Below, one piece after another: positions 1 through 64,000 of a stretch of DNA of 64,000 nt. The position numbers were made by a program, and so were the translations under genes. Source of the DNA: an uncultured Syntrophaceae bacterium (lineage in GTDB: Bacteria > Desulfobacterota > Syntrophia > Syntrophales > UBA2192); contig CAZVLL010000006.1 in the NCBI GenBank assembly GCA_964628025.1, positions 946-64,945 on the forward strand, in the 5' to 3' direction. Under the pieces are notes generated by a model. That model saw only the letters and a program-made list of their open reading frames with translations. It did no database searches and had not been told where the DNA came from. Every line of letters starts with the position of its first letter. The stretch's first letter is position 1.

Positions 1-1482
1 ATGAACGAGGACATCATCTCCATGCCCGACAAGTGGGAGTATCCCTGGTATGCGGCCTGGGACCTGGCCTTCCACACGCTCCCGCTCTCGATCGTGGACC
101 CAGACTTCGCCAAGGAGCAGATGGAACTGATGCTTCGCGGGGTCTACCTGCACCCCAGCGGTCAGATGCCCGCTTATGAGTGGAACTTCAGCGACGTGAA
201 CCCCCCGGTCCATGCATTTGCAACGCTCTTCCTGCACCGCACCGAGCAGGCCTTGCGCGGCGAAACGGACCTTGAATTCCTCAGGTCGGCGTTCAACAAG
301 CTACTCTTGAACTTCACCTGGTGGGTGAACCGCAAGGACCGGTTCGGCAAGAACGTGTTCGAGGGAGGCTTCCTCGGGCTCGACAACATCGGTGTCTTCG
401 ACCGCAGCGCGCCGCTCCCCACCGGTGGTCATCTCGAGCAGGCAGACGGCACGGCGTGGATGGCCCTCTTCAGCCAGAACATGGCCGAACTTGCGATAGA
501 GATCGCCGCTCACGACCGCACCTACGAGGACATGGTTGTAAAGTTCGCTGAGCACTTCTACTATATCGCCGCGGCCATGAACCGCCCCGGTCAGGACAGC
601 ATGTGGGACGAGGAGGACGGCTTTTACTACGACCTGCTGCGACTCCCCGACGGCAGCGCCACACGGCTCAAAGTGCGCTCTATGGTTGGGCTTCTGCCCC
701 TGTGTGCCACCACGGTGGTCGAGGCGTGGCAGCGGGAGCGTATTCCGCGGGCGATGGCTCAGATGCATGAGCGTATGCGCCGCATGCCCGAGCTTTCAAA
801 GACGATCCACCCTACCGGCCCAGGGCATTTCGGCGTGGCCGAGCGGGGGATTGTTGCTCTGGTCAACCCGGAGCGGCTCCGCCGGATCCTTACGAAAATG
901 CTCGATGAAAACGAGTTCCTGAGCCCCTGCGGCATCCGCTCGCTCTCGAAGTTCCACGAGCAGCATCCGTATATTTTCAACGCCGGCGGCCAGGAGTACC
1001 GTGTGGACTACCTGCCGGCCGAGTCGAACACGGGCATGTTCGGCGGCAACTCCAACTGGCGAGGGCCGGTCTGGATGCCGGTGAACGCAATGATCATCCG
1101 GGCACTCCTGAACTTCCACCTCTACTACGGTGACAATTTCAAAATTGAATGCCCCACAGGATCCGGCAAGATGATGAACCTCTTCGAGGTGAGCAAGGAG
1201 ATCGCAGACAGGCTCGCCCGGATCTTCCTGCGGGACGAGCGGGGCCGGCGGCCTGTCTACGGCGGTACGGAGAAGTTTCAGACCGATCCCCACTGGCGCG
1301 ACCACATACTGTTCTACGAATACTTCCACGGCGACAACGGCGCCGGGCTGGGCGCAAGCCATCAGACAGGCTGGACCGGGCTCGTGGCCAAGAGCATCCA
1401 ACTTTACGGTCTTCTGGATCCCAAGCGGTACCTTGAGGCGGGCAAGCAGGCCGGGTTCCAGAAGGGAGCCGGGGAGAAATGA
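1..1482 (+). CDS. GH63-like (MGH1/YgjK-type) glycoside hydrolase, C-terminal catalytic part; probably 5'-truncated at window edge
   Basis: Frame is open from base 1. Motifs EYPWYAAWDLAFH, GGNSNWRGPVWMPVN and YEYFHGDNGAGLGASHQTGWTG resemble the (alpha/alpha)6 glucosidase/mannosylglycerate-hydrolase family as I recall it. Confidence 0.7.
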   Translation: MNEDIISMPDKWEYPWYAAWDLAFHTLPLSIVDPDFAKEQMELMLRGVYLHPSGQMPAYEWNFSDVNPPVHAFATLFLHRTEQALRGETDLEFLRSAFNKLLLNFTWWVNRKDRFGKNVFEGGFLGLDNIGVFDRSAPLPTGGHLEQADGTAWMALFSQNMAELAIEIAAHDRTYEDMVVKFAEHFYYIAAAMNRPGQDSMWDEEDGFYYDLLRLPDGSATRLKVRSMVGLLPLCATTVVEAWQRERIPRAMAQMHERMRRMPELSKTIHPTGPGHFGVAERGIVALVNPERLRRILTKMLDENEFLSPCGIRSLSKFHEQHPYIFNAGGQEYRVDYLPAESNTGMFGGNSNWRGPVWMPVNAMIIRALLNFHLYYGDNFKIECPTGSGKMMNLFEVSKEIADRLARIFLRDERGRRPVYGGTEKFQTDPHWRDHILFYEYFHGDNGAGLGASHQTGWTGLVAKSIQLYGLLDPKRYLEAGKQAGFQKGAGEK

Positions 1483-1483
1483 T

Positions 1484-2968
1484 ATGAAAACGGCACCTCA
1501 TTTCCCTTCACTGTTTCAGATCAACACGCGCGTCCGGTTGACCGAGCTGTCCCGCGACCTTGGCCGGCCCGCCACCCTGGATGACATCCCGGACGCAGAC
1601 CTGGACCAGTTGACCGAGATGGGGTTTGACTGGGTCTGGTACCTGAGCGTCTGGCAGACGGGTCCTGCGGGGAAGCGGGTCTCGCGCGAGAACCCGGAGT
1701 GGCGAAGGGAATTCCAGGAGACCCTGCCGGACCTCCGAGAAGAGGACATCGCCGGCTCCGGCTTTGCGATTACGGGCTACACGGTGCATGTGGATCTGGG
1801 AGGGGATGCGGCACTGGCGCGCCTGCGCGAGCGCCTTCGTGCGCGCGGCCTGCGGCTGATGCTCGATTTTGTCCCCAACCACACCGGCCTGGATCATCCC
1901 TGGGTCGAGAACCACCCCGAGTATTATATCTCCGGGACGGTATTGGACCTGGAGCGGGCACCCCAGAACTACATTTGGGCCAAGCGGAAGGGCGGCGATC
2001 TGCTGCTGGCCTACGGCCGCGATCCCTATTTTTCCGGCTGGCCGGACACCCTCCAGCTCAACTACGGGAACCCGGCCCTGCAGGAAGCTATGGTCGGGGA
2101 ACTAGTGAGGATCGCCGGGCAGTGTGACGGCGTGCGTTGCGACATGGCCATGCTGGTTCTGCCGGAAGTCTTCGAACGGACCTGGGGCATCCCGTCTCAG
2201 CCCTTCTGGCCGAAGGTAACGCAACGCGTGCGGGAGCGGGTTCCAAACTTCTGCTTCATGGCAGAGGTCTACTGGGACATGGAATGGACGCTTCAGCAAC
2301 AGGGATTCGATTACACCTATGACAAGCGGCTCTACGATCGCCTGCGCGAAGGGCATGCCCGGCCGGTACGGGAGCATTTCCACGCGGGACTCGATTACCA
2401 GGAAAAGCTGGCCCGCTTTCTGGAAAACCACGATGAGCCGCGGGCGGCCACCGCGTTCTTTCCGGAAGTGCACGAGGCAGCGGCCGTCATCACGTTTCTA
2501 TCCCCGGGGCTGCGGTTCTTCCACCAGGGTCAATTCGAGGGGCGAAGGAAACGGATCTCGCCCCATCTGGTTCGAGGACCGGACGAACCCATCGACGAGA
2601 GGCTGGGGCCTTTCTACGACAGGCTGCTCGCCGTTCTGCGTCGTCCGGTCGTTCGCGATGGACGGTGGCAATTGCTCGAATGCACACCTGCCTGGGATGG
2701 CAACTGGACCTCGGATTGTTTCCTGGCTTTTGCCTGGGAAGGCCCCGGAGCAGAGCGGCTGCTGGTGGCGGTGAACAATGCGCCAAACCAGAGCCAGTGC
2801 CGCGTCCGGCTGCCGTTTGCTGACCTCGATGGCGGTCAATGGAGGCTTGAGGATTTGATCGGTGAGGCCATCTACGACCGCGAGGGCAACGACTTGCAGA
2901 CGCGCGGACTATACCTGGATGAGACTCCATGGCAAACGCACGTCTTTTCTATGAGGAGGCGAACCTGA
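1484..2968 (+). CDS. alpha-amylase family (GH13) glycosyl hydrolase
   Basis: All four GH13 conserved regions are visible: LMLDFVPNH, GVRCDMA, FMAEVYW and FLENHDEPR. I prefer ATG 1484 (GGGGAG 8 nt upstream, 2 nt after the upstream stop) over the track start at 1433. Confidence 0.85.
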   Translation: MKTAPHFPSLFQINTRVRLTELSRDLGRPATLDDIPDADLDQLTEMGFDWVWYLSVWQTGPAGKRVSRENPEWRREFQETLPDLREEDIAGSGFAITGYTVHVDLGGDAALARLRERLRARGLRLMLDFVPNHTGLDHPWVENHPEYYISGTVLDLERAPQNYIWAKRKGGDLLLAYGRDPYFSGWPDTLQLNYGNPALQEAMVGELVRIAGQCDGVRCDMAMLVLPEVFERTWGIPSQPFWPKVTQRVRERVPNFCFMAEVYWDMEWTLQQQGFDYTYDKRLYDRLREGHARPVREHFHAGLDYQEKLARFLENHDEPRAATAFFPEVHEAAAVITFLSPGLRFFHQGQFEGRRKRISPHLVRGPDEPIDERLGPFYDRLLAVLRRPVVRDGRWQLLECTPAWDGNWTSDCFLAFAWEGPGAERLLVAVNNAPNQSQCRVRLPFADLDGGQWRLEDLIGEAIYDREGNDLQTRGLYLDETPWQTHVFSMRRRT

Positions 2969-3030
2969 CCAGTTGCTCGATGTAGTTTGGACCCTGCCGC
3001 ATCTACCGATCATGAAGGAGGGGTTTCAAA

Positions 3031-4218
3031 ATGGCACTTCCCGCAATGGCCAGTGCACCCCATCTTTACTTTGAAAGAGGTGGGCCCGCCTACAGGCTTA
3101 TGCAGAGGATAAACGTGGTCAAAGGGAGTGGGCCTTCCATAGGCCGAAGAATTGTTCTCTTCCTGGCCCTGACGTGGTTCCCTCTGCTCTTCCTTTCCTT
3201 GCTCGAGGGGGTTGCCCTGGGCCCGACACCGGAGCAGTCGTTTCTGCTGGACTATGCGACTTACGCCAGGTTTTTTGTAGCCTTCCCGATGATTATCCTT
3301 GCAGAAATCATCATCGGCCCTCGACTGACGATTGCCGGCCTTCACTTCGTCCAATCCGGCTTGGTCAGGGAGAATGACTATCCCGCCTTCGACTCAGCTG
3401 TTGAAAAGGTCATCGCCCGGAGGGAAGCCATGCTGCCGGAGCTGATCATCCTGGGCATTGCCATTTTCGGTGCATGGTCTGTGACCGCGGCATTGTATGC
3501 GGGACAGGAGACGAGCTGGCACATCATCCGGACAGAAGGCGGTATCCGGTTATCTATGGCTGGAGTCTGGTATCTCCTGTTGGCTGTCCCTCTTTTTCAG
3601 TTCATGTTCTATCGATGGCTCTGGAGGCTGATCATCTGGACAGGTTTTCTGCGAGACATGTCTCGATTGAACCTGCGGTTGGTCGTGTCCCATCCGGATC
3701 AGGCAGGAGGCCTCGGTTTTCTGAACATGGCACAGGTCACCTTCGGCGCCCTTGCTTTTGGCCTGAGCAGTGTTCTCTGCGGGAGTGCTGCGTTCAATAT
3801 CGTCTTCGAGGGTATCAAAATAGATGCATTCAAGATTCCCTTCATTGCCTATCTTGTTCTGACCAATCTGATCTTTCTTGGTCCCCTGCTTGTTTTTGTC
3901 CCCCTGCTGGCCAAAACCCGCAGGCAGGGCCTCCGGGAGTTCAGCGCTTTGGCGAACGTTTACAATAACTCCTTCGTGGACAAATGGATCAGGGGGAAAG
4001 CGCCGGAGGGCGAACCGCTTCTGGGCAGCAGTGATATCCAGTCACTGGCCGATCTGGGCAACAGTTATCAGTTTGCCCGACAGATGAAGGTCTTCCCGTT
4101 CAGTCTGCAGGAGATTATCAAAATGTCCGTCATCGCCGCAGTACCCATGCTTCCGCTGCTTCCACTGGTGATGCCGATAGAGGAGATCCTGAAAGTGCTT
4201 GCCAAGGCGCTGCTGTAA
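3031..4218 (+). CDS. polytopic membrane protein, unknown function
   Basis: Strong RBS GAAGGAGGGG upstream of the ATG. Several long hydrophobic segments. No recognisable catalytic motif. Confidence 0.6.
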   Translation: MALPAMASAPHLYFERGGPAYRLMQRINVVKGSGPSIGRRIVLFLALTWFPLLFLSLLEGVALGPTPEQSFLLDYATYARFFVAFPMIILAEIIIGPRLTIAGLHFVQSGLVRENDYPAFDSAVEKVIARREAMLPELIILGIAIFGAWSVTAALYAGQETSWHIIRTEGGIRLSMAGVWYLLLAVPLFQFMFYRWLWRLIIWTGFLRDMSRLNLRLVVSHPDQAGGLGFLNMAQVTFGALAFGLSSVLCGSAAFNIVFEGIKIDAFKIPFIAYLVLTNLIFLGPLLVFVPLLAKTRRQGLREFSALANVYNNSFVDKWIRGKAPEGEPLLGSSDIQSLADLGNSYQFARQMKVFPFSLQEIIKMSVIAAVPMLPLLPLVMPIEEILKVLAKALL

Positions 4219-4374
4219 CATACAAATGGGTTTGCTCCGGAACGGACAGAGCAGGGGATGGAAAATTAGAGGAAGCGCCTGGAGTGATGAGAAGGGACGT
4301 TCTGACAATCTGAAAGGTTGATATTTTTTGAGATTTCGGCAAATATAATTGCAGAACTGATGAAAGGTTCCAGG

Positions 4375-5334
4375 ATGGCCCGGAGGCAAACATCATCTGC
4401 AATGCGGGTTTCAACTATCCTGGCGGCATCATTGGCACTCATGTTCCTGTTGACCTCCGGCACTGCCCCGGATGTATACGCCCAGTCGATGGAACCGAGG
4501 GCCTACACGAATGCACCGGTCGGCATGAACTTTCTCATCCTGGGGTACAATCACATGCAGGGGGACGTGCTGCTCGATCCTTCTGTTCCAGTGACAAACG
4601 CCGATGCCCAGATCCATTCCCTCATTCTTGCTTATTCGCGAACGCTCGACTTGTGGGGCAGGTCCGGGAGTCTTAGCGTTGTGCTACCCTACGCATGGCT
4701 TTCTGCGAGCGGTACATTGGAAACGACCGGGGAATCTCGCAAGAGGACGGTATCGGGTCCAGCCGATCCGGGCTTGCGCTTTTCGGTAAACCTCTATGGA
4801 GGGCCGGCCCTCTCCTTCGAGGAGTTCAAGAACTACAGACCGGACACGATCGTGGGGCTGAGCTTTCTGGTGTTGGCCCCTTTGGGCGATTACGACCACA
4901 ACAGACTTGCCAATATCGGTACGAACCGTTGGTCCTTCAAACCGGAAATCGGGATCTCTCATGCTCTCGGAAAATGGACAATCGAAACGGTCGCGGGTGC
5001 GACCCTCTATACCGATAACAATGATTTCTACGGCGGGCAGAAGCGCGAGCAGGACCTTCTTTACTCGTTTCAGGGTCACGTGATCTACAATTTCGAGTCA
5101 GGGGTCTGGGTCGCGCTGAACGGCACCTACTATACGGGGGGCCATACAACCCTCAACGGCGTAGCGCACGATGACAGCCTGAGCAGCTTGCGCTGGGGCT
5201 TCACCGTTGCTGTACCCGTGAACCCATACAACTCTATCAAACTATTCGGCAGCAAGGGCGCGTACACACGCACGGGGGAAGACTTCGAGATGATCGGGGT
5301 TGCCTGGCAGCTCCGCTGGGGAGGAGGACTCTGA
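4375..5334 (+). CDS. outer-membrane beta-barrel channel, 'MetA-pathway of phenol degradation'-like transporter family
   Basis: Signal peptide ends ...PDVYAQ. The SMEPRAYTNAPVGMNFLILGY start is typical of this OM family, and alternating beta-strand patterns run to the C terminus. Start moved to ATG 4375. Confidence 0.65.
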   Translation: MARRQTSSAMRVSTILAASLALMFLLTSGTAPDVYAQSMEPRAYTNAPVGMNFLILGYNHMQGDVLLDPSVPVTNADAQIHSLILAYSRTLDLWGRSGSLSVVLPYAWLSASGTLETTGESRKRTVSGPADPGLRFSVNLYGGPALSFEEFKNYRPDTIVGLSFLVLAPLGDYDHNRLANIGTNRWSFKPEIGISHALGKWTIETVAGATLYTDNNDFYGGQKREQDLLYSFQGHVIYNFESGVWVALNGTYYTGGHTTLNGVAHDDSLSSLRWGFTVAVPVNPYNSIKLFGSKGAYTRTGEDFEMIGVAWQLRWGGGL

Positions 5335-5368
5335 TGCGGCCCACAAAAAAACATGAACGATTAGGTAC

Positions 5369-7765
5369 ATGATGAAGATCCTGAAGGTTTCGGCTCTTGT
5401 CTTCGTCGTGTTCCTGGCCGTCTGGGTCCAGGCGGAGCAGAAGGATGTCCCGGCCCCGACTCAGGACGAGATTTACGGGATGAACCTCTTCAAGGGCTAT
5501 GCCGGCTCCCGGAGCTGCATCGACTGCCACGAAAAGTTCTACAAGCTCTGGTCCACCTCCTTCCATGGACTTTCTTTTCAGCCGTACACGGCCGCATTCG
5601 CGAAGGCCAAACTCACTCCCCAGGCAAACGAAATCGCCATCGGCAAGTATCGCTACCGGGCGGATGTCTCGGGCGGTGCGGGCTGGGTCATCGAGAAGGG
5701 CCCCGATGGCGAAAAGAAGTATCCGATCGAGCAGGCCGTCGGCGGGAAGTACGTCTACTATTTCCTCACAACACTCGAGCGGGGCAAGCTGCAGACTCTC
5801 CCTGTCGCTTACGACGTACTTAAAAAGGAATGGTTCGACACGGCGGCAAGCGGAATCCGCCATTTTCCCGATGCGCAGCGCACCGATGCCGCAGTCTTCT
5901 GGAAGGATCAGGCCTACACCTTCAACACGGCCTGCTTCGGATGTCACGTGAGCCAGATGAGCACGAAGTACGACCTCCAGACCGACACGTACAAGACCGC
6001 CTGGAAGGAGCCGGGGATCAACTGCGAGACCTGCCACGGGCCCTCGGAGGAGCACAACCGGGTGTGCGAGGAGGCGGGGGAGGGGAACGTTCCTGCCGAT
6101 CTCAAGATCATCAGCGTCAAGAAGTTCACCGTCGAACAACACAACGACTCCTGCGGCTCGTGCCACGCCAAGGCGGTGGTTCTCACGAACAACTTCAAGC
6201 CGCGCGAGCGTTTCTTTGATCATTTCGACCTGGCGACCCTCGAAGACCCCGATTTCTATCCAGACGGGCGGGACCTGGGCGAGAACTACACCCACACGAC
6301 CTGGCTGATGAGCCCCTGCGTCCAGTCGGGGAAGCTCAGCTGCATCCACTGCCACACCTCGAGCGGCCGCTACCGCTTCAAGGCCGAGGACAAGGCCAAC
6401 AATGCCTGCCTGCCCTGCCATAAGGAGCGGGTCGAGAATGCTGCGGCCCACACGAACCACCCGACCGGCACGCCGGCGAGCAAGTGCATTGCCTGCCACA
6501 TGCCCAAGATGGAGTTTGCACGGATGAAGCGCAGCGACCACTCCCTGCTGCCGCCGACGCCTGCAGTGACACTGGCCTATAAATCCCCGAACGCCTGCAA
6601 CGTCTGCCATACCGACAAAGATGCCAAGTGGGCCGATGAGAACGTCCGCAAGTGGCGAAAGCGCGACTACCAGGCCCCGGTGCTTTACAGGACGGGACTG
6701 ATCGATGCCGCCCGGAAGCGGGACTGGATCCGCCTGCCCGAGATGATCGACTTCCTGGACAAGAAGCAGGGCAAGGACGAGATCGTCGCCACCTCGCTGA
6801 TCCGGCTGCTGCGCAACTGCGACGATCCCCGGAAGAACCCCGTCTTGCTAAAGATGTCGCAGGACCGCTCGCCTCTCGTTCGCTCCGCCGCTGTCGATGC
6901 GCTGGCCCTTTACCCTACGCGCGGGAACCTTCAGGCCCTCGTGAAGGCAACGGGGGATGATTACCGCCTTGTCCGCATCCGCGCGACCGCCGGTCTTGCG
7001 GGTAAAACGGGGTTTGCGCTGAACGAGGCCGACAAAAAGAATGTCGAGAAGGCCACCCAAGAGTATCTGCAATCGATCAAAATCCCGCCGGACCACTGGG
7101 CCTCCTATTATAACGAGGGCAACTACTATCTCAATATCGGCAATTACCGGCAGGCGCTTGCCGGCTATGAGTCATCCCTCAGGCTCGAACCGCGGGGGGT
7201 GATGAGCCGCGTCAACATGTCCATGGCCTATGCCCGGCTCGGGGAAAACAAGAAAGCAGAGTCCTCCTTGCAGGAGGCCCTGAAGATATCGCCGGACAGT
7301 GCCGCGGCCAATCTCAACATGGGTCTCCTCAAGGCAGAGCAGGGAGACCGAAAGGGCGCCGAGAGATATCTGCGGCAAGCCTGGAAGACGGACCCGCAGA
7401 TGGGCCAGGCGGCGTACAACCTCTGCGTTATCCTCTCGGAGAACAAGCCGGACGACGAGGCCGTCGGGTGGTGCCGGAAAGCGAGCGAGGCGAGCCCCTC
7501 AAACCCAAAATATGCCTACAGCCTGGCCTACTATGAGCGTCAGAAAGGAGACACGGAGGCGGCAATAAAGACACTGCGGAATCTCATCGCTCGCAACTCA
7601 GATTACCCGGACGCATACGTGCTGCTGGGTGAAATATACGAGCGGCAGGGCAGGGTGAACGAGGCAAGGAACGTCTACCAGCAGGCCCTATGGAACCAGG
7701 ATTTTCCGGCGCAGAGCCGTACGTATATCGAGCAGAGAATACGTGCGCTGTCCGGCCGGCGATAA
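5369..7765 (+). CDS. secreted octahaem c-type cytochrome fused to HEAT-like and TPR repeats
   Basis: Signal peptide plus eight CXXCH motifs: CIDCH, CFGCH, CETCH, CGSCH, CIHCH, CLPCH, CIACH and CNVCH. The C-terminal half has HEAT-like (PLVRSAAVDALA, LVRIRATAGLAG) and several TPR-like units. Confidence 0.85.
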   Translation: MMKILKVSALVFVVFLAVWVQAEQKDVPAPTQDEIYGMNLFKGYAGSRSCIDCHEKFYKLWSTSFHGLSFQPYTAAFAKAKLTPQANEIAIGKYRYRADVSGGAGWVIEKGPDGEKKYPIEQAVGGKYVYYFLTTLERGKLQTLPVAYDVLKKEWFDTAASGIRHFPDAQRTDAAVFWKDQAYTFNTACFGCHVSQMSTKYDLQTDTYKTAWKEPGINCETCHGPSEEHNRVCEEAGEGNVPADLKIISVKKFTVEQHNDSCGSCHAKAVVLTNNFKPRERFFDHFDLATLEDPDFYPDGRDLGENYTHTTWLMSPCVQSGKLSCIHCHTSSGRYRFKAEDKANNACLPCHKERVENAAAHTNHPTGTPASKCIACHMPKMEFARMKRSDHSLLPPTPAVTLAYKSPNACNVCHTDKDAKWADENVRKWRKRDYQAPVLYRTGLIDAARKRDWIRLPEMIDFLDKKQGKDEIVATSLIRLLRNCDDPRKNPVLLKMSQDRSPLVRSAAVDALALYPTRGNLQALVKATGDDYRLVRIRATAGLAGKTGFALNEADKKNVEKATQEYLQSIKIPPDHWASYYNEGNYYLNIGNYRQALAGYESSLRLEPRGVMSRVNMSMAYARLGENKKAESSLQEALKISPDSAAANLNMGLLKAEQGDRKGAERYLRQAWKTDPQMGQAAYNLCVILSENKPDDEAVGWCRKASEASPSNPKYAYSLAYYERQKGDTEAAIKTLRNLIARNSDYPDAYVLLGEIYERQGRVNEARNVYQQALWNQDFPAQSRTYIEQRIRALSGRR

Positions 7766-7817
7766 AGGTTTCAGAAGGAGACTTGACTGGTAAGTAGAAG
7801 GAAGGAGGTATTCCGTG

Positions 7818-7955
7818 ATGAAGATGAAAAAATTGGTTGCATGCCTGATTTGCGTCGTATTCCTGGCGGGATGCGGTTCTGTAAACAAGACAACCGATCC
7901 GGCATCAAGAAGCATTGACGATAAAAAGGAAGTCGATATGACGGTGAGGCCGTGA
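7818..7955 (+). CDS. small (45 aa) predicted lipoprotein, absent from the ORF track
   Basis: RBS GAAGGAGG at 7801-7808. Sequence MKMKKLVACLICVVFLAGCGS... has a canonical lipobox L-A-G-C. Ends at TGA 7953-7955. Confidence 0.5.
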   Translation: MKMKKLVACLICVVFLAGCGSVNKTTDPASRSIDDKKEVDMTVRP

Positions 7956-8043
7956 AGTTCAAGGATGCCAGACTGGACGGCGAGGAACCTTTCCAGATTC
8001 CAGGGGGTAATCAATTCTTGATGAGAAGAATCAGGAAAATCTG

Positions 8044-8877
8044 TCAGAACAGAAATGCTGCACCGAGTTCCACTCTCTGGTCGTAAGTGTTTGGGAGCCC
8101 CTCACCCCATAACCGTGTTCCTAGCATCAGCCACGTGCTCCAGCTTCGGTTGATGATCCATCCGATTTCGAGTTCCAGCACGGCACCTGTTTTTCCATCC
8201 TGCTCCCAGTCGATCAAAGGTTTCGGGGTCAGTTTCAGCCAGTATTTTTTCTCCCATACGTCCCTGAGAGCGAGTTCGAACTGGGTGTAATTGATGTTCT
8301 TTCGGTTCTCATCGCCAGCCACGGAGACGACCTGCTTGACCAGCGGGGAAAAGGTCATCGCATTGGACTGCGAGAGCGCTTCAGACAAAGGAATCCTGAA
8401 ATTGGGTTGAATCCCCCCCGTGAGCTGGTATTTCCCGCTGCCGAGATCTTCGGGGATCGCGGTCGGGAGGGTGACTTCAACAAAAGTGAATACCGGGATA
8501 TCCTCTACAGGAAACGGATGAAATCCTGTGCGTATCTTGATGTCTCCAAGATGAGGGCTGAACGGGTTTCCTTCGAAATCCGTTTTCTCGTCCGGAAAAG
8601 GCGCCTCGAGCCGGAGCAGCGAAACGAACCCGTCCAGGTAGGCGTCGATTTTCAACTGCGTCTTTGTCGTTTCCTCGACTGTACCTCGGTTCGTGGCCTG
8701 GCGCTTCAGCTCAATCCGTCCTCGCGGGAATTTATTTTCGGTAGTGACCCCTGCACGGTCGGATGAGTCATCATCAGCCAGCGCAATACTCGACCAGGTG
8801 AGCATCAGAAAAAAGAGGGCTGTGATCGAGACGAGCAGCCTGTTCTTTCTCTCGGTCTGCGGCTTCTCTGCCCCCAT
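8044..8877 (-). CDS. outer-membrane beta-barrel protein, unknown function
   Basis: Start taken at MGAEKP..., where the ATG overlaps the upstream stop as TGATG. It has a signal-like segment LLVSITALFFLMLTWSSIALA, alternating strands and a C-terminal ...LGAAFLF with terminal Phe. The 92-aa track extension lies inside the upstream gene. Confidence 0.6.
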   Translation of the reverse strand: MGAEKPQTERKNRLLVSITALFFLMLTWSSIALADDDSSDRAGVTTENKFPRGRIELKRQATNRGTVEETTKTQLKIDAYLDGFVSLLRLEAPFPDEKTDFEGNPFSPHLGDIKIRTGFHPFPVEDIPVFTFVEVTLPTAIPEDLGSGKYQLTGGIQPNFRIPLSEALSQSNAMTFSPLVKQVVSVAGDENRKNINYTQFELALRDVWEKKYWLKLTPKPLIDWEQDGKTGAVLELEIGWIINRSWSTWLMLGTRLWGEGLPNTYDQRVELGAAFLF

Positions 8878-10223
8878 CACGGATTTCGTCCTCTGCTGTC
8901 GGCGCCTTGCGCCTCGATTGCGGCTTGCACGCCGACTGCTCCCCCCAGCCCCTGCGGATCCGCGATCCGGGCAAGCGCCCGGTCCTCGGCAAAGGTGTAA
9001 TGCCCATCGATCGCACGATCCAAAAACTCCAGCTGCTTGCGCAACTCGGGATGACGATGCGGCGGCAGGGTTTGCATTAGATTTTCCAGCATGGAGCGCA
9101 TCCGCCGCGTGATCTGGACGCTGCCAACGCCGCAATGACGTATTTCGGTGCACGTAAGGTGTGCGAAGTCCTCCCAGTTCGGCGTCCGGAAAACGAGCCG
9201 CAGCTCGCCGGCTTCGTCGCAGATTTCCTCGCGACTGACATGCCGCAGACCGACGTGCCGAAGCAGACGGTGAAGCTGGTCGATGGCGAGCACGGCCGTC
9301 GTCGGATCGTTGATGGCCGGTGACAACGCCTTGATCGCGATGTCGACCAGGATACGGAATGCAAAGGTCGGGTCCTGCTCGAGAGTACGCTCGGACCCGA
9401 GAGCGACTGCCGCCAGCAGCTGACGGTCGTTGATAGCGCTGGCGCCGCCATACAACCGGAACAAAGGCTCATCCGCCGCCAGGAAGTCGCCCACCTGGGG
9501 GATGAATTCAATCATCCCGTTGGCATGCCGCGCCTGCTTGACCAGTCCCTTCAGATCCAGGGCGAGCACGATCCCAGAGGTGCCCGCGTTGGTGACGGTC
9601 CGATCCGGGGATGCGGGTCTGCCGGACGACTCGTCGGGGCGCGGGGGTGCGGTGAATTCCGGATAGACACTCCGGATGACCGCGATCCCGGACTTCCCCA
9701 CACGCTGTACGATGCTGACAGGACGCAGCAATCGCGCCGCGTAGTCGATCAGGTAGAGGAACACGACAAGCGAGACCAGCCCGAGTGTTCCTGCGATAAA
9801 GGTGTTGAACTGGTGGACGGTCTCACCGCCCATCCTGGTCAACACCCTCAGGTTAAACAGCAGGGTAAAGACAAAATAGCCGACGGTGAACCGGATCGCG
9901 TTGTCCCGCAGCAGTGTTGTCGCGATGATCCGTGGCGTGTACTGCCCGCCTGCGACTTGAATCGCAACGAGCAGCGATCCGAATGTGAATACGAGGAAGG
10001 AAAGGTTTATCGTGACGATCGTCTCGAGCATCGTCCGCGCTCCCGCCATGGACAGACCCATGAATGCGGTCATTTCATCGATCCGTCCGGTCTGCATGAG
10101 CCAGCCGCCGATGCCGTGCGTGATACGGGTGACCACCATATAAGCCAACACGGCGAAAAACGGCACGAGCCACAGCGAGGATCTGATGTAGCTCTTGATG
10201 ATGTACTGCCAATTCCAGCGCAT
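8877..10223 (-). CDS. DUF2254-like integral membrane protein
   Basis: MRWNWQYIIKSYIRSSLWLVPFF... followed by four to five TM segments and a soluble C-terminal domain, which fits my memory of DUF2254. RBS GAAGGAGAAGGA lies upstream of ATG 10223. Confidence 0.6.
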   Translation of the reverse strand: MRWNWQYIIKSYIRSSLWLVPFFAVLAYMVVTRITHGIGGWLMQTGRIDEMTAFMGLSMAGARTMLETIVTINLSFLVFTFGSLLVAIQVAGGQYTPRIIATTLLRDNAIRFTVGYFVFTLLFNLRVLTRMGGETVHQFNTFIAGTLGLVSLVVFLYLIDYAARLLRPVSIVQRVGKSGIAVIRSVYPEFTAPPRPDESSGRPASPDRTVTNAGTSGIVLALDLKGLVKQARHANGMIEFIPQVGDFLAADEPLFRLYGGASAINDRQLLAAVALGSERTLEQDPTFAFRILVDIAIKALSPAINDPTTAVLAIDQLHRLLRHVGLRHVSREEICDEAGELRLVFRTPNWEDFAHLTCTEIRHCGVGSVQITRRMRSMLENLMQTLPPHRHPELRKQLEFLDRAIDGHYTFAEDRALARIADPQGLGGAVGVQAAIEAQGADSRGRNP

Positions 10224-10556
10224 ATTTCCTTCTCCTTCAGGTTGAGGGCGCAGTTCGCAGAGCTGATTTCTCCGGGCTTGGTAGACGATGCATCCCGGAT
10301 AGGACAAAATTGATGTAAAATACTATCAGGGATTGGATGGCTTAACAAGGCGCAATCCCCTATGCGAACAACCCTGCACGCTGGAGGTGCAGAGACGTTA
10401 ATTCAGGAAGACCCAGGACATGAAAAGTTAAACGACAGTGTTGATGACTTGCAGTCAACCATTGTGTTTTGATGAGAAACGAAGTAGATTTAAAGAAACG
10501 TTGAGAGGATATCGGGACCAATTTCCAGCAAATTCCTTCCATGGGATGCTTCAACG

Positions 10557-11543
10557 ATGACCGGCACCGTGAAGACCTATCGTTCGAGACGCTCTTCGAT
10601 GCGATTGATGATCTTTGTCTTCGCGATTCTGATATTGTTGGGCGCAGCGCCGGTTGACGTGCAGGCACAGCCATCGACGGTCATTGGGACAAACGTTCAG
10701 AAACTAGCCAATGGCGTGCTGACCCTGATGGGATACAGCCTTACGCCGGATGTGACGACAGGCTCACTGTCCTTTAACAGTCCGTCAACGGGGACTCCGG
10801 GTCTAGCGATGTCATCGTTAGGTGGCGGCTTTACCCTCAGCAAGGACTTTCCGCTTTACCTCGAGGGAACCGCGGCGTATAGCCGTTACGATCCCACGTT
10901 CGTGGTCTCCGACGGCACAAATTCGCGGTCGATCCCGGCCAAATGGAACAGTCTTTCCGCCACGGGGGGCATCGGCTGGGATTTTCCCATCGCCCGGGAC
11001 CTCGTTTTTCGCCCCATTTTTAACTTCTCGCTAGGGACCGTCCAGAGCGATCTGAAGGTTGCGGGGAGCTACATCGGGAATCAAACCGGGCAGGACCTCT
11101 CGTTCCTGGACAGGGGCCGCCTTGATGCGGTAGGGCTTGGCGGTTCGTTGATGCTGGACTACGAACGCTATCGGCCTGAGAACGAGATCGACGTCGAACT
11201 GCGCTATACGAACATCTACCTTCAGAGCATCAATGGTTCGTCGGAGGCCGTATCGGGGCACGCAGACGCGCAGAACCTGAGTCTTTGGGCCCGTTGGCGC
11301 GCACCGACCGGCATGACCGCGCTCGAGAGGCCGCTACGATATGTGCTCGAGTTCTCGCACACGCAATTCCTTGGCGATCTTCGCGGCGCGCTGGGATTCG
11401 ACTGGCTCACGTCGTTGGGTGCCGGCTTTGAACTCGACTCAAGCAAATACCCCATCATCATCACCCGCACGCGCCTCCTGGCTCGATACAAGTTCGGTGA
11501 CGGCGTGCAAGGGTGGTCCATCGGGCTCGCGGTAAGCTTCTAA
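10557..11543 (+). CDS. outer-membrane beta-barrel protein (solitary autotransporter-barrel-like)
   Basis: Signal peptide ...APVDVQAQ, Gly/Ser/Thr-rich alternating strands, and C-terminal ...GLAVSF. The true start may be ATG 10599 (MRLMIFVF...). Confidence 0.55.
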   Translation: MTGTVKTYRSRRSSMRLMIFVFAILILLGAAPVDVQAQPSTVIGTNVQKLANGVLTLMGYSLTPDVTTGSLSFNSPSTGTPGLAMSSLGGGFTLSKDFPLYLEGTAAYSRYDPTFVVSDGTNSRSIPAKWNSLSATGGIGWDFPIARDLVFRPIFNFSLGTVQSDLKVAGSYIGNQTGQDLSFLDRGRLDAVGLGGSLMLDYERYRPENEIDVELRYTNIYLQSINGSSEAVSGHADAQNLSLWARWRAPTGMTALERPLRYVLEFSHTQFLGDLRGALGFDWLTSLGAGFELDSSKYPIIITRTRLLARYKFGDGVQGWSIGLAVSF

Positions 11544-11699
11544 CGTTCAGAGATCGTTTTGCGGCCCGCTATACTCTATGGGGGTGTTGCATTGTGGCCA
11601 ATGGAGTTACCCAAGGAGCGAACAGGGCAGGGGACGGAGGATTGCAGGAACGATGAGAGGGATGAACCCTTTCACCTGATTTCAGAGGAGGGAGTGGCC

Positions 11700-12782
11700 A
11701 TGACAGCAGCGATGAGGCGCAGGATGGGGTTTCTCGTGGGGGCGATACTCCTGCTTTCGGCATGTGCGTCCATCGGACCGGGAACGGTGAGCCGGGACCG
11801 GTTCGATTACACGGCGGCCATTTCCGATTCGTGGAAGCATCAGATGCTGTTCAACATGATCAAGATACGCTACGGGGATGCCCCGGTATTCATGGACGTC
11901 TCTTCGGTGATCAGCCAGTACCAGGTATCGGGACAGGTCACCCTGGCCGGTTCCATCAACAGCACTCCCTGGAGCAACTCCGAGACCCTGGGGGCGACGG
12001 GGCAATACGTGGACCGCCCGACCATCACGTTCACCCCTATTCTGGGAGACAAGTTTGCGCGCAGCCTGATGGCCCCCATTCCTCCCCCGGCTATTCTCAG
12101 CCTTCTGCAAGCCGGCTATCCTGCGGACCTGGTCTTCCGGATGCTGGTCCAGGAGATTAACGGCATTCGGAATCGCTTCGGGGGGGAAGCCAGGGCTCGA
12201 TCCGCTGACCCTGAGTTTTATCTGCTGCTCGAGAAATTGCGGAAGATTCAATCTGACGGGACTGTGGGGATGCGAGTGAAACGAAAAGATAAAGACAAGG
12301 ATGAAGCCGCCTTGCTGGTTTTCCGGGGTAAGCGGAATCCGGCGACGGAGGCATTGTCTCTAGACGTCCGGAAGATGCTGGGCCTGGACCCTCAGAGCAG
12401 TGAGTTCAATGTAGTGTATGGGACCGTTCCCAGGGATGACAGGGAGATCGCGCTCCAGACGCGGTCGCTCCTGGAGGTCATCATCGATATGTCCTCGGAC
12501 ATCGAGGTTCCTGCCGTCCATGTGGAGGAGCGGCGGGTAAGCCCGACTCATGTGGAACAGGCGGATGCTCGTGGCACGATTCCGCCTTTGATCCGGATCC
12601 AGAGCTCGCCGGAAAAGCCAGGCGATGCCTTTGTTTCGGTTCCCTATCGGAATTCCTATTTCTGGATCGACGACCGGGACCTGAGGTCCAAGAAAATCTT
12701 TTCCTTTCTCATGTTTGTCTTTACACTGGTGGAGACCGGCGATAAAGGGACCGCGCCTATTGTGACAATCCCGACCGGGTAG
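11700..12782 (+). CDS. predicted lipoprotein, unknown function
   Basis: RBS GAGGAGGGAG upstream of ATG 11700. MTAAMRRRMGFLVGAILLLSAC carries the lipobox L-L-S-A-C. The 47-aa track extension has no support. Confidence 0.6.
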   Translation: MTAAMRRRMGFLVGAILLLSACASIGPGTVSRDRFDYTAAISDSWKHQMLFNMIKIRYGDAPVFMDVSSVISQYQVSGQVTLAGSINSTPWSNSETLGATGQYVDRPTITFTPILGDKFARSLMAPIPPPAILSLLQAGYPADLVFRMLVQEINGIRNRFGGEARARSADPEFYLLLEKLRKIQSDGTVGMRVKRKDKDKDEAALLVFRGKRNPATEALSLDVRKMLGLDPQSSEFNVVYGTVPRDDREIALQTRSLLEVIIDMSSDIEVPAVHVEERRVSPTHVEQADARGTIPPLIRIQSSPEKPGDAFVSVPYRNSYFWIDDRDLRSKKIFSFLMFVFTLVETGDKGTAPIVTIPTG

Positions 12783-12971
12783 CGCTCAAACCTGCGTGTT
12801 TTCAACAAGGTCACTAAAGGTTCACCGGGCATCCACCATGAAGATGATGAGTGCCCGGTCGGAGAGCGATCTGTCCGGGGTGGAGGAGCAGGCGATGCGG
12901 CAACGGGTCCCTGTTAGCAGAAGCAAGATAATCAACAAGCAACCGTAGTTCTAATCTCATGGAATGAAAGG

Positions 12972-13571
12972 ATGGATGAAATGAAGAAAGTGTTTGTTCT
13001 CGCAGCGGCTGTAGTGTTGATGCTGTCCCTGTCGACGGGGGTTTTTGCACAGGCAACCAAGGGAGCGACCCCGGCGGAGCCGGCCAAGGTCGTGAAGGAA
13101 AGACAGGCCGTCATGACGGCCACCGTACAGGCCATTGATCTCAAGACGCGGGTAGTCACCCTCAAGGGACCGAAGGGGGAAGTGCGGGACATCAAGGTCG
13201 GCGAAGAAGCCGTGAACCTGCCCCAGGTGAAGGTTGGGGATCTCGTGACGGTGAAATACTACGAGTCGCTCGCTGTAGAAGTAATCAAGCCCGGACAGTT
13301 CGCCGGGGCGGGAGAAAAATCGGCCATCGTGAGAGCAAAGCCCGGCGAGATGCCCGGAGGAATGGCAGCCCAGCAATCCACGGTGACGGCCACCATCACG
13401 GCCATCGACAAGAAGAACAGTTCCTTGAGCCTGAAGGGACCGGAAGGCAAAACGGTAAAGGTTAAGGTGGAGGATCCCAAAAACTTGGACAAGGTGAAAG
13501 TGGGCGATGAGTTGTTGATCACCTACACCGAGGCGCTGGCGATTTCCGTCGAGAAAGCGAAGAAAAAATAG
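12972..13571 (+). CDS. periplasmic protein made of two ~58-aa beta-rich repeats
   Basis: Signal peptide ...GVFAQA. The internal duplication is aa 47-104 and aa 137-193, with shared pattern TAT(V/I)xAIDxKxxxxxLKGPxGxxxxxKVxxxxNLxxVKVGDxxxxxYxExLAxxV. Confidence 0.65.
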   Translation: MDEMKKVFVLAAAVVLMLSLSTGVFAQATKGATPAEPAKVVKERQAVMTATVQAIDLKTRVVTLKGPKGEVRDIKVGEEAVNLPQVKVGDLVTVKYYESLAVEVIKPGQFAGAGEKSAIVRAKPGEMPGGMAAQQSTVTATITAIDKKNSSLSLKGPEGKTVKVKVEDPKNLDKVKVGDELLITYTEALAISVEKAKKK

Positions 13572-13607
13572 ATCCGGGAACCCGGAAGAAACCGACATTA
13601 GGAATGT

Positions 13608-13645
13608 CCGTGCCGGGTCTCGGCAATTGCCCGGACCCGGCACGG
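13608..13645 (+). terminator. long GC-rich hairpin after the repeat-protein gene (T-tract-less terminator or RNA stability/regulatory element)
   Basis: CCGTGCCGGGTC (13608-13619) pairs perfectly with GACCCGGCACGG (13634-13645). The loop contains the palindrome GGCAATTGCC. No U-run follows. Confidence 0.4.
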
Positions 13646-13692
13646 GATCACAGGAGCTGTCCAGAATATAAATGGAAGGAGGACCACAGGCG

Positions 13693-15678
13693 ATGAGCGA
13701 GCGTAAAATTGTCAGCCCGGTCGTGGACGATATCAAGTCCCGGATGAAGCGCGGGAAGATCGTTTCGGCGGACGAGGCCGTGCGCGTCATCCGAAGCGGC
13801 GACACGATTGCCCTGGACGGCGTTGTGGGAGGAGGCGCCCCCGATGAACTGATCATAGCCCTCGAGAAGCGATTCCTGGAAACAAGCGAGCCCCGGGGGC
13901 TGACGCTGCTGTACGCCTCCGGCATCGGTGATGGGAAAGACAGGGGCGTCAACCGGATCGCGCTGGAAGGCTTACTGAAGCGGGTGATTGCGGGACACTG
14001 GGGATTGACGCCGAAGATGCAGAAGCTGGCCGTGGGCGGAAAAATTGAGGCCTACAATCTGCCGCAAGGGATCATCTCGCACATGTTCCGTGACATTGCC
14101 TCCCATAAACCACGTACTATTTCGAGCGTCGGCATTGGGACCTTCATCGACCCGCGACTCGGCGGGGGGAAGATCAATTCGGTGACGAAGGAGGACCTCG
14201 TCGAAGTCGTTACCTTTGATGGCAAGGAGTACCTCGCCTACAGGACGATGCCGGTACAGGTGGCGTTTCTCCGTGGCACGACGGCTGACATGGACGGCAA
14301 CATCACGATGGAACGGGAGGCGATGACGCTAGAAGTTCTCCCGATCGCCATGGCGGCAAAGAACTCCGGCGGGATTGTCGTTGTCCAGGTCGAGCGCATT
14401 GCGGACCGTGGCGCGCTGAACCCGCGCCACGTAAAGATCCCCGGGATTCTCGTCGACTGCGTCGTCGTGGCCAGGCCGGAAAATCACTGGCAAACCTATG
14501 GCACGCCATATAACCCGGCTTTCAGCTGCGAGTTCAAGGTTCCGACGGCGAGCGTCGAGCCGCTCGGGATGGATGATCGGAAGATCATCGCCCGCCGTGC
14601 CGCGTTTGAGCTGCGGCCGAACATGGTCGTCAATCTCGGGATCGGCATGCCGGAAGGCTTGGCCACCGTGGCCAACGAGGAGGGGATTTTCGATTTCCTG
14701 ACCCTTACGGCGGAGGCCGGTTCGATCGGAGGGATCCCGGCGGGTGGATTGGATTTCGGGGCCGCCACGAACATGGACTGCCTGGTGGACATGCATCACC
14801 AGTTCGATTTTTACGACGGCGGGGGTCTCGACCTTGCATGCCTCGGGCTTGCCCAGATGGATCGACACGGCAACGTGAACGTGAGCCGCTTCGGCCCCAA
14901 GCTCGCGGGCTGCGGGGGCTTCATCAACATCAGCCAGAATGCGAAGAAGATGGTCTTTGTCGGGACCTTCACCGCGGGGGGGACGAAGGTGGCCGTCGAT
15001 GACGGGAAGCTCCGGATCGTGAAGGAAGGGGGCGTGAAGAAATTCGTGAGCGATGTCGAGCAGGTGACCTTCAGCGGGAACACGGCGCGGAGGAACAGTC
15101 TTGATGTGGTATTCATTACGGAGCGCTGCGTTTTCATTCTTACCGAGGAAGGCGTGGAACTGACGGAGATTGCGCCCGGCGTGGATCTGGCAAAGGACAT
15201 CTTGGCCTACATGGATTTCAAGCCCATCGTGAAGAACCCGAAGACGATGGACGAGAGGATCTTCAGGCTGCCACCCATGGACCTGAAGACGGATCTTCTC
15301 AGCAAGCCGATATCCGAAAGGTTGAAGTACGACCCCGCCACGAACGTCTTCTACGTCAATTTCGAGGGGCTCGAGATCCGGTCGATAGAGGATATCGAGG
15401 AGATCCGGACCCAGACAGCCGCCATCCTGGGTCCACTGGGCCGGAAGGTGGATGCGATTGTCAACTACGACAATTTTTCCATTCTACCGGAACTAGTCGA
15501 CGACTATGCCGATGCGGTGAAAGACGTGGTTTCGCGCTTTTATGAGAACGTTACCCGGTACACGACCAGTGCCTTCCTGCGGATGAAACTGGGAGATGGG
15601 CTGAAGGCGCGGGGGTTTGCTTCACACGTCTATGAATCCAGGGAGGAGGCACGAAAAGGGCTGAAAACCAATAACTGA
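13693..15678 (+). CDS. acyl-CoA:carboxylate CoA-transferase, propionate CoA-transferase (Pct/YdiF) family, with ~130-aa C-terminal extension
   Basis: Long collinear similarity to Pct as I remember it: GIGTFIDPRLGGGKIN, SGGIVVVQVERI, LTAEAGSIGGIPAGG (catalytic Glu context) and VSRFGPKLAGCGGFINISQN. RBS GGAAGGAGG lies 9 nt upstream of ATG 13693. Confidence 0.85.
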   Translation: MSERKIVSPVVDDIKSRMKRGKIVSADEAVRVIRSGDTIALDGVVGGGAPDELIIALEKRFLETSEPRGLTLLYASGIGDGKDRGVNRIALEGLLKRVIAGHWGLTPKMQKLAVGGKIEAYNLPQGIISHMFRDIASHKPRTISSVGIGTFIDPRLGGGKINSVTKEDLVEVVTFDGKEYLAYRTMPVQVAFLRGTTADMDGNITMEREAMTLEVLPIAMAAKNSGGIVVVQVERIADRGALNPRHVKIPGILVDCVVVARPENHWQTYGTPYNPAFSCEFKVPTASVEPLGMDDRKIIARRAAFELRPNMVVNLGIGMPEGLATVANEEGIFDFLTLTAEAGSIGGIPAGGLDFGAATNMDCLVDMHHQFDFYDGGGLDLACLGLAQMDRHGNVNVSRFGPKLAGCGGFINISQNAKKMVFVGTFTAGGTKVAVDDGKLRIVKEGGVKKFVSDVEQVTFSGNTARRNSLDVVFITERCVFILTEEGVELTEIAPGVDLAKDILAYMDFKPIVKNPKTMDERIFRLPPMDLKTDLLSKPISERLKYDPATNVFYVNFEGLEIRSIEDIEEIRTQTAAILGPLGRKVDAIVNYDNFSILPELVDDYADAVKDVVSRFYENVTRYTTSAFLRMKLGDGLKARGFASHVYESREEARKGLKTNN

Positions 15679-15707
15679 ATCTCGCCATAAGCATCAGGAG
15701 GAACACC

Positions 15708-17294
15708 ATGGACCTGCTCAAAGCGCTGCTTGAACAAAGCCCGATCATGGCCCTCTTTCTGGCAATTGCCGTGGGCTACGCCCTGGGGGAAATCAACATC
15801 AAGGGGCTTTCGTTTGGTGTCGGTGCCGTTCTGTTCGTGGGGCTTGCCATCGGCGCCTTCGCGCCGAAATCGGTCCCGCCGGCGCTCCTGGGTTCGCTCG
15901 GTCTCGTCATGTTTCTCTACGGGATCGGCATTCAGTACGGCAAGCAGTTCTTTGCCGGCCTGACAGGGCCGGCGGGACGCAAAGCCAACCTGCTCGCGAT
16001 AATCAGCATTTTGGCTGCGCTCGGGACTGCCTTACTGACGCTAAAGTTTTTCAATATCAGGCTGGATTATGTCGCAGGCCTTTTTTCAGGTGCCTTGACC
16101 TGTACCCCCGCTTTGCAGGCTGCTTTGGAGATCGCGGGGAACAATGACCCGGCCGTGGGATACAGTGTGGCCTACCCCTTCGGGATCATCGTCTCCATTA
16201 TCGGGATCTATGTGGCCGCGCTCGTTTTTAAGCCGAAGGTTGAAGCGCCTTCCAAAAAAAGCCTGGAACTCGTGGAACTGATCATCCGGAATCCCGCGGT
16301 GATCGGCAAGCGCCTCGAGGATGTCGAGACCATGCTGCCCTCCGAGATTGAGGTGGCTGCGGTTCGTCGCAACCATGTGACCCGGATCGCCAGTCTGGAC
16401 GAGGTCCTGGAAGCCGGCGATTCGGTGCTCGTTGTCGGTAAAAACGCGGAAGCCGTCGAAAAGGCAAAAGTTCTGCTCGGGGAGATGGGACCGCAGAACA
16501 TTCTCCACGACCGCGAGAATTTCGAATACATCCGGGTTTATGCGTCGAAGCGGACTGTCGTGGGCTCCAGGCTGTCGGATCTGGTGATGCCTGCCGAGGC
16601 ACCCTGCCGGATCGTGAATATCCGCCGGGGAGACGCCCACATCGTTCCGGATCCGGATCTCATCCTGGAATTCGGGGACCATGTCGGGCTCCTGGCCGAA
16701 TTGAAACATGCCCCGGTGCTCCGCGCCCACTTCGGGGACTCCATCAAGGGGACAACGGAATTCAGCTACGTCTCAATCGGAATCGGGATGGTGCTGGGCG
16801 TTATTCTCGGTCTGATCCCGGTAACGGTTCCCGGTATCGGCAAGCTGAGCCTGGGGATTGCCGCGGGCCCCCTGATCGTTTCTCTCATCCTGGGAAAACT
16901 CGGGAGGACGGGAGGGATTGTATGGACGATGCCGGTTACGGCGAATCTCACATTGCGCAACTTCGGTCTCACCATCTTTCTCGCCCAGGTGGGCATCAGT
17001 TCCGGCAAGAGCCTCATGGCCAGCATCGGGGATATCGATCTCCTCTTTGTATGCGCGGCCGCGCTCATTATCCTTGTCCTGGTTTTCATCATCTTCGTGG
17101 TCGGGTACAAGATCATGAAGATTCCCTTCGATGACATCCTGGGGATTCTTGCCGGGGCGGTCGGGAATCCCGCCATCCTGGCCTATGGCGTGAAAACAGT
17201 CCCGACGGAGCGCCCCGATATCAATTACGCGATGATTTATCCCGTCGGGTTGATCCTGAAGGTCATCCTCATCAGCATGATGATGAAGCTTTGA
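15708..17294 (+). CDS. AspT/YidE/YbjL-family transporter with central RCK_C (TrkA-C) domains
   Basis: N-terminus MDLLKALLEQSPIMALFLAIAVGYALGEINIKG is typical of the family. Two membrane halves flank two soluble TrkA-C-like repeats (IGKRLEDVE..., VGSRLSDLV...). Confidence 0.8.
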   Translation: MDLLKALLEQSPIMALFLAIAVGYALGEINIKGLSFGVGAVLFVGLAIGAFAPKSVPPALLGSLGLVMFLYGIGIQYGKQFFAGLTGPAGRKANLLAIISILAALGTALLTLKFFNIRLDYVAGLFSGALTCTPALQAALEIAGNNDPAVGYSVAYPFGIIVSIIGIYVAALVFKPKVEAPSKKSLELVELIIRNPAVIGKRLEDVETMLPSEIEVAAVRRNHVTRIASLDEVLEAGDSVLVVGKNAEAVEKAKVLLGEMGPQNILHDRENFEYIRVYASKRTVVGSRLSDLVMPAEAPCRIVNIRRGDAHIVPDPDLILEFGDHVGLLAELKHAPVLRAHFGDSIKGTTEFSYVSIGIGMVLGVILGLIPVTVPGIGKLSLGIAAGPLIVSLILGKLGRTGGIVWTMPVTANLTLRNFGLTIFLAQVGISSGKSLMASIGDIDLLFVCAAALIILVLVFIIFVVGYKIMKIPFDDILGILAGAVGNPAILAYGVKTVPTERPDINYAMIYPVGLILKVILISMMMKL

Positions 17295-17497
17295 GCACAG
17301 GGAGTAATAGGTTCCTAATAAGGGGGCTGTTCATGATGCGATACACTGTCGTGCTGAGCCCGGGGATTATCATGGTCCTGTTCGAGTGGACCCAACCGGC
17401 AGTGGGGAAAGAGAAGGGCAAGACCGATAAGGTGAGAATTCTATAACAAAAGGGTGTTGGCCCCCTGGTCTGGTCAAGGCGAGAAAAGGAGGAACAC

Positions 17498-18631
17498 ATG
17501 GTGAGAGCCAAGTTTGATCAATCTATTCTCGCTTTGCAGGGCGGTGGGGCGCTCGGGGCCTATCAGGCGGGTGTGTACGAAGGCCTTGCTGAAGAGGGCA
17601 TTTTACCCACATGGGTTGTGGGCATCTCGATTGGCGGTATCAACGCGGCGATTATTGCCGGTAATCCCCCGGAGCGCAGGGTCGAACGCCTGCGCACATT
17701 CTGGGATCGTGTCTCCTCGTATGCTCCGCTTACTGCGCCTGCATGGCTCGACGCGATGCGACCAACCCTGAACAGCCTGAGCGCTGCGACGGTTGCAGCC
17801 TTCGGCATACCGGTATTCTTCGTGCCCCGTGTTCCGCCCCCGACTTTCGCCGCGGACAACAGTCCCGGGGCCCTGAGCATTTATGATACGAGTCCGCTCA
17901 ATCGTACCCTCGAAGAGTTGGTGGACTTCGACCTGATCAATTGCCGCAAGGTGCGGCTTTCGCTCGGTGCGGTCAACGTGCGGGAGGGCAAGTCGGTATA
18001 CTTTGACAACAGTCATACCCGCATCAGTGCGGACCATGTGCGCGCCAGCGGCTCGCTGCCGCCGGGCTTTCCCCCGGTGACGATCGACGGAGAACAATAC
18101 TGGGATGGCGGCATCGTTACCAATTCGCCACTCGCATATGTGACGGACGAGAAGCCTCGAACGCGTGTGCTTATCATTGAAGTCGACGTTTTCAATGCGA
18201 AGGGGGAGTTGCCGCGGAATCTCGACCAGGTGATGGAGCGAGCCAAGGATATCCAGTATGCGAGCAAGATGCGCCTGAACACGGATCATTTCAGGGCACT
18301 CGGCGAGATGCGGGCCGCGCTCGGACGCTTGCTTGGCAAGTTGCCGGCCGGTCTCAAGGATGATCCTGACGTGCAGAAACTCGCGCCGCTGTGCGATGAG
18401 AGAGAGTACACGATCGCACGCATGATCAATCGTCGCACTACGAGCTCCGGCAACACGAAGGATTATGAGTTCTCGCGCGCAACAGTGAATGAGGCGTGGG
18501 CTGCAGGCCTCGAAGACGTCCGTCGTTCTAAAGCCAAAATCGAATGGATGCAGCCGATGGATTTGGGTCCCGGCGTGTGCGTTTACGATCTTCCTCCCGC
18601 CACCGATATCCCGGGGGATCCTTGTCGATGA
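17498..18631 (+). CDS. patatin-like phospholipase
   Basis: Oxyanion GGGALGAY, nucleophile motif G-I-S-I-G, Asp motif YWDGGI, and a C-terminal KDYEFSRATV region (DUF3734-like). Confidence 0.85.
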   Translation: MVRAKFDQSILALQGGGALGAYQAGVYEGLAEEGILPTWVVGISIGGINAAIIAGNPPERRVERLRTFWDRVSSYAPLTAPAWLDAMRPTLNSLSAATVAAFGIPVFFVPRVPPPTFAADNSPGALSIYDTSPLNRTLEELVDFDLINCRKVRLSLGAVNVREGKSVYFDNSHTRISADHVRASGSLPPGFPPVTIDGEQYWDGGIVTNSPLAYVTDEKPRTRVLIIEVDVFNAKGELPRNLDQVMERAKDIQYASKMRLNTDHFRALGEMRAALGRLLGKLPAGLKDDPDVQKLAPLCDEREYTIARMINRRTTSSGNTKDYEFSRATVNEAWAAGLEDVRRSKAKIEWMQPMDLGPGVCVYDLPPATDIPGDPCR

Positions 18632-18729
18632 GAAGAAGGAACGGAACGTCTATGAGAGAAATGATAGGGCATTCCGGCAAGATGCCCAATAACATGGCGG
18701 CTCTTGTTCCGATGCATGGAAGAGGCATC

Positions 18730-19314
18730 ATGATGGTACGACTTCGCTTGGTTCACCTTTGTGTTGCTGCTATGCTGGTTGCCTGCGCGATCCTGCTCTT
18801 TTCGTCAGGGTCATCCGCTCAGGAAACGAAAGGCGGGGACATCATTCTGCCGGAAATCGGCTCCGGCAGCGTCGATGCATACGTCGAGGCCCTGAAGTCG
18901 GACATCCGGGCGCATACGAGGAAGATCACGGAGGTCAACATGCAGTTGACCGAGAAGGAGGCCGCCCTGTTCTGGCCGATTTACGACCATTATGATTACG
19001 ATATGAGCAAACTGAACTATGAACGGGCTTCGATCTACGATTTCTACGCAGATCATTACAAAACGATGTCGGACGAGCAGGCGAAGGATATCATAAGACG
19101 ATTTTATCACGTTGAACGATGGAAATTATCGCTTGACGAAAAATACTCGAGGGAAATGGGTAAGGTTCTGCCCATGCGGACCGTGCTCCGGTTTCTGCAG
19201 ATCTCCAGGCAGATAGACCGGTTGGTGAGCCTGAAGATCATGTCGGAGACCCCGCTGGTCTCGAAGGAAACATCCAAGGTGAAACCAGAAGCGAAACCAA
19301 AAGACAAACCCTGA
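18730..19314 (+). CDS. secreted hypothetical protein
   Basis: Start moved to ATG 18730 (MMVRLRLVHLCVAAMLVACAILLFSSGSSAQE, signal peptide). The track start at 18544 overlaps the patatin gene. No known motif recognised. Confidence 0.5.
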   Translation: MMVRLRLVHLCVAAMLVACAILLFSSGSSAQETKGGDIILPEIGSGSVDAYVEALKSDIRAHTRKITEVNMQLTEKEAALFWPIYDHYDYDMSKLNYERASIYDFYADHYKTMSDEQAKDIIRRFYHVERWKLSLDEKYSREMGKVLPMRTVLRFLQISRQIDRLVSLKIMSETPLVSKETSKVKPEAKPKDKP

Positions 19315-19438
19315 CGAGACGCACCCTCAGGAAGACGGTATGTGACCCTTCTGTTTCACGAAGTATGGCCATCGACAGGCGGATCGACGTTTTGACACTT
19401 CCATGCATGGCCGGTGAAACGTTCAGAGGAAAGAGACC

Positions 19439-20353
19439 ATGTCGCTCGACAGCCTGGTTTCCATTTTCGTCATGGTTGCCGTGTTTGAAATGATGGCGGC
19501 CGTGGGGATGGGCGTGGCCGTTGCCGATGTAATCGCCGTCGCCAGGGAATGGCGCATGCTGGGCAGGGCCGCTCTGGCCAACTATGTCTGCGTGCCTGCC
19601 GCCACGGTTGTCCTGCTCATGATGTTTGACGCCCACCCGATGGTTGCTGCAGGATTTCTCGTGCTGGCCGTCTGCCCGGGTGCGCCCTATGGCCCTCCGT
19701 TGACGGTTCTTGCCCGGGGAAACGCGGCCCTCTCGGTGGGGCTGATGACGGTCCTTGCGGTCACGTCGGCAGTCATCGCGCCGGCATCACTCTACCTGTT
19801 GCTGCCCTGGATGACCGGATACCAGGTACTGACGATCGACGCCGTCAACAGGATGATGAGCACGCTGATCCTGGTCCAACTTCTTCCGCTGGGTGTCGGC
19901 CTCGGTGTCCGGCACTTCAGGCCGGAAATGGCGGACAGGATGCTTGGACCAGCCCTTAGACTCGGCAAGGTGCTCAACATGGCAGCGATCGTGCTCGTTG
20001 TGGCCGCCGACTACCACCTGCTGATGGAAGTCAGGCTGAAGGGCCTCATTGGGATGCTGCTTCTGCTCACGGTGAGCCTGGCCGCGGGATGGCTTCTGGG
20101 CGGGCGCGACGTCGAGAGTCGAAAGACCCTGGCGCTGACTACATCCTTGCGCAATGTCGGGGTAGGCCTGGTGATCGCCACAGGCGCATTTGGGGGCACG
20201 CCCGCCGTGACTGCCGTGCTGGCTTACGGGCTCGTCGGGGTTCTTGGATCGCTTGCCCTTGCTTTTTTTTGGGGATGGCGCCCGGCTCTTGCAACGGCTG
20301 TCATCCCGGACATACATGAAGGCCGTGCCCGCTCAGACAGATCCGAGACTTGA
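19439..20353 (+). CDS. bile acid:Na+ symporter (BASS/SBF-like) family transporter
   Basis: About nine hydrophobic helices. The N-terminal pattern and the CPGAPYGP segment resemble SBF-like transporters. Confidence 0.55.
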   Translation: MSLDSLVSIFVMVAVFEMMAAVGMGVAVADVIAVAREWRMLGRAALANYVCVPAATVVLLMMFDAHPMVAAGFLVLAVCPGAPYGPPLTVLARGNAALSVGLMTVLAVTSAVIAPASLYLLLPWMTGYQVLTIDAVNRMMSTLILVQLLPLGVGLGVRHFRPEMADRMLGPALRLGKVLNMAAIVLVVAADYHLLMEVRLKGLIGMLLLLTVSLAAGWLLGGRDVESRKTLALTTSLRNVGVGLVIATGAFGGTPAVTAVLAYGLVGVLGSLALAFFWGWRPALATAVIPDIHEGRARSDRSET

Positions 20354-20541
20354 TTCACTGTCGAAGCAGGCTGGGGCGCTAGAGTTTCTCGCCCGATACG
20401 GAACTGAATGAGAGCGACTCTTCGCAGGGGCGAGGACGCGACGGGACCATCCCGCCAGAATATAGAAAATGCAGGAAAGAAGAAAATATGATAAATTGTA
20501 CAGGACAAACGCATGAAAACTGACGGGAAGGAGAGAATGTG

Positions 20542-21036
20542 ATGAATAGAAAAACGACATGGGTTCTCTTGGTCATTGGACTTGCCTTATTGGTAAACGT
20601 TCCGGTCGCCATGGCTCAGCAGCAGTATGTATTCCCGCAAAAGGGGCAGTCGGCCGAGCAGCAGAAGAAGGACGAGTATGAATGCCACGGCTGGGCTGTG
20701 AAGCAGACCGGATTCGACCCCACAGCGGCTCAGGCCCCTGCGCAGCCGGCGGCACAGCAGCCGGCAGGAGCACAACCGGGCTCCGGTGCCAAGGGAGCGG
20801 TGCGGGGTGCAGCCGTAGGTGCGGCAGTGGGTTCACTCGACGGCGAGGCCGGAAAGGGCGCAGCGGTCGGAGCAACGGCCGGTGCCGTGGCCGCACGAGG
20901 ACAGAGCCGCAGGCAGGCGTCTCAGCAGCAGGCCCAGGCACAGCAGCAGGCGTCGACTCAGCAGAGCACTAAACAACAGGATTATTCCCGGGCGAAGGGC
21001 GCCTGCCTGGAGGGAAAAGGATACACGGTGAAGTAG
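20542..21036 (+). CDS. secreted glycine-zipper / low-complexity protein
   Basis: Signal peptide ...VPVAMAQQ. Gly/Ala zipper GAVRGAAVGAAVGSLDGEAGKGAAVGATAGAVAA, a Gln/Ala-rich tract, and two Cys (ECHGW...GACLEGKGY). RBS GGGAAGGAGAG. Confidence 0.6.
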   Translation: MNRKTTWVLLVIGLALLVNVPVAMAQQQYVFPQKGQSAEQQKKDEYECHGWAVKQTGFDPTAAQAPAQPAAQQPAGAQPGSGAKGAVRGAAVGAAVGSLDGEAGKGAAVGATAGAVAARGQSRRQASQQQAQAQQQASTQQSTKQQDYSRAKGACLEGKGYTVK

Positions 21037-21136
21037 AGCGGGCGACCGACGATTCCTGTCTCGGACAAGAGACAGAAATCGGGAACAGACGTACATGCAA
21101 AGCGGAAAGTACAAACAGGAATCGTGAGGGACGCAG

Positions 21137-22315
21137 ATGAAAACAAGAGGCTCATGGAAATACGTGGTGATCGGGCTTGCGGTGATATGTCTGGCATTGC
21201 CCGCTTCGCTCTTCGCGCAGGAAAAGCCGGCCAAGGTGTTCAAGCAGGAGGAACTCGAACAGCTCCTTGCGCCCATCGCGCTGTACCCCGATGACCTCCT
21301 GACCCAGATCCTCATGGCCTCGACCTATCCGCTCGAGGTGGTGCAGGCGGAGCGGTGGGCGAAACAGAACAAGAGCCTGAAAGGAGATGCCCTGAAGGCA
21401 GCCCTTGACAAGCAGCCCTGGGACAACAGCGTGAAAGCGCTCGTCCCGTTTCCCGATGTTCTCACCATGATGAGCGAAAAGCTCGACTGGACCCAGAAGC
21501 TGGGTGATGCATTCCTGGCTCAGCAGAAAGACGTCATGGACACGGTGCAAAAGCTGCGCCGGAAGGCAGCCGAGGCGGGCAACCTGAAAAGCTCGAAGGA
21601 GCAGGAGGTGAAAAAGGAGGGCGACATCATCATTGTCCAGGCCGCCAACCCGCAGGTGGTCTATGTTCCAACCTACAACCCCACTGTGGTGTACGGTACA
21701 TGGGCGTACCCGGCCTATCCGCCCTATCCGGTTTATGCCTACCCGCCGGGGGCCGCATTGTTTACGTTCACGATGGGTGTCGCCATAGGCGCGGCCTGGT
21801 ATGGGCATGGCTGCCATGCCGATTATCACGGGGGAACCGTCAATATCGACAGGAGCACCACCATCAACAGGCCCGCCCAGCCGGGGACGAGACCTACCGG
21901 GGGAGGAGGCGGAGAGCAATGGAAGCACAACCCGGAGCATAGGCAAGGGGTTTCTTACCGGGACCAGGGGACCCGCGACAAGTATTCCCCGACAGACCGA
22001 GCAGCCGTGGACAGCCGTCAGGGGAATCGCGGTTACGACAAGCCGAGCGCAGGCACAGCCGATAGATCTGCCGGCAGCAAGCAGTCCGCCCAGGTGCAGG
22101 ACAGAACACCCGATCGGTCGAGTTCCGGGGCAAAGAGTCAGAACAATGCCTTCGGCGGGACAGACCGCAGCGGTGGGCAAGCGCAAAGGGATAGCGCGAG
22201 AGGCAGCCAGAGCATGTCCTCGGCCCAGTCCCATGGCGGCGGATCCGCCAGGTCTTCTGGGGGCGGGGGCGGTGCATCCCGCGGCGGTGGGGGCGGCGGA
22301 AGAGGCCGCAGATAG
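21137..22315 (+). CDS. DUF3300-domain secreted protein with Gly/Ser/Arg-rich tail
   Basis: LEQLLAPIALYPDDLLTQILMASTYPLEVVQAERW is the hallmark DUF3300 motif. The C-terminal ~140 aa is low complexity and ends GGGGASRGGGGGGRGRR. Confidence 0.8.
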   Translation: MKTRGSWKYVVIGLAVICLALPASLFAQEKPAKVFKQEELEQLLAPIALYPDDLLTQILMASTYPLEVVQAERWAKQNKSLKGDALKAALDKQPWDNSVKALVPFPDVLTMMSEKLDWTQKLGDAFLAQQKDVMDTVQKLRRKAAEAGNLKSSKEQEVKKEGDIIIVQAANPQVVYVPTYNPTVVYGTWAYPAYPPYPVYAYPPGAALFTFTMGVAIGAAWYGHGCHADYHGGTVNIDRSTTINRPAQPGTRPTGGGGGEQWKHNPEHRQGVSYRDQGTRDKYSPTDRAAVDSRQGNRGYDKPSAGTADRSAGSKQSAQVQDRTPDRSSSGAKSQNNAFGGTDRSGGQAQRDSARGSQSMSSAQSHGGGSARSSGGGGGASRGGGGGGRGRR

Positions 22316-22375
22316 GATAAAAGGAGAACACTCCGACGAGCTCCGATCAAGAATACATCGATGGAGGACAGATCC

Positions 22376-23320
22376 ATGGTTTTATTTCGAAGGCGATATC
22401 CGTCAGCCCGGACTCTTCTATGCTGTGCGATTGCCCTGTTTGTAGTCGTGATGTTCCAGGGAACCAGCCTGGCGGCAAACCCGAAACAGAAGACCTTCGG
22501 GACCCCGGAAGCGGCCGTGGAATCCCTGGTCAAGGCCCTACGGGACCACAATAAAAAGGAGATTGTCGTGATCTTCGGTCCCGGCAGTGAGACGCTGGTC
22601 TCGTCGGGGGATCCCGTGGACGACCGCGAGCGCAGAGAGAAATTCGTACGGCTTTATGGCGAAAAGAACCGCATGGAAACGGTGAGAGACGGCAAAATCA
22701 TTCTCATTGTGGGGAACAATGACTGGCCATTCCCGATCCCGATCGTGAAGACCGGTACGAGCTGGCGCTTCGACACGAATACAGGCAAGGAAGAAATCCT
22801 CCACCGGCGGATCGGGGAGAATGAGCTGGGTGCTATCCAGACCTGCCTGGCGATTGTCGATGCCCAAAGGGAGTATGCGGTCATGGACCGTGACGGCGAC
22901 GGTCTGCTGGCATACGCGCAGAAATTCGTGAGCACAAAAGGAAAAAAGGATGGGCTGTACTGGGAGGTGACACCAGGGGAAAAACAGAGCCCACTCGGGC
23001 CGCTTGTCGCGAAGGCCCGGGGCGAAGGCTATTTGAAGGGGGAAAAGCCTGCTCCCTATAACGGCTACTTCTACCGGATCCTAACCGCCCAGGGTTCAAG
23101 CGCCAGGGGCGGTGAATACAGCTACCTGGCGAAAGGGAAAATGGTGGGCGGGTTTGCAATCGTGGCATATCCGGCTACATACGCCGCCTCCGGTGTGAAA
23201 ACGTTTATCGTGAACCACGAAGGTGTTGTCTATGAGAAAGACCTGGGACCCAAAACTGTTAAACTGGCAAAGACCATGAAGGAGTTTAACCCCGACAAGA
23301 CCTGGGAAAAGGCTGAGTAG
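22376..23320 (+). CDS. DUF2950-domain secreted protein
   Basis: FGTPEAAVESLVKALRDHN..., WPFPIPIVK, YFYRILTAQG and GGFAIVAYPATYAASGVKTFIVNHEGVVYEKDLG are as in DUF2950. GGAGGA lies 6 nt upstream of ATG 22376. Confidence 0.75.
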   Translation: MVLFRRRYPSARTLLCCAIALFVVVMFQGTSLAANPKQKTFGTPEAAVESLVKALRDHNKKEIVVIFGPGSETLVSSGDPVDDRERREKFVRLYGEKNRMETVRDGKIILIVGNNDWPFPIPIVKTGTSWRFDTNTGKEEILHRRIGENELGAIQTCLAIVDAQREYAVMDRDGDGLLAYAQKFVSTKGKKDGLYWEVTPGEKQSPLGPLVAKARGEGYLKGEKPAPYNGYFYRILTAQGSSARGGEYSYLAKGKMVGGFAIVAYPATYAASGVKTFIVNHEGVVYEKDLGPKTVKLAKTMKEFNPDKTWEKAE

Positions 23321-23346
23321 GCTGTTCAAGGGAGAACCGGCGGCCC

Positions 23347-24654
23347 ATGGACGAAGACAGCATGCATCGTGTGGCCATTGTCGGCGGGGGCTTCGGCGGC
23401 CTCTACGCCGCAATTACCCTGAAGAATGAACCTGTCCGGGTCACCCTCGTGGATCGAAGAAATTTCCACCTCTTCCAACCGCTTCTGTACCAGGTGGCAA
23501 CGGGGATCCTCGGACCCGGCGAGATCGCTGCCCCGCTTCGCCACATTCTGCGCGCGCAGAAGAACGCGACGGTCCTGCTTGGAGAGGTGAAGGATTTCGA
23601 TCCCGAAGGAAGGCGGTTGATTCTTGCCGACGGGGATATTCGTTACGATACACTGATTCTCGCTGCAGGGCTGGAAAATCATTACTTCGGTCATGATGAG
23701 TGGGGACGGAGCGCGCCGGGACTCAAGAGCATAGAGGACAGTGCGACGATCCGGCAAAAAATATTTTTCGCCTTCGAGGCGGCCGAGCGCGAGACGGATC
23801 CGGAAAAACGCCGACCCTGGCTCACCTTCGTCGTCGTGGGCAGCGGGCCCACCGGTGTGGAACTGACAGGCATGCTGGCCGAGATCGCACGGGACACACT
23901 CCGCGACGATTTCCGTTCGTTCCGTCCCGAGGAGTCCGAGATTATTCTTGTGGATGCAGCCGATCGTGTGCTTCCCTCGTTCCCGCCGGATCTTTCCTCG
24001 AAAGCCGTCCACTCGCTGGAGGGGCTCGGCGTACATATCCGGACGGGCATGACGGTGACAGCCATCGACGGCAGGGGACTTGTTTTGGAGGGTCCAGGAG
24101 GAGCAGAGCGCATCGAGTCACGAACGGTGCTCTGGGCAGCAGGCGTTGCCGGATCGCCCCTGGGTAGAAAGCTCGCCGAAAAAACCGGTTCCGCGATGGA
24201 TAGGCAAGGACGGGTGAAGGTGAATCCCGACCTGACCGTGCCGGGGTACCCGGAGATCTTCGTCATCGGCGATCTGGCCCACATTGCCGGAACGGACAGC
24301 AATCCCCTGCCGGGACTTGCGCCGGTGGCCACCCAGGGAGGCCGTTACGCGGCAGGGATCATCGCAAGGCGCCTGCGTGGAAAAACGTCCCGGAAACCCT
24401 TCGCATACTTTGACAAGGGCACCATGGCCGTCATCGGCAGACATGCCGCCGTTGCCGATATCGGCCCCTTCCGCTTCGGGGGAGTCTTGGCGTGGCTCAT
24501 GTGGCTCTTCATCCACTTGCTGCTTCTGGTGAATTTCGAAAGCCGCATGGTCGTTCTTATCCGCTGGGCCTTCTCGTACTTCACCTACAACCGGGGATCC
24601 CGGATTCTCTATTCCGATGATGTGGTCCGCCTGCCTGCGACGAAAGAAAACTAG
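23347..24654 (+). CDS. ndh: type II NADH dehydrogenase (NDH-2)-like FAD oxidoreductase
   Basis: Two dinucleotide folds, VAIVGGGFGGLYAA and FVVVGSGPTGVELTG. C-terminal amphipathic/membrane segment WLMWLFIHLLLLV. Confidence 0.8.
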   Translation: MDEDSMHRVAIVGGGFGGLYAAITLKNEPVRVTLVDRRNFHLFQPLLYQVATGILGPGEIAAPLRHILRAQKNATVLLGEVKDFDPEGRRLILADGDIRYDTLILAAGLENHYFGHDEWGRSAPGLKSIEDSATIRQKIFFAFEAAERETDPEKRRPWLTFVVVGSGPTGVELTGMLAEIARDTLRDDFRSFRPEESEIILVDAADRVLPSFPPDLSSKAVHSLEGLGVHIRTGMTVTAIDGRGLVLEGPGGAERIESRTVLWAAGVAGSPLGRKLAEKTGSAMDRQGRVKVNPDLTVPGYPEIFVIGDLAHIAGTDSNPLPGLAPVATQGGRYAAGIIARRLRGKTSRKPFAYFDKGTMAVIGRHAAVADIGPFRFGGVLAWLMWLFIHLLLLVNFESRMVVLIRWAFSYFTYNRGSRILYSDDVVRLPATKEN

Positions 24655-24681
24655 CGCCGTTCTGAAAGGAGACAATCCATC

Positions 24682-26169
24682 ATGGCACAATCGATCAACC
24701 CAAAAAATATCCTTGCCGGCCTGTTCGTGTCCGTGATGATCCTTCTGGCTCTCCTTTCCATCCCTTCGCCCGATCCTCCGACACCGCAGGGGGCCTCCGG
24801 CACGCCGTTCGCGTGGAAGCAGGACGATCGCTGGAATGTCATCGAGGTCGCTTTCCGGAAAGGGCGCGAAGCCGGATGTCCTGCGCTCAGGGCGGCGATC
24901 GACGAAGGGTTCGTCCAGGGCCGTCGGTACCAAGAGACCTTGGCCTCGGCGCCGATCGCGGCGGACGATCCGGTCTTTGCGGACATCGAGAAAAACATGT
25001 TTGCCGTCGGGACGATGGTGGCTGCCTGCCCGGAGAAGCTTCAGAATTATATCGAGCTTGTGACGGGCACGAGAAGCCTTCTGAAAAAGCAGTCGCAGAG
25101 CTGGGACATGGAGGATCGCGTCGTACGGAACCGGCTCTACAGGCTGATCTACGGCGGTCGAGCGGCCCTGGAAGAGGTCATGCTGCAGGCTCAGGCCGGC
25201 TCCTATCCGGGCCTTATCCGCGCGGACAATGTGCCCTCTGTGACGCCATCCTATGTCTTCCAGGAGCTGACACTCCACAGTGGCGATATCCTGGTATCGC
25301 GCGGCGGAGCCCCCACATCGGCCCTCATCGCGAGAGGGAACGACTACCCGGGGAATTTCTCCCATGTGGCCCAGTTCTATGTTGATGAAAAGACCGGTGT
25401 GCCGGGCATCATCGAGGCGCACATCGAACGGGGCGTCGTGGTGTCGACCATGGAGGAATACATCCAGGACAAGAAGCTCCGGGTCATGGTCCTGAGGCCC
25501 CGGCCGGATCTTCCGCAGATGAAGGCCGACCCGATGCTTCCCCACAAGGCGGCACAGAGGGCCTACGAAGCGGCGACGAGCAGGCATATCCCCTACGATT
25601 TCGAAATGGATTTCCGGGACCCTTCAAAGATGTTCTGCTCCGAGGTGGCGTCCTATGCCTATCATACGCAGGGTGTCGAACTCTGGAAGGGAACCACCCG
25701 CATGTCTGCACCAGGGGTTGTGAAGTGGCTGTCCTGGTTTGGCGTCACCCATTTTGAGACCCAGGCCCCGGCGGACCTCGAGTACGACCCGCAGCTTTCC
25801 GTCGTCGCCGAGTGGCGCGATCCCGAGACCCTCTGGAAGGATCACGTGGACAGCGCCATTCTCGAGGCCATGCTGGAAGGCGCCGATGAAGGAGACGGGA
25901 TACCCTACGCCTGGTGGAAACTTGCCCCGGCACGGCTCGTCAAGGCCTATAGCGTCCTGCTCAACCTTTTCGGGAAGGTCGGCCCGATGCCGGAGGGGAT
26001 GGATGCAACGGCGGCACTCCGCAACCTGGAAGTGACGGCACGGCACGCACAGATCAGGGAACAGGTAGAGGCCCAGGCGATGGCTTTCCAGGAGCAGCAG
26101 GGCTACAGACCTCCCTACTGGGAACTCGTGCGCATGGCCAACAAGGCCAGGACGGGGCTGTCACGATAG
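24682..26169 (+). CDS. membrane-anchored YiiX/YaeF-like permuted-papain (NlpC/P60 superfamily) protein
   Basis: N-terminal TM segment. Order is LHSGDILVSRGG...FSHVAQFYVD...IIEAHIERGV, then ...IPYDFEMDF...MFCSEVASYAY, matching the His-before-Cys permuted arrangement. Confidence 0.5.
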   Translation: MAQSINPKNILAGLFVSVMILLALLSIPSPDPPTPQGASGTPFAWKQDDRWNVIEVAFRKGREAGCPALRAAIDEGFVQGRRYQETLASAPIAADDPVFADIEKNMFAVGTMVAACPEKLQNYIELVTGTRSLLKKQSQSWDMEDRVVRNRLYRLIYGGRAALEEVMLQAQAGSYPGLIRADNVPSVTPSYVFQELTLHSGDILVSRGGAPTSALIARGNDYPGNFSHVAQFYVDEKTGVPGIIEAHIERGVVVSTMEEYIQDKKLRVMVLRPRPDLPQMKADPMLPHKAAQRAYEAATSRHIPYDFEMDFRDPSKMFCSEVASYAYHTQGVELWKGTTRMSAPGVVKWLSWFGVTHFETQAPADLEYDPQLSVVAEWRDPETLWKDHVDSAILEAMLEGADEGDGIPYAWWKLAPARLVKAYSVLLNLFGKVGPMPEGMDATAALRNLEVTARHAQIREQVEAQAMAFQEQQGYRPPYWELVRMANKARTGLSR

Positions 26170-26233
26170 GCGTACACGAAACGGTTCGGGTGTCCCGAAT
26201 GCCTGTTCCGGGAAGGAAAGAGGAAGCACATTG

Positions 26234-27322
26234 ATGACACACAAGCCCGTCGCAAAGGATCTGACCGGCACCACGCTGCAAGTCTTGTGGATAGGCATCC
26301 TGATTGCCGCGTGCTTCTGGATCATGAGGCCGTTTCTTCCATCGCTCATCTGGGCCGCGATGATCGTTGCGGCCACGTGGCCGCTCATGTTGAAGGTGCA
26401 GGCCTTGCTGGGTGGAAAGCGAGGCCTTGCCGTCGCTGCCATGACCCTGGCCATGCTCCTCCTGTTCATCATACCCTTCTCGCTTGCCATCATGGCCATC
26501 ATCGAAAACGCAGACCGAATCGCCGCCTGGGTGAAAACGCTTGAGACGCAGGCATTGCCGACTCTGCCCGGCTGGGTTACAGGACTTCCCCTCGTTGGCC
26601 CAAAACTGGGCGCGGCCTGGGAGAGCCTTTCCACCGGCCCGGAACGCTTATCCGCACGGGTGGCTCCCTATGCGGGACAGCTGTTGAACTGGTTTCTGTC
26701 TCAGGCTGGAAGCATTGGGATGATCGCGCTGCAGTTTCTCCTTACGGTCATCATCGCCGCGATTCTCTATGCTAACGGCGAAACGGCTTCAATAGGCGTC
26801 ATTCGCTTTGCACGCAGGCTTGGGGGGAATCGCGGCGAGGAGGTTGCCGTCCTGGCCGCATCAGCCGTTCGGGGCGTTGCTCTTGGCGTGGTCGGTACGG
26901 CCCTGATCCAGTCGCTCCTGGGCGGTCTCGGCCTGGCCGTTGCGGGTGTGCCAGCCGTCACGGTGCTGACGGGAGTGATGCTCATTCTCTGCATCGCACA
27001 ACTCGGTCCGGCACTTGTCCTCATCCCGGCCGTCATCTGGCTCTACTGGAGCGACCAGACCACGTGGGGAACGGTGTTGCTCGTCTGGGCGATCTTTGTC
27101 GGCACGATGGACAACGTCCTGCGCCCGATTCTCATCCGGAAGGGCGCCGACCTTCCGTTGCTTCTCATCTTTGCCGGGGTGATCGGCGGCCTCATCACCT
27201 TCGGTATCGCCGGCCTGTTCATCGGTCCCGTCGTGCTCGCCGTCACCTACAGGCTGCTTGCAGTCTGGGTGAACGGGGAAGAACCCGTTCCGATGAAGGA
27301 GCCTGCCGACGGCTCTTCATAG
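26234..27322 (+). CDS. AI-2E (PerM/YdiK) family transporter
   Basis: Eight TM helices. Conserved C-terminal block VGTMDNVLRPILIRKGADLPLLLIFAGVIGGLITFGIAGLFIGPV. Confidence 0.8.
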   Translation: MTHKPVAKDLTGTTLQVLWIGILIAACFWIMRPFLPSLIWAAMIVAATWPLMLKVQALLGGKRGLAVAAMTLAMLLLFIIPFSLAIMAIIENADRIAAWVKTLETQALPTLPGWVTGLPLVGPKLGAAWESLSTGPERLSARVAPYAGQLLNWFLSQAGSIGMIALQFLLTVIIAAILYANGETASIGVIRFARRLGGNRGEEVAVLAASAVRGVALGVVGTALIQSLLGGLGLAVAGVPAVTVLTGVMLILCIAQLGPALVLIPAVIWLYWSDQTTWGTVLLVWAIFVGTMDNVLRPILIRKGADLPLLLIFAGVIGGLITFGIAGLFIGPVVLAVTYRLLAVWVNGEEPVPMKEPADGSS

Positions 27323-27347
27323 AAACCGTTTCAAAAGGAGGATCCCG

Positions 27348-29255
27348 ATGAAAAAGATCAGCCAACCCGGAACGTCATCGAAGAGTCCCCTCAGCGCAAA
27401 CGAACCAATCCTTCACAACATCATCGACGGCTCCTTCATCCCCGGCTTCGTTATTGACCGGGACCGGCGGGTAATTTGCTGGAACAAGGCCCTCGAGGAG
27501 ATCAGTCAGATCAGGGCCGATGCGGTGATCGGGACAAAGAACCACTGGAAGGCCTTTTATAAGGAGGAGCGCCCCTGCATGGCCGACCTTCTCGTCGACG
27601 GCGCCGTGGGCAAGATTCCCCAGTGGTATGCCGGAAAGTACAGGAAGTCCCCGTTAATCGAAGATGCCTTCGAGGCGACGGATTTCTTTCCTGACCTCGG
27701 GAACACCGGGCGCTGGCTGCGCTTTACCGCCTCCACCATCCGCAACGACCGGGGCGAGATCATCGGCGCCGCGGAAACCCTGGAGGACATCACGGACCAG
27801 AAGAAGGCCGAGGATGCATTGCGGGACAGCGAGGAAAAGCTTTACAACATCCTGCAAGGCTCCCCCATCGCGGCCTTCGTCATCGACCGGTCCCACCATG
27901 TGATGTTCTGGAATCGTGCCCTGGAAGAGCTCAGCCGGATCCGATCCGACGACATCGTGGGCACGGACTATCACTGGAGGGCGTTTTACGCGTCAAGGCG
28001 TCCGTGCATGGCCGATCTTATTGTAGACGGAAAACTGGACGGCGTCCGGAAGTGGTATGCGGAAAAGGGACACCCGTCCAAGCTGCTGCCGGAAGCCTTT
28101 GAGGCAACGGACTTCTTCCCCGATCTGGGCGAGGCGGGCCGCTGGCTGCGCTTTACCGCTGCGGCCATCCGGAATGCACGGGGGGAACTGGAGGGCGCCG
28201 TCGAGACCCTGGAAGACATCACGGATCAGAAGACGGCCGAGACATCGCGCAGGGACAGCGAGCAGAGGCTCGAAAGCATTCTCCAGGGGTCTCCGATCCC
28301 GATGTTCGTCATCGGACGGGATCATGAAGTGATCTTCTGGAACCGTGCCCTGGAAGGGTTGAGCCAGATCCCGGCGAAGGAGGTCGTCGGGACGAATCAG
28401 CAGTGGCGAGCCTTTTATAATGAGGAAAGGCCCTGCATGGCCGATCTGCTTCTGGACGGCAAGATCAGGGATATTCCTCAATGGTACCAGGGGAAATACA
28501 GCAAGTCGAGGCTTGTCCCGGAGGCCTATGAGGCCACGGACTATTTCCCGTCGCTGCGCGCGGGAAAGTGGATGCGCTTCACCGCCGCAACCATTCGCGA
28601 TTCCAACGGTCAGATCATCGGTGCCCTGGAAACGCTGGAAGACATCACGGAGAGGAAGCGTGGCGAGATAGCACTCCAAAAGGCATACGAAGAACTCGAA
28701 CAAAGGGTCGAGGAGCGCACCTATGATTTGCTGCAATCCTCGCAAGCCCTGAAAGCGGAGAACACCGAGAGGAAAGAGGCGGAGAAGAAACTCCGCAAGA
28801 GGGAGCGGGAGCTGAAGATCAAATCGGGCAACCTCGAGGAAATGAATACAGCCCTGAAAGTGCTTCTCGAGCAGCGCGACAAGGACAAGAGGGAAGCAGA
28901 AGAGATGGTCCTCGGAAACGTCAAGGAACTCCTGTCCCCCTACATCGAAAAGCTCAAAAAGACAAGGCTGTCGGACATGCAAACCGCTCACTTGGGGGTC
29001 ATCGAATCGAACCTGGAAAATATTATCTCCCCCTTTCTTAAAAATATTCACGGGAAGCATCTCAACATGACGCCGAAAGAAATCCGCATTGCCTCCCTGA
29101 TCAAGGAAGGAAGAACGACGAAGGAAATCGCTGCGCTGCTCGGCATGTCTTCGCCAGCCGTCGAGTTTCATCGAAACAATATCCGGAATAAACTCGGTCT
29201 GAAAAACAAGAAAGCCAACCTGGCTGCTCACCTTGCCTCCCTATTGGAAGGCTGA
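27348..29255 (+). CDS. transcriptional regulator: three tandem PAS modules + coiled coil + LuxR-type HTH
   Basis: Three 143-aa repeats, a Glu/Lys-rich coiled coil, and C-terminal LTPKEIRIASLIKEGRTTKEIAALLGMSSPAVEFHRNNIRNKLG (LuxR/GerE HTH). Confidence 0.85.
   Translation: MKKISQPGTSSKSPLSANEPILHNIIDGSFIPGFVIDRDRRVICWNKALEEISQIRADAVIGTKNHWKAFYKEERPCMADLLVDGAVGKIPQWYAGKYRKSPLIEDAFEATDFFPDLGNTGRWLRFTASTIRNDRGEIIGAAETLEDITDQKKAEDALRDSEEKLYNILQGSPIAAFVIDRSHHVMFWNRALEELSRIRSDDIVGTDYHWRAFYASRRPCMADLIVDGKLDGVRKWYAEKGHPSKLLPEAFEATDFFPDLGEAGRWLRFTAAAIRNARGELEGAVETLEDITDQKTAETSRRDSEQRLESILQGSPIPMFVIGRDHEVIFWNRALEGLSQIPAKEVVGTNQQWRAFYNEERPCMADLLLDGKIRDIPQWYQGKYSKSRLVPEAYEATDYFPSLRAGKWMRFTAATIRDSNGQIIGALETLEDITERKRGEIALQKAYEELEQRVEERTYDLLQSSQALKAENTERKEAEKKLRKRERELKIKSGNLEEMNTALKVLLEQRDKDKREAEEMVLGNVKELLSPYIEKLKKTRLSDMQTAHLGVIESNLENIISPFLKNIHGKHLNMTPKEIRIASLIKEGRTTKEIAALLGMSSPAVEFHRNNIRNKLGLKNKKANLAAHLASLLEG
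27411..28658 (+). repeat. three in-frame tandem coding repeats, period 429 nt (143 aa), encoding the PAS modules
   Basis: Repeat starts at 27411, 27840 and 28269. Invariant blocks are FWNRALEE/G, W(K/R)AFY, ERPCMADL, EA(F/Y)EATD(F/Y)FP, W(L/M)RFTA and ETLEDIT. Confidence 0.85.
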
Positions 29256-29263
29256 TCCAACGG

Positions 29264-29296
29264 GGCCTCCGGATTTGTGTCGGAGGCCTTTTTTTC
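29264..29296 (+). terminator. intrinsic terminator
   Basis: GGCCTCCG - 9-nt loop - CGGAGGCC followed by TTTTTTT, located 9 nt after the stop of the LuxR regulator gene. Confidence 0.8.
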
Positions 29297-29537
29297 TCAT
29301 GATCCCCGCAGAGTCCCGCCACATGTGGATTTCCGTTCCTCTTTTTTCAGCCCGACTCTCTTGTGCAGTCTTCATGCGCGGGCAAGTGTGCTGCACATGG
29401 TACTAGGATAACCCTATTGATAACCTATTGTTCTATTCATATTGATTAACGGAAGATGTCCCCGTATATTTTCTACAAAGAATGTCAGTTGCCGTGGGTA
29501 AGGTGAACAGCCAGGACAGGAAAGGAGGGAGGACACC

Positions 29538-30389
29538 ATGCAGGCCGTAGCGACGAAATTGATTGACGTCACGGAAAAGAATGCGGAGACAATTGCCAGG
29601 CAATGGTATGCCGATGTCCGGAAAAACCCGAAAACACCATCCTACAGCAGTATTTCCGAAGACAATGCCGTTCCGATGGCCGTTGACTTCTACCGAAAGT
29701 TCCGTGCGGTGTTCAGCGCCAAAAATCCATTTGAGGAGGCAAGACGGGTATACGCGAAGTATGCCGATGAGTGCTACGAAAAGGGAATTCCACTTCATGA
29801 AGCAATCTACGCACTGACGCTCATGCGACGACATATCTGGCTTTACGCCGAATTTCAAACGCTCTTCGTGACCGCCGTCGAGCAGCAGCAGGCCATCGAG
29901 AGCCTGAGCCGGACGATTCTACTTTTCGATTACGCCACCTATGTCATCACGGAAAGATACCAGGAGTTGATGAAGGGTGAGATCCAGAAGCAACTGGCAG
30001 CCCTCCGCGCTTTTGGTATGGAGGAAAGCCTGACGGGAAGCAAAGTGGGTGTCATGGCCTGCCTTCTCGTCGCCTGCGGGTTCTTGACCTATTACTACCA
30101 TGTTGTCATGGCCAGCGGGGTGATTTTCACGCACCTGTTTTACATCCCCATCGTGCTGGCCGGAATCTGGTGGAAGAAAAAAGGAATTTACGTAGCCGTG
30201 ATCCTGGCGGGGATCCTGATCGTAAGCCATCTGCTCTTCATGCAGACGGTCCCGCTGACAGACGACATGATTCGGGCGGTCATGTTCATCGTCGTTTCCT
30301 CCGTGGTGGCCATGCTGGCAGAGGGATTGACGAAAATTGAGGTTCTTTACAGGACAGGCCCGCCGGCTTCCCGTTCCGTCGAAGCATGA
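29538..30389 (+). CDS. RsbR-N-terminal-like (globin-fold sensor-like) domain fused to a 4-TM membrane domain
   Basis: The N-terminal 150 aa (ATKLIDVTEKNAETIARQWYADV...LMRRHIWLYAEF...LLFDYATYVITERYQEL) resembles the RsbRD_N-type domain. The C-terminal half is hydrophobic. RBS GGAAAGGAGGGAGG. Confidence 0.5.
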   Translation: MQAVATKLIDVTEKNAETIARQWYADVRKNPKTPSYSSISEDNAVPMAVDFYRKFRAVFSAKNPFEEARRVYAKYADECYEKGIPLHEAIYALTLMRRHIWLYAEFQTLFVTAVEQQQAIESLSRTILLFDYATYVITERYQELMKGEIQKQLAALRAFGMEESLTGSKVGVMACLLVACGFLTYYYHVVMASGVIFTHLFYIPIVLAGIWWKKKGIYVAVILAGILIVSHLLFMQTVPLTDDMIRAVMFIVVSSVVAMLAEGLTKIEVLYRTGPPASRSVEA

Positions 30390-30531
30390 AGACAAGGCGG
30401 CGATAACAGCAGGCGGTTTTGTGAGTCAAATGGATGCAAACACGATCCACAACAAACGATCAACGATTACGAACAGCCGGAGAAAAAGAGTTAGATCCGG
30501 TTAGGATGACCGCTGATCCAGGAGGTAGACC

Positions 30532-31053
30532 ATGCAAGGCCATGCGACAAAACTGATCGAGTTGACAGAAAATAATGCGGACAAAATTGCCCACCAGTGG
30601 TTGAAGGACGTGAGGGTAAACCCGAGGACGCCCACCTATCACAACTTCTCCGATGAAAAGGCTCTCGCTCATGCCGTCCAGTTCTACCGTCATTTCCGGG
30701 CGCTTTTCTGCACCGACAAACCCTTCGATGCGGCCAGCAAGTTCTTTACGAAATACGCCGATGAGCGCTTCTCCGAGGGCATTCCCCTCCACGAGTCGAT
30801 CTACGCCCTCATCCTGATGCGTCGCCACATCTGGCTCTATGCCGAGTTCCAGGCCATGTTCATCACGGCCGTCGAGCAGCATCAGGCCACCGAGAGCCTC
30901 ACGCGCACGATCCTCATGTTCGACTACGCCATCTACGTCCTCACGCAGCGTTACGAGGAGTTGATGGATCGGGAGACGGAGGAGCGACTGCGGGTCGGCA
31001 CAAAGTCCGGCACGTTCCGGCACAAGGTCATCTTCGGCGGTCAGTCGAAGTGA
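30532..31053 (+). CDS. soluble RsbR-N-terminal-like domain protein (paralogue of 29538..30389), immediately upstream of atpD
   Basis: About 65-70% aa identity by eye to the N-terminal domain of the preceding gene. RBS CAGGAGG. Ends 54 nt before atpD. Confidence 0.5.
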   Translation: MQGHATKLIELTENNADKIAHQWLKDVRVNPRTPTYHNFSDEKALAHAVQFYRHFRALFCTDKPFDAASKFFTKYADERFSEGIPLHESIYALILMRRHIWLYAEFQAMFITAVEQHQATESLTRTILMFDYAIYVLTQRYEELMDRETEERLRVGTKSGTFRHKVIFGGQSK

Positions 31054-31062
31054 TCGGGGTAG

Positions 31063-32852
<1,790 letters not shown>

Positions 32853-32860
<8 letters not shown>

Positions 32861-33182
32861 CGAACACCTGACCCCGAGCGAGAGACGCGAAAAAATTGCC
32901 GAGGAGTTCACCCGGAAGGTTGGCACGAAAGAGGCGAGGCGTGTCAAGGGCAAAACGCAGAAGGACGAAACCATCTGGTTCGGCCTCGGGATGTTCGGAA
33001 TTGTGGGCTGGTCTGTGGTGATCCCGTCGCTTCTCTTCACGGCCCTCGGTCTCTGGATTGACCGGTCATGGCCGAGCCGATTTTCCTGGACGCTCATGCT
33101 GCTCATCATGGGGGTTGCCGTGGGGTGCATGAATGCGTGGTACTGGGTGAAGCGCGCCCGGCAGGATATCATGAGGGACTGA
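32853..33182 (+). CDS. atpQ: N-ATPase accessory membrane subunit AtpQ (AtpZ/AtpI-like)
   Basis: Two TM helices (WFGLGMFGIVGWSVVIPSLL..., WTLMLLIMGVAVGCMNAWYWV). Canonical third position in N-ATPase operons. Confidence 0.75.
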
Positions 33183-33185
33183 AAT

Positions 33186-33251
33186 GAGGGGTGGAGGGTT
33201 GAGGGCAGAGGGTCAAGGGGCGAGGGTACAGGGTACAGAAGGGATAAGGGA
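33186..33251 (+). promoter_or_regulatory. intra-operon G-rich tract: nine AGGG(G) units between atpQ and atpR (G-quadruplex-type / multi-SD-like sequence)
   Basis: GAGGGGTGGAGGGTTGAGGGCAGAGGGTCAAGGGGCGAGGGTACAGGGTACAGAAGGGATAAGGGA on the sense strand. It fills the only sizeable intergenic gap of the operon. Confidence 0.5.
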
Positions 33252-33256
33252 TAACG

Positions 33257-33565
33257 ATGATTCTTGAGCTCATCACATCGTTTTTCGTCGGGACCGGGAT
33301 CGGGTGGATTTATTTTGCCGGGCTGTGGGAGACGGTGCGGAGGATTCCCGACGATCCGAAGCCTTTTCGGAGGATAGCCCTGAGCTATATCCTCCGGATG
33401 GGGGTGGCCCTGACCGGCTTTTATCTCGTCACGGACGGACAGTGGGAACGGCTCGCCGCAGCCATGCTGGGATTTGTCGCCATGCGGGGAATGATGCTTC
33501 GCAGGCTGGGACGGACATCGGTCCGGTTTGCCGAAGGAGAATCCTATGGAAGTCGTAGCCATTGA
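33257..33565 (+). CDS. atpR: N-ATPase accessory membrane subunit AtpR
   Basis: 102 aa with three hydrophobic segments and conserved Arg residues (WETVRRI, YILRMG). Fourth position, as in N-ATPase operons. Confidence 0.75.
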   Translation: MILELITSFFVGTGIGWIYFAGLWETVRRIPDDPKPFRRIALSYILRMGVALTGFYLVTDGQWERLAAAMLGFVAMRGMMLRRLGRTSVRFAEGESYGSRSH

Positions 33566-34277
33566 CCAGATCAGCCCTGACCAGGTCATCCTGTTCACCT
33601 GGGGACTCGTCACGATCAACGCGACCCTGGTGTACACGTGGATGATCATGGGAATGCTCGTTCTCGGTTCCATCGCGATCACCGGCAACCTTTCTTCGGA
33701 GCGAACGATGTCCCGCTGGCAGAACATGCTGGAGGTCATCATCGGCACGATCCGCTCTGAGATCCGCGATATCGCCAGGGAGGGAGCCGATACGTACTTT
33801 CCCTTCATCGCGACGCTCTTTCTTTTTATTCTCTTTTCCAACCTCTTCACCTTCATCCCGGGATACGTGGCGCCCACGTCGTCTCTTACGACAACGTCGG
33901 CCCTCGCCGTCCTGGTCTTCTTCGCCGTTCCGATGTACGGGATCTCCAAGAACGGAATCGTCGAGTATCTGAAGGAATATTTCCGGCCCACCTTCATTTT
34001 CTTTCCATTTCACATCATGGGGGAGTTTTCGAGGACCCTGGCCCTGGCCGTCCGGCTATTCGGGAATCTCATGAGCCACGAAAAGGTCATCGCCATCCTG
34101 CTTGCCGTGACTCCCCTGTTTTTCCCGGTGGTGATGCAGGTGCTGGGACTCATGATCGGCATCATCCAGGCGTACATCTTCGCCATCCTGGCCATGGTGT
34201 ATATCGCCTCGGCCACCCAGACCCACGAGGAGACGGATCACAAGATAAAAAAGGAAACGGGACCCGTTCAACACTGA
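33546..34277 (+). CDS. atpB: N-type F1Fo ATPase, Fo subunit a
   Basis: RBS GAAGGAGA 5 nt upstream of ATG 33546. Conserved stator Arg context LALAVRLFGNLMSHE and C-terminal IQAYIFAILAMVY. Confidence 0.9.
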   Translation: MEVVAIDQISPDQVILFTWGLVTINATLVYTWMIMGMLVLGSIAITGNLSSERTMSRWQNMLEVIIGTIRSEIRDIAREGADTYFPFIATLFLFILFSNLFTFIPGYVAPTSSLTTTSALAVLVFFAVPMYGISKNGIVEYLKEYFRPTFIFFPFHIMGEFSRTLALAVRLFGNLMSHEKVIAILLAVTPLFFPVVMQVLGLMIGIIQAYIFAILAMVYIASATQTHEETDHKIKKETGPVQH

Positions 34278-34298
34278 AAGAAGGACAGGAGGATCGGT

Positions 34299-34577
34299 AT
34301 GGACAGCGTGAGCATTGTTGCAATGGCGTCGATTATTACAGCGGGGATTTGCATGGGAATCGGAGCGATCGGACCCGGCCTCGGACAGGGCAGGGCCGTT
34401 CAGGGTGCGCTCAACGCGATTGCGCAGCAGCCCGACGAGCGGAACTCGTTGACGCGAACCCTCTTCGTGGGTCTGGCCATGATCGAGTCCATCGCGATTT
34501 ACTGCTTCGTGATTTCGATGATCCTGGTCTTTGCAAATCCGTTCTGGGCCTATGTCGTTCGCAAAGCAGGAGGGTAA
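34299..34577 (+). CDS. atpE: N-type F1Fo ATPase, Fo subunit c
   Basis: Hairpin protein with GPGLGQG in helix 1, loop QQPDER, and carboxylate motif LAMIESIAIY in helix 2. Confidence 0.92.
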   Translation: MDSVSIVAMASIITAGICMGIGAIGPGLGQGRAVQGALNAIAQQPDERNSLTRTLFVGLAMIESIAIYCFVISMILVFANPFWAYVVRKAGG

Positions 34578-34580
34578 TCC

Positions 34581-35351
34581 ATGCACATCGACTGGTTTGT
34601 ATTCCTCTGCCAGATCGTGAACCTGTTGCTGCTGCTCTTCCTGCTGAAGAAGTTCCTCTACGGGCGGATCATCGGGGCCATGGACGCACGGGAGGCCCGG
34701 ATCTCAGCTACCTTCGAGCAGGCCGAGAAGGCCCGCGAGGAGGCACGGGCGGCCCTGGAGCGCCAGGAGAGGAGGCTTGCGGACTTCGAGTCGGAGCACG
34801 AGGCCATGATGAACAAGGCCCGCGAGGATGCCGAGGTCCACCGCAGGGAACTGATGGAAAGCGCGCGGGAGCAGATCGAACAGGTACAGGCCCGGTGGAT
34901 CGAGACGATACGGTCGGAGCGGGATACCTTTCTCCACGAGCTGCGCCGGCTTGCCGGGAACCAGATTTACTCCATTACGAGGCAGGTCCTGAAGGATCTG
35001 GCCGGACTGGAGCTGGAAACGCGTATCGTGGAGATCCTGATGAATCGGATCGAGACCCTGAACGAGGAGGAGCGCGGAAAATTCAGGACGGCAGTTCCCG
35101 AAGGGGGATCCATTATCGTCCAGAGCGCCTTCGACATTCCGGAGGATGAGCAGCGCAGGCTTGATGAGGCGATCCATCGCTGCATCGCCGGCGGGACTCC
35201 GGTGGTCTTCGAACGATCCGAGAACATCATGATGGGCTACGAACTCAAGACGGACGGCCACAAGATCTCCTGGAGCATCAAAGACTACATGGATTCCCTG
35301 GAAGAGAAATTCTACCACGCCCTCTATGAGGAGGCCCGGGAGAAACGATGA
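34581..35351 (+). CDS. atpF: N-type F1Fo ATPase, Fo subunit b (long form, 256 aa)
   Basis: Single N-terminal TM helix followed by a long charged helix. It is about 100 aa longer than canonical b, and there is no separate delta gene in the operon. Confidence 0.85.
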   Translation: MHIDWFVFLCQIVNLLLLLFLLKKFLYGRIIGAMDAREARISATFEQAEKAREEARAALERQERRLADFESEHEAMMNKAREDAEVHRRELMESAREQIEQVQARWIETIRSERDTFLHELRRLAGNQIYSITRQVLKDLAGLELETRIVEILMNRIETLNEEERGKFRTAVPEGGSIIVQSAFDIPEDEQRRLDEAIHRCIAGGTPVVFERSENIMMGYELKTDGHKISWSIKDYMDSLEEKFYHALYEEAREKR

Positions 35352-35371
35352 GCTCGCAAAAGGGGTAGAAC

Positions 35372-36928
35372 ATGAGCATGCCGAGAGAAAAGGAAGAACT
35401 GACGGAATTCCTCGACGATACGTTCAAGACCCTGGATCAGGTCCTGGCGGACCAGCATCCGGAACTCAAGCAGCGGGAAGTGGGCATTGTGAACTATGTG
35501 GGACACGGCATTGTCCGGGTGCAGGGGTTGCCCAACATCAAGTCCGAGGAGGTTGTGCTCTTTCCCCAAAACGTGCAAGGACTCGTCTTCAATATCGACC
35601 CCGATGAGATCGGGATCATCCTGCTTGGGCCGAGCGAGCAGATCGTTTCGGGCTCCGAAGTGAAGCGGACCGACCGCGTCCTCGACGTGCCCGTCGGAGA
35701 GGCCCTGATCGGGCGGGTTGTCGATGCCATCGGAAGACCGCTGGACAACCAGGGGGAAATCCGATCCTCCCGTCGGCTTCCCGTCGAGCGGGAAGCGCCC
35801 GCCGTCATGGCGCGCGACCCCGTCACGGCGCCTCTCCAGACCGGGATCAAGGTCATCGACGCCCTGATCCCCATCGGTCGCGGACAACGGGAACTCATCG
35901 TCGGGGACCGACAGACCGGGAAAACGGCGATTGCCATGGACACCATCATCAACCAGTGGGACAAGAACGTCCTCTGCATCTACTGCGCCGTCGGCAAGAA
36001 GTCCTCCGATGTCGCCAAAGTCATCGCGGATCTGAAACAGCACGACGCCATGAAGTATACCGTTGTCGTCGCCGCCACGGGGGAGGACCCACCGGGGCTG
36101 CAGTTCATCGCCCCCTACGCGGCAACCTCCATGGGGGAGTACTTCATGTCGCGGGGGCGAGACGTGCTCATCGTGTACGATGATTTGACCTATCATGCCC
36201 GGGCCTACCGGGAACTTTCGCTTTTGCTGAGACGGCCGCCGGGCCGGGAGGCCTTCCCGGGGGACATCTTCTACATTCACTCAAGGCTGCTCGAGCGTTC
36301 CACCCATCTGCGCAAGGAACATGGCGGAGGATCGCTCACGTCACTTCCCATCGTCGAGACGGAGGCCCAGGACATCTCGGCCTACATCCCGACGAATCTC
36401 ATTTCGATCACCGACGGTCAGATCTACCTCTCGCCGCGCCTCTTCCAGAAGGGCATCCTTCCACCCGTCGATGTGGGCAAATCGGTTTCCCGCGTGGGCG
36501 GCAAATGCCAGCTTCCGGCGTACCGGGCCGTCGCCGGCGATCTCCGGATCTCCTACTCCCAGTTCGAAGAGCTGGAGACCTTCTCCCGTTTCGGGACGCG
36601 ACTCGACGAGGCGACCCGGAGGGTGCTGGAGCGCGGCTGGCGCGTCCGGGAAATCCTGAAACAGCCCCAGTACAAACCCATCCGCGTGGCAGAGCAGATC
36701 GCAGCGCTTCTGGCGATCACGGGCGGGGCGCTGGATACTGTTTCCATTCCCCGGATCGGAGAGGCGGAAGCGGCCCTGAGAAATCAGGCCGTCGTGCAGT
36801 GCAAAGACCTGTGCGAGCGCATCGAATCGGGAGAAAAGCTCACGCTGGACGACCGCGACACCTTGCTGAAAATGTCCCGTTCCGCCACGGAAACCATGAA
36901 AGAAGAGGAGAAACATGCAGACCATTGA
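35372..36928 (+). CDS. atpA: N-type F1Fo ATPase, alpha subunit
   Basis: Walker [53 protein letters not shown]. Confidence 0.93.
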
Positions 36929-37820
36929 GTCTCTGAAACGCAGGATTCAGAGTGCCCAGGATCTCCTCGGGGTGGTGAAGACCATGAAGGCGCTAGCGGC
37001 CGTAAGCATCCGTCAGTACCAGAGGGCCGTCGAGTCGCTCTCGGACTACAACCGCACGGTGGAGATGGGACTGCAGGTCGTTCTGAAACGAAGCCGGGGT
37101 AGCTTTGCTCCCCTGAGGGAGTCTTCGGCGAAACGGATGGGCGCCATCGTCTTCGGGACAGACCAGGGCCTCTGCGGCCAGTTTAACAATATCGTCGCAA
37201 GCCATGCCCTGGACGAAATGAAAGCCCTTGGCATTCCGAAGGAAAACCGGATTGTCCTTGCCGTGGGGGTCCGGGTCGCCGACATCCTCGAAGATTCAGG
37301 GCAGAAGGTCCTGGAAGTCCTGAGTACGCCCGGATCGACGGCAGGCATCACGTCCGTGGTGCAGGACATCACCATGCTTCTCGAGGACTGGCGTTTCAAG
37401 CGACAGATCGAAAACATGGCCCTTTACTACAATGAGTACATTTCCGGGGCGAACTACCGGGCGAAAACGCTCAAGCTTCTGCCCGTTGACCGGGAATGGC
37501 TCAAGAACCTGGAAAAACGGAAGTGGGAATCGAGGACGATTCCCATGTACACGATGAACTGGGAGACCATCTTCCGCTCCCTCATCCGGGAGTATCTTTT
37601 CGTGTCGCTCTACCGGGCCTTCGCCGATTCGCTGGCGAGCGAGAATGCAAGCCGACTGGCGGCCATGCAGAGCGCCGAGAAGAACATCGAGGAGAGGCTG
37701 GAGGAGCTTTTCGGCCAGTTCCACCGCCAGCGGCAGAGTACCATTACGGAAGAACTCCTCGACATCGTGAGCGGCTTCGAGGCACTGGGCGGCACCGGGC
37801 AGGCCGGTGCAGTTGGATAA
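36915..37820 (+). CDS. atpG: N-type F1Fo ATPase, gamma subunit
   Basis: N-terminal [28 protein letters not shown] and C-terminal [15 protein letters not shown] helices are typical of gamma. Overlaps the atpA stop. Confidence 0.88.
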
Positions 37821-37874
37821 AGGATAATAATACAGGAAGAGACGCCTCTGGCGAGACGAAGGAGGTGAAGGATC

Positions 37875-38708
37875 ATGCATCTGGACAGAAAAGTATGTTC
37901 CATCTGTGCGTGGCGGGAGCACTGCCAGAAAAGATTCCAAGTCGCGACAGACGCGCTGTGCAACGTGAATTGCCCGGACTATACGCGGGACGTGCAGATC
38001 CGGGACAGCGAAGTCGAGTCGAGGATCGTCCAGGAGCAGCTCGACAAATGGCAGCGGGAAAAGAAGCCGATTCACGAATACAGCATCACAATATCGAGAC
38101 AGGCCGGGGCAGGCGGAAGCGAAATTGCCCGTATCCTTGCCCGGAAAACGAACATGGACCTCATGGCAGGTCAGATCATCCAGGGGGTGGCCGAGAGCTC
38201 CAAGATGAGCACGAAGGTCGTCGAGACGCTCGACGAGAAGGCCGTCACGACCATGGAGAGCTGGGTCAACTCGCTGTTCGTTTCCCGTCATCTCTGGCCC
38301 AGCGATTATCTGAAGCATCTCACGAGGGTGATCGGCACGATCGGCAAGCACGGCAACGCCATCATTGTGGGCCGCGGGGCCGGCTACATTCTTCCGCCGG
38401 AGACAACATTCCGCGTGAAGGTCATCGCTCCGCTGGAGTACCGGATCGAGAGCATGATGCGGATCCGGAACCTATCCAGGACCGACGCGCAGACATACAT
38501 CGAACATCGGGATGCCGATCGGGTCGCTTTCGTCCGCAAGTACTTCCGTGCGGACTCGATGGATCCAATTCACTTCGACATCGTGATCAATACGGAAAAG
38601 GTCGGGATCGACGACGCCGCGGATGCCATCCTCGTGGCCTTCCGGGGCTGGACCAAGCTGTTTGATGCGAAAAACAACAACGCCCAGAAGACGGCGAAGG
38701 CCGTTTGA
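37875..38708 (+). CDS. cytidylate-kinase-like (Cytidylate_kin2-type) protein with N-terminal Cys-rich motif, copy 1
   Basis: RBS GAAGGAGGTGAAGGA. N-terminal CSIC-x5-C-x11-C-x3-C, P-loop-like ITISRQAGAGGSEIA lacking the Walker Lys, and central GNAIIVGRGAGYIL. Confidence 0.6.
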   Translation: MHLDRKVCSICAWREHCQKRFQVATDALCNVNCPDYTRDVQIRDSEVESRIVQEQLDKWQREKKPIHEYSITISRQAGAGGSEIARILARKTNMDLMAGQIIQGVAESSKMSTKVVETLDEKAVTTMESWVNSLFVSRHLWPSDYLKHLTRVIGTIGKHGNAIIVGRGAGYILPPETTFRVKVIAPLEYRIESMMRIRNLSRTDAQTYIEHRDADRVAFVRKYFRADSMDPIHFDIVINTEKVGIDDAADAILVAFRGWTKLFDAKNNNAQKTAKAV

Positions 38709-38811
38709 GCGTTGAAAAAACGTCGCACTTTTTCTTCTTTACTGATGCATCGAATCCGGATATTATACGGCCAACTCATTCAGTTCGATGCAAACGAGGA
38801 GGTGTCAATAG

Positions 38812-39651
38812 ATGTCGACGGAACGGAGAGTCTGTGCCATTTGTATCTCCCTCGAAGACTGCCTGAAGCGCTTCGACGTTAAGACGGATGATGATTACAA
38901 CGTCATCTGTTCCGATTATGCGCGGGACCCGAAGGTCAAAGACAGCGAAGTGGAGGCGATGATCGTCCAGGCTGTTCTGGAGAAGTGGCAGCGGGACGGA
39001 ATTTCCCAGAATGAATTCGTCATCACCATCTCCAGGCAGGCCGGTGCCGGAGGCAGCGAGATCGCGCGCGTCCTGTCCCAGAAGACGAAGATGGACCTCA
39101 TGGCGGGGCAGATCATCCAGCGTGTCGCTGAAAGCAGCAAGGCGAGCGCAAAAGTCATCGAGACCCTCGACGAGAAATCCGTCAGCGCCATGGAAAGCTG
39201 GGTCAAATCCATTTTTTCATCGAGTCGTCCCTCGGCGAGTGAATACCTGGGGCACCTCAGCCGCGTCATCGCAACGATCGGCAAGCACGGCAACGCCATC
39301 ATCGTGGGCCGGGGCGCGAATTACATCCTTCCGCCCGAAACGACGTTCCGGGTGAAGATCATCGCCCCGCTGGAGTATCGCATCGAAAGCATGATGCGAA
39401 TCCGAAGCCTGCCCCGGGAAGAAGCGAAGAAATACATCGAGAAGCGCGATGCCGACCGGATTGCCTTCGTGAGAACCTACTTCGAGACGGACTGGCTGGA
39501 AGTCAACCCGCTGAGCTTCGACCTGGTCATCAATACGGAAAAGGTAGGTATCGACGGGGCCGTCGATGCAATCCTCGTCAGCTTCCAGGAATGGAGGAAA
39601 GTATACGAAGCAAGAAAACAGCTGGAGCCCTGGAAATCAGAGGTTCACTGA
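38812..39651 (+). CDS. cytidylate-kinase-like protein with N-terminal Cys-rich motif, copy 2 (tandem paralogue)
   Basis: About 70% aa identity by eye to copy 1. Same CxxC-x5-C...C N-terminus and identical ITISRQAGAGGSEIAR block. RBS GAGGAGG. Confidence 0.6.
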   Translation: MSTERRVCAICISLEDCLKRFDVKTDDDYNVICSDYARDPKVKDSEVEAMIVQAVLEKWQRDGISQNEFVITISRQAGAGGSEIARVLSQKTKMDLMAGQIIQRVAESSKASAKVIETLDEKSVSAMESWVKSIFSSSRPSASEYLGHLSRVIATIGKHGNAIIVGRGANYILPPETTFRVKIIAPLEYRIESMMRIRSLPREEAKKYIEKRDADRIAFVRTYFETDWLEVNPLSFDLVINTEKVGIDGAVDAILVSFQEWRKVYEARKQLEPWKSEVH

Positions 39652-39694
39652 GCGCAGGCCGTAAACGCCCGTCATCACAATCCTCGGGATTCCG

Positions 39695-39727
39695 AAATCC
39701 CGGCACCATCGTGCCGGGATTTTTTTA
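39695..39727. terminator. bidirectional intrinsic terminator between convergent genes
   Basis: AAATCCCGGCAC - CATC - GTGCCGGGATTT flanked by an A-run and a T-run. The T-run overlaps the stop of the minus-strand hdrB-like gene. Confidence 0.8.
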
Positions 39728-40597
39728 TGCGAGTCCCCTGCTGCGGAGTAGGGGAAGGGAACTGACCAGCAGTTTATTCAGACCGGTCTGCCTGGGGGGA
39801 AACCCATAGGCAAGACCCATCAGTTGTGTAAAATAGAGTACCGGCAGGTCGTAGAGAATGCCCTGCGCTTTTTCGATGGCCTTCTGCCGGGAGTCCAGGT
39901 TGACCTGGCACATCGGGCAGGCAACCACGATCGCGTCGGCGCCGGCCCCGCGGGCGGACTTCAGCACCTGCCCGCCCAGGTCGATGACGATGTCCGTCTG
40001 GGATGCGGCAAAAGCCCCCCCGCAGCACTCGGCCTTGTGGGACCATGGGACCGTATCGGCACCCAGCGCATGCAGGAGGCTATCCATGGAGGTCGGCTGC
40101 TCGGGATCGTCGAAGCAGACAATGGCACGGGGCCTTGTGAGGAGGCAACCGTAGTAAGCGGCGAGTTTCAATCCTTTCAGGGGTCTTAAGACTGGTTCGG
40201 CGAGCCGCTGCAAGCCCGTCCATTCCACAAGGGCCTGCATGAGGTGAGACACGACAGGGAGGTTCGAGAGCGGCGCCTCGACGACCATTTCCATCCTCTC
40301 CCGCACTTCCGTCGAATGTTTCAATGCATGGGCGACGCCCTTCATGCGATTGAAACAGCCTGCACAGGGGGTGGTTACCCGGTCGAGGTTCATGCGGTTG
40401 ACGGAGGCGAGATTGCGTGCGCTCAAGCCCAGGGTCAGCTCGCGGTCGAGGCTGTGGGCCGCCGTAGCACCGCAGCAGTTCCAGTCCTCGACCTCCAGCA
40501 GGCGGATTCCGAGACGCCTGCAGACGAGCTCCGCGGAACGACCGTATTCTCGGGCGATGCCATGGAGGGAGCATCCGGGGTAGTAGGCGATGTCCAT
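39725..40597 (-). CDS. hdrB: HdrB-like protein with two CCG domains (distal copy)
   Basis: YYPGCSLHG...EDWNCCGA and AAYYGCLLTRP...AECCGGAF are two CCG-domain signatures. I prefer ATG 40597 (MDIAYYPGC). Confidence 0.8.
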   Translation of the reverse strand: MDIAYYPGCSLHGIAREYGRSAELVCRRLGIRLLEVEDWNCCGATAAHSLDRELTLGLSARNLASVNRMNLDRVTTPCAGCFNRMKGVAHALKHSTEVRERMEMVVEAPLSNLPVVSHLMQALVEWTGLQRLAEPVLRPLKGLKLAAYYGCLLTRPRAIVCFDDPEQPTSMDSLLHALGADTVPWSHKAECCGGAFAASQTDIVIDLGGQVLKSARGAGADAIVVACPMCQVNLDSRQKAIEKAQGILYDLPVLYFTQLMGLAYGFPPRQTGLNKLLVSSLPLLRSRGLA

Positions 40598-40602
40598 CCC
40601 GT

Positions 40603-41184
40603 TCAATCCTTCTTGTGAATCCATTCACCATGGAAAAGGCGTCTTACCGTTTCCAGGCCTTTGACCCCTGACGAAAAGGGGTTCAGTTTTCCCTTGAGGA
40701 ACATCTTCAGGCCGAGTTCGGCGTCGTTTGTGTACCGGCCCGTTGCCGCGTTGAACCGGATCATGAGGCCCATCTCCGAGATGCGCCCTCTTTCTCGGAT
40801 CTGCTCGAGCATGAGGTTGTGAAAGAGCCCAACGGCGGGACGGGTGGCCGGGATTCCCTTCCGATGGGCCTTCTCCCGGAGATGGTCCAGGATCTGCGGG
40901 ATATCGATGCCCGAAGGGCAGCGGTCGAGGCAAAGATGGCAGGAAAGGCAGATCCAGAGTGCGTCCATTTTCATCAGGGTCTCTTCCGCACCCAGCTTCA
41001 CGAGCTGAACGATTTTCCGCGGGGTGTAGTCGAAGACATGTCCGTTGGAACAGCCCCCGGAGCACTTCCCGCACTCGAGGCAGGTATCGAGGTCGATGCC
41101 GAAGAGATCCTTCAGCTCCCTTTTCAGGGCACTGTCGGTCTTTTCAAGCCGTATCGGTGTGTAGAAATCCGGGTTCATGCTCAT
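40603..41184 (-). CDS. hdrC: HdrC-like 2x[4Fe-4S] ferredoxin-domain protein (distal copy)
   Basis: CLECGKCSGGC and CLSCHLCLDRCP cluster motifs. Size 193 aa. Confidence 0.8.
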   Translation of the reverse strand: MSMNPDFYTPIRLEKTDSALKRELKDLFGIDLDTCLECGKCSGGCSNGHVFDYTPRKIVQLVKLGAEETLMKMDALWICLSCHLCLDRCPSGIDIPQILDHLREKAHRKGIPATRPAVGLFHNLMLEQIRERGRISEMGLMIRFNAATGRYTNDAELGLKMFLKGKLNPFSSGVKGLETVRRLFHGEWIHKKD

Positions 41185-41187
41185 CCT

Positions 41188-42222
41188 TCAGGGACTCTGG
41201 CTGAACAGCGCAATGACGCCTGCGGCCGCCGCCGCGCCCTCGTTCCGCGCACCGGCCGTTTCAACGGCAAAGCCGCATCCGCCGGCGAAGAAGACCCGTT
41301 CCGCGCACCGGACCGGCTCAAAGGGATCCTGTTCGATAAAGCCGTACTCGTCGGTGCGGCAGCCGAAGAGTCCGGCGAGAATACCCGTCTCACGGCGCGG
41401 CACAAGGGCCGAGGCCAGGACCACCACGTCGACGGCCACCTCGATCGGGATCCCCATCAGGGTGTCTTCGGCCCTGACGATCAGCCTGCCGTCTTCGGGC
41501 AGGACCTTGGCCGGTCGCCCCCGGACATAACGAACGTGCTTTTCCTCGATGACGTGCCGGACAAACTCCTCGTAGTGCCTGCCGGAAGCCCGGTAGTCCA
41601 TGTAGAAAACATAAACCCCGGCATCGGGGAAAAGGTCCTTGATGAGTCCCGCCTGCTTGGCCGTGTACATACAGCAGATCTTCGAGCAGTAAGGGTTTCC
41701 CTTCGATCGATCGCGGGACCCGACGCACTGGATGAAGGCCACACTGCCGGGCTTGTCCCCGACTCCGAGCGCCCATTGTTTCAGACGTTTTTCAAATTCC
41801 AGGGAATTCACAACGCCGGGATAGATCCCGTGGCCGTATTCCCCGTAGACCGAGGCATCCATCAGTTCAAAACCGGTGGCCACGATGACGGCCTCGACGT
41901 CCAGCTCGCTTTCGCTGCCGTCGTGCAGGCTTTTCAGCGAGACACGGAAACCCCTTTCCTGTCGCAGGCTCGATGTGACAACGGTCTGCGTTCGGATCGA
42001 AGCCTGTTGCGACCGGACGAGGAGGGACTTTCGCTGCTCGATCAGCTCCCCGGGATTTTCCCATTTCGGGAAACTGCTGTGCAGGTCCCGCAGTGTGCCC
42101 CCGAGTTCGGGCTCTTTTTCTACCAGCACGACGCCAAACCCGGCCTGCGCGACCCGCAGCGCGGCTTCCATTCCTGCCGGGCCCCCTCCGATCACGAGGG
42201 CTGTTTTCTTTGTTTCCTGCAT
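41188..42222 (-). CDS. hdrA: short HdrA-like flavoprotein (344 aa, no ferredoxin domains)
   Basis: FAD fold ALVIGGGPAGMEAAL...EKEPELGGT. HdrA-type Cys cluster motif CVGSRDRSKGNPYCSKICCMY. Confidence 0.8.
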   Translation of the reverse strand: MQETKKTALVIGGGPAGMEAALRVAQAGFGVVLVEKEPELGGTLRDLHSSFPKWENPGELIEQRKSLLVRSQQASIRTQTVVTSSLRQERGFRVSLKSLHDGSESELDVEAVIVATGFELMDASVYGEYGHGIYPGVVNSLEFEKRLKQWALGVGDKPGSVAFIQCVGSRDRSKGNPYCSKICCMYTAKQAGLIKDLFPDAGVYVFYMDYRASGRHYEEFVRHVIEEKHVRYVRGRPAKVLPEDGRLIVRAEDTLMGIPIEVAVDVVVLASALVPRRETGILAGLFGCRTDEYGFIEQDPFEPVRCAERVFFAGGCGFAVETAGARNEGAAAAAGVIALFSQSP

Positions 42223-42237
42223 GGAGCAGATTCCTTT

Positions 42238-43170
42238 CTAGAGGCCCAGCTTTTTCAGAACTCCGGCCAGTGAAACCGTGTTGGCCTCGAATCCCAGCTT
42301 TTCCAGCGGCACACCGATGGCAAGGGCGATGAGCTGGGAAAGGTCAATCACGGGGATACTGAAATTCCCGCCGTACCGCTTGGCGAGATGGGGCTGTTCG
42401 CGGTCGAGCGCCACATTGCATCCCGGGCATACGGTCGTGATCAGTTCGACCCCTCCCTCCCGGGCGCTGGAGAGCTTTTTGAAGAGATGGGGCTGGACCG
42501 TTTCCTCTTTGTGGGTAAAACCCCGTCCCACCGAGTAGCCGCAGCACAACTGACGTTCTTGGTAAAATACCGGCGTGCCTCCTAGGATCTCCACGATTTC
42601 CTCATGAAACGTGGGGTAGCCGCCGTCGTCGAAGATCCCGTATTGCTTGGCCAGGTAGTGACAGCCATAGTGCACACCCACCTTCAGCCCGGCAAGGGGT
42701 CGCACCACCTTTTTGCCGATCTGTTCCCGCAGGCGGTACCACATTTCCTGGACGTGGTAGATTTGCGTTTTGCCCTCATACCGGTGTCCCCAGCGCGCAA
42801 CCAGGTCGTTGGCCATTTTCAGGTAGTCCGGGTTGTGCATCATGATGTGGGACAATTCGCTGAGGTATCCGTAGCACCCGTTGCAGAAGGTGTAGGTGTC
42901 CAGATCCTTCTTTTCGATGATGGAGAGGTTTCGGGCCGTGATGGCCAGAGAGACCTCCGGCTTGTGGGCCGAGCAGGTGAGAAGATATCCGGAGCAGCAG
43001 GTCTGGTCGGGATCCATCAGGGCGCGTATGCCGAGGCTCCCGAGGGTTTCCTTCACGGCGTTTTCCGTTCCGGGATATTCGAGACTGCCGGTGCAGCTCC
43101 GGAAAAGGAAAACGGCGTCGGGGATCGTGGGGATTTTCTCCTCCGGGCGGATGACCCGCTGCTTACGCAC
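42238..43170 (-). CDS. hdrB: HdrB-like protein with two CCG domains (proximal copy)
   Basis: FRSCTGSLEY...DQTCCSG and GVHYGCHYLAK...RQLCCGYS. Confidence 0.8.
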   Translation of the reverse strand: MRKQRVIRPEEKIPTIPDAVFLFRSCTGSLEYPGTENAVKETLGSLGIRALMDPDQTCCSGYLLTCSAHKPEVSLAITARNLSIIEKKDLDTYTFCNGCYGYLSELSHIMMHNPDYLKMANDLVARWGHRYEGKTQIYHVQEMWYRLREQIGKKVVRPLAGLKVGVHYGCHYLAKQYGIFDDGGYPTFHEEIVEILGGTPVFYQERQLCCGYSVGRGFTHKEETVQPHLFKKLSSAREGGVELITTVCPGCNVALDREQPHLAKRYGGNFSIPVIDLSQLIALAIGVPLEKLGFEANTVSLAGVLKKLGL

Positions 43171-43780
43171 CGATGATCCTCCCTTCCAGGTAAGAGAGTG
43201 CCAGCGGCTGGTCCTCTTCCTCGTGGATTCCTTCGAGAAATTCGGTCGTTCCGGTCAGATCAAAGAGGGTTCGGTACTCCTCCCGGGCCTTCTCCGAGAT
43301 CTCCGGCCAGGGGGTGAGCCCGATTCTGGTGCGCAGGGCCATGATCCGATCCCTTCCTTTGGCTCCGCCCGGCGCAAAGGTGAGGCCGTCCTCTCGCGCC
43401 CGAAGCGCAAATCGCTTGAACGGGACAATGTATTTCAGGCCGTGACGGGATGCGACGGCCCGATAGCGAAGCTGCATCATCAGAAGAGGGAAATGAATGT
43501 CCATCGGGCACTGGGTGTAGCAGCCGGCGCACCAGAAGCATCGCCAGATTTCCTCGCTGGCAAGCCAGCGGGTCTGAGAGCCGCTCAGGATATCGTGGAT
43601 GATCTGACGGGGATTGTAGGAAGGGGAAAGGCTCGCGACGGGGCAGGTACCGACGCATTTTCCGCACTGCAGGCAACTCTCAAGATTTTCAACGAGACGG
43701 TAGGCATCAACGACGCCGTAGAGATGATCGTCCCGGTCTCTGTATCGTTCTCTCGGCAACGCCGGCATCTCCTTTGGCAA
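43163..43780 (-). CDS. hdrC: HdrC-like 2x[4Fe-4S] protein (proximal copy)
   Basis: CLQCGKCVGTCP and CFWCAGCYTQCP. Overlaps the downstream hdrB start by 8 nt. Confidence 0.8.
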   Translation of the reverse strand: MPKEMPALPRERYRDRDDHLYGVVDAYRLVENLESCLQCGKCVGTCPVASLSPSYNPRQIIHDILSGSQTRWLASEEIWRCFWCAGCYTQCPMDIHFPLLMMQLRYRAVASRHGLKYIVPFKRFALRAREDGLTFAPGGAKGRDRIMALRTRIGLTPWPEISEKAREEYRTLFDLTGTTEFLEGIHEEEDQPLALSYLEGRIIGA

Positions 43781-43791
43781 ACAGATTTCTT

Positions 43792-43821
43792 ACCCTATTC
43801 GTGATGAACGAATTCTGTCAA
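43792..43821 (-). promoter_or_regulatory. candidate sigma70-type promoter with embedded 6-5-6 palindrome upstream of the hdr array
   Basis: Minus strand reads TTGACA - 18 nt - TAGGGT. The spacer contains ATTCGT-TCATC-ACGAAT (plus-strand coordinates 43797-43813). It lies in the 65-nt gap between the amidohydrolase and hdrC. Confidence 0.3.
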
Positions 43822-43845
43822 GGCCGATTCGCCGCCCCTCACGGT

Positions 43846-45174
43846 TCAGGGTTTTTCCCTGACGCGGGCCGCAATCTGGCGCACGTCGTCCATGACCTTC
43901 GGCAGGTTCATGGTATGCAGGATCCGGTTTCGCATGACGATCTTTCCGTTGATGACCGAATCCCGCACGTCGCTGCCCCGGCAGGCATAGACGATCTGGG
44001 AGTACAGACTGTACAGTGGCGTAAGGTGCGGCTTTCTCATGTCCAAAACGATGATGTCGGCACATTTCCCGGGCTCGATGGACCCGATGAGATCTTGAAT
44101 TCCCAGCGCACGGGCGCCACCGATCGTGGCGATCGTAAGCGCCGTTGCGGCATCCATGGCGGTCGGATCCATGGTAGAGACCTTGTGGATCTTCGCCATC
44201 GTATCGAGCTCGAGCAGCATGTCCAGATCGTTGTTGCTCGCGCACCCGTCCGTCCCCAGACCGACGGGAATCCCGCGCTTCATGAGTTCCGGAATACGCG
44301 CGATGCCTGATGCGAGCTTCATGTTGCTCTCGGGGCAGTGGCAGACGGACGTGCCGGTTGCCGCAAGGATGTCCATCTCGCTCTCGTCGAGCCACACGCA
44401 GTGCACGGCTGCCGTTTTGCCGCCGAGAATGCCGATCCTGTCGAGATAGTGAACCGGCCGAAGCCCGTAGCGTGAAACAATGATGTCCACCTCCTCCTTC
44501 GTCTCGGCGAGGTGCATCATGAAGGGTACGTCCGCTTCCCCGGCAATTCGCTTCACCGTCTGCAGGGTTTCCGTTGCGCAGGTATAGGCGGAGTGGCAGA
44601 AGAGCGACGGCGTGACCATCGGGCTGAGGGGCTTCCATTTCGCGATGAATTTCTCTGCCGCCGACGCCTTGTTCCGGAGTTCGTCCGCATCGGGGGGAGA
44701 GAAATCGATGAACCCCTGGCCTGCCACGATGCGTACCCCGGCGTCGACGGCGGCCTGCACAACGTTGCTTTCATAAAAGTAGCTGTCACAACAGGTCGTT
44801 GTCCCTGAGAGAATCATCTCGGCCATCCCGAGGAGGGCGCCCCGGTAGATCATGTCGCGGTTGACGTGCTTCGCCTCGGCGGGGAACATGTGATCGTGAA
44901 GCCACTCCATCAGCGGCAGGTCGTCGGCAAGCCCGCGAAAGCACGTCATCGGCAGATGGGTGTGCGTGTTCACCAGGCCCGGCATGACGACGCAGCCTGT
45001 GGCGTCGATGGTTTCAGTTGTTCGTATCGGGGGGGCATCGGCCCTGTTCGAAACGAAACGGATCCTGCCTGCGGAGATGCCGATGACGGAGTCCTCGATG
45101 ACGTCCATACGGTCGGAAAGGGTGAGTGCCGTTCCCCCTGTGATGAGAATGTCTATCGTTTCTGCCGGGTTCAT
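43846..45174 (-). CDS. mtaD: amidohydrolase, MTA/SAH-deaminase (MtaD)-like, copy 1
   Basis: PGLVNTHTHLPMTCFRGLADDLPLMEWL, HLAETKEE, AVHCVWL, LGTDGCASNNDLDM: the metal-ligand pattern of the TRZ/ATZ-MtaD subgroup. Confidence 0.75.
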   Translation of the reverse strand: MNPAETIDILITGGTALTLSDRMDVIEDSVIGISAGRIRFVSNRADAPPIRTTETIDATGCVVMPGLVNTHTHLPMTCFRGLADDLPLMEWLHDHMFPAEAKHVNRDMIYRGALLGMAEMILSGTTTCCDSYFYESNVVQAAVDAGVRIVAGQGFIDFSPPDADELRNKASAAEKFIAKWKPLSPMVTPSLFCHSAYTCATETLQTVKRIAGEADVPFMMHLAETKEEVDIIVSRYGLRPVHYLDRIGILGGKTAAVHCVWLDESEMDILAATGTSVCHCPESNMKLASGIARIPELMKRGIPVGLGTDGCASNNDLDMLLELDTMAKIHKVSTMDPTAMDAATALTIATIGGARALGIQDLIGSIEPGKCADIIVLDMRKPHLTPLYSLYSQIVYACRGSDVRDSVINGKIVMRNRILHTMNLPKVMDDVRQIAARVREKP

Positions 45175-45175
45175 G

Positions 45176-46510
45176 TCAAACTCCCTGCATCCCTAGACTG
45201 TCCCGGATCCGCCGGGCGATACGGTTGACGCGATCCATGACCTCCTCCTCGTCGACGGTGAGTAATTTTCTGTTTTTCATCACTACCCGACCGTTGATTA
45301 CGACGGAGTCCACGTCGGACCCGGAGGCGCAATAGACGAGGTGTGAATCTTCGTGGTAGAGGGGTGTCAGGTGGGGCCGGTTAAAATCGACGGTGATGAT
45401 GTCGGCCTTCATGCCCGGCCGCAGGACCCCGACTTTTCCTTCCAGCCCGAGGGCACGGGCGCCGTCGCGAGTCGCCATTTTCAGGACCGTCGCGGCACTC
45501 ATGACCGTGGGGTCCAGGCGGAAGGCCTTATGAAGCTTGGCCGCCGTGTCCATCTCCTGAAACATGTCCAGGTTGTTGTTGCTTGCGCACCCATCCGTGC
45601 CCAGGGCCACCGTCACTCCCGCCGCCAGCAGGTCCGGTATAGGTGCAACGCCCGAAGCCAGTTTCATGTTGCTCTCGGGGTTGTGAACGACCTTCACTCC
45701 CGCCCGGGCGAACATCTCGATCTCCTCGGTTTCAAGCCATACGCAGTGAAAGGCCACGAGGTTGTCCTCAAGCAGGCCGATGTCGCGGAGGTATTGCACA
45801 GGGCTACGCCCAAGCTTTTCGAGGAGGCCGTCCCTTTCCGATTTCGTCTCCAGGAGGTGCAGTGCCAGGGGGGCCCCGTAGCGGTCGGCCAGCGCCTTGG
45901 ATTTTTTCAGAAGATCCTCCGAGCACGTGTAGAGGGCGTGAGGCTCCACGGTGATCCGGACCAGCGGGTCTTCGGCCCATTTCTCCAGGAGCTCCTTCGT
46001 GACTGCGAGGCCTTCATCGGGCGTCTTGAAGCGGGGGGAAGGGAAGTCGAAAAGCACTTCCCCGAGAAGGCAGCGCATCCCGGCGCTTTTTGCGGCTTTG
46101 GCCATCTCCTCTTCGAAGATGTACATGTCGCAGAACGTGGTCGTTCCCGAGCGGATCATCTCGATGCAGGCCAGCAGGCTTCCCCAGTAAGCCAGTTCCG
46201 GGTCCACGTTTTTCGCTTCGGCGGGGAAAATATAGTTGTTGAGCCACTCCATGAGTTCCAGGTCATCGGCAATTCCCCGGAAGCAGGTCATGGCGGCATG
46301 GGTATGGGCATTGACAAGCCCGGGCATGATCACGTGGCTTGTTGCGGAAATCGTATCCCTGCCGCGGTAGCGTTTCGCAATGTCGGCCCGGGGACCCATG
46401 GCGACAATCGTGTCTTTATGAATAACCAGCGCGCCCGACGGGATCGTCGGATTCGTCTCGTCGAGTGTGACGATCGTACCGCCTTCAATGAGGATGTCGA
46501 CTTCCTGCAT
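45176..46510 (-). CDS. mtaD: amidohydrolase, MtaD-like, copy 2 (tandem paralogue)
   Basis: Same motifs (PGLVNAHTHAAMTCFRGIADDLELMEWL, LGTDGCASNNNLDM). Start moved to ATG 46510 (RBS GGGAGAG). The longer track ORF would run into the tRNA gene. Confidence 0.75.
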   Translation of the reverse strand: MQEVDILIEGGTIVTLDETNPTIPSGALVIHKDTIVAMGPRADIAKRYRGRDTISATSHVIMPGLVNAHTHAAMTCFRGIADDLELMEWLNNYIFPAEAKNVDPELAYWGSLLACIEMIRSGTTTFCDMYIFEEEMAKAAKSAGMRCLLGEVLFDFPSPRFKTPDEGLAVTKELLEKWAEDPLVRITVEPHALYTCSEDLLKKSKALADRYGAPLALHLLETKSERDGLLEKLGRSPVQYLRDIGLLEDNLVAFHCVWLETEEIEMFARAGVKVVHNPESNMKLASGVAPIPDLLAAGVTVALGTDGCASNNNLDMFQEMDTAAKLHKAFRLDPTVMSAATVLKMATRDGARALGLEGKVGVLRPGMKADIITVDFNRPHLTPLYHEDSHLVYCASGSDVDSVVINGRVVMKNRKLLTVDEEEVMDRVNRIARRIRDSLGMQGV

Positions 46511-46578
46511 ACATTCTCTCCCGAGTAACTTGACAGCCTTCTGCAAAGATACTATACATGCCGAGGTTTGCCGCAAAA

Positions 46579-46666
46579 GCCTGGGTGGCGGAACTGGTAG
46601 ACGCAAGGGACTTAAAATCCCTCGGTACTTAGTGCTGTGCGGGTTCGATTCCCGCCCCAGGCACCA
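46579..46666 (+). tRNA. tRNA-Leu (anticodon UAA), class II with long variable arm, CCA encoded
   Basis: Acceptor GCCTGGG/CCCAGGC. D-arm GUGGCGGAACUGGUAGACGC as in bacterial tRNA-Leu. Anticodon stem AGGGA/TCCCT with loop CTTAAAA. T-arm GCGGG-TTCGATT-CCCGC. Discriminator A plus CCA. Confidence 0.9.
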
Positions 46667-46671
46667 ACAAA

Positions 46672-47343
46672 TTACCCTCCCATTTTTCTGATCACGTCCA
46701 TGGCCGTGTCGTTCAGCATTTTTGAGACATTCGAGACTTGATTAAGCAGTTGCTGCTGTTTCTGCATTGCATTCTGGAGATCGGTGTTGGCCAAATTTGC
46801 GTCATCACCGACTTCATTGAGCTTGCCATTGAGATAACGAATATAGTCCTGTCTTTCCTTTTCCGTTTTCAGGACGCCTGAGTCCTGGATGACCAATCTT
46901 GGCGGAATTCCTTTCCCTACGGCAAATTGTTTCTTGCGGACCGGGACGGCTCCAGGAACCTGCGCATTCTGCGTTTTGTTTACTTCATCTCTGATTTGGT
47001 TTTTGCAGTCATTGAAATATTTCACTTTCTCTGTATGCGTTTTCAGGTCGTTTGCCTGTTCCAAATAAGATTCCTTCAGTACCTGTTGGACCAGGGCATT
47101 GACATCGAGATTAGAATTGTTTGTGTTTTTTACAACCGCCTTCCATTTTCCCAGGATTGCTTCTTTTGGTTCTCCTTTCGCGATCATCGCACCCAGCAAG
47201 TGGATATCCGCCTGCGCAACGGTCCTTACCTGGATTTTCCGTTGTTCCAGCGTGAGAGCCGGACTCTTTTCTGCCGCCGGGATTGCATCACACAGAAAAC
47301 AAAACGATAAGAGGAATGTAGAAACAACCAACCATTTTTTCAT
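46672..47343 (-). CDS. secreted coiled-coil protein, unknown function, in a low-GC islet
   Basis: RBS AAGGAGA. Signal peptide MKKWLVVSTFLLSFCFLCDAIPAAE. Lys/Gln/Asn-rich helices. Hand-counted GC of several 60-nt lines is about 33-55%, against about 60% in the flanks. Confidence 0.6.
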   Translation of the reverse strand: MKKWLVVSTFLLSFCFLCDAIPAAEKSPALTLEQRKIQVRTVAQADIHLLGAMIAKGEPKEAILGKWKAVVKNTNNSNLDVNALVQQVLKESYLEQANDLKTHTEKVKYFNDCKNQIRDEVNKTQNAQVPGAVPVRKKQFAVGKGIPPRLVIQDSGVLKTEKERQDYIRYLNGKLNEVGDDANLANTDLQNAMQKQQQLLNQVSNVSKMLNDTAMDVIRKMGG

Positions 47344-47610
47344 TGATGGTCTCCTTGTTTTGATGCATCGGAAAGCGAAATATCCGAGTCGGTACGGCGT
47401 CAGTTTTATATTTTTCGCGCGCCTTTCACAAGAAAAATCCCATTACGTTTCTCATCCTTTTTCTGACGGCAAAGTAAGGGATATCGAAGGGTCAATTCAT
47501 CGTATCCCCGATTCATTCATGGGCTGAATCATAAGAGAATGGCAGTACGGCAAGGGAGTTCATCGGGTCAACAGGCACCCGGACAAATGCAATGTGGAGG
47601 TGAGGTGTTC

Positions 47611-47931
47611 ATGGAACCTTTGCGTATCCTTCCCGAGGAGGCACATGAGAAGGTTGCAGCGGGAAAAGCCCTTCTGGTCTGCGCCTACCCGGACGACGAG
47701 ACGTTCCGGAAGATGATGTTGCAGGGAGCGGTGTCCCTGAAGGAATTTGAATCAAGGATCGCCGGTCTCTCGAAGAGCCAGGAGATTATTTTCTACTGCG
47801 CTTGAACGAAGGAGCACACCTCTGCCGGTCTGGCAGAGAAATACCTGGTCATGGGATATGAGAATGTCAGGGCGCTCGGCGGTGGCGTCGAAGGATGGAA
47901 AAGGGCAGGGTATACCATTGTCGGCGCGTAA
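47611..47931 (+). CDS. rhodanese-like sulfurtransferase, probable selenoprotein (in-frame UGA at 47803-47805 read as Sec65)
   Basis: RBS GGAGGTGAGG. The frame continues through the TGA into ...TKEHTSAGLAEKYLVMGYENVRALGGGVEGWKRAGYTIVGA*, which completes the rhodanese fold. A SECIS-like hairpin lies 14 nt downstream of the UGA. Confidence 0.65.
47820..47838 (+). promoter_or_regulatory. bacterial SECIS-like hairpin
   Basis: CTCTGCC-GGTCT-GGCAGAG is a perfect 7-bp stem. The apical GGUCU recalls the E. coli fdhF SECIS core (...GCAGGUCUGC..., from memory). The loop starts 21 nt after the UGA. Confidence 0.6.
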
Positions 47932-48013
47932 CGCCTATGGAGGCCGCCGTCGATCATGCCTGCCGGCGAAGGTTTACCGAAAAACGTGAATAGGGATCGG
48001 TAAGGAGGATACG

Positions 48014-48094
48014 ATGGATCTAGTCTTTTATGTTCTGTTTGCGGCTATCCTGATCGGCGCGATCGTCTGGATCGTTAAAGGGAAGCGCAAATAA
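48014..48094 (+). CDS. 26-aa single-TM small protein candidate, absent from the ORF track
   Basis: RBS TAAGGAGGAT ends 3 nt upstream of the ATG (GGAGG core about 5 nt). MDLVFYVLFAAILIGAIVWIVKGKRK is one hydrophobic helix plus a basic tail. Confidence 0.4.
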   Translation: MDLVFYVLFAAILIGAIVWIVKGKRK

Positions 48095-48133
48095 AAAGCC
48101 CGGTCCCGTCGAGCGTGCAGCGGGGGAGCGTCG

Positions 48134-51100
48134 TCAACGAATACGGTCCAGCTCCTGCCTGACGCTGATGGCGAGCCGTTCCTGGAGGTAGGGTTTCCGG
48201 ACGTAGGCGCCGGCGCCCAGGGTCTGGGCTTCCACCACCCGCTCGGTTTGCGCGTAGCCGCTCACGACGATGGCCTTCTGCCCCGGATGGATCTTCACGA
48301 TCTCCCGGTACGTGTCCAGCCCGTCCATCCCCGGTTCCATCAGCATGTCCAGGACCACCAGGTCCACTCTGTTCGTCCGGAGATACTCCACGGCCGCCTC
48401 GCCGCTCGCCACACCCGTCGCACTGTAGTTCAGACCAGTCAGGATCTTCACCGCCAGATCCCGCTGACCCCCCACGTCGTCCACCACCAGGACCGTCTCC
48501 CTTCTCCCCCGGTACCGCGACACCCGGAAGACCGGCTTTTCGAGGATTGCTTCCTTCGTCACCGGAAAATACAGGGTAAACGTCGTTCCCTTGCCCTTCT
48601 CGCTTGCCACTTCGATGTACCCGTCATGATCGTTCACCGTCCCCCAGACCACCGAAAGCCCCAGGCCCGTCCCGCTGTAACGACCCATCGCCTTCTTCGT
48701 GTAAAAAGGCTCGAAGATCCGCTTCATATCCTCCGGGGAGATCCCTTCCCCCGTGTCCGATACCGACAGAACCACATACTCTCCCTTCCGGACCTTGTCG
48801 TACCCGGAAACGGAACTCTCCAAAACCTGTTTCCGCGTTCGGATCGTCACCGTTCCCCCGATGGGCATCGCCTCGCACGCGTTGGACACCAGGTTCATGA
48901 TCGTCTTGCCGATGTGAACGGGGGAGGCCAGGATGTTCCCAAGCTCCTCCTCCAGATCGGTCTGCACCTCCACGTGGGGATGATACGAAACCAGGGTCAT
49001 ATACTCGGGAGAGGCCAGGACCTCGCAAACCGACAGGTTCAGGTTCATGGCCTTGTGGACGTGGACCCCCCGCCGGGCCATCACCAGCAGATCCTGCACA
49101 ATCGCAGCCGCCTTCTCACCTCCTTCCATGATGCGAAGCACGTCGGACCGCCACGGGCTCGACGCGTCAATGTGATCCAGCAAAAGCTCCGAATACCCCA
49201 CCAGGATGCCCAGGTGATTGTTCAGCTCGTGGGCCACGCCGCCCGCCAGGACCCCCAGGGCCTCCATCTTCTCCGAACGAATCAGCCGCTCCTTCAACTC
49301 CCGACGATCCTCCTCCGCACGCTTGTGGGAGGTGATGTCCCGGAAATATCCCCGCACTTTCGTGACCCTGCCGTCGACCTTCACCGCCCGTCCCATGGCA
49401 TGCGTCACAAGACGCCTTCCCTTGGCGCTGGTGAAGCGAAGTTCGAGATCGAAGGGCTCCCCGGTTTCTGTGCAGCGCTGCAGCGCCGCGATCAACGTTG
49501 ACCGATCCGGCTCATCGTAGAAGAGGGTGGCTTTAGGCAGGTCATAGTTTTCATGCTCGGGAATGTCGTGAATCCGGTATGTCTCCCGGGTCCAGTATAC
49601 TTTCTTTGTCCCTACGTCGAGTTCCCAGCCGCCGACCTTGCCCAACTCGCCTATTTCATCGAGTAATATCTCACTTCGGCGCAAGGCATCCTCCGCCTTT
49701 TTGCGTTCGGTGATGTCCACATTGTTTCCAACGTAGCCGCTGATCACTCCTGATTCATCCCGTATCGGCGAGGCAACGCCGTAAACCCAGGTTGCTATTC
49801 CCTCACGGTTTTGAAATCGGTATTCGAGACCCCAGGTTCCTTCCGATTCCACCATTCTGTACCAGGAGTTGCGAATCAATTCCCGATCCTCCGGATGGAT
49901 CCCTTCCACCCAGCCTTCGCCCATCGCTTCTTCGGTCGTGAGTCCCGCCATCCTGCGCCAACGCTTGTTTACATAGCTGCAGTGACCGATATTATCGGTC
50001 AGATAAATCCCGACGGGTGATGACTCGGCGAGGGCGCGGAATTTGTTTTCGTTTTCCCGGAGCGCATTCTGAATTTTTCTTTCCTCGGTGATGTCATGGG
50101 CCTGGGTAAGCAACATTTCCCTGTCGCCGATCCTGACGATCTCGGCGGACATGATCATCTCCAATTCCCTGCCGTCTCTCGACTTGAGAATCATAACTAC
50201 ATCGCGAAGACATCTCTTTTCTTTGAGCGTTTCGATAAGTTGTGCCCGCTGTTCCGGTTCGTTCCATACTCCCAGTTCGACTGCCGTTTTGCCCATTACC
50301 TCTTGACGGGAAAATCCCGTCGTGTTGAGCCACTGGTCGTTGACATTGACGAGGCGGCCGTTCGCCATATCTGTAATGGCCATCGGTGACGGGCTTGAGT
50401 GAAATGCCGTCCTGAACAGATCTTCGCTTGCCCGCAAATCCTTCTCTGCCTGCTTGCGTTTGGTCCTGTCGTGGATAATCTGGATTGTCAGCACCCGACC
50501 GTCCGGCCCTGGAAAGCAGTTTGAACTCAGTTCTACCGGAAACGTTGTTCCGTCCTTCCGCCGGAGTGTCAGTTCTCCTCTCCATTTTCCTGTCTGTACT
50601 CGCTCTTCAAGGGCTTTGCCCAGCCGATCATCCTGAACCACAATCCCGGCACGTCCGGCTTTGCATATCTCTTCTTCCATCATTCCGAGCATCTGCTGGG
50701 CTGCAACATTTGCAGACAAAACTTCGCCTGTGGGCTCGGTGACCAGGATAGCATCTAAACTGTTGTTGAAGATGGAACGGAAACGATTTTCGCTTGCACG
50801 CAAACCCTTCTCGGCCTGCTTCGCATCCGTGATATCGCGGCCGAAGACAGCCACGCGCACGACGGTTCCATCGGGTCCCTTCACGGGATAGATTCGCTGC
50901 TCGATGTGGCGGCCATCCCTGTCGTCCTCGAATTCGACAGGCTTGCCTGTCTTGAGGACCTGCTCCAGCATGACCCGGCGCCGGACCGCCAGGTCGGCAG
51001 GCAGGAAATCGAAGGCATTTTGCCCGACAACATCGGTTTTGCTGATCTTCAGGCGTTTGACGAATTCACTGTTGTGACACAGGATGATGCCGTCGCGGTC

Positions 51101-51208
51101 CATGAGGAAGAGTACGTCCATGGCAGCATCCAGGAAGGCCTGTAAAGCCTCCTCCTTTAGCCTCAGTTTTTCGATTAGCTCTTGCCTGGTCTTGTTTTCA
51201 TTGTGCAT
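48134..51208 (-). CDS. hybrid sensor histidine kinase: five PAS domains + HisKA + HATPase_c + receiver
   Basis: Five PAS units, each ending in a D(I/V)T(D/E)xK-type linker. H-box GGVAHELNNHLG, then N/G boxes (NACEAM, DTGEGI, GTGLGLS). C-terminal REC (VLVVDD...VVLDMLMPGMDG...KPY). Confidence 0.9.
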   Translation of the reverse strand: MHNENKTRQELIEKLRLKEEALQAFLDAAMDVLFLMDRDGIILCHNSEFVKRLKISKTDVVGQNAFDFLPADLAVRRRVMLEQVLKTGKPVEFEDDRDGRHIEQRIYPVKGPDGTVVRVAVFGRDITDAKQAEKGLRASENRFRSIFNNSLDAILVTEPTGEVLSANVAAQQMLGMMEEEICKAGRAGIVVQDDRLGKALEERVQTGKWRGELTLRRKDGTTFPVELSSNCFPGPDGRVLTIQIIHDRTKRKQAEKDLRASEDLFRTAFHSSPSPMAITDMANGRLVNVNDQWLNTTGFSRQEVMGKTAVELGVWNEPEQRAQLIETLKEKRCLRDVVMILKSRDGRELEMIMSAEIVRIGDREMLLTQAHDITEERKIQNALRENENKFRALAESSPVGIYLTDNIGHCSYVNKRWRRMAGLTTEEAMGEGWVEGIHPEDRELIRNSWYRMVESEGTWGLEYRFQNREGIATWVYGVASPIRDESGVISGYVGNNVDITERKKAEDALRRSEILLDEIGELGKVGGWELDVGTKKVYWTRETYRIHDIPEHENYDLPKATLFYDEPDRSTLIAALQRCTETGEPFDLELRFTSAKGRRLVTHAMGRAVKVDGRVTKVRGYFRDITSHKRAEEDRRELKERLIRSEKMEALGVLAGGVAHELNNHLGILVGYSELLLDHIDASSPWRSDVLRIMEGGEKAAAIVQDLLVMARRGVHVHKAMNLNLSVCEVLASPEYMTLVSYHPHVEVQTDLEEELGNILASPVHIGKTIMNLVSNACEAMPIGGTVTIRTRKQVLESSVSGYDKVRKGEYVVLSVSDTGEGISPEDMKRIFEPFYTKKAMGRYSGTGLGLSVVWGTVNDHDGYIEVASEKGKGTTFTLYFPVTKEAILEKPVFRVSRYRGRRETVLVVDDVGGQRDLAVKILTGLNYSATGVASGEAAVEYLRTNRVDLVVLDMLMEPGMDGLDTYREIVKIHPGQKAIVVSGYAQTERVVEAQTLGAGAYVRKPYLQERLAISVRQELDRIR

Positions 51209-51420
51209 ATCAGATCCTCAAAAAAACCCCACTGTCGCGGCGGCAGCGGGGTTTCGGAAAACGGTCCATGGTGTACCCTCAGGCGGGGTGGAAGGGTTTC
51301 GTAACAACAATGAAACGCTATTGTGCTTCTCGTAGCAGCATTGCCGCAGGAAATCCACCAGAAAGTGAGAAAGCGGCTGCACCTCTAGACTATTCGCTCA
51401 GGTCGGGTCTTATGGAAAAA

Positions 51421-51437
51421 TGGCATGGTCTGTGCTT
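51421..51437 (+). promoter_or_regulatory. candidate sigma54 (-24/-12) promoter upstream of the REC-HK gene
   Basis: TGGCATGGTCTGTGCTT has GG and GC at the correct 12-nt register of TGGCAC-N5-TTGCW. It lies 54-70 nt upstream of ATG 51491. Confidence 0.4.
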
Positions 51438-51490
51438 CTGAGAGTGTTTTGTGACGCTTCCGATTTTGGTCGAAAGGTCACAGGGGGACT

Positions 51491-53092
51491 ATGCAAAGGA
51501 ACCTTCCCGTTCGTAATCTGCTGATGGTGGACGATGAGCCGCAGATTCTCAACAGCCTCATGCGGGAGCTGAGGCAGGAAGGGTACCGGATCTACACGGC
51601 AAATGACGGTCCGGCAGGGCTTGATATCGTCCGGAATCATGATATCGGTGTCGTCCTGTCGGATCAGATGATGCCGCAGATGGGCGGCATCGCCTTTCTC
51701 GAGGAAGTGGGGAGGCTGAAGCCCGACACGATTCGGATCATGCTCACGGCACACGGGTCTTTCGAATCCGCTTCGATGGCCATCAATCGTTCCAATGTGT
51801 TCGGCTACCTGACGAAGCCCTGGCACTCGGAAGATCTGAAGACATTTCTGCGGAGGGCCTTCGAGCACCACGATCTGATCATGGAGAATCGCAGGCTCCA
51901 GCGCCTGACCGAAGATCAGAACGAGCAACTTCAGGTGAACATGAACATGCGGCAATCCATATTTAATGCCATTGCGGAGCCCCTTCTGCTGGTTGATGAG
52001 TATCTTGACATCCTCGTGTCGAACGAGGCGGCATCGGTCATGCTCTACAACGAGCGGAGTTTCGATCCCGGTTGCACACCGCTCTTGCAGGAGTTGACGG
52101 AGCGGTACGGCGAGACGATTGCACGCGCAATCCAGCATTCCGTGAGGGATTCATCAACAGAACGATTCCGCACCGAAGTCAACAAGGTAGACTTCATGGT
52201 AGAGGAGATTTCCATACACCCCGTTCCCGAAAAGAGCAGGGCGAACACAAAGGCCGTCTTACGAATTCGAGACATCACGGAAGACAAGAGAACGGAGCGA
52301 AAACAGTACCAGCAGGAGAAGCTAGAGTCGCTCGGACTGCTCATGACAGGGCTGATTCATGAGATTAACAATCCCAACAACTTCATCATATTCAATATCC
52401 CTACGATCCGGGAATACACAGAACGCCTCTTGAGCGTCGCAAAGAATCAGGCAGGGCTGAGTCCGGAGCCTGATTTTTGTGGGATGCCCTACGAGGAATT
52501 CAAGGAAGATCTGCTTCGCCTCATTGAAACGCTCGAGCGTGGTGCAAAGCGAATCGATGAGACACTGTTGAAGCTGCGAAGCGTGACCCATGAGAGAGGC
52601 ATCCAGAGACAGTACATCGCGAAGCCGGGCGAGATTATTGAGAAGGCCCTCTCCGTTTGCCAGAGCCAAATCAAGAAACTGATCAATACCCTCGACATCC
52701 AGATCGCCGGAAACCTCCTTCCGATGTCCTGCGATCCCGACGCCCTGGAAGAGATCCTGATCAATATCCTCATCAATGCAGCTCAGGCAGGCGATAAGGA
52801 AAATTCTATCGTCCGCCTCCGGGCCTTCGCCGGGAAGAACTGGAAGAATCGCCTTGTCGTCGAAATTGAAGACAACGGATGCGGGATGGACAAAAAGACG
52901 AAGGAGCGGATTTTCGAACCCTTTTTTACGACGAGGAAATACGGCGCCGGCCTCGGAATGGGACTCTACCGATCAAAGATGCTCATCGATGATCTTGGCG
53001 GGACGATCTCGGTGACGAGCAGGCCGAAGGAGGGTACGACATTCCGGGTCGTTGTCCCGGATATGCAGGGCACTTGCGAGGCATGTTGCTGA
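51491..53092 (+). CDS. response-regulator receiver fused to PAS-like region and histidine kinase core
   Basis: REC (LMVDDEPQIL...VVLSDQMMPQMGG...YLTKPW). H-box GLIHEINNPNNF. HATPase (NILINAAQA, DNGCGMD, GAGLGMGL). Confidence 0.88.
   Translation: MQRNLPVRNLLMVDDEPQILNSLMRELRQEGYRIYTANDGPAGLDIVRNHDIGVVLSDQMMPQMGGIAFLEEVGRLKPDTIRIMLTAHGSFESASMAINRSNVFGYLTKPWHSEDLKTFLRRAFEHHDLIMENRRLQRLTEDQNEQLQVNMNMRQSIFNAIAEPLLLVDEYLDILVSNEAASVMLYNERSFDPGCTPLLQELTERYGETIARAIQHSVRDSSTERFRTEVNKVDFMVEEISIHPVPEKSRANTKAVLRIRDITEDKRTERKQYQQEKLESLGLLMTGLIHEINNPNNFIIFNIPTIREYTERLLSVAKNQAGLSPEPDFCGMPYEEFKEDLLRLIETLERGAKRIDETLLKLRSVTHERGIQRQYIAKPGEIIEKALSVCQSQIKKLINTLDIQIAGNLLPMSCDPDALEEILINILINAAQAGDKENSIVRLRAFAGKNWKNRLVVEIEDNGCGMDKKTKERIFEPFFTTRKYGAGLGMGLYRSKMLIDDLGGTISVTSRPKEGTTFRVVVPDMQGTCEACC
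51506..51930 (+). repeat. 425-nt direct repeat, copy 1 (REC module + linker)
   Basis: Aligns without gaps to 53203-53627. 9 of ~142 encoded residues differ. 51731-51840 is 110/110 nt identical to 53428-53537. Confidence 0.9.
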
Positions 53093-53187
53093 TGCCTGTC
53101 GGAACAGGGAAGGGAATCTAACGAGTAACCGGTCAGGATGACGATACCGGCCGTTTTGGTCGTTGTGTCGGCATCGCAGGAGGTCAC

Positions 53188-54294
53188 ATGCGGAGCCACG
53201 CACCCGTTCACAATCTGCTGATGGTGGACGATGAGCCGCAGATTCTCAACAGTCTCAAGCGGGAGCTGAAGCAGGAAGGGTACCGGATCTACACGGCAAA
53301 TGACGGTCCGGCAGGGCTCGATATCGTCCGGAATCACGATATCGATGTGGTCCTGTCGGATCAGATGATGCCGCAGATGGACGGCATCGAGTTCCTGGGA
53401 GAGGTCGGCCGGCTGAAGCCCGACGCGATTCGGATCATGCTCACGGCACACGGGTCTTTCGAATCCGCTTCGATGGCCATCAATCGTTCCAATGTGTTCG
53501 GCTACCTGACGAAGCCCTGGCACTCGGAAGATCTGAAAACATTCCTGCGGAGGGCCTTCGAGCACCATGATCTCATCATGGAAAATCGAAAGCTCCAGCG
53601 CCTGACCGAGGATCAGAACGAGCAACTCAGACAGTTCAACAGCGAGCTGGAAAGCATCATCCGCGAGAGAACGGTCCAGCTCACTGAGGCCGTGCGAGAA
53701 GGAATCTCCATGATGGCCCTCGCGGCGGACGCGAAGGAGGGCGGCACGGGGATGCATGTTCAGCGTATGTTCAGCCTGACGCTCCGCATCGGACTGAATC
53801 TGGGACTGGGATTCGGCGAGGCGGAGCAGATCGCCTTCGCGAGCATGATGCACGATGTGGGAAAACTCATGATTCCCGATGCAATCCTGAACGGAACGAA
53901 CCCTCCGTTGGACGACGAGCGCGAGCTGTTGAAACAGCACACCGTGCTCGGTGTCCGGATGCTGGGGAGCAAGCCGTTCTACCGTATTGCCAGGGACATT
54001 GCGCTGAGTCATCACGAACGATGGGACGGCGGGGGGTACCCCTACGGACTGAAGCAGGAAGCCATTCCGCTGGCCGCCCGGATCGTGGCCGTTGCCGATC
54101 TGTTCGACAGCTTGATGCATTCCCGATCATCGGGACGGAAACCGACCATCGACGAAGCGCGCGCCGCCATGCGGGCACAGTCCGGAGGTGCCCTTGACCC
54201 GGCGATCTTGGAGGCGTTTTGGGAACTGAACTGGGATTTCGACGACGAACGCGCACCGGAAAACGTCCGTTACGATAGACGCAACAAATCCTGA
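53188..54294 (+). CDS. response regulator with HD-GYP phosphodiesterase domain (RpfG-like)
   Basis: The REC is nearly identical to the previous gene. HD-GYP motifs HDVGKLMIP and HHERWDGGGYPYGL. Confidence 0.88.
   Translation: MRSHAPVHNLLMVDDEPQILNSLKRELKQEGYRIYTANDGPAGLDIVRNHDIDVVLSDQMMPQMDGIEFLGEVGRLKPDAIRIMLTAHGSFESASMAINRSNVFGYLTKPWHSEDLKTFLRRAFEHHDLIMENRKLQRLTEDQNEQLRQFNSELESIIRERTVQLTEAVREGISMMALAADAKEGGTGMHVQRMFSLTLRIGLNLGLGFGEAEQIAFASMMHDVGKLMIPDAILNGTNPPLDDERELLKQHTVLGVRMLGSKPFYRIARDIALSHHERWDGGGYPYGLKQEAIPLAARIVAVADLFDSLMHSRSSGRKPTIDEARAAMRAQSGGALDPAILEAFWELNWDFDDERAPENVRYDRRNKS
53203..53627 (+). repeat. 425-nt direct repeat, copy 2
   Basis: See copy 1. Identity is >90% by eye, including synonymous positions. 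Confidence 0.9.
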
Positions 54295-54319
54295 AACTGC
54301 CAGGGAGCGTGAAGACCTG

Positions 54320-55720
54320 ATGTCCCCCGATCAAAAACACAAAATTCTTCTTGTCGATGACGAGGAATCGATCACGAAAGCGCTGCAGCGCCTGTTCCGT
54401 CGGGAGAACCACGACATTCTCACCGCATCGGGCGGTGAAGAAGGTCTGCGCATTCTGCGCGAATCGTCAGAACCCTTTTCTCTGATCATATCCGATCAGA
54501 GAATGCCGGGCATGAACGGGTCCGAATTCCTCGAACAGGCGAGGGCCATCGTCCCCAGGTCCATCCGGATCCTTCTTACGGGGTACTCGGATATGACCGC
54601 CATCGTCGATGCCGTCAACCGGGGACAGATCCACCGATACATGACGAAGCCCTGGAATGACGACGATATTCTCTTCGCGGTCCGGCAGTCCCTGGAGCAT
54701 TACGATCTCGTGAGCGAGAACGTTCGTCTCCTGGATTTGACCCGGAAGCAAAATGACGAACTGACCGATCTGAACCGGACCCTGGAGACGAAGGTCGAGG
54801 AGAGGTCCCGGGAGATCCTCATCAAGAATCAGGAGTTGTCCCGGCTGAACAAAGATCTGGAGATGAACCTCTACAATGCCGTGAAGGCCTTTTCGTCGCT
54901 TGTGGACAGGTTCAGCCCGGCACTGGCAGGTCACTGCCGCCGCGTCGCCCAGCTTTCCCGGGAGATCGGGGGGCTCCTGGATCTGCCCGAAAACGAACTG
55001 ATCCAGGTCGAGATCGCAGCGCACCTCCACGATTTCGGCAAACTCTCTTTTCCTCCCAAGCTCATCGAGTACCGGGAAGAGACGTGGACGCTGGAAGAGA
55101 AACGCCTGTACCGGAGTCATCCGCAACTAGGCCAGGAGACGGTGCACTTCATCAACCGGCTCGATCAGGTCGGTCTGATCATCCGCAGCCACCACGAGCG
55201 CTACGATGGCCACGGGTTTCCCGATCAGCTGGCCGATGAGGAGATCCCCATCGGAGCGCGGATCATCACGGTAGTTGACGCGTTCGACAAGATGGCGAAT
55301 CTGCACGTCGACATCGGCCAGACAGTGAAAGGTCTGCGTCACACGGAGGGCCGGATCCATGAGGATGAACTGTTCTACAAGGGCGCGGTGTCGCATCTCA
55401 GAAAGGAAAGCCTTCTGTCCTACGATCCCGATGTCGTGAAAGTATTCCTCTCGCTTTTGCAATCCCGCGCGACAGCGGACGGTCAAAAAACGGCCGGCAA
55501 AAGCCATGTTCACTACTTTCAGAAAGCGTCGACGCGTCCCGAGCAGAAGATGTCCATGCAGGAACTGTCGCACGGCATGACCATTTCGAGGGCGCTTTAC
55601 ACGAAGAGCGGGCGCTTTCTGCTGCCGGCGCATACGGTGCTGACCGAAAACTACATTGAAAAAATCCTTTCCCTGCATGAATCGGACTCCGTCAGTACGA
55701 TATACGTATTCTTGAAATGA
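54320..55720 (+). CDS. response regulator with HD-GYP-type domain (GFP variant) and ~100-aa C-terminal extension
   Basis: REC (ILLVDDEES...LIISDQRMPGMNG...YMTKPW). HDFGKLSFP and HHERYDGHGFPDQL. Confidence 0.85.
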   Translation: MSPDQKHKILLVDDEESITKALQRLFRRENHDILTASGGEEGLRILRESSEPFSLIISDQRMPGMNGSEFLEQARAIVPRSIRILLTGYSDMTAIVDAVNRGQIHRYMTKPWNDDDILFAVRQSLEHYDLVSENVRLLDLTRKQNDELTDLNRTLETKVEERSREILIKNQELSRLNKDLEMNLYNAVKAFSSLVDRFSPALAGHCRRVAQLSREIGGLLDLPENELIQVEIAAHLHDFGKLSFPPKLIEYREETWTLEEKRLYRSHPQLGQETVHFINRLDQVGLIIRSHHERYDGHGFPDQLADEEIPIGARIITVVDAFDKMANLHVDIGQTVKGLRHTEGRIHEDELFYKGAVSHLRKESLLSYDPDVVKVFLSLLQSRATADGQKTAGKSHVHYFQKASTRPEQKMSMQELSHGMTISRALYTKSGRFLLPAHTVLTENYIEKILSLHESDSVSTIYVFLK

Positions 55721-55741
55721 GAGGACATTCAGAGGACACGC

Positions 55742-56629
55742 ATGGATACCAAGACAAGAGAGACCCTGGGAGATGCCGAGCACCAGCTGAAGCGTCTCAG
55801 TACGATACGAGAACTGCCGACCATGCCCGTCGTCCTGATGCGGCTCAATCGAATGCTGCAGGATGATGTGGCCTCGATCGAAAAAATCGGCCATCTGATT
55901 GAGACGGATCAGGCACTGTCCTCGAAGATCCTCAAGCTCGTCAATTCCGCTTTCTTCGGGTTCCCGTCCCGGGTAAGCAACATTTCCCATGCGCTCATGA
56001 TCCTCGGGTTCAACACCGTGCGGAATGCAGCCATTTCCGTGTCCCTCATCGATGCCATGCGTATCAAGAAAGGCGTCGAGGATTTCGACATTAAGGAATT
56101 CCTGCGGCATGCCATCGCCGTGGCCGTTGCCGGGAAGTACCTGGCCAGAAAGGCCCGCATGCGCGAGCCCGATGATGCCTTCACGGCAGGGCTGCTACAC
56201 GACATCGGCAAGCTGGTCATGATCCAGTTCCTCCCTGATCTTTTCGATATCGTCTGGAAGAGGGTTCGCGAAGACAAGATCACCTTCTTCGATGCAGAAA
56301 AAATGGAACTCCCGCTGACGCATGCCGCCATCGGGGCTCATCTCTCCCATCTCTGGCAGTTTCCCGCGGGGCTGGTCTCGTCCATCGCCTATCACCATGA
56401 ACCGCCCCAGCCGTCCGAGTATTCTACGTCGATCATGACGGTTTGCCTGGCCAACAGGGCCGTCAATCATATCCGAGCCGGAATCCCGATGGATGCCGGG
56501 ATTGCCCTGAAATTCCCCGGGCAGGAAGCCTTTGTCCGGGACAAGGTGGCCACGGTCTCCCAATGGTTTGGCGATTTGGAAGAGGAGATCGAAGAGGCAT
56601 GCAGCTTTTTCCTGGAAGGGAGGGACTGA
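55742..56629 (+). CDS. HDOD domain protein
   Basis: LPTMPVVLMRLNRMLQDD...ALSSKILKLVNSAFFGFPSRVSNISHALMILGFNTVRN and HDIGKLVM are typical of HDOD. Confidence 0.85.
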   Translation: MDTKTRETLGDAEHQLKRLSTIRELPTMPVVLMRLNRMLQDDVASIEKIGHLIETDQALSSKILKLVNSAFFGFPSRVSNISHALMILGFNTVRNAAISVSLIDAMRIKKGVEDFDIKEFLRHAIAVAVAGKYLARKARMREPDDAFTAGLLHDIGKLVMIQFLPDLFDIVWKRVREDKITFFDAEKMELPLTHAAIGAHLSHLWQFPAGLVSSIAYHHEPPQPSEYSTSIMTVCLANRAVNHIRAGIPMDAGIALKFPGQEAFVRDKVATVSQWFGDLEEEIEEACSFFLEGRD

Positions 56630-57462
56630 TGGGCGAGAAGGTGCTCTCAATTCTGTGCATCGACGACGAGGAGAACATCCTGAGTGCGATGAAGCGTCTC
56701 CTGCGGCGGGAAGGGTACCGGATATTCACCACCGCGCACACCGCCGAGGCCCTCGAAATCCTGGAACAGAATTCCATCCAGCTGGTCATCTCGGATCAGA
56801 GAATGCCGCAGACATCGGGCACCGACTTTCTGTCGTTCGTCAAGGAACGCTATCCCGAGGTGATCCGGATCATCCTCACGGGCTATACCGATGTGGATTC
56901 CATCGCAGAGGCCGTCAACAAGGGCCTCATCTACAAATTCATCCTGAAGCCCTGGAATGACGAGGACCTCAAGCTGGATATCCGTCAGGCCCTCGAACAG
57001 TACGAGCTGATACTGACCAACAAGAGGCTCCATGAAAAGGTTATTGAGCAAAACGAAGAACTCCGGGTGATCAACGAGAATCTCGAGGAAATGGTTTGGA
57101 AACGGACCCTGGAACTGGAAATCAAAAATCAATCCCTGGAACTTGCCCAGGCCATCCTGGAAGACCTTCCCCTTCCGATTATCGGCGTCGGTTCCGACGG
57201 GATCGTCGCGTTCATCAACAAGCAGACGGCCTGTCTCCCCGGGGTCTGGTCCGCTGCCATCGTCGGCCGGGAACTTGGCAGTACGTTTCCGGCCGAGATT
57301 ACACGAGAAATCCTGGGACATCTCTCGACGATCGAAACCGTCCAATTCTTGCGATGCACGATCGACGAGACCCTTTTCGACATGTTTCTCTCCCCGCTGT
57401 CAGGGAGATTCCGAGGCCGGGGTCTGGTCATCACCCTGCGGCACATATCTACGGATGGCTGA
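56629..57462 (+). CDS. response-regulator receiver fused to a PAS-like domain
   Basis: The start ATG overlaps the HDOD stop (TGATG). REC (ILCIDDEEN...LVISDQRMPQTSG...FILKPW), coiled-coil linker, then a PAS-like C-terminus (ILEDLPLPIIGVGSDGIVAFINK). Confidence 0.8.
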   Translation: MGEKVLSILCIDDEENILSAMKRLLRREGYRIFTTAHTAEALEILEQNSIQLVISDQRMPQTSGTDFLSFVKERYPEVIRIILTGYTDVDSIAEAVNKGLIYKFILKPWNDEDLKLDIRQALEQYELILTNKRLHEKVIEQNEELRVINENLEEMVWKRTLELEIKNQSLELAQAILEDLPLPIIGVGSDGIVAFINKQTACLPGVWSAAIVGRELGSTFPAEITREILGHLSTIETVQFLRCTIDETLFDMFLSPLSGRFRGRGLVITLRHISTDG

Positions 57463-57678
57463 TCCTTCACCACGAAACGTTTTGTGTCGAAGCAAACTCC
57501 TGCGCAACGGACCTCTTCGGACCGCGAATCGCGGGGACGGCTTTCAGCGATCTCATTGTGGACATGACGGGATCGCTATTGACTTGCCTTGCGCATAGCT
57601 GCTGCCGTGACCTGCCCGGAAATCTTGAAACCGCAAAAGTGAACACTTCGACAATCTGTTTGGGATTCGGGATTCCAA

Positions 57679-57707
57679 TTGACAGGAACCATTCATTTTT
57701 CTATACT
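57679..57707 (+). promoter_or_regulatory. near-consensus sigma70 promoter for the DUF4384-caspase cluster
   Basis: TTGACA - 17 nt - TATACT, about 59 nt upstream of ATG 57766. Confidence 0.6.
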
Positions 57708-57765
57708 CGCGCAGCAAAAACGCAGATGTTCGAACGGCAGATACAGAACCAAGGGAGGTTGATGT

Positions 57766-58644
57766 ATGAACAGAAAGAACATGATGTTTCTCGCGGTGAT
57801 GATGCTTGCCTGTGCAATGGCTTTCATTCCCTTTTCGGCCGATGCCCAGAAAGCCCCCAAGGGGGCCAAGGCGATCTTCGACAGCGGAGACGGTGCTGCC
57901 GTACGGATGTCTTCCGGCGGCCCGGCCCCAAGCACAGCTCCGGCACCGGAGAAATATGTGGGCATTTCCTACAAGCTCGCCCTTCTCAAGGAAAACGGCG
58001 AATTCTCCATCGTTCCCCGGACGAGGACGTTCCGGTCCGGCGAACGGATCAAGATGCTCGTCCGGACGAACCGGCCCGGGTACCTTACGATCATGAACAT
58101 CGGCCCCAAGGGCAACACGACGGTTCTCTTTAACGAATATGTCGAAGCAAAACAGCTCTACGAGATTCCCAAATCAACGGCCCTGAAGTTTGCCGGCCCC
58201 CCCGGGACCGAGAAGGTCATGATCATGTTGTCGGGCAACCCGAACCCAATGGTCGGCGGACAGTCCACGACCGTTGCCAGCGGACCCGCCGCGTCGCCCT
58301 CGCTGCCACCGCCCCCCTCGTCCGGTCCGATGAGCTCGGCACCCCCCAGCATGCCTCCGCTTCCTCCGGGGCCCGTCGCCGACGCCGGCAGCAGCATACC
58401 CCCGCCACCACCCATGGCACTTGCCAGCAGCATGCAGGGATCCAAGGACATCGTTGTGGATCAGAACAAGACCGGGTACGCCGTGATTTCCCCCAAGGCG
58501 GGTTGGAAACCCTCGGCGAAGGGGACGAAGGACATCGTCCTGGAAAACGATGCAAGAGACGGCAGCAATTACGGTGTCGTTCCTGCCGCAGCGCTCGACG
58601 AGGGAGGCATCCTCACGCTTGACCTCAAGCTGACACACAAATAA
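57766..58644 (+). CDS. secreted DUF4384-domain protein with Pro-rich linker
   Basis: Signal peptide ...PFSADAQ. FRSGERIKMLVRTNRPGYLTIMNIGPKGNTTVLFN matches my memory of DUF4384. Contains a PSLPPPPSSGPMSSAPPSMPPLPPGP tract. Confidence 0.65.
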   Translation: MNRKNMMFLAVMMLACAMAFIPFSADAQKAPKGAKAIFDSGDGAAVRMSSGGPAPSTAPAPEKYVGISYKLALLKENGEFSIVPRTRTFRSGERIKMLVRTNRPGYLTIMNIGPKGNTTVLFNEYVEAKQLYEIPKSTALKFAGPPGTEKVMIMLSGNPNPMVGGQSTTVASGPAASPSLPPPPSSGPMSSAPPSMPPLPPGPVADAGSSIPPPPPMALASSMQGSKDIVVDQNKTGYAVISPKAGWKPSAKGTKDIVLENDARDGSNYGVVPAAALDEGGILTLDLKLTHK

Positions 58645-58656
58645 AAGGAGAAATGC

Positions 58657-59400
58657 ATGAACGCCTTTCGCCTCAAATCGGTCAGTCTGCTCGTGGTCTG
58701 CGCCTTTCTCTTGTCCTCCTGTGCATCGGTACTGCCCGATCCGTCCCAGATCCGGACGGAAGAGGAGCGTGTCGATGCGCGGAACAAGTGCATTGCCCTG
58801 TACACTGTAGGCGGCGCCGCAGCCGGCGCCCTCATCGGCGGACTCATCGGCGGCAGCTGGCAGTCGGCCGGTGTCGGAAGCCTCGTCGGTGGAGGATTCG
58901 GGTTCCTCGTTGCCTGGGGACACTGCCTGAGCCTGTACTCGACATTGCAGAGCCAGCCTGCGGCCGGCTATCAGCAGACAGCCCGGCAGGTGGGGTACAA
59001 CCCGTCCCAGGGAAATGTCACCAAGGTCCAGAGCTTCAATGTCACACCGGGAACGGTCGCTCCCGGGAACACCGTGAATCTTGGAGGTTCCTACTACGTC
59101 ATGGCGCCTGAAGGGGCCAAGGAGGCGAAGGTCACCGAAACGCGGTACGTGAAATACTTTGATCCCGCCAAGAATGAGTGGACTCAGCTCGGAGAAGTTG
59201 ACCAGGAAATCACGGCGGCGCCGGGATCCAGAAAAGCCGACGGCAAATTCGACATCCCGAAGGACGTTCCCGAGGGGAAATACCGCGTGGGCTTCAAGGT
59301 GGCCTCCGGAGGCAAGGAAGATGCCGTGGAAAAGGACCTGGTCGTGACAAAGGGGACGGCATCCCTGGAGACCCGCATGGCCTCCGTCGACCTGCGTTAG
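58657..59400 (+). CDS. lipoprotein with glycine-zipper segment and beta-rich C-terminal domain
   Basis: Lipobox LLSSC. GGAAAGALIGGLIGGSWQSAGVGSLVGGGFGFLVAWG. RBS AAGGAG. Confidence 0.6.
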   Translation: MNAFRLKSVSLLVVCAFLLSSCASVLPDPSQIRTEEERVDARNKCIALYTVGGAAAGALIGGLIGGSWQSAGVGSLVGGGFGFLVAWGHCLSLYSTLQSQPAAGYQQTARQVGYNPSQGNVTKVQSFNVTPGTVAPGNTVNLGGSYYVMAPEGAKEAKVTETRYVKYFDPAKNEWTQLGEVDQEITAAPGSRKADGKFDIPKDVPEGKYRVGFKVASGGKEDAVEKDLVVTKGTASLETRMASVDLR

Positions 59401-59422
59401 AAACCGGTCCCAGGAGCAAGTC

Positions 59423-60670
59423 ATGAAGAATCGGGCTTTATCAGCCCTGATTGTCCTGATCGCAGCCGTGATGGCGCTCGCGATGCCGGGATCCGTCACG
59501 GCGCAGTCTACGTCCGTCACCGACGACCACATCCGGCAGATCAACGGCCTCTTTGCGAAGAATGGCGTTCCCGGCGGGCTTGTCGTCCTGGATTCCTACG
59601 GCCGTCTGGAGCTCAAGGGGGATTACGAAGACGAATTCCAGGTCGACCGGGCCTTTTCGCTTGCCCAGACCGTTGTCGGTGTGAAGTGGGTCTCGCCCGT
59701 CACGCCGGAGAACATCAAGGTCAAGGCATGGGAAAAGAAACTCGGCTCGCTCTTCAGCAGGGCTGCGGTCCTGAAGCCCCAGGTACGCGGCGACGGTCCC
59801 GTAGGCTCCATCCGGAATCGCTATGCGCTCGTCGTCGGTGTCGGGAAGTTCAAAAGCGGCATTACGCCTCTCCAGTTTGCCGTCAGGGACGCCACCCTGT
59901 TTTACCGGTTCCTCAACGAGCAGGCAGGCTTTTCGAAGAACAACACCTATTTCCTGGCCGACCAGAATGCCACCTCGTCGAACATCCTCAAGTACCTCAC
60001 AGCCATCCGAAATGCTGCGCAGGAGGACGATCTTGTTGTCGTCTACATGAGCAGCCACGGGACACCTCCGGACAAGTTCGGCGGCGTCTACATCGTAACC
60101 TACGACACGGAGGTCAATCCCCGCGAGCGGGTCTGGCACACGTCGGTGGCCGAAAGCGCACTCAAAGATTTCGTCGAGAACCTCAAGGCGCGCAGGCTGG
60201 TCATGGTCCTGGACACCTGTTACAGCAACGGAGCCTACAGGGCAATTCCCGGGTTCCTCCCGCCGGGCGGGAAGTCTCTCGGTATCGGAGATGAGAATGA
60301 GGGCTACGGGGTGTCCAAGGCTCAGGGAAAGAGGCTCTTCGGGGCCAAGGACATTGTTCTCGAGGATGAGCCCCGGAAGGCTGCCTCCACCGGTAAAAGC
60401 ATCGAAAGCAAGGAATCCTATGGAAAGGTCCTCATCAGCGCCAGCAGCGCCGGAGAGAAATCCTGGGAATCGGACCAGCTTCGCAACAGTGTCTTCACCT
60501 ACTACTTCGTGGACGGGATGAAGCGCTACGACGGATCGGTGAAGGACGCCTTCGATTACTCCAAACCCAGGACACAGCAGAGGGTTCAGGAGGAAAAAGG
60601 GGCCGATATCACCCAGACCCCCCAGGCCATGGCCACCAACGAAAACTGGAATATGCGTGTCAAACGATAG
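59423..60670 (+). CDS. secreted caspase-family (peptidase C14) protein with N-terminal BON-like domain
   Basis: Signal peptide ...GSVTAQS. BON-like LVVLDSYGRLELKGDYEDEFQVDRAFSLAQTVVGVKWV. Caspase dyad contexts VVYMSSHGT (His) and VMVLDTCYSNGA (Cys). Confidence 0.75.
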   Translation: MKNRALSALIVLIAAVMALAMPGSVTAQSTSVTDDHIRQINGLFAKNGVPGGLVVLDSYGRLELKGDYEDEFQVDRAFSLAQTVVGVKWVSPVTPENIKVKAWEKKLGSLFSRAAVLKPQVRGDGPVGSIRNRYALVVGVGKFKSGITPLQFAVRDATLFYRFLNEQAGFSKNNTYFLADQNATSSNILKYLTAIRNAAQEDDLVVVYMSSHGTPPDKFGGVYIVTYDTEVNPRERVWHTSVAESALKDFVENLKARRLVMVLDTCYSNGAYRAIPGFLPPGGKSLGIGDENEGYGVSKAQGKRLFGAKDIVLEDEPRKAASTGKSIESKESYGKVLISASSAGEKSWESDQLRNSVFTYYFVDGMKRYDGSVKDAFDYSKPRTQQRVQEEKGADITQTPQAMATNENWNMRVKR

Positions 60671-60692
60671 TTGCATGTCAAGGAGGAGATCC

Positions 60693-61289
60693 ATGAAAAG
60701 AACGTTCATCGCGTCACTGGCCATCGTCAGCTTCATCGCAATAGCCCTTCTCGGGTGTGGGCAGCAGTCGTCACCTCCGCCGCCACCGGCCTCTCAGGCA
60801 CAGGCACCGGCCGCCCCGGCTCCGGCAGCGCCCGGGCAGCCCTCACTGGAAGTGACGGGTCACCTGAAACAGGGCATGGCCTACGTCAGCACGGCAAAGA
60901 ACGCCAACTCGCCGGCCGTTTTCAATGAGAATATCAACAACGCCATCAATGAATTCTCGAACGCCATTAAGAAGGACCCGGCTTACGCCACAGCGTATTC
61001 GAACCGGGCTGTCGCCTACATGATGCAGAAAAAATACAATCTCGCCCTTGACGATCTCAAGAAAGCGAAGGAACTGAAGCCCGCCGATCCGGCGATCCGG
61101 TACAACCTGGCGTCGTGCCATTCCCTCATGGGCAATGTCGATCTGGGCTTCGTTGAGCTCGATGCCGCCCTGGCAAACGGGTTCAACGACTATGATTCGC
61201 TCCGCAAAGATCCCGACATCGCCAATCTGAGGAAGCACGCCGATTGGCGGAAAACCCTGGAGAAGTACAAGGTCTTCATCGACAAGTAG
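60693..61289 (+). CDS. TPR-repeat lipoprotein
   Basis: RBS AGGAGGAG. Lipobox LLGC, Pro/Ala-rich linker, then three to four TPR units (AYSNRAVAYMMQKKYNLALDDLKKAKELKP...). Confidence 0.7.
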   Translation: MKRTFIASLAIVSFIAIALLGCGQQSSPPPPPASQAQAPAAPAPAAPGQPSLEVTGHLKQGMAYVSTAKNANSPAVFNENINNAINEFSNAIKKDPAYATAYSNRAVAYMMQKKYNLALDDLKKAKELKPADPAIRYNLASCHSLMGNVDLGFVELDAALANGFNDYDSLRKDPDIANLRKHADWRKTLEKYKVFIDK

Positions 61290-61317
61290 ATTAGCCTCAC
61301 ACCAGAATTGGAAAAAT

Positions 61318-61357
61318 GCCTTGCCCCACCACGAAACGGTCGGGCAGGGCTTTTTTT
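61318..61357 (+). terminator. intrinsic terminator after the caspase cluster
   Basis: GCCTTGCCC - 14-nt loop - GGGCAGGGC (one G-U pair) followed by TTTTTTT. Confidence 0.75.
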
Positions 61358-61440
61358 GGATGCTGACGTTCCTGGTATGGCTGATGATGCAGCCGGGTGG
61401 ATCACCAAGCAAGCAGGATGAGAAGCGGTGGAGCCGGGAT

Positions 61441-61716
61441 TTAGAGCGGGCGGCGGTTGCGTCTGCGGTCGAGGGCTTCGGCCATCAGAGGCAAAAACAG
61501 GGATCCGAAGGGCAGCAGGATGACGAGGAGAACAGGAATGTAGTGGGCAAGGTGTCGGATATAGCCCTTGAGTGCCCTGATTTCCTCCTTCGTCCACGGC
61601 ACTTTGGTATTCCTTGTCTTCATGAGCAGAGCCATGAACCCCCTCATGGACTCGGCCTCGGAATAGATCAGTTTTTTGTATCGTTCCAGTTGTTTATTCA
61701 AAAACCTTCGCAGCAT
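61441..61716 (-). CDS. small membrane protein with LETM1-RBD-like motif
   Basis: 91 aa. KTRNTKVPWTKEEIRALKGYIRHLAHYIPVLLVILLPFGSLFLPL parallels the LETM1-type pattern (basic helix, then ...VPF...LP...). The RBS is weak. Confidence 0.4.
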   Translation of the reverse strand: MLRRFLNKQLERYKKLIYSEAESMRGFMALLMKTRNTKVPWTKEEIRALKGYIRHLAHYIPVLLVILLPFGSLFLPLMAEALDRRRNRRPL

Positions 61717-61878
61717 GTCCTTTGCTTTCTCTGATCCGGGTTGCTGTCCTATTCAATCGGACAGCGAGCCGCATTTCTTGAAATAAAAATACAGGACATC
61801 TGTTTTCAAATCCGCACGAGGATGCCGAAGCCGATGCGTCTGGCATGAATATTGATTGATAAGAGACAGGAGCGGTTT

Positions 61879-62694
61879 ATGAAAATTCCTGCCGAATGGA
61901 ATGGAGTCGAGCGCCGGACCGGAAACGGAGACATCGGACAGGCGCGCCGCTCGCCCGCATCGGCGCGAAGCGGGGCCGATGCCTTCCGGGAAATCTTGGA
62001 AACGCGTATGACTTCTACCGGGGGAGCCTTGTCCGGCGGGGGTCCTGCCGACATTCCCGATGAGAAAACGATCCGTCAACTCATCGAAATCATCCGGATC
62101 CGGATGATGCTTGATGAGCACATGCTGGAATCCATGCGGGACGGAGGGGGTGATGGATCCCTCTATCAGCGTTTTGCCCGATGGCACCTGGGCGGGATCA
62201 ATGCGATGGCCGCACCCGCTGAACCGGTGAAACCCGTTCGGGAGGAACCGGTGGAAAAAATTACTGAAGACGTTCCTTCCGTCGTCAGGGTCCGCAGGAC
62301 GTCCGACAGGTCCCAGCCGTACGAACCCATCATCCGGCAGGCATCGAAAACTTATGGGGTGGAACCGGAGCTCATCCGTGCCGTCATTCGTGCCGAGAGC
62401 AATTTCAAGAACGAGAGCATTTCCCCGAAGGGAGCCATGGGCTTGATGCAGATCATGCCTGCAACGGCAAAGGATCTAGGTATCCGGGATGCCTACGACG
62501 CCCAGGAGAACATTATGGGGGGGACACGTTATCTGAAAAGCCTTCTGGACCGGTACCAGGGGGACGTGCCTACGGCGCTTGCCGCCTATAACTGGGGGAT
62601 GGGAAACGTGGAGCGCCGCCCGGAAAAACTTCCCCGGGAAACGCGGGACTACATCAATCGGATCCGGCATTACATGGACGAAGGAAAGGCCTGA
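61879..62694 (+). CDS. lytic transglycosylase (SLT/GH23 domain) protein
   Basis: AESNFKNESISPKGAMGLMQIMPATAKDLG...AYNWGMGNV holds the catalytic Glu context and the family motifs. RBS ACAGGAG upstream of ATG 61879. Confidence 0.8.
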   Translation: MKIPAEWNGVERRTGNGDIGQARRSPASARSGADAFREILETRMTSTGGALSGGGPADIPDEKTIRQLIEIIRIRMMLDEHMLESMRDGGGDGSLYQRFARWHLGGINAMAAPAEPVKPVREEPVEKITEDVPSVVRVRRTSDRSQPYEPIIRQASKTYGVEPELIRAVIRAESNFKNESISPKGAMGLMQIMPATAKDLGIRDAYDAQENIMGGTRYLKSLLDRYQGDVPTALAAYNWGMGNVERRPEKLPRETRDYINRIRHYMDEGKA

Positions 62695-62730
62695 GAAAAA
62701 ACCCGTCACAGGAAGGGTTTTTCATGGGTG

Positions 62731-63399
62731 TCATTCCACTGCACTGCTTCCCAGATACTCTGTCACGATGTCCAGTAGATAGCTCACCTTGAAGGGTTTC
62801 GACAGGGTCGGGTACCCGTATTGGATGACTTCCTCATCCAACTCCTTCTTCAATCGCTTCACGCCGAAAAACCCGCTCATGAAAATGACCTTGATGCCGG
62901 GGTTTTCCAGACGGATGCGACGGACGAGTTCGATGCCGTTCACGTTGGGCATGACGATGTCGGTGAGAAGCAGATCGGGTTCGAAGCTCCTGTACATCTC
63001 GTAGCCCGTTTCTCCGTCGATGGCGACGCGGACCTCGAACCCCTCCATGGTGAAGATGCTGCGAAGGGTATCCTGGTAGCCGAATTCATCTTCCACAACC
63101 AGGATTTTCCACTTGCCTTTCGGTTTCTTGACGAGTCCGTTCTTGAGGATTTCGACAAGCTCCTTGTCCGGCAGTGCGTGGATGATCTGGGCCACGCTGT
63201 TGATCCTCTGCTGCATCTTCTCGGCCTTTTCCTTGTGCTCCGGGTTCAGGTCCGGGTGGTAGATTTTGGACAGGAGCCTGTAGTTGGATCGGACATAGGA
63301 CAGGGCTGGCGCTTCGCCCAGTTCGGTGTAGATCTCCCTTGCCTTGTCCAGCATGCCGAGGAGGTTCAGTTCTTTTGCTAGATCAACCGATGATTTCAT
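62731..63399 (-). CDS. J-domain (DnaJ-like, HPD motif) fused to a response-regulator receiver
   Basis: N-terminal ...YRLLSKIYHPDLNPEHKEKAEKMQQRIN. C-terminal REC KILVVEDEFG...LLLTDIVMPNVNG...LSKPF. Confidence 0.75.
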   Translation of the reverse strand: MKSSVDLAKELNLLGMLDKAREIYTELGEAPALSYVRSNYRLLSKIYHPDLNPEHKEKAEKMQQRINSVAQIIHALPDKELVEILKNGLVKKPKGKWKILVVEDEFGYQDTLRSIFTMEGFEVRVAIDGETGYEMYRSFEPDLLLTDIVMPNVNGIELVRRIRLENPGIKVIFMSGFFGVKRLKKELDEEVIQYGYPTLSKPFKVSYLLDIVTEYLGSSAVE

Positions 63400-63420
63400 C
63401 ACCCTGCTCCCGGAAGAAGT

Positions 63421-64000
63421 CTAGGTCCGGCGCCGGAGAGCCGGGATTTCTGCAACAAAGTCCTGGATGGCCTTCATATACTCGGAGATGCCTACCATGA
63501 AGATGCTGTTGTGGTCCGCGTCGCGGATCTGGAGGAGTTTTTTTGTCCCGGATCGGGAAGCCCTGTAGAGATCTTCCCCGTCTGTGAAGGGAAGGACGTT
63601 GTCGAATTCTGCGTGAATAACCAGCGTCGGTCTCTCGAACCGGCCGATTTTTTCGATGTGGCGGAACGCTTCGCTCTCGGTGATCCCGGATCGCTTCATG
63701 TCTATCCCGACGAGATTCAGGAGGGTCTGGGAGTGGGCAAACCCGCTTTCGATGATCAGTCCGTCGATGTCGTCGGGGTAACTTTCGGCCAGCTCGAGGG
63801 CAGATGCGCTTCCCAGTGAGCGTCCCATGACGAGGAAGGGACCGAAGCAGCCGTTGAGGGTCATCCATTTTCTGGTGTAGTCGAAAACGACGTGTGCGTC
63901 GCGCAGCATGGCGCTCACTGACGGCTGGCCTGTTGAGTGGCCGTACCCCCTGTAATCGACGGGCAGGAAATTGAGGTTGAGGCGTGAATAAAGGGAAGCG
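63421..64000 (-). CDS. alpha/beta hydrolase, 5'-truncated by the window edge
   Basis: The frame stays open upstream of the track start to base 64000 (...NLNFLPVDYRGYGHSTGQPS). Nucleophile elbow G-R-S-L-G; later D and H contexts (FDNVLP, DADHNS). Confidence 0.75.
   Translation of the reverse strand, partial: ASLYSRLNLNFLPVDYRGYGHSTGQPSVSAMLRDAHVVFDYTRKWMTLNGCFGPFLVMGRSLGSASALELAESYPDDIDGLIIESGFAHSQTLLNLVGIDMKRSGITESEAFRHIEKIGRFERPTLVIHAEFDNVLPFTDGEDLYRASRSGTKKLLQIRDADHNSIFMVGISEYMKAIQDFVAEIPALRRRT

What the first reader, a model, noticed from the sequence alone, without database searches (positions are those of the whole stretch)
57679..61357. Four-gene secreted caspase module (DUF4384 / glycine-zipper lipoprotein / BON-caspase / TPR lipoprotein) with its own strong promoter and terminator
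A near-consensus sigma70 promoter (TTGACA-17-TATACT) and an intrinsic terminator bracket four co-directional genes with 12-22 nt spacers. All four have signal peptides or lipoboxes:
1. A DUF4384 protein with a Pro-rich tether.
2. A lipoprotein with a long GxxxG glycine zipper (pore- or oligomer-forming potential).
3. A peptidase-C14 caspase with an intact His/Cys dyad (SSHG / DTCYS) preceded by a BON-like domain.
4. A TPR lipoprotein.

DUF4384 is often fused or adjacent to bacterial caspases (established association), but the function is unknown. A fully periplasmic, envelope-anchored caspase together with a glycine-zipper membrane protein looks like an envelope-directed proteolytic switch. 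It could serve envelope stress, cell death or defence, or processing of an OM component, and it is essentially uncharacterised.
Basis: partly seen in the sequence, partly recalled or inferred. Interest (0 to 1): 0.7.

Follow-up and report, generated by a model that had tools for sequence, protein, structure and literature searches.

The report
Exported caspase operon with matching partner motif
This is a real, uncharacterised four-gene operon for a cell-envelope caspase-like protease, conserved across several bacterial phyla, and its DUF4384 partner protein carries copies of the protease's own predicted self-cleavage sites, so the pair looks like a dedicated protease and substrate that can be tested directly.

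Summary
Window 57679-61357 holds a promoter (11 of 12 consensus positions), four co-directional genes with strong ribosome-binding sites and 12, 22 and 22 nt spacers, and a strong intrinsic terminator.

- **g1:** signal peptide, DUF4384 domain, proline-rich linker.
- **g2:** lipoprotein with a glycine-zipper helical hairpin bracketed by two invariant cysteines, then an Ig-like domain.
- **g3:** signal peptide, BON-like domain, metacaspase-type peptidase C14 with invariant His212 and Cys266.
- **g4:** TPR lipoprotein.

The g1-g2-g3-g4 order is kept in about 60 species genomes from several phyla, with unrelated flanks.

New finding: G-x-K-D-[IL]-V-[VL]-E occurs three times in the window's six-frame translation. 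One copy is in the disordered p20-p10 linker of the caspase; two are in the g1 tail. The motif is conserved and co-varies between the two proteins. A profile comparison aligns the g1 tail with the whole caspase linker. A distant second family repeats the pattern, and one relative fuses the caspase to DUF4384.

Best reading (inferred, not shown): a Lys-specific envelope protease that cleaves itself and g1 at G-x-K|D-I-V. Its physiological role is unknown. I found no defence-system context and no support for a pore-forming role of g2. This is a new variant of a known kind.

The parts
57679..57707 (+). Sigma-70-type promoter, TTGACA-17 nt-TATACT
   Evidence: 11 of 12 matches. Both hexamers are invariant in 10 close relatives although the spacer and flanks diverge.
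57766..58644 (+). g1: exported DUF4384 protein, 292 aa. It has a signal peptide, an invariant N-terminal G-A-K, the DUF4384 domain (residues 88-159), a proline-rich linker (about residues 165-218), and a conserved tail with two G-x-K-D-I-V motifs that ends in ..L-x-H-K.
   Evidence: Pfam DUF4384 E 9.7e-14, and 23 of 23 relatives hit it. Alignments give invariant G33 A34 K35, G225, D228, L289 and H291.
57862..57876 (+). g1 N-terminal G-A-K-A-I site (residues 33-37), about 6 residues after the predicted signal-peptidase cut
   Evidence: G33, A34 and K35 are invariant in 23 sequences. It matches the relaxed motif.
58438..58461 (+). g1 tail motif 1, GSKDIVVD (residues 225-232)
   Evidence: One of only 3 matches to G.[KR]D[ILMV][IV][ILMVF][DE] in the window's six-frame translation. 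Present in most orthologues.
58522..58545 (+). g1 tail motif 2, GTKDIVLE (residues 253-260), 37 residues before the C-terminus
   Evidence: It co-varies with the caspase linker motif.
58657..59400 (+). g2: lipoprotein, 247 aa. Lipobox LLSSC, a glycine-zipper helical hairpin (residues 35-93) bracketed by invariant C45 and C90, then an Ig-like beta-sandwich (residues 98-230).
   Evidence: AF2 model with pLDDT 81. Alignment invariants. Foldseek finds generic Ig, macroglobulin and arrestin-like hits. Glycine-zipper Pfam hits are below cut-off for the window protein but are on record for many relatives.
59423..60670 (+). g3: exported BON-like plus metacaspase-type peptidase C14, 415 aa
   Evidence: Pfam C14 E 3.9e-19. 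H212 and C266 are invariant. AF2 pLDDT 79.5. Foldseek hits MALT1, AtMC9, AtMC4, Yca1 and GSU0716.
59522..59722 (+). g3 BON-like domain (residues 34-100)
   Evidence: Alpha-beta-beta-alpha-beta topology with pLDDT about 90. 7 of 17 relatives hit Pfam BON, best E 8.3e-5. Faint OsmY match, E 0.078.
60245..60421 (+). g3 p20-p10 linker (residues 275-333), predicted disordered, holding two conserved Lys sites: GGKSL (K284, nt 60266-60280) and GAKDIVLE (K309, nt 60341-60364)
   Evidence: pLDDT below 50 for residues 280-330. Both sites are present in 67 of 67 family members. The strict motif was located.
60693..61289 (+). g4: TPR lipoprotein, 198 aa. Lipobox ALLGC, a Pro/Ala-rich tether, about 3 TPR repeats and a TPR end-of-group domain.
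   Evidence: TPR_11 E 3.5e-13. TPR_END_plus E 9.1e-18. The start was chosen by the ribosome-binding site AAGGAGGAG. Lipobox found in 42 of 61 orthologous ORFs by a strict pattern.
61318..61357 (+). Intrinsic terminator: 13-bp GC-rich stem, 7-nt loop, seven T
   Evidence: -31.8 kcal/mol, z -4.55, 0 of 200 shuffles as stable. A partly conserved hairpin is present in relatives.

Best explanation
The operon encodes a self-contained, envelope-located protease-substrate cassette.

**Shown.**
- There are four exported proteins in a gene order that is conserved across phyla.
- g3 is a metacaspase-type (C14B-like) cysteine protease with an intact His/Cys dyad.
- g3 has an Asp two residues before the catalytic Cys, at the position of the metacaspase S1 aspartate.
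- g3 has a roughly 60-residue disordered linker between p20 and p10 that carries two invariant Lys sites (GGK284-SL and GAK309-DIVLE).
- g1 carries the same motifs once at its mature N-terminus and twice in its tail.
- The g1 tail aligns as a whole with the caspase linker, and the motifs co-vary between the two proteins.

**Inferred.**
- g3 is made as a zymogen, docks on a membrane through its BON-like domain, and cuts itself after K284 and/or K309, as type II metacaspases do.
- The active enzyme then cuts g1 at G-x-K|D-I-V. This separates the DUF4384 domain and its proline-rich linker from a roughly 37-residue C-terminal piece.
- The two lipoproteins hold the system at the membrane. g2 would anchor it through a disulfide-stapled glycine-zipper hairpin and an Ig-like domain. 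g4 would act as a TPR adaptor, possibly binding the invariant ..L-x-H-[KR] C-terminus of g1, in the way NlpI presents substrates to Prc.

**Unknown.** The trigger and the downstream effect. An envelope-damage or stress signal is my best guess.
For: **Conservation of the operon.**
- The g1-g2-g3-g4 order is kept in nearly all of about 60 species-level genomes of Syntrophales, Syntrophorhabdia, Nitrospirota, Geobacter, Betaproteobacteria, Methylomirabilis and Rokubacteria.
- No fifth gene is conserved, and the flanks are unrelated.

**Protease type.**
- Pfam C14 hit, and H212 and C266 invariant.
- D264-T-C266 aligns with metacaspase D-S-C-H-S-G.
- The best structural neighbours are the Arg/Lys-specific MALT1 and metacaspases.
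- Metacaspases cut strictly after Arg or Lys, and type II members are activated at a conserved basic residue in an insertion after L4 (PMC4357240).

**The shared motif.**
- The linker is disordered (pLDDT below 50 for residues 280-330) yet holds islands of conservation.
- The strict motif has 3 hits in 127,996 six-frame residues of the window, all in g1 or g3.
- It has only 3 hits in 418,747 residues of other ORFs from the loci, and all three are frameshifted g1 fragments.
- The relaxed motif occurs 3.15 times per g1 protein and exactly twice in 67 of 67 g3 proteins. It occurs 0.23 times per g2 protein and never in g4. Background is 0.22 per 1000 residues.
- hhalign aligns g1 residues 224-280 with g3 residues 281-344, at E 1.6e-4 and 38% identity, pairing both Lys sites.
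- The residue after K-D co-varies: Ile in both proteins in 40 loci, Leu in both in 17, mixed in 5. Some genomes have identical 7-mers in both proteins.

**Independent support.**
- A distant second family (Thermoanaerobaculia, 31-33% identity) repeats the pattern with different residues. The caspase linkers read GQKSLVLEA, GGKAMVLEG and DGKALLLEG. The partner tails read GSKTLLVEE, GGKNLLLETE and GKKDLYLD.
- A relative, P0123, fuses the BON-caspase to a DUF4384 domain.
- DUF4384 forms the C-terminal domain of some Csx30 proteins, which are the substrates of the caspase-like Csx29.
Against: - No cleavage has been observed. The motif could be a docking or pseudosubstrate element rather than a cut site.
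- The AF2 linker is of low confidence, so no model places K284 or K309 in the active site.
- hhalign probability is only 50%.
- The Ile/Leu co-variation is confounded by phylogeny. I count about three independent lineages, not 17 events.
- In the fused relative P0123, the part after the DUF4384 domain lacks the motif.
- Export was judged by eye.
- The membrane that holds g4 is unclear, because many orthologues have Asp at position +2 after the lipid-modified Cys.
- The roles proposed for g2 and g4 rest on analogy only.
Confidence: 0.5

Rival explanations
1. The shared motif is a binding element, not a cut site. In one version g1 is a pseudosubstrate inhibitor or chaperone that occupies the caspase groove, as securin does for separase. 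In the other version, both the caspase linker and the g1 tail are ligands for the TPR lipoprotein g4, which assembles the complex.
For: The same data as for the main model: motif conservation and co-variation. TPR domains typically bind short extended peptides (general knowledge). The g1 tail pattern (KDIVLE ... NYGVVP ... ILTLDLKL) looks like beta-strands. hhalign extends the similarity into the first p10 strand of the caspase.
Against: The invariant residue is a Lys, which is exactly the P1 residue expected for a metacaspase-type S1 pocket. Pseudosubstrates usually lose the scissile residue (general knowledge). The caspase motif sits where type II metacaspases are cleaved. g4 itself has no such motif, and no test of TPR binding was possible.
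Confidence: 0.2
2. g3 is a dedicated maturation enzyme or transpeptidase, like legumain, GPI8 or a sortase. It would process g1 as a structural envelope protein, for example by exposing a C-terminal Lys for covalent attachment to peptidoglycan or to another envelope component.
For: g3 and 16 of 17 relatives also score against Peptidase_C13, the legumain/GPI8 family. Cleavage after Lys would leave a C-terminal Lys. g1 has a long proline-rich spacer of the kind seen in envelope-spanning proteins. Genes for SLT, M23 and LysM cell-wall enzymes lie nearby in some loci.
Against: The C13 scores are marginal and lie under the C14 match. The cell-wall neighbours are not conserved with the module. There is no evidence of any acceptor.
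Confidence: 0.12
3. The module is an anti-phage or programmed-cell-death system in which the caspase activates the glycine-zipper protein g2 as a membrane pore. This is.
For: Caspase-like proteases are effectors in several bacterial defence systems (general knowledge; a generic caspase model in PADLOC hits g3, E 1.6e-12). The phylogenetic distribution is patchy, with 50-65% identity between phyla, which suggests horizontal transfer. One locus lies next to mobile-element genes and another next to an Xre-RES toxin-antitoxin pair.
Against: g2 lacks the cleavage-like motif (0.23 relaxed matches per protein, against 3.15 for g1). g2 has a conserved lipobox, a cysteine pair that would staple the hairpin, and an Ig-like domain. 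No partner protein hits PADLOC. There is no NTPase, sensor or gasdermin. All parts are outside the cytoplasm. Most flanks are housekeeping genes.
Confidence: 0.1
4. The module is a general periplasmic quality-control or turnover protease with accessory lipoproteins, like NlpI-Prc. In this view g1 is just another accessory subunit, and the real substrates lie elsewhere in the proteome.
For: The pairing of a TPR lipoprotein with a periplasmic protease resembles NlpI-Prc (weak NlpI match, E 2.6e-5).
Against: The motif is confined to g1 and g3 in all sequence examined. The family is rare rather than a housekeeping one: 143 g2 clusters in a database of 5.8 billion proteins.
Confidence: 0.08

Closest known systems
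Type II metacaspases (for example Arabidopsis AtMC4 and AtMC9) and bacterial orthocaspases, peptidase subfamily C14B
   Same: Caspase/haemoglobinase fold, His/Cys dyad, Asp two residues before the catalytic Cys, and a long linker between p20 and p10 with a conserved basic residue. AtMC9 and AtMC4 are among the best Foldseek matches and AtMC4 among the best HMM matches. From my own knowledge, AtMC4 releases a short C-terminal peptide (Pep1) from PROPEP1 after damage, which would parallel a cut 37 residues from the g1 C-terminus.
   Different: g3 has a Sec signal peptide and an N-terminal BON-like domain. It acts outside the cytoplasm. It is encoded with three dedicated exported partners. Sequence identity to solved metacaspases is only about 15%.
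Craspase (type III-E CRISPR): the caspase-like protease Csx29 with its substrate Csx30
   Same: A caspase-family protease is paired with a dedicated, co-encoded substrate that is cut in a flexible linker. In some Csx30 groups the C-terminal domain is a DUF4384 domain (bioRxiv 10.1101/2022.08.17.504292).
   Different: There is no CRISPR or RNA-guided component here. Csx29 is a CHAT-type protease. Everything here is exported.
NlpI-Prc (a TPR lipoprotein adaptor plus a periplasmic protease in E. coli)
   Same: A TPR lipoprotein is encoded or functions with a periplasmic protease, which suggests adaptor-mediated substrate presentation (analogy from my own knowledge).
   Different: Prc is a serine protease. 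The g4 match to the NlpI model is far below cut-off (23.9 bits against 250). The genes of NlpI and Prc are not in one operon.
Glycine-zipper outer-membrane lipoproteins (Pfam Gly-zipper_YMGG, Rick_17kDa_Anti; the SlyB/Pcp type)
   Same: A lipobox followed by a glycine-zipper helical hairpin, then a beta-rich domain.
   Different: The window protein scores below the Pfam cut-offs. The hairpin is bracketed by an invariant Cys pair. The C-terminal domain is a larger Ig-like sandwich. Foldseek against the PDB did not list a SlyB structure among the 50 best matches shown.
BON-domain envelope proteins (OsmY, DolP/YraP)
   Same: Alpha-beta-beta-alpha-beta topology and a conserved Gly. From my own knowledge, BON domains of DolP bind membrane phospholipid.
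   Different: Here there is a single BON-like domain fused to a protease. The window protein has no significant Pfam hit. The held library has no paper that mentions both a metacaspase and a BON domain.

Membership tests
Peptidase C14 (caspase family), subfamily C14B-like (metacaspase/orthocaspase type) | Significant match to the family profile | tested here: met
   PF00656 scores 69.7 bits against a cut-off of 21.4, E 3.9e-19. 16 of 17 relatives match.
Peptidase C14 (caspase family), subfamily C14B-like (metacaspase/orthocaspase type) | Catalytic His-Cys dyad at the ends of strands beta3 and beta4 | tested here: met
   H212-G213 and D264-x-C266 are invariant in 17 sequences. They align with the S-G-H-G and D-S-C-H-S-G motifs of Yca1 and AtMC4.
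Peptidase C14 (caspase family), subfamily C14B-like (metacaspase/orthocaspase type) | Caspase/haemoglobinase fold | tested here: met
   The AF2 core has pLDDT above 90. Foldseek matches MALT1, AtMC9, Yca1 and GSU0716 at E 1e-10 to 1e-12.
Peptidase C14 (caspase family), subfamily C14B-like (metacaspase/orthocaspase type) | Acidic S1 pocket giving Arg/Lys specificity | tested here: inconclusive
   D264 (two residues before the catalytic Cys) and D156 are invariant and align with the metacaspase D-x-C and N-D-A positions (TbMCA2 pocket residues from PMC4357240). The pocket geometry was not inspected and activity was not measured.
Type II metacaspase | Extended linker after L4 carrying a conserved basic residue needed for activation | tested here: met
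   A roughly 60-residue disordered insertion spans residues 275-333. K284 and K309 are conserved in 67 of 67 family members. The defining feature is taken from PMC4357240.
Type II metacaspase | Cytosolic enzyme without an N-terminal prodomain or targeting signal | tested here: not met
   g3 has a signal peptide and a BON-like N-terminal domain. It works like a type II metacaspase but is not filed as one.
BON domain (PF04972) | Profile match | tested here: inconclusive
   The window protein has no hit. 7 of 17 relatives hit, best E 8.3e-5. The OsmY model of NCBIfam gives E 0.078.
BON domain (PF04972) | Alpha-beta-beta-alpha-beta topology with a conserved Gly | tested here: met
   H34-46, E52-56, E62-68, H71-85 and E98-100 at pLDDT about 90. 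G66 and G86 are invariant.
DUF4384 (PF14326) | Profile match above the gathering score | tested here: met
   51.7 bits against 27. 23 of 23 relatives match.
Glycine-zipper lipoproteins (PF13441, PF05433, PF13488) | Profile match above the gathering score | tested here: not met
   The window protein scores 16.8 bits against cut-offs of 28.9 and 24.2 for PF13441 and PF05433, and 15.8 bits against 25 for PF13488. Many relatives carry a precomputed PF13441 hit.
Glycine-zipper lipoproteins (PF13441, PF05433, PF13488) | Lipobox plus a Gly-rich helical hairpin | tested here: met
   Lipobox L-S-S-C, with S21 and C22 nearly invariant. Helices 35-65 and 68-93 appear in the AF2 model.
TPR repeat proteins | TPR profile matches above cut-off | tested here: met
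   TPR_11 49.4 bits against 26.8, and TPR_1 40.6 against 27.8. TPR_END_plus 64 bits against 32.
Known anti-phage defence systems (PADLOC) | Several components matching one system's models | tested here: not met
   Only a generic caspase model hits g3. g1, g2 and g4 have no hits.
Gasdermin-protease systems | A gasdermin gene next to the protease | tested here: not met
   No gasdermin family was found in any of the four proteins. No further gene is conserved with the module.
NlpI-Prc | Orthology of the TPR lipoprotein to NlpI | tested here: not met
   23.9 bits against a cut-off of 250. This is an analogy only.

The most novel reading that the evidence does not exclude
The module may be a previously unrecognised type of envelope proteolytic signalling. 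The partner protein would have copied the protease's own activation linker, so that activation of the exported metacaspase (for instance by membrane or cell-wall damage sensed through the BON or DUF4384 domains) is converted directly into cleavage of the partner. That cleavage would release a defined roughly 37-residue C-terminal peptide or free the DUF4384 domain. This would be a bacterial envelope counterpart of plant metacaspase-4/PROPEP damage signalling.
Probability: 0.25. Interest if true: 0.8.

Novelty: new variant of a known kind. Interest (0 to 1): 0.62.

Why it matters
Bacterial caspase homologues are numerous, but few have a known substrate, and exported ones are essentially unstudied. 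DUF4384 is a widespread domain with no assigned function. It is repeatedly found fused to proteases and kinases.

This module offers a concrete, falsifiable pairing. It predicts a cleavage consensus (G-x-K|D-[IL]-V), named residues to mutate (C266, K284 and K309 in g3; K35, K227 and K255 in g1), and two candidate membrane adaptors.

If the prediction is confirmed, three things follow. It would give a first function for DUF4384 as a protease-coupled partner. It would show that caspase-type activation linkers can be copied into substrates. And it would open a route to finding out what an envelope caspase senses.

Tried and rejected
2. **Bcl-2 match of g1 (E 6e-4).** It falls in the proline-rich, low-complexity stretch. 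I treat it as spurious.
3. **7onh match of g2.** The target is a designed protein and no stretch passes on its own. I ignored it.
4. **Solved structure for DUF4384.** A profile search of PDB sequences found nothing below E 0.7.
5. **Known RNA element in the leader or operon.** Rfam found nothing in the longer leader of a relative. In the window it gave only a chance-level RsmY match (E 0.42).
6. **A fifth conserved gene.** Clustering of all flanking ORFs found none.
7. **Foreign base composition.** The module is only slightly richer in G+C (0.59-0.62 against 0.54-0.58). This is explained at least partly by Pro, Gly and Ala codons.
8. **Alignment A1 for the genome scan.** It was too diverse, so the smaller alignment A2 was used.
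9. **Exact look-up of the window's own caspase (P0001).** It found no contig on record.
10. **Literature searches.** Searches for the module, for a BON-caspase and for a periplasmic metacaspase found nothing relevant.

Full report
**1. What is in the sequence**

The region 57679-61357 is a complete transcription unit. A promoter-like site, TTGACA-17-TATACT (57679-57707), matches 11 of 12 consensus positions. The scan as a whole is not enriched over shuffles. However, both hexamers are invariant in ten close relatives whose spacers and flanks have diverged, which argues that the site is functional.

Four co-directional ORFs follow:
- g1, 57766-58644
- g2, 58657-59400
- g3, 59423-60670
- g4, best started at the ATG at 60693, ending at 61289

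Each is preceded by a strong ribosome-binding site. The spacers are 12, 22 and 22 nt.

The unit ends with a 13-bp GC-rich hairpin and seven T (61318-61357). Its free energy is -31.8 kcal/mol, z is -4.55, and no shuffle of 200 folds as well.

Database names for near-identical proteins place the source in Syntrophales.

Upstream lies a separate cluster of two response-regulator/HD-GYP genes, an HDOD gene and a response-regulator gene. Downstream lie a small minus-strand ORF, an SLT lytic transglycosylase gene and a DnaJ/response-regulator gene.

**2. The four proteins**

*g1 (292 aa).* It has a signal peptide (..FSADA|QK), a DUF4384 domain (Pfam E 9.7e-14), a proline-rich linker of variable length, and a conserved C-terminal tail.

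*g2 (247 aa).*
- It has a lipobox (LLSSC).
- In an AF2 model (pLDDT 81) it shows a helical hairpin at residues 35-93 made of the glycine zipper, followed by an Ig-like beta-sandwich.
- Two cysteines, C45 and C90, are invariant in 31 sequences. They sit opposite each other at the open end of the hairpin, which suggests a disulfide and so an extracytoplasmic location.
- The glycine-zipper Pfam scores of the window protein are below cut-off, although many relatives carry the hit.
- Foldseek finds only generic Ig-like folds.

*g3 (415 aa).*
- It has a signal peptide (..SVTA|QS).
- Its N-terminal domain has alpha-beta-beta-alpha-beta topology at high confidence. Pfam recognises this domain as BON in 7 of 17 relatives.
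- It has a caspase domain (Pfam E 3.9e-19).
- H212 and C266 are invariant.
- The D-T-C motif aligns with the D-S-C of metacaspases.
- The best structural matches are MALT1 and metacaspases, which cut after basic residues (PMC4357240).

*g4 (198 aa).* It has a lipobox (ALLGC), a Pro/Ala-rich tether and TPR repeats.

**3. Conservation**

A scan of one genome per species found full-length orthologues of g3 (49-89% identity) in about 60 genomes. These come from Syntrophales, Syntrophorhabdia, Nitrospirota (including Magnetobacterium), Geobacter, several Betaproteobacteria, Methylomirabilis and Rokubacteria.

In nearly all of them tblastn finds g1, g2 and g4 in the same order and orientation. A few are rearranged or truncated: L046, L060, L061, L062 and L065.

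Clustering of all flanking ORFs finds no fifth conserved gene. Annotated neighbourhoods differ from locus to locus. They include mobile-element genes, a sigma-54 activator, an Xre-RES pair, a chemoreceptor, formate dehydrogenase, and SLT or M23 enzymes.

The families are small. g2 has 143 clusters and g1 has 350 in a database of 5.8 billion proteins. The high identity between phyla and the variable flanks suggest that the cassette moves as a unit.

**4. The new observation: a shared motif**

The caspase has a roughly 60-residue linker between p20 and p10 that AF2 leaves disordered (pLDDT below 50 for residues 280-330). Two short islands within it are conserved: G-G-K284-S-L and G-A-K309-D-I-V-L-E.

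The tail of g1 contains GSKDIVVD and GTKDIVLE, and its mature N-terminus begins with an invariant G-A-K-A-I.

Specificity of the motif:
- The pattern G.[KR]D[ILMV][IV][ILMVF][DE] has three matches in the whole six-frame translation of the 64-kb window. All three are these sites.
- It has only three matches in 418,747 residues of other ORFs from the fetched loci. All three are frameshifted pieces of g1.
- A relaxed pattern occurs 3.15 times per g1 protein and exactly twice in all 67 g3 proteins. It occurs 0.23 times per g2 protein and never in g4. Background is 0.22 per 1000 residues.

Extent of the similarity: a profile-profile comparison aligns g1 residues 224-280 with g3 residues 281-344 (E 1.6e-4). 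It pairs both Lys sites and continues into the first p10 strand.

Co-variation: the residue two positions after the Lys is Ile in both proteins in 40 loci, Leu in both in 17, and mixed in 5. Several genomes carry identical 7-mers in both proteins. This is confounded by phylogeny, but the Leu state appears in at least three separate lineages.

Independent support:
- A distant second family in Thermoanaerobaculia has the order TPR, caspase, a 438-aa protein, DUF4384 partner. It repeats the relationship with different residues. The linkers read GQKSLVLEA, GGKAMVLEG and DGKALLLEG. The partner tails read GSKTLLVEE, GGKNLLLETE and GKKDLYLD.
- One relative fuses the BON-caspase to a DUF4384 domain.

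**5. Interpretation**

Three facts bear on the reading. Metacaspases cut after Lys or Arg. Type II members are activated at a conserved basic residue in an insertion after L4. The motifs lie in a disordered segment.

The simplest reading is therefore that G-x-K|D-I-V is the cleavage site of this protease, used both for self-processing and on g1. Cutting at K255 would separate the DUF4384 domain and its linker from a 37-residue C-terminal piece that ends in the invariant L-x-H-[KR].

By analogy only, I propose three further points. The BON-like domain docks the enzyme on a membrane. g2 is a stable membrane anchor. g4 is a TPR adaptor, as NlpI is for Prc.

The finding that some Csx30 substrates of the Craspase protease end in a DUF4384 domain fits the idea that DUF4384 is a protease-coupled partner domain.

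None of the cleavage steps has been observed. The physiological trigger and output remain unknown.

**6. Alternatives**

- The motif could instead be a docking or pseudosubstrate element, or a TPR ligand.
- The enzyme could mature or attach a structural envelope protein. It also scores weakly against the legumain/GPI8 family.
- A defence or cell-death system with g2 as a pore is the least supported. g2 lacks the motif and looks like a stable lipoprotein. No partner matches PADLOC. The neighbourhoods are mostly housekeeping.

**7. Novelty and verdict**

The parts are known kinds: a C14B-type protease, DUF4384, a glycine-zipper lipoprotein and a TPR lipoprotein. Dedicated caspase-substrate pairs are also known in the cytoplasm.

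Three things are new. The first is the fully exported four-gene arrangement conserved across phyla. The second is the BON-caspase fusion, for which the held library has no paper. The third is the copying of the protease's activation linker into its partner.

I rate it a new variant of a known kind. Interest is moderate to high because it makes the function of an envelope caspase and of DUF4384 directly testable.

Noticed in passing
window 57708-57765, compared with L001, L003-L009, L011 and L066 upstream of g1: The close relatives carry about 75 extra, GC-rich, partly conserved nucleotides between the promoter and the ribosome-binding site. The window lacks this segment, so its leader is only about 58 nt. 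The longer leader has no Rfam match.
   Followed up: partly
window 61290-61851, compared with L001 12028-14969 and L003 about 9160-11401: Several close relatives have three extra genes between the module and the SLT gene: one of about 216 aa, an M48 peptidase with TPR repeats of about 500 aa, and one of about 236 aa. The window has none of them. Its terminator is followed directly by a small minus-strand ORF (61441-61716, 91 aa, no Pfam hit) that is conserved in Syntrophales relatives.
   Followed up: partly
window 53188-57462: Upstream is a co-directional cluster of two response-regulator/HD-GYP-type (HD_5) genes, an HDOD gene and a response regulator with an unassigned C-terminal part. This looks like a cyclic-di-GMP-type signalling cluster. 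It is not conserved next to the module in other genomes.
   Followed up: partly
g2 orthologues in Nitrospirota (for example L082 9001-10041; P0373, P0376, P0379, P0388): Some g2 orthologues carry an additional C-terminal bacterial SH3 domain (PF08239, PF06347) after a low-complexity spacer. This could be a cell-wall-binding extension.
   Followed up: no
g4 orthologues in L012-L055: In many orthologues the residue after the lipid-modified Cys is Asp (C-D-K..), which is the inner-membrane retention signal in E. coli. The window and its closest relatives have C-G-Q-Q. So g4 may sit in a different membrane from g2, or its location may differ between lineages.
   Followed up: no
L068 6786-8102, L073 6829-8145, L075 6545-8134: The Thermoanaerobaculia version of the cassette has, in place of g2, a conserved 438-aa exported protein. 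In L073 this protein also contains a G-A-K-S-L motif near its C-terminal part. I did not analyse it further.
   Followed up: no
L061 5191-7231, L046, L017 and L027: In a few metagenome-assembled genomes the g1, g2 or g3 genes are split or truncated. These are either frameshifts from assembly errors or real decay of the module.
   Followed up: no
window 61472-61605: There is a weak RsmY-like covariance-model match (17.7 bits against a gathering score of 57, E 0.42). It is most likely chance.
   Followed up: no
P0148 (604 aa), residues about 470-604: A distant BON-caspase relative with a lipobox-like N-terminus ends in a long lysine-rich repeat (K-x-x-K-E/A-T/A-K...). Its meaning is unknown.
   Followed up: no
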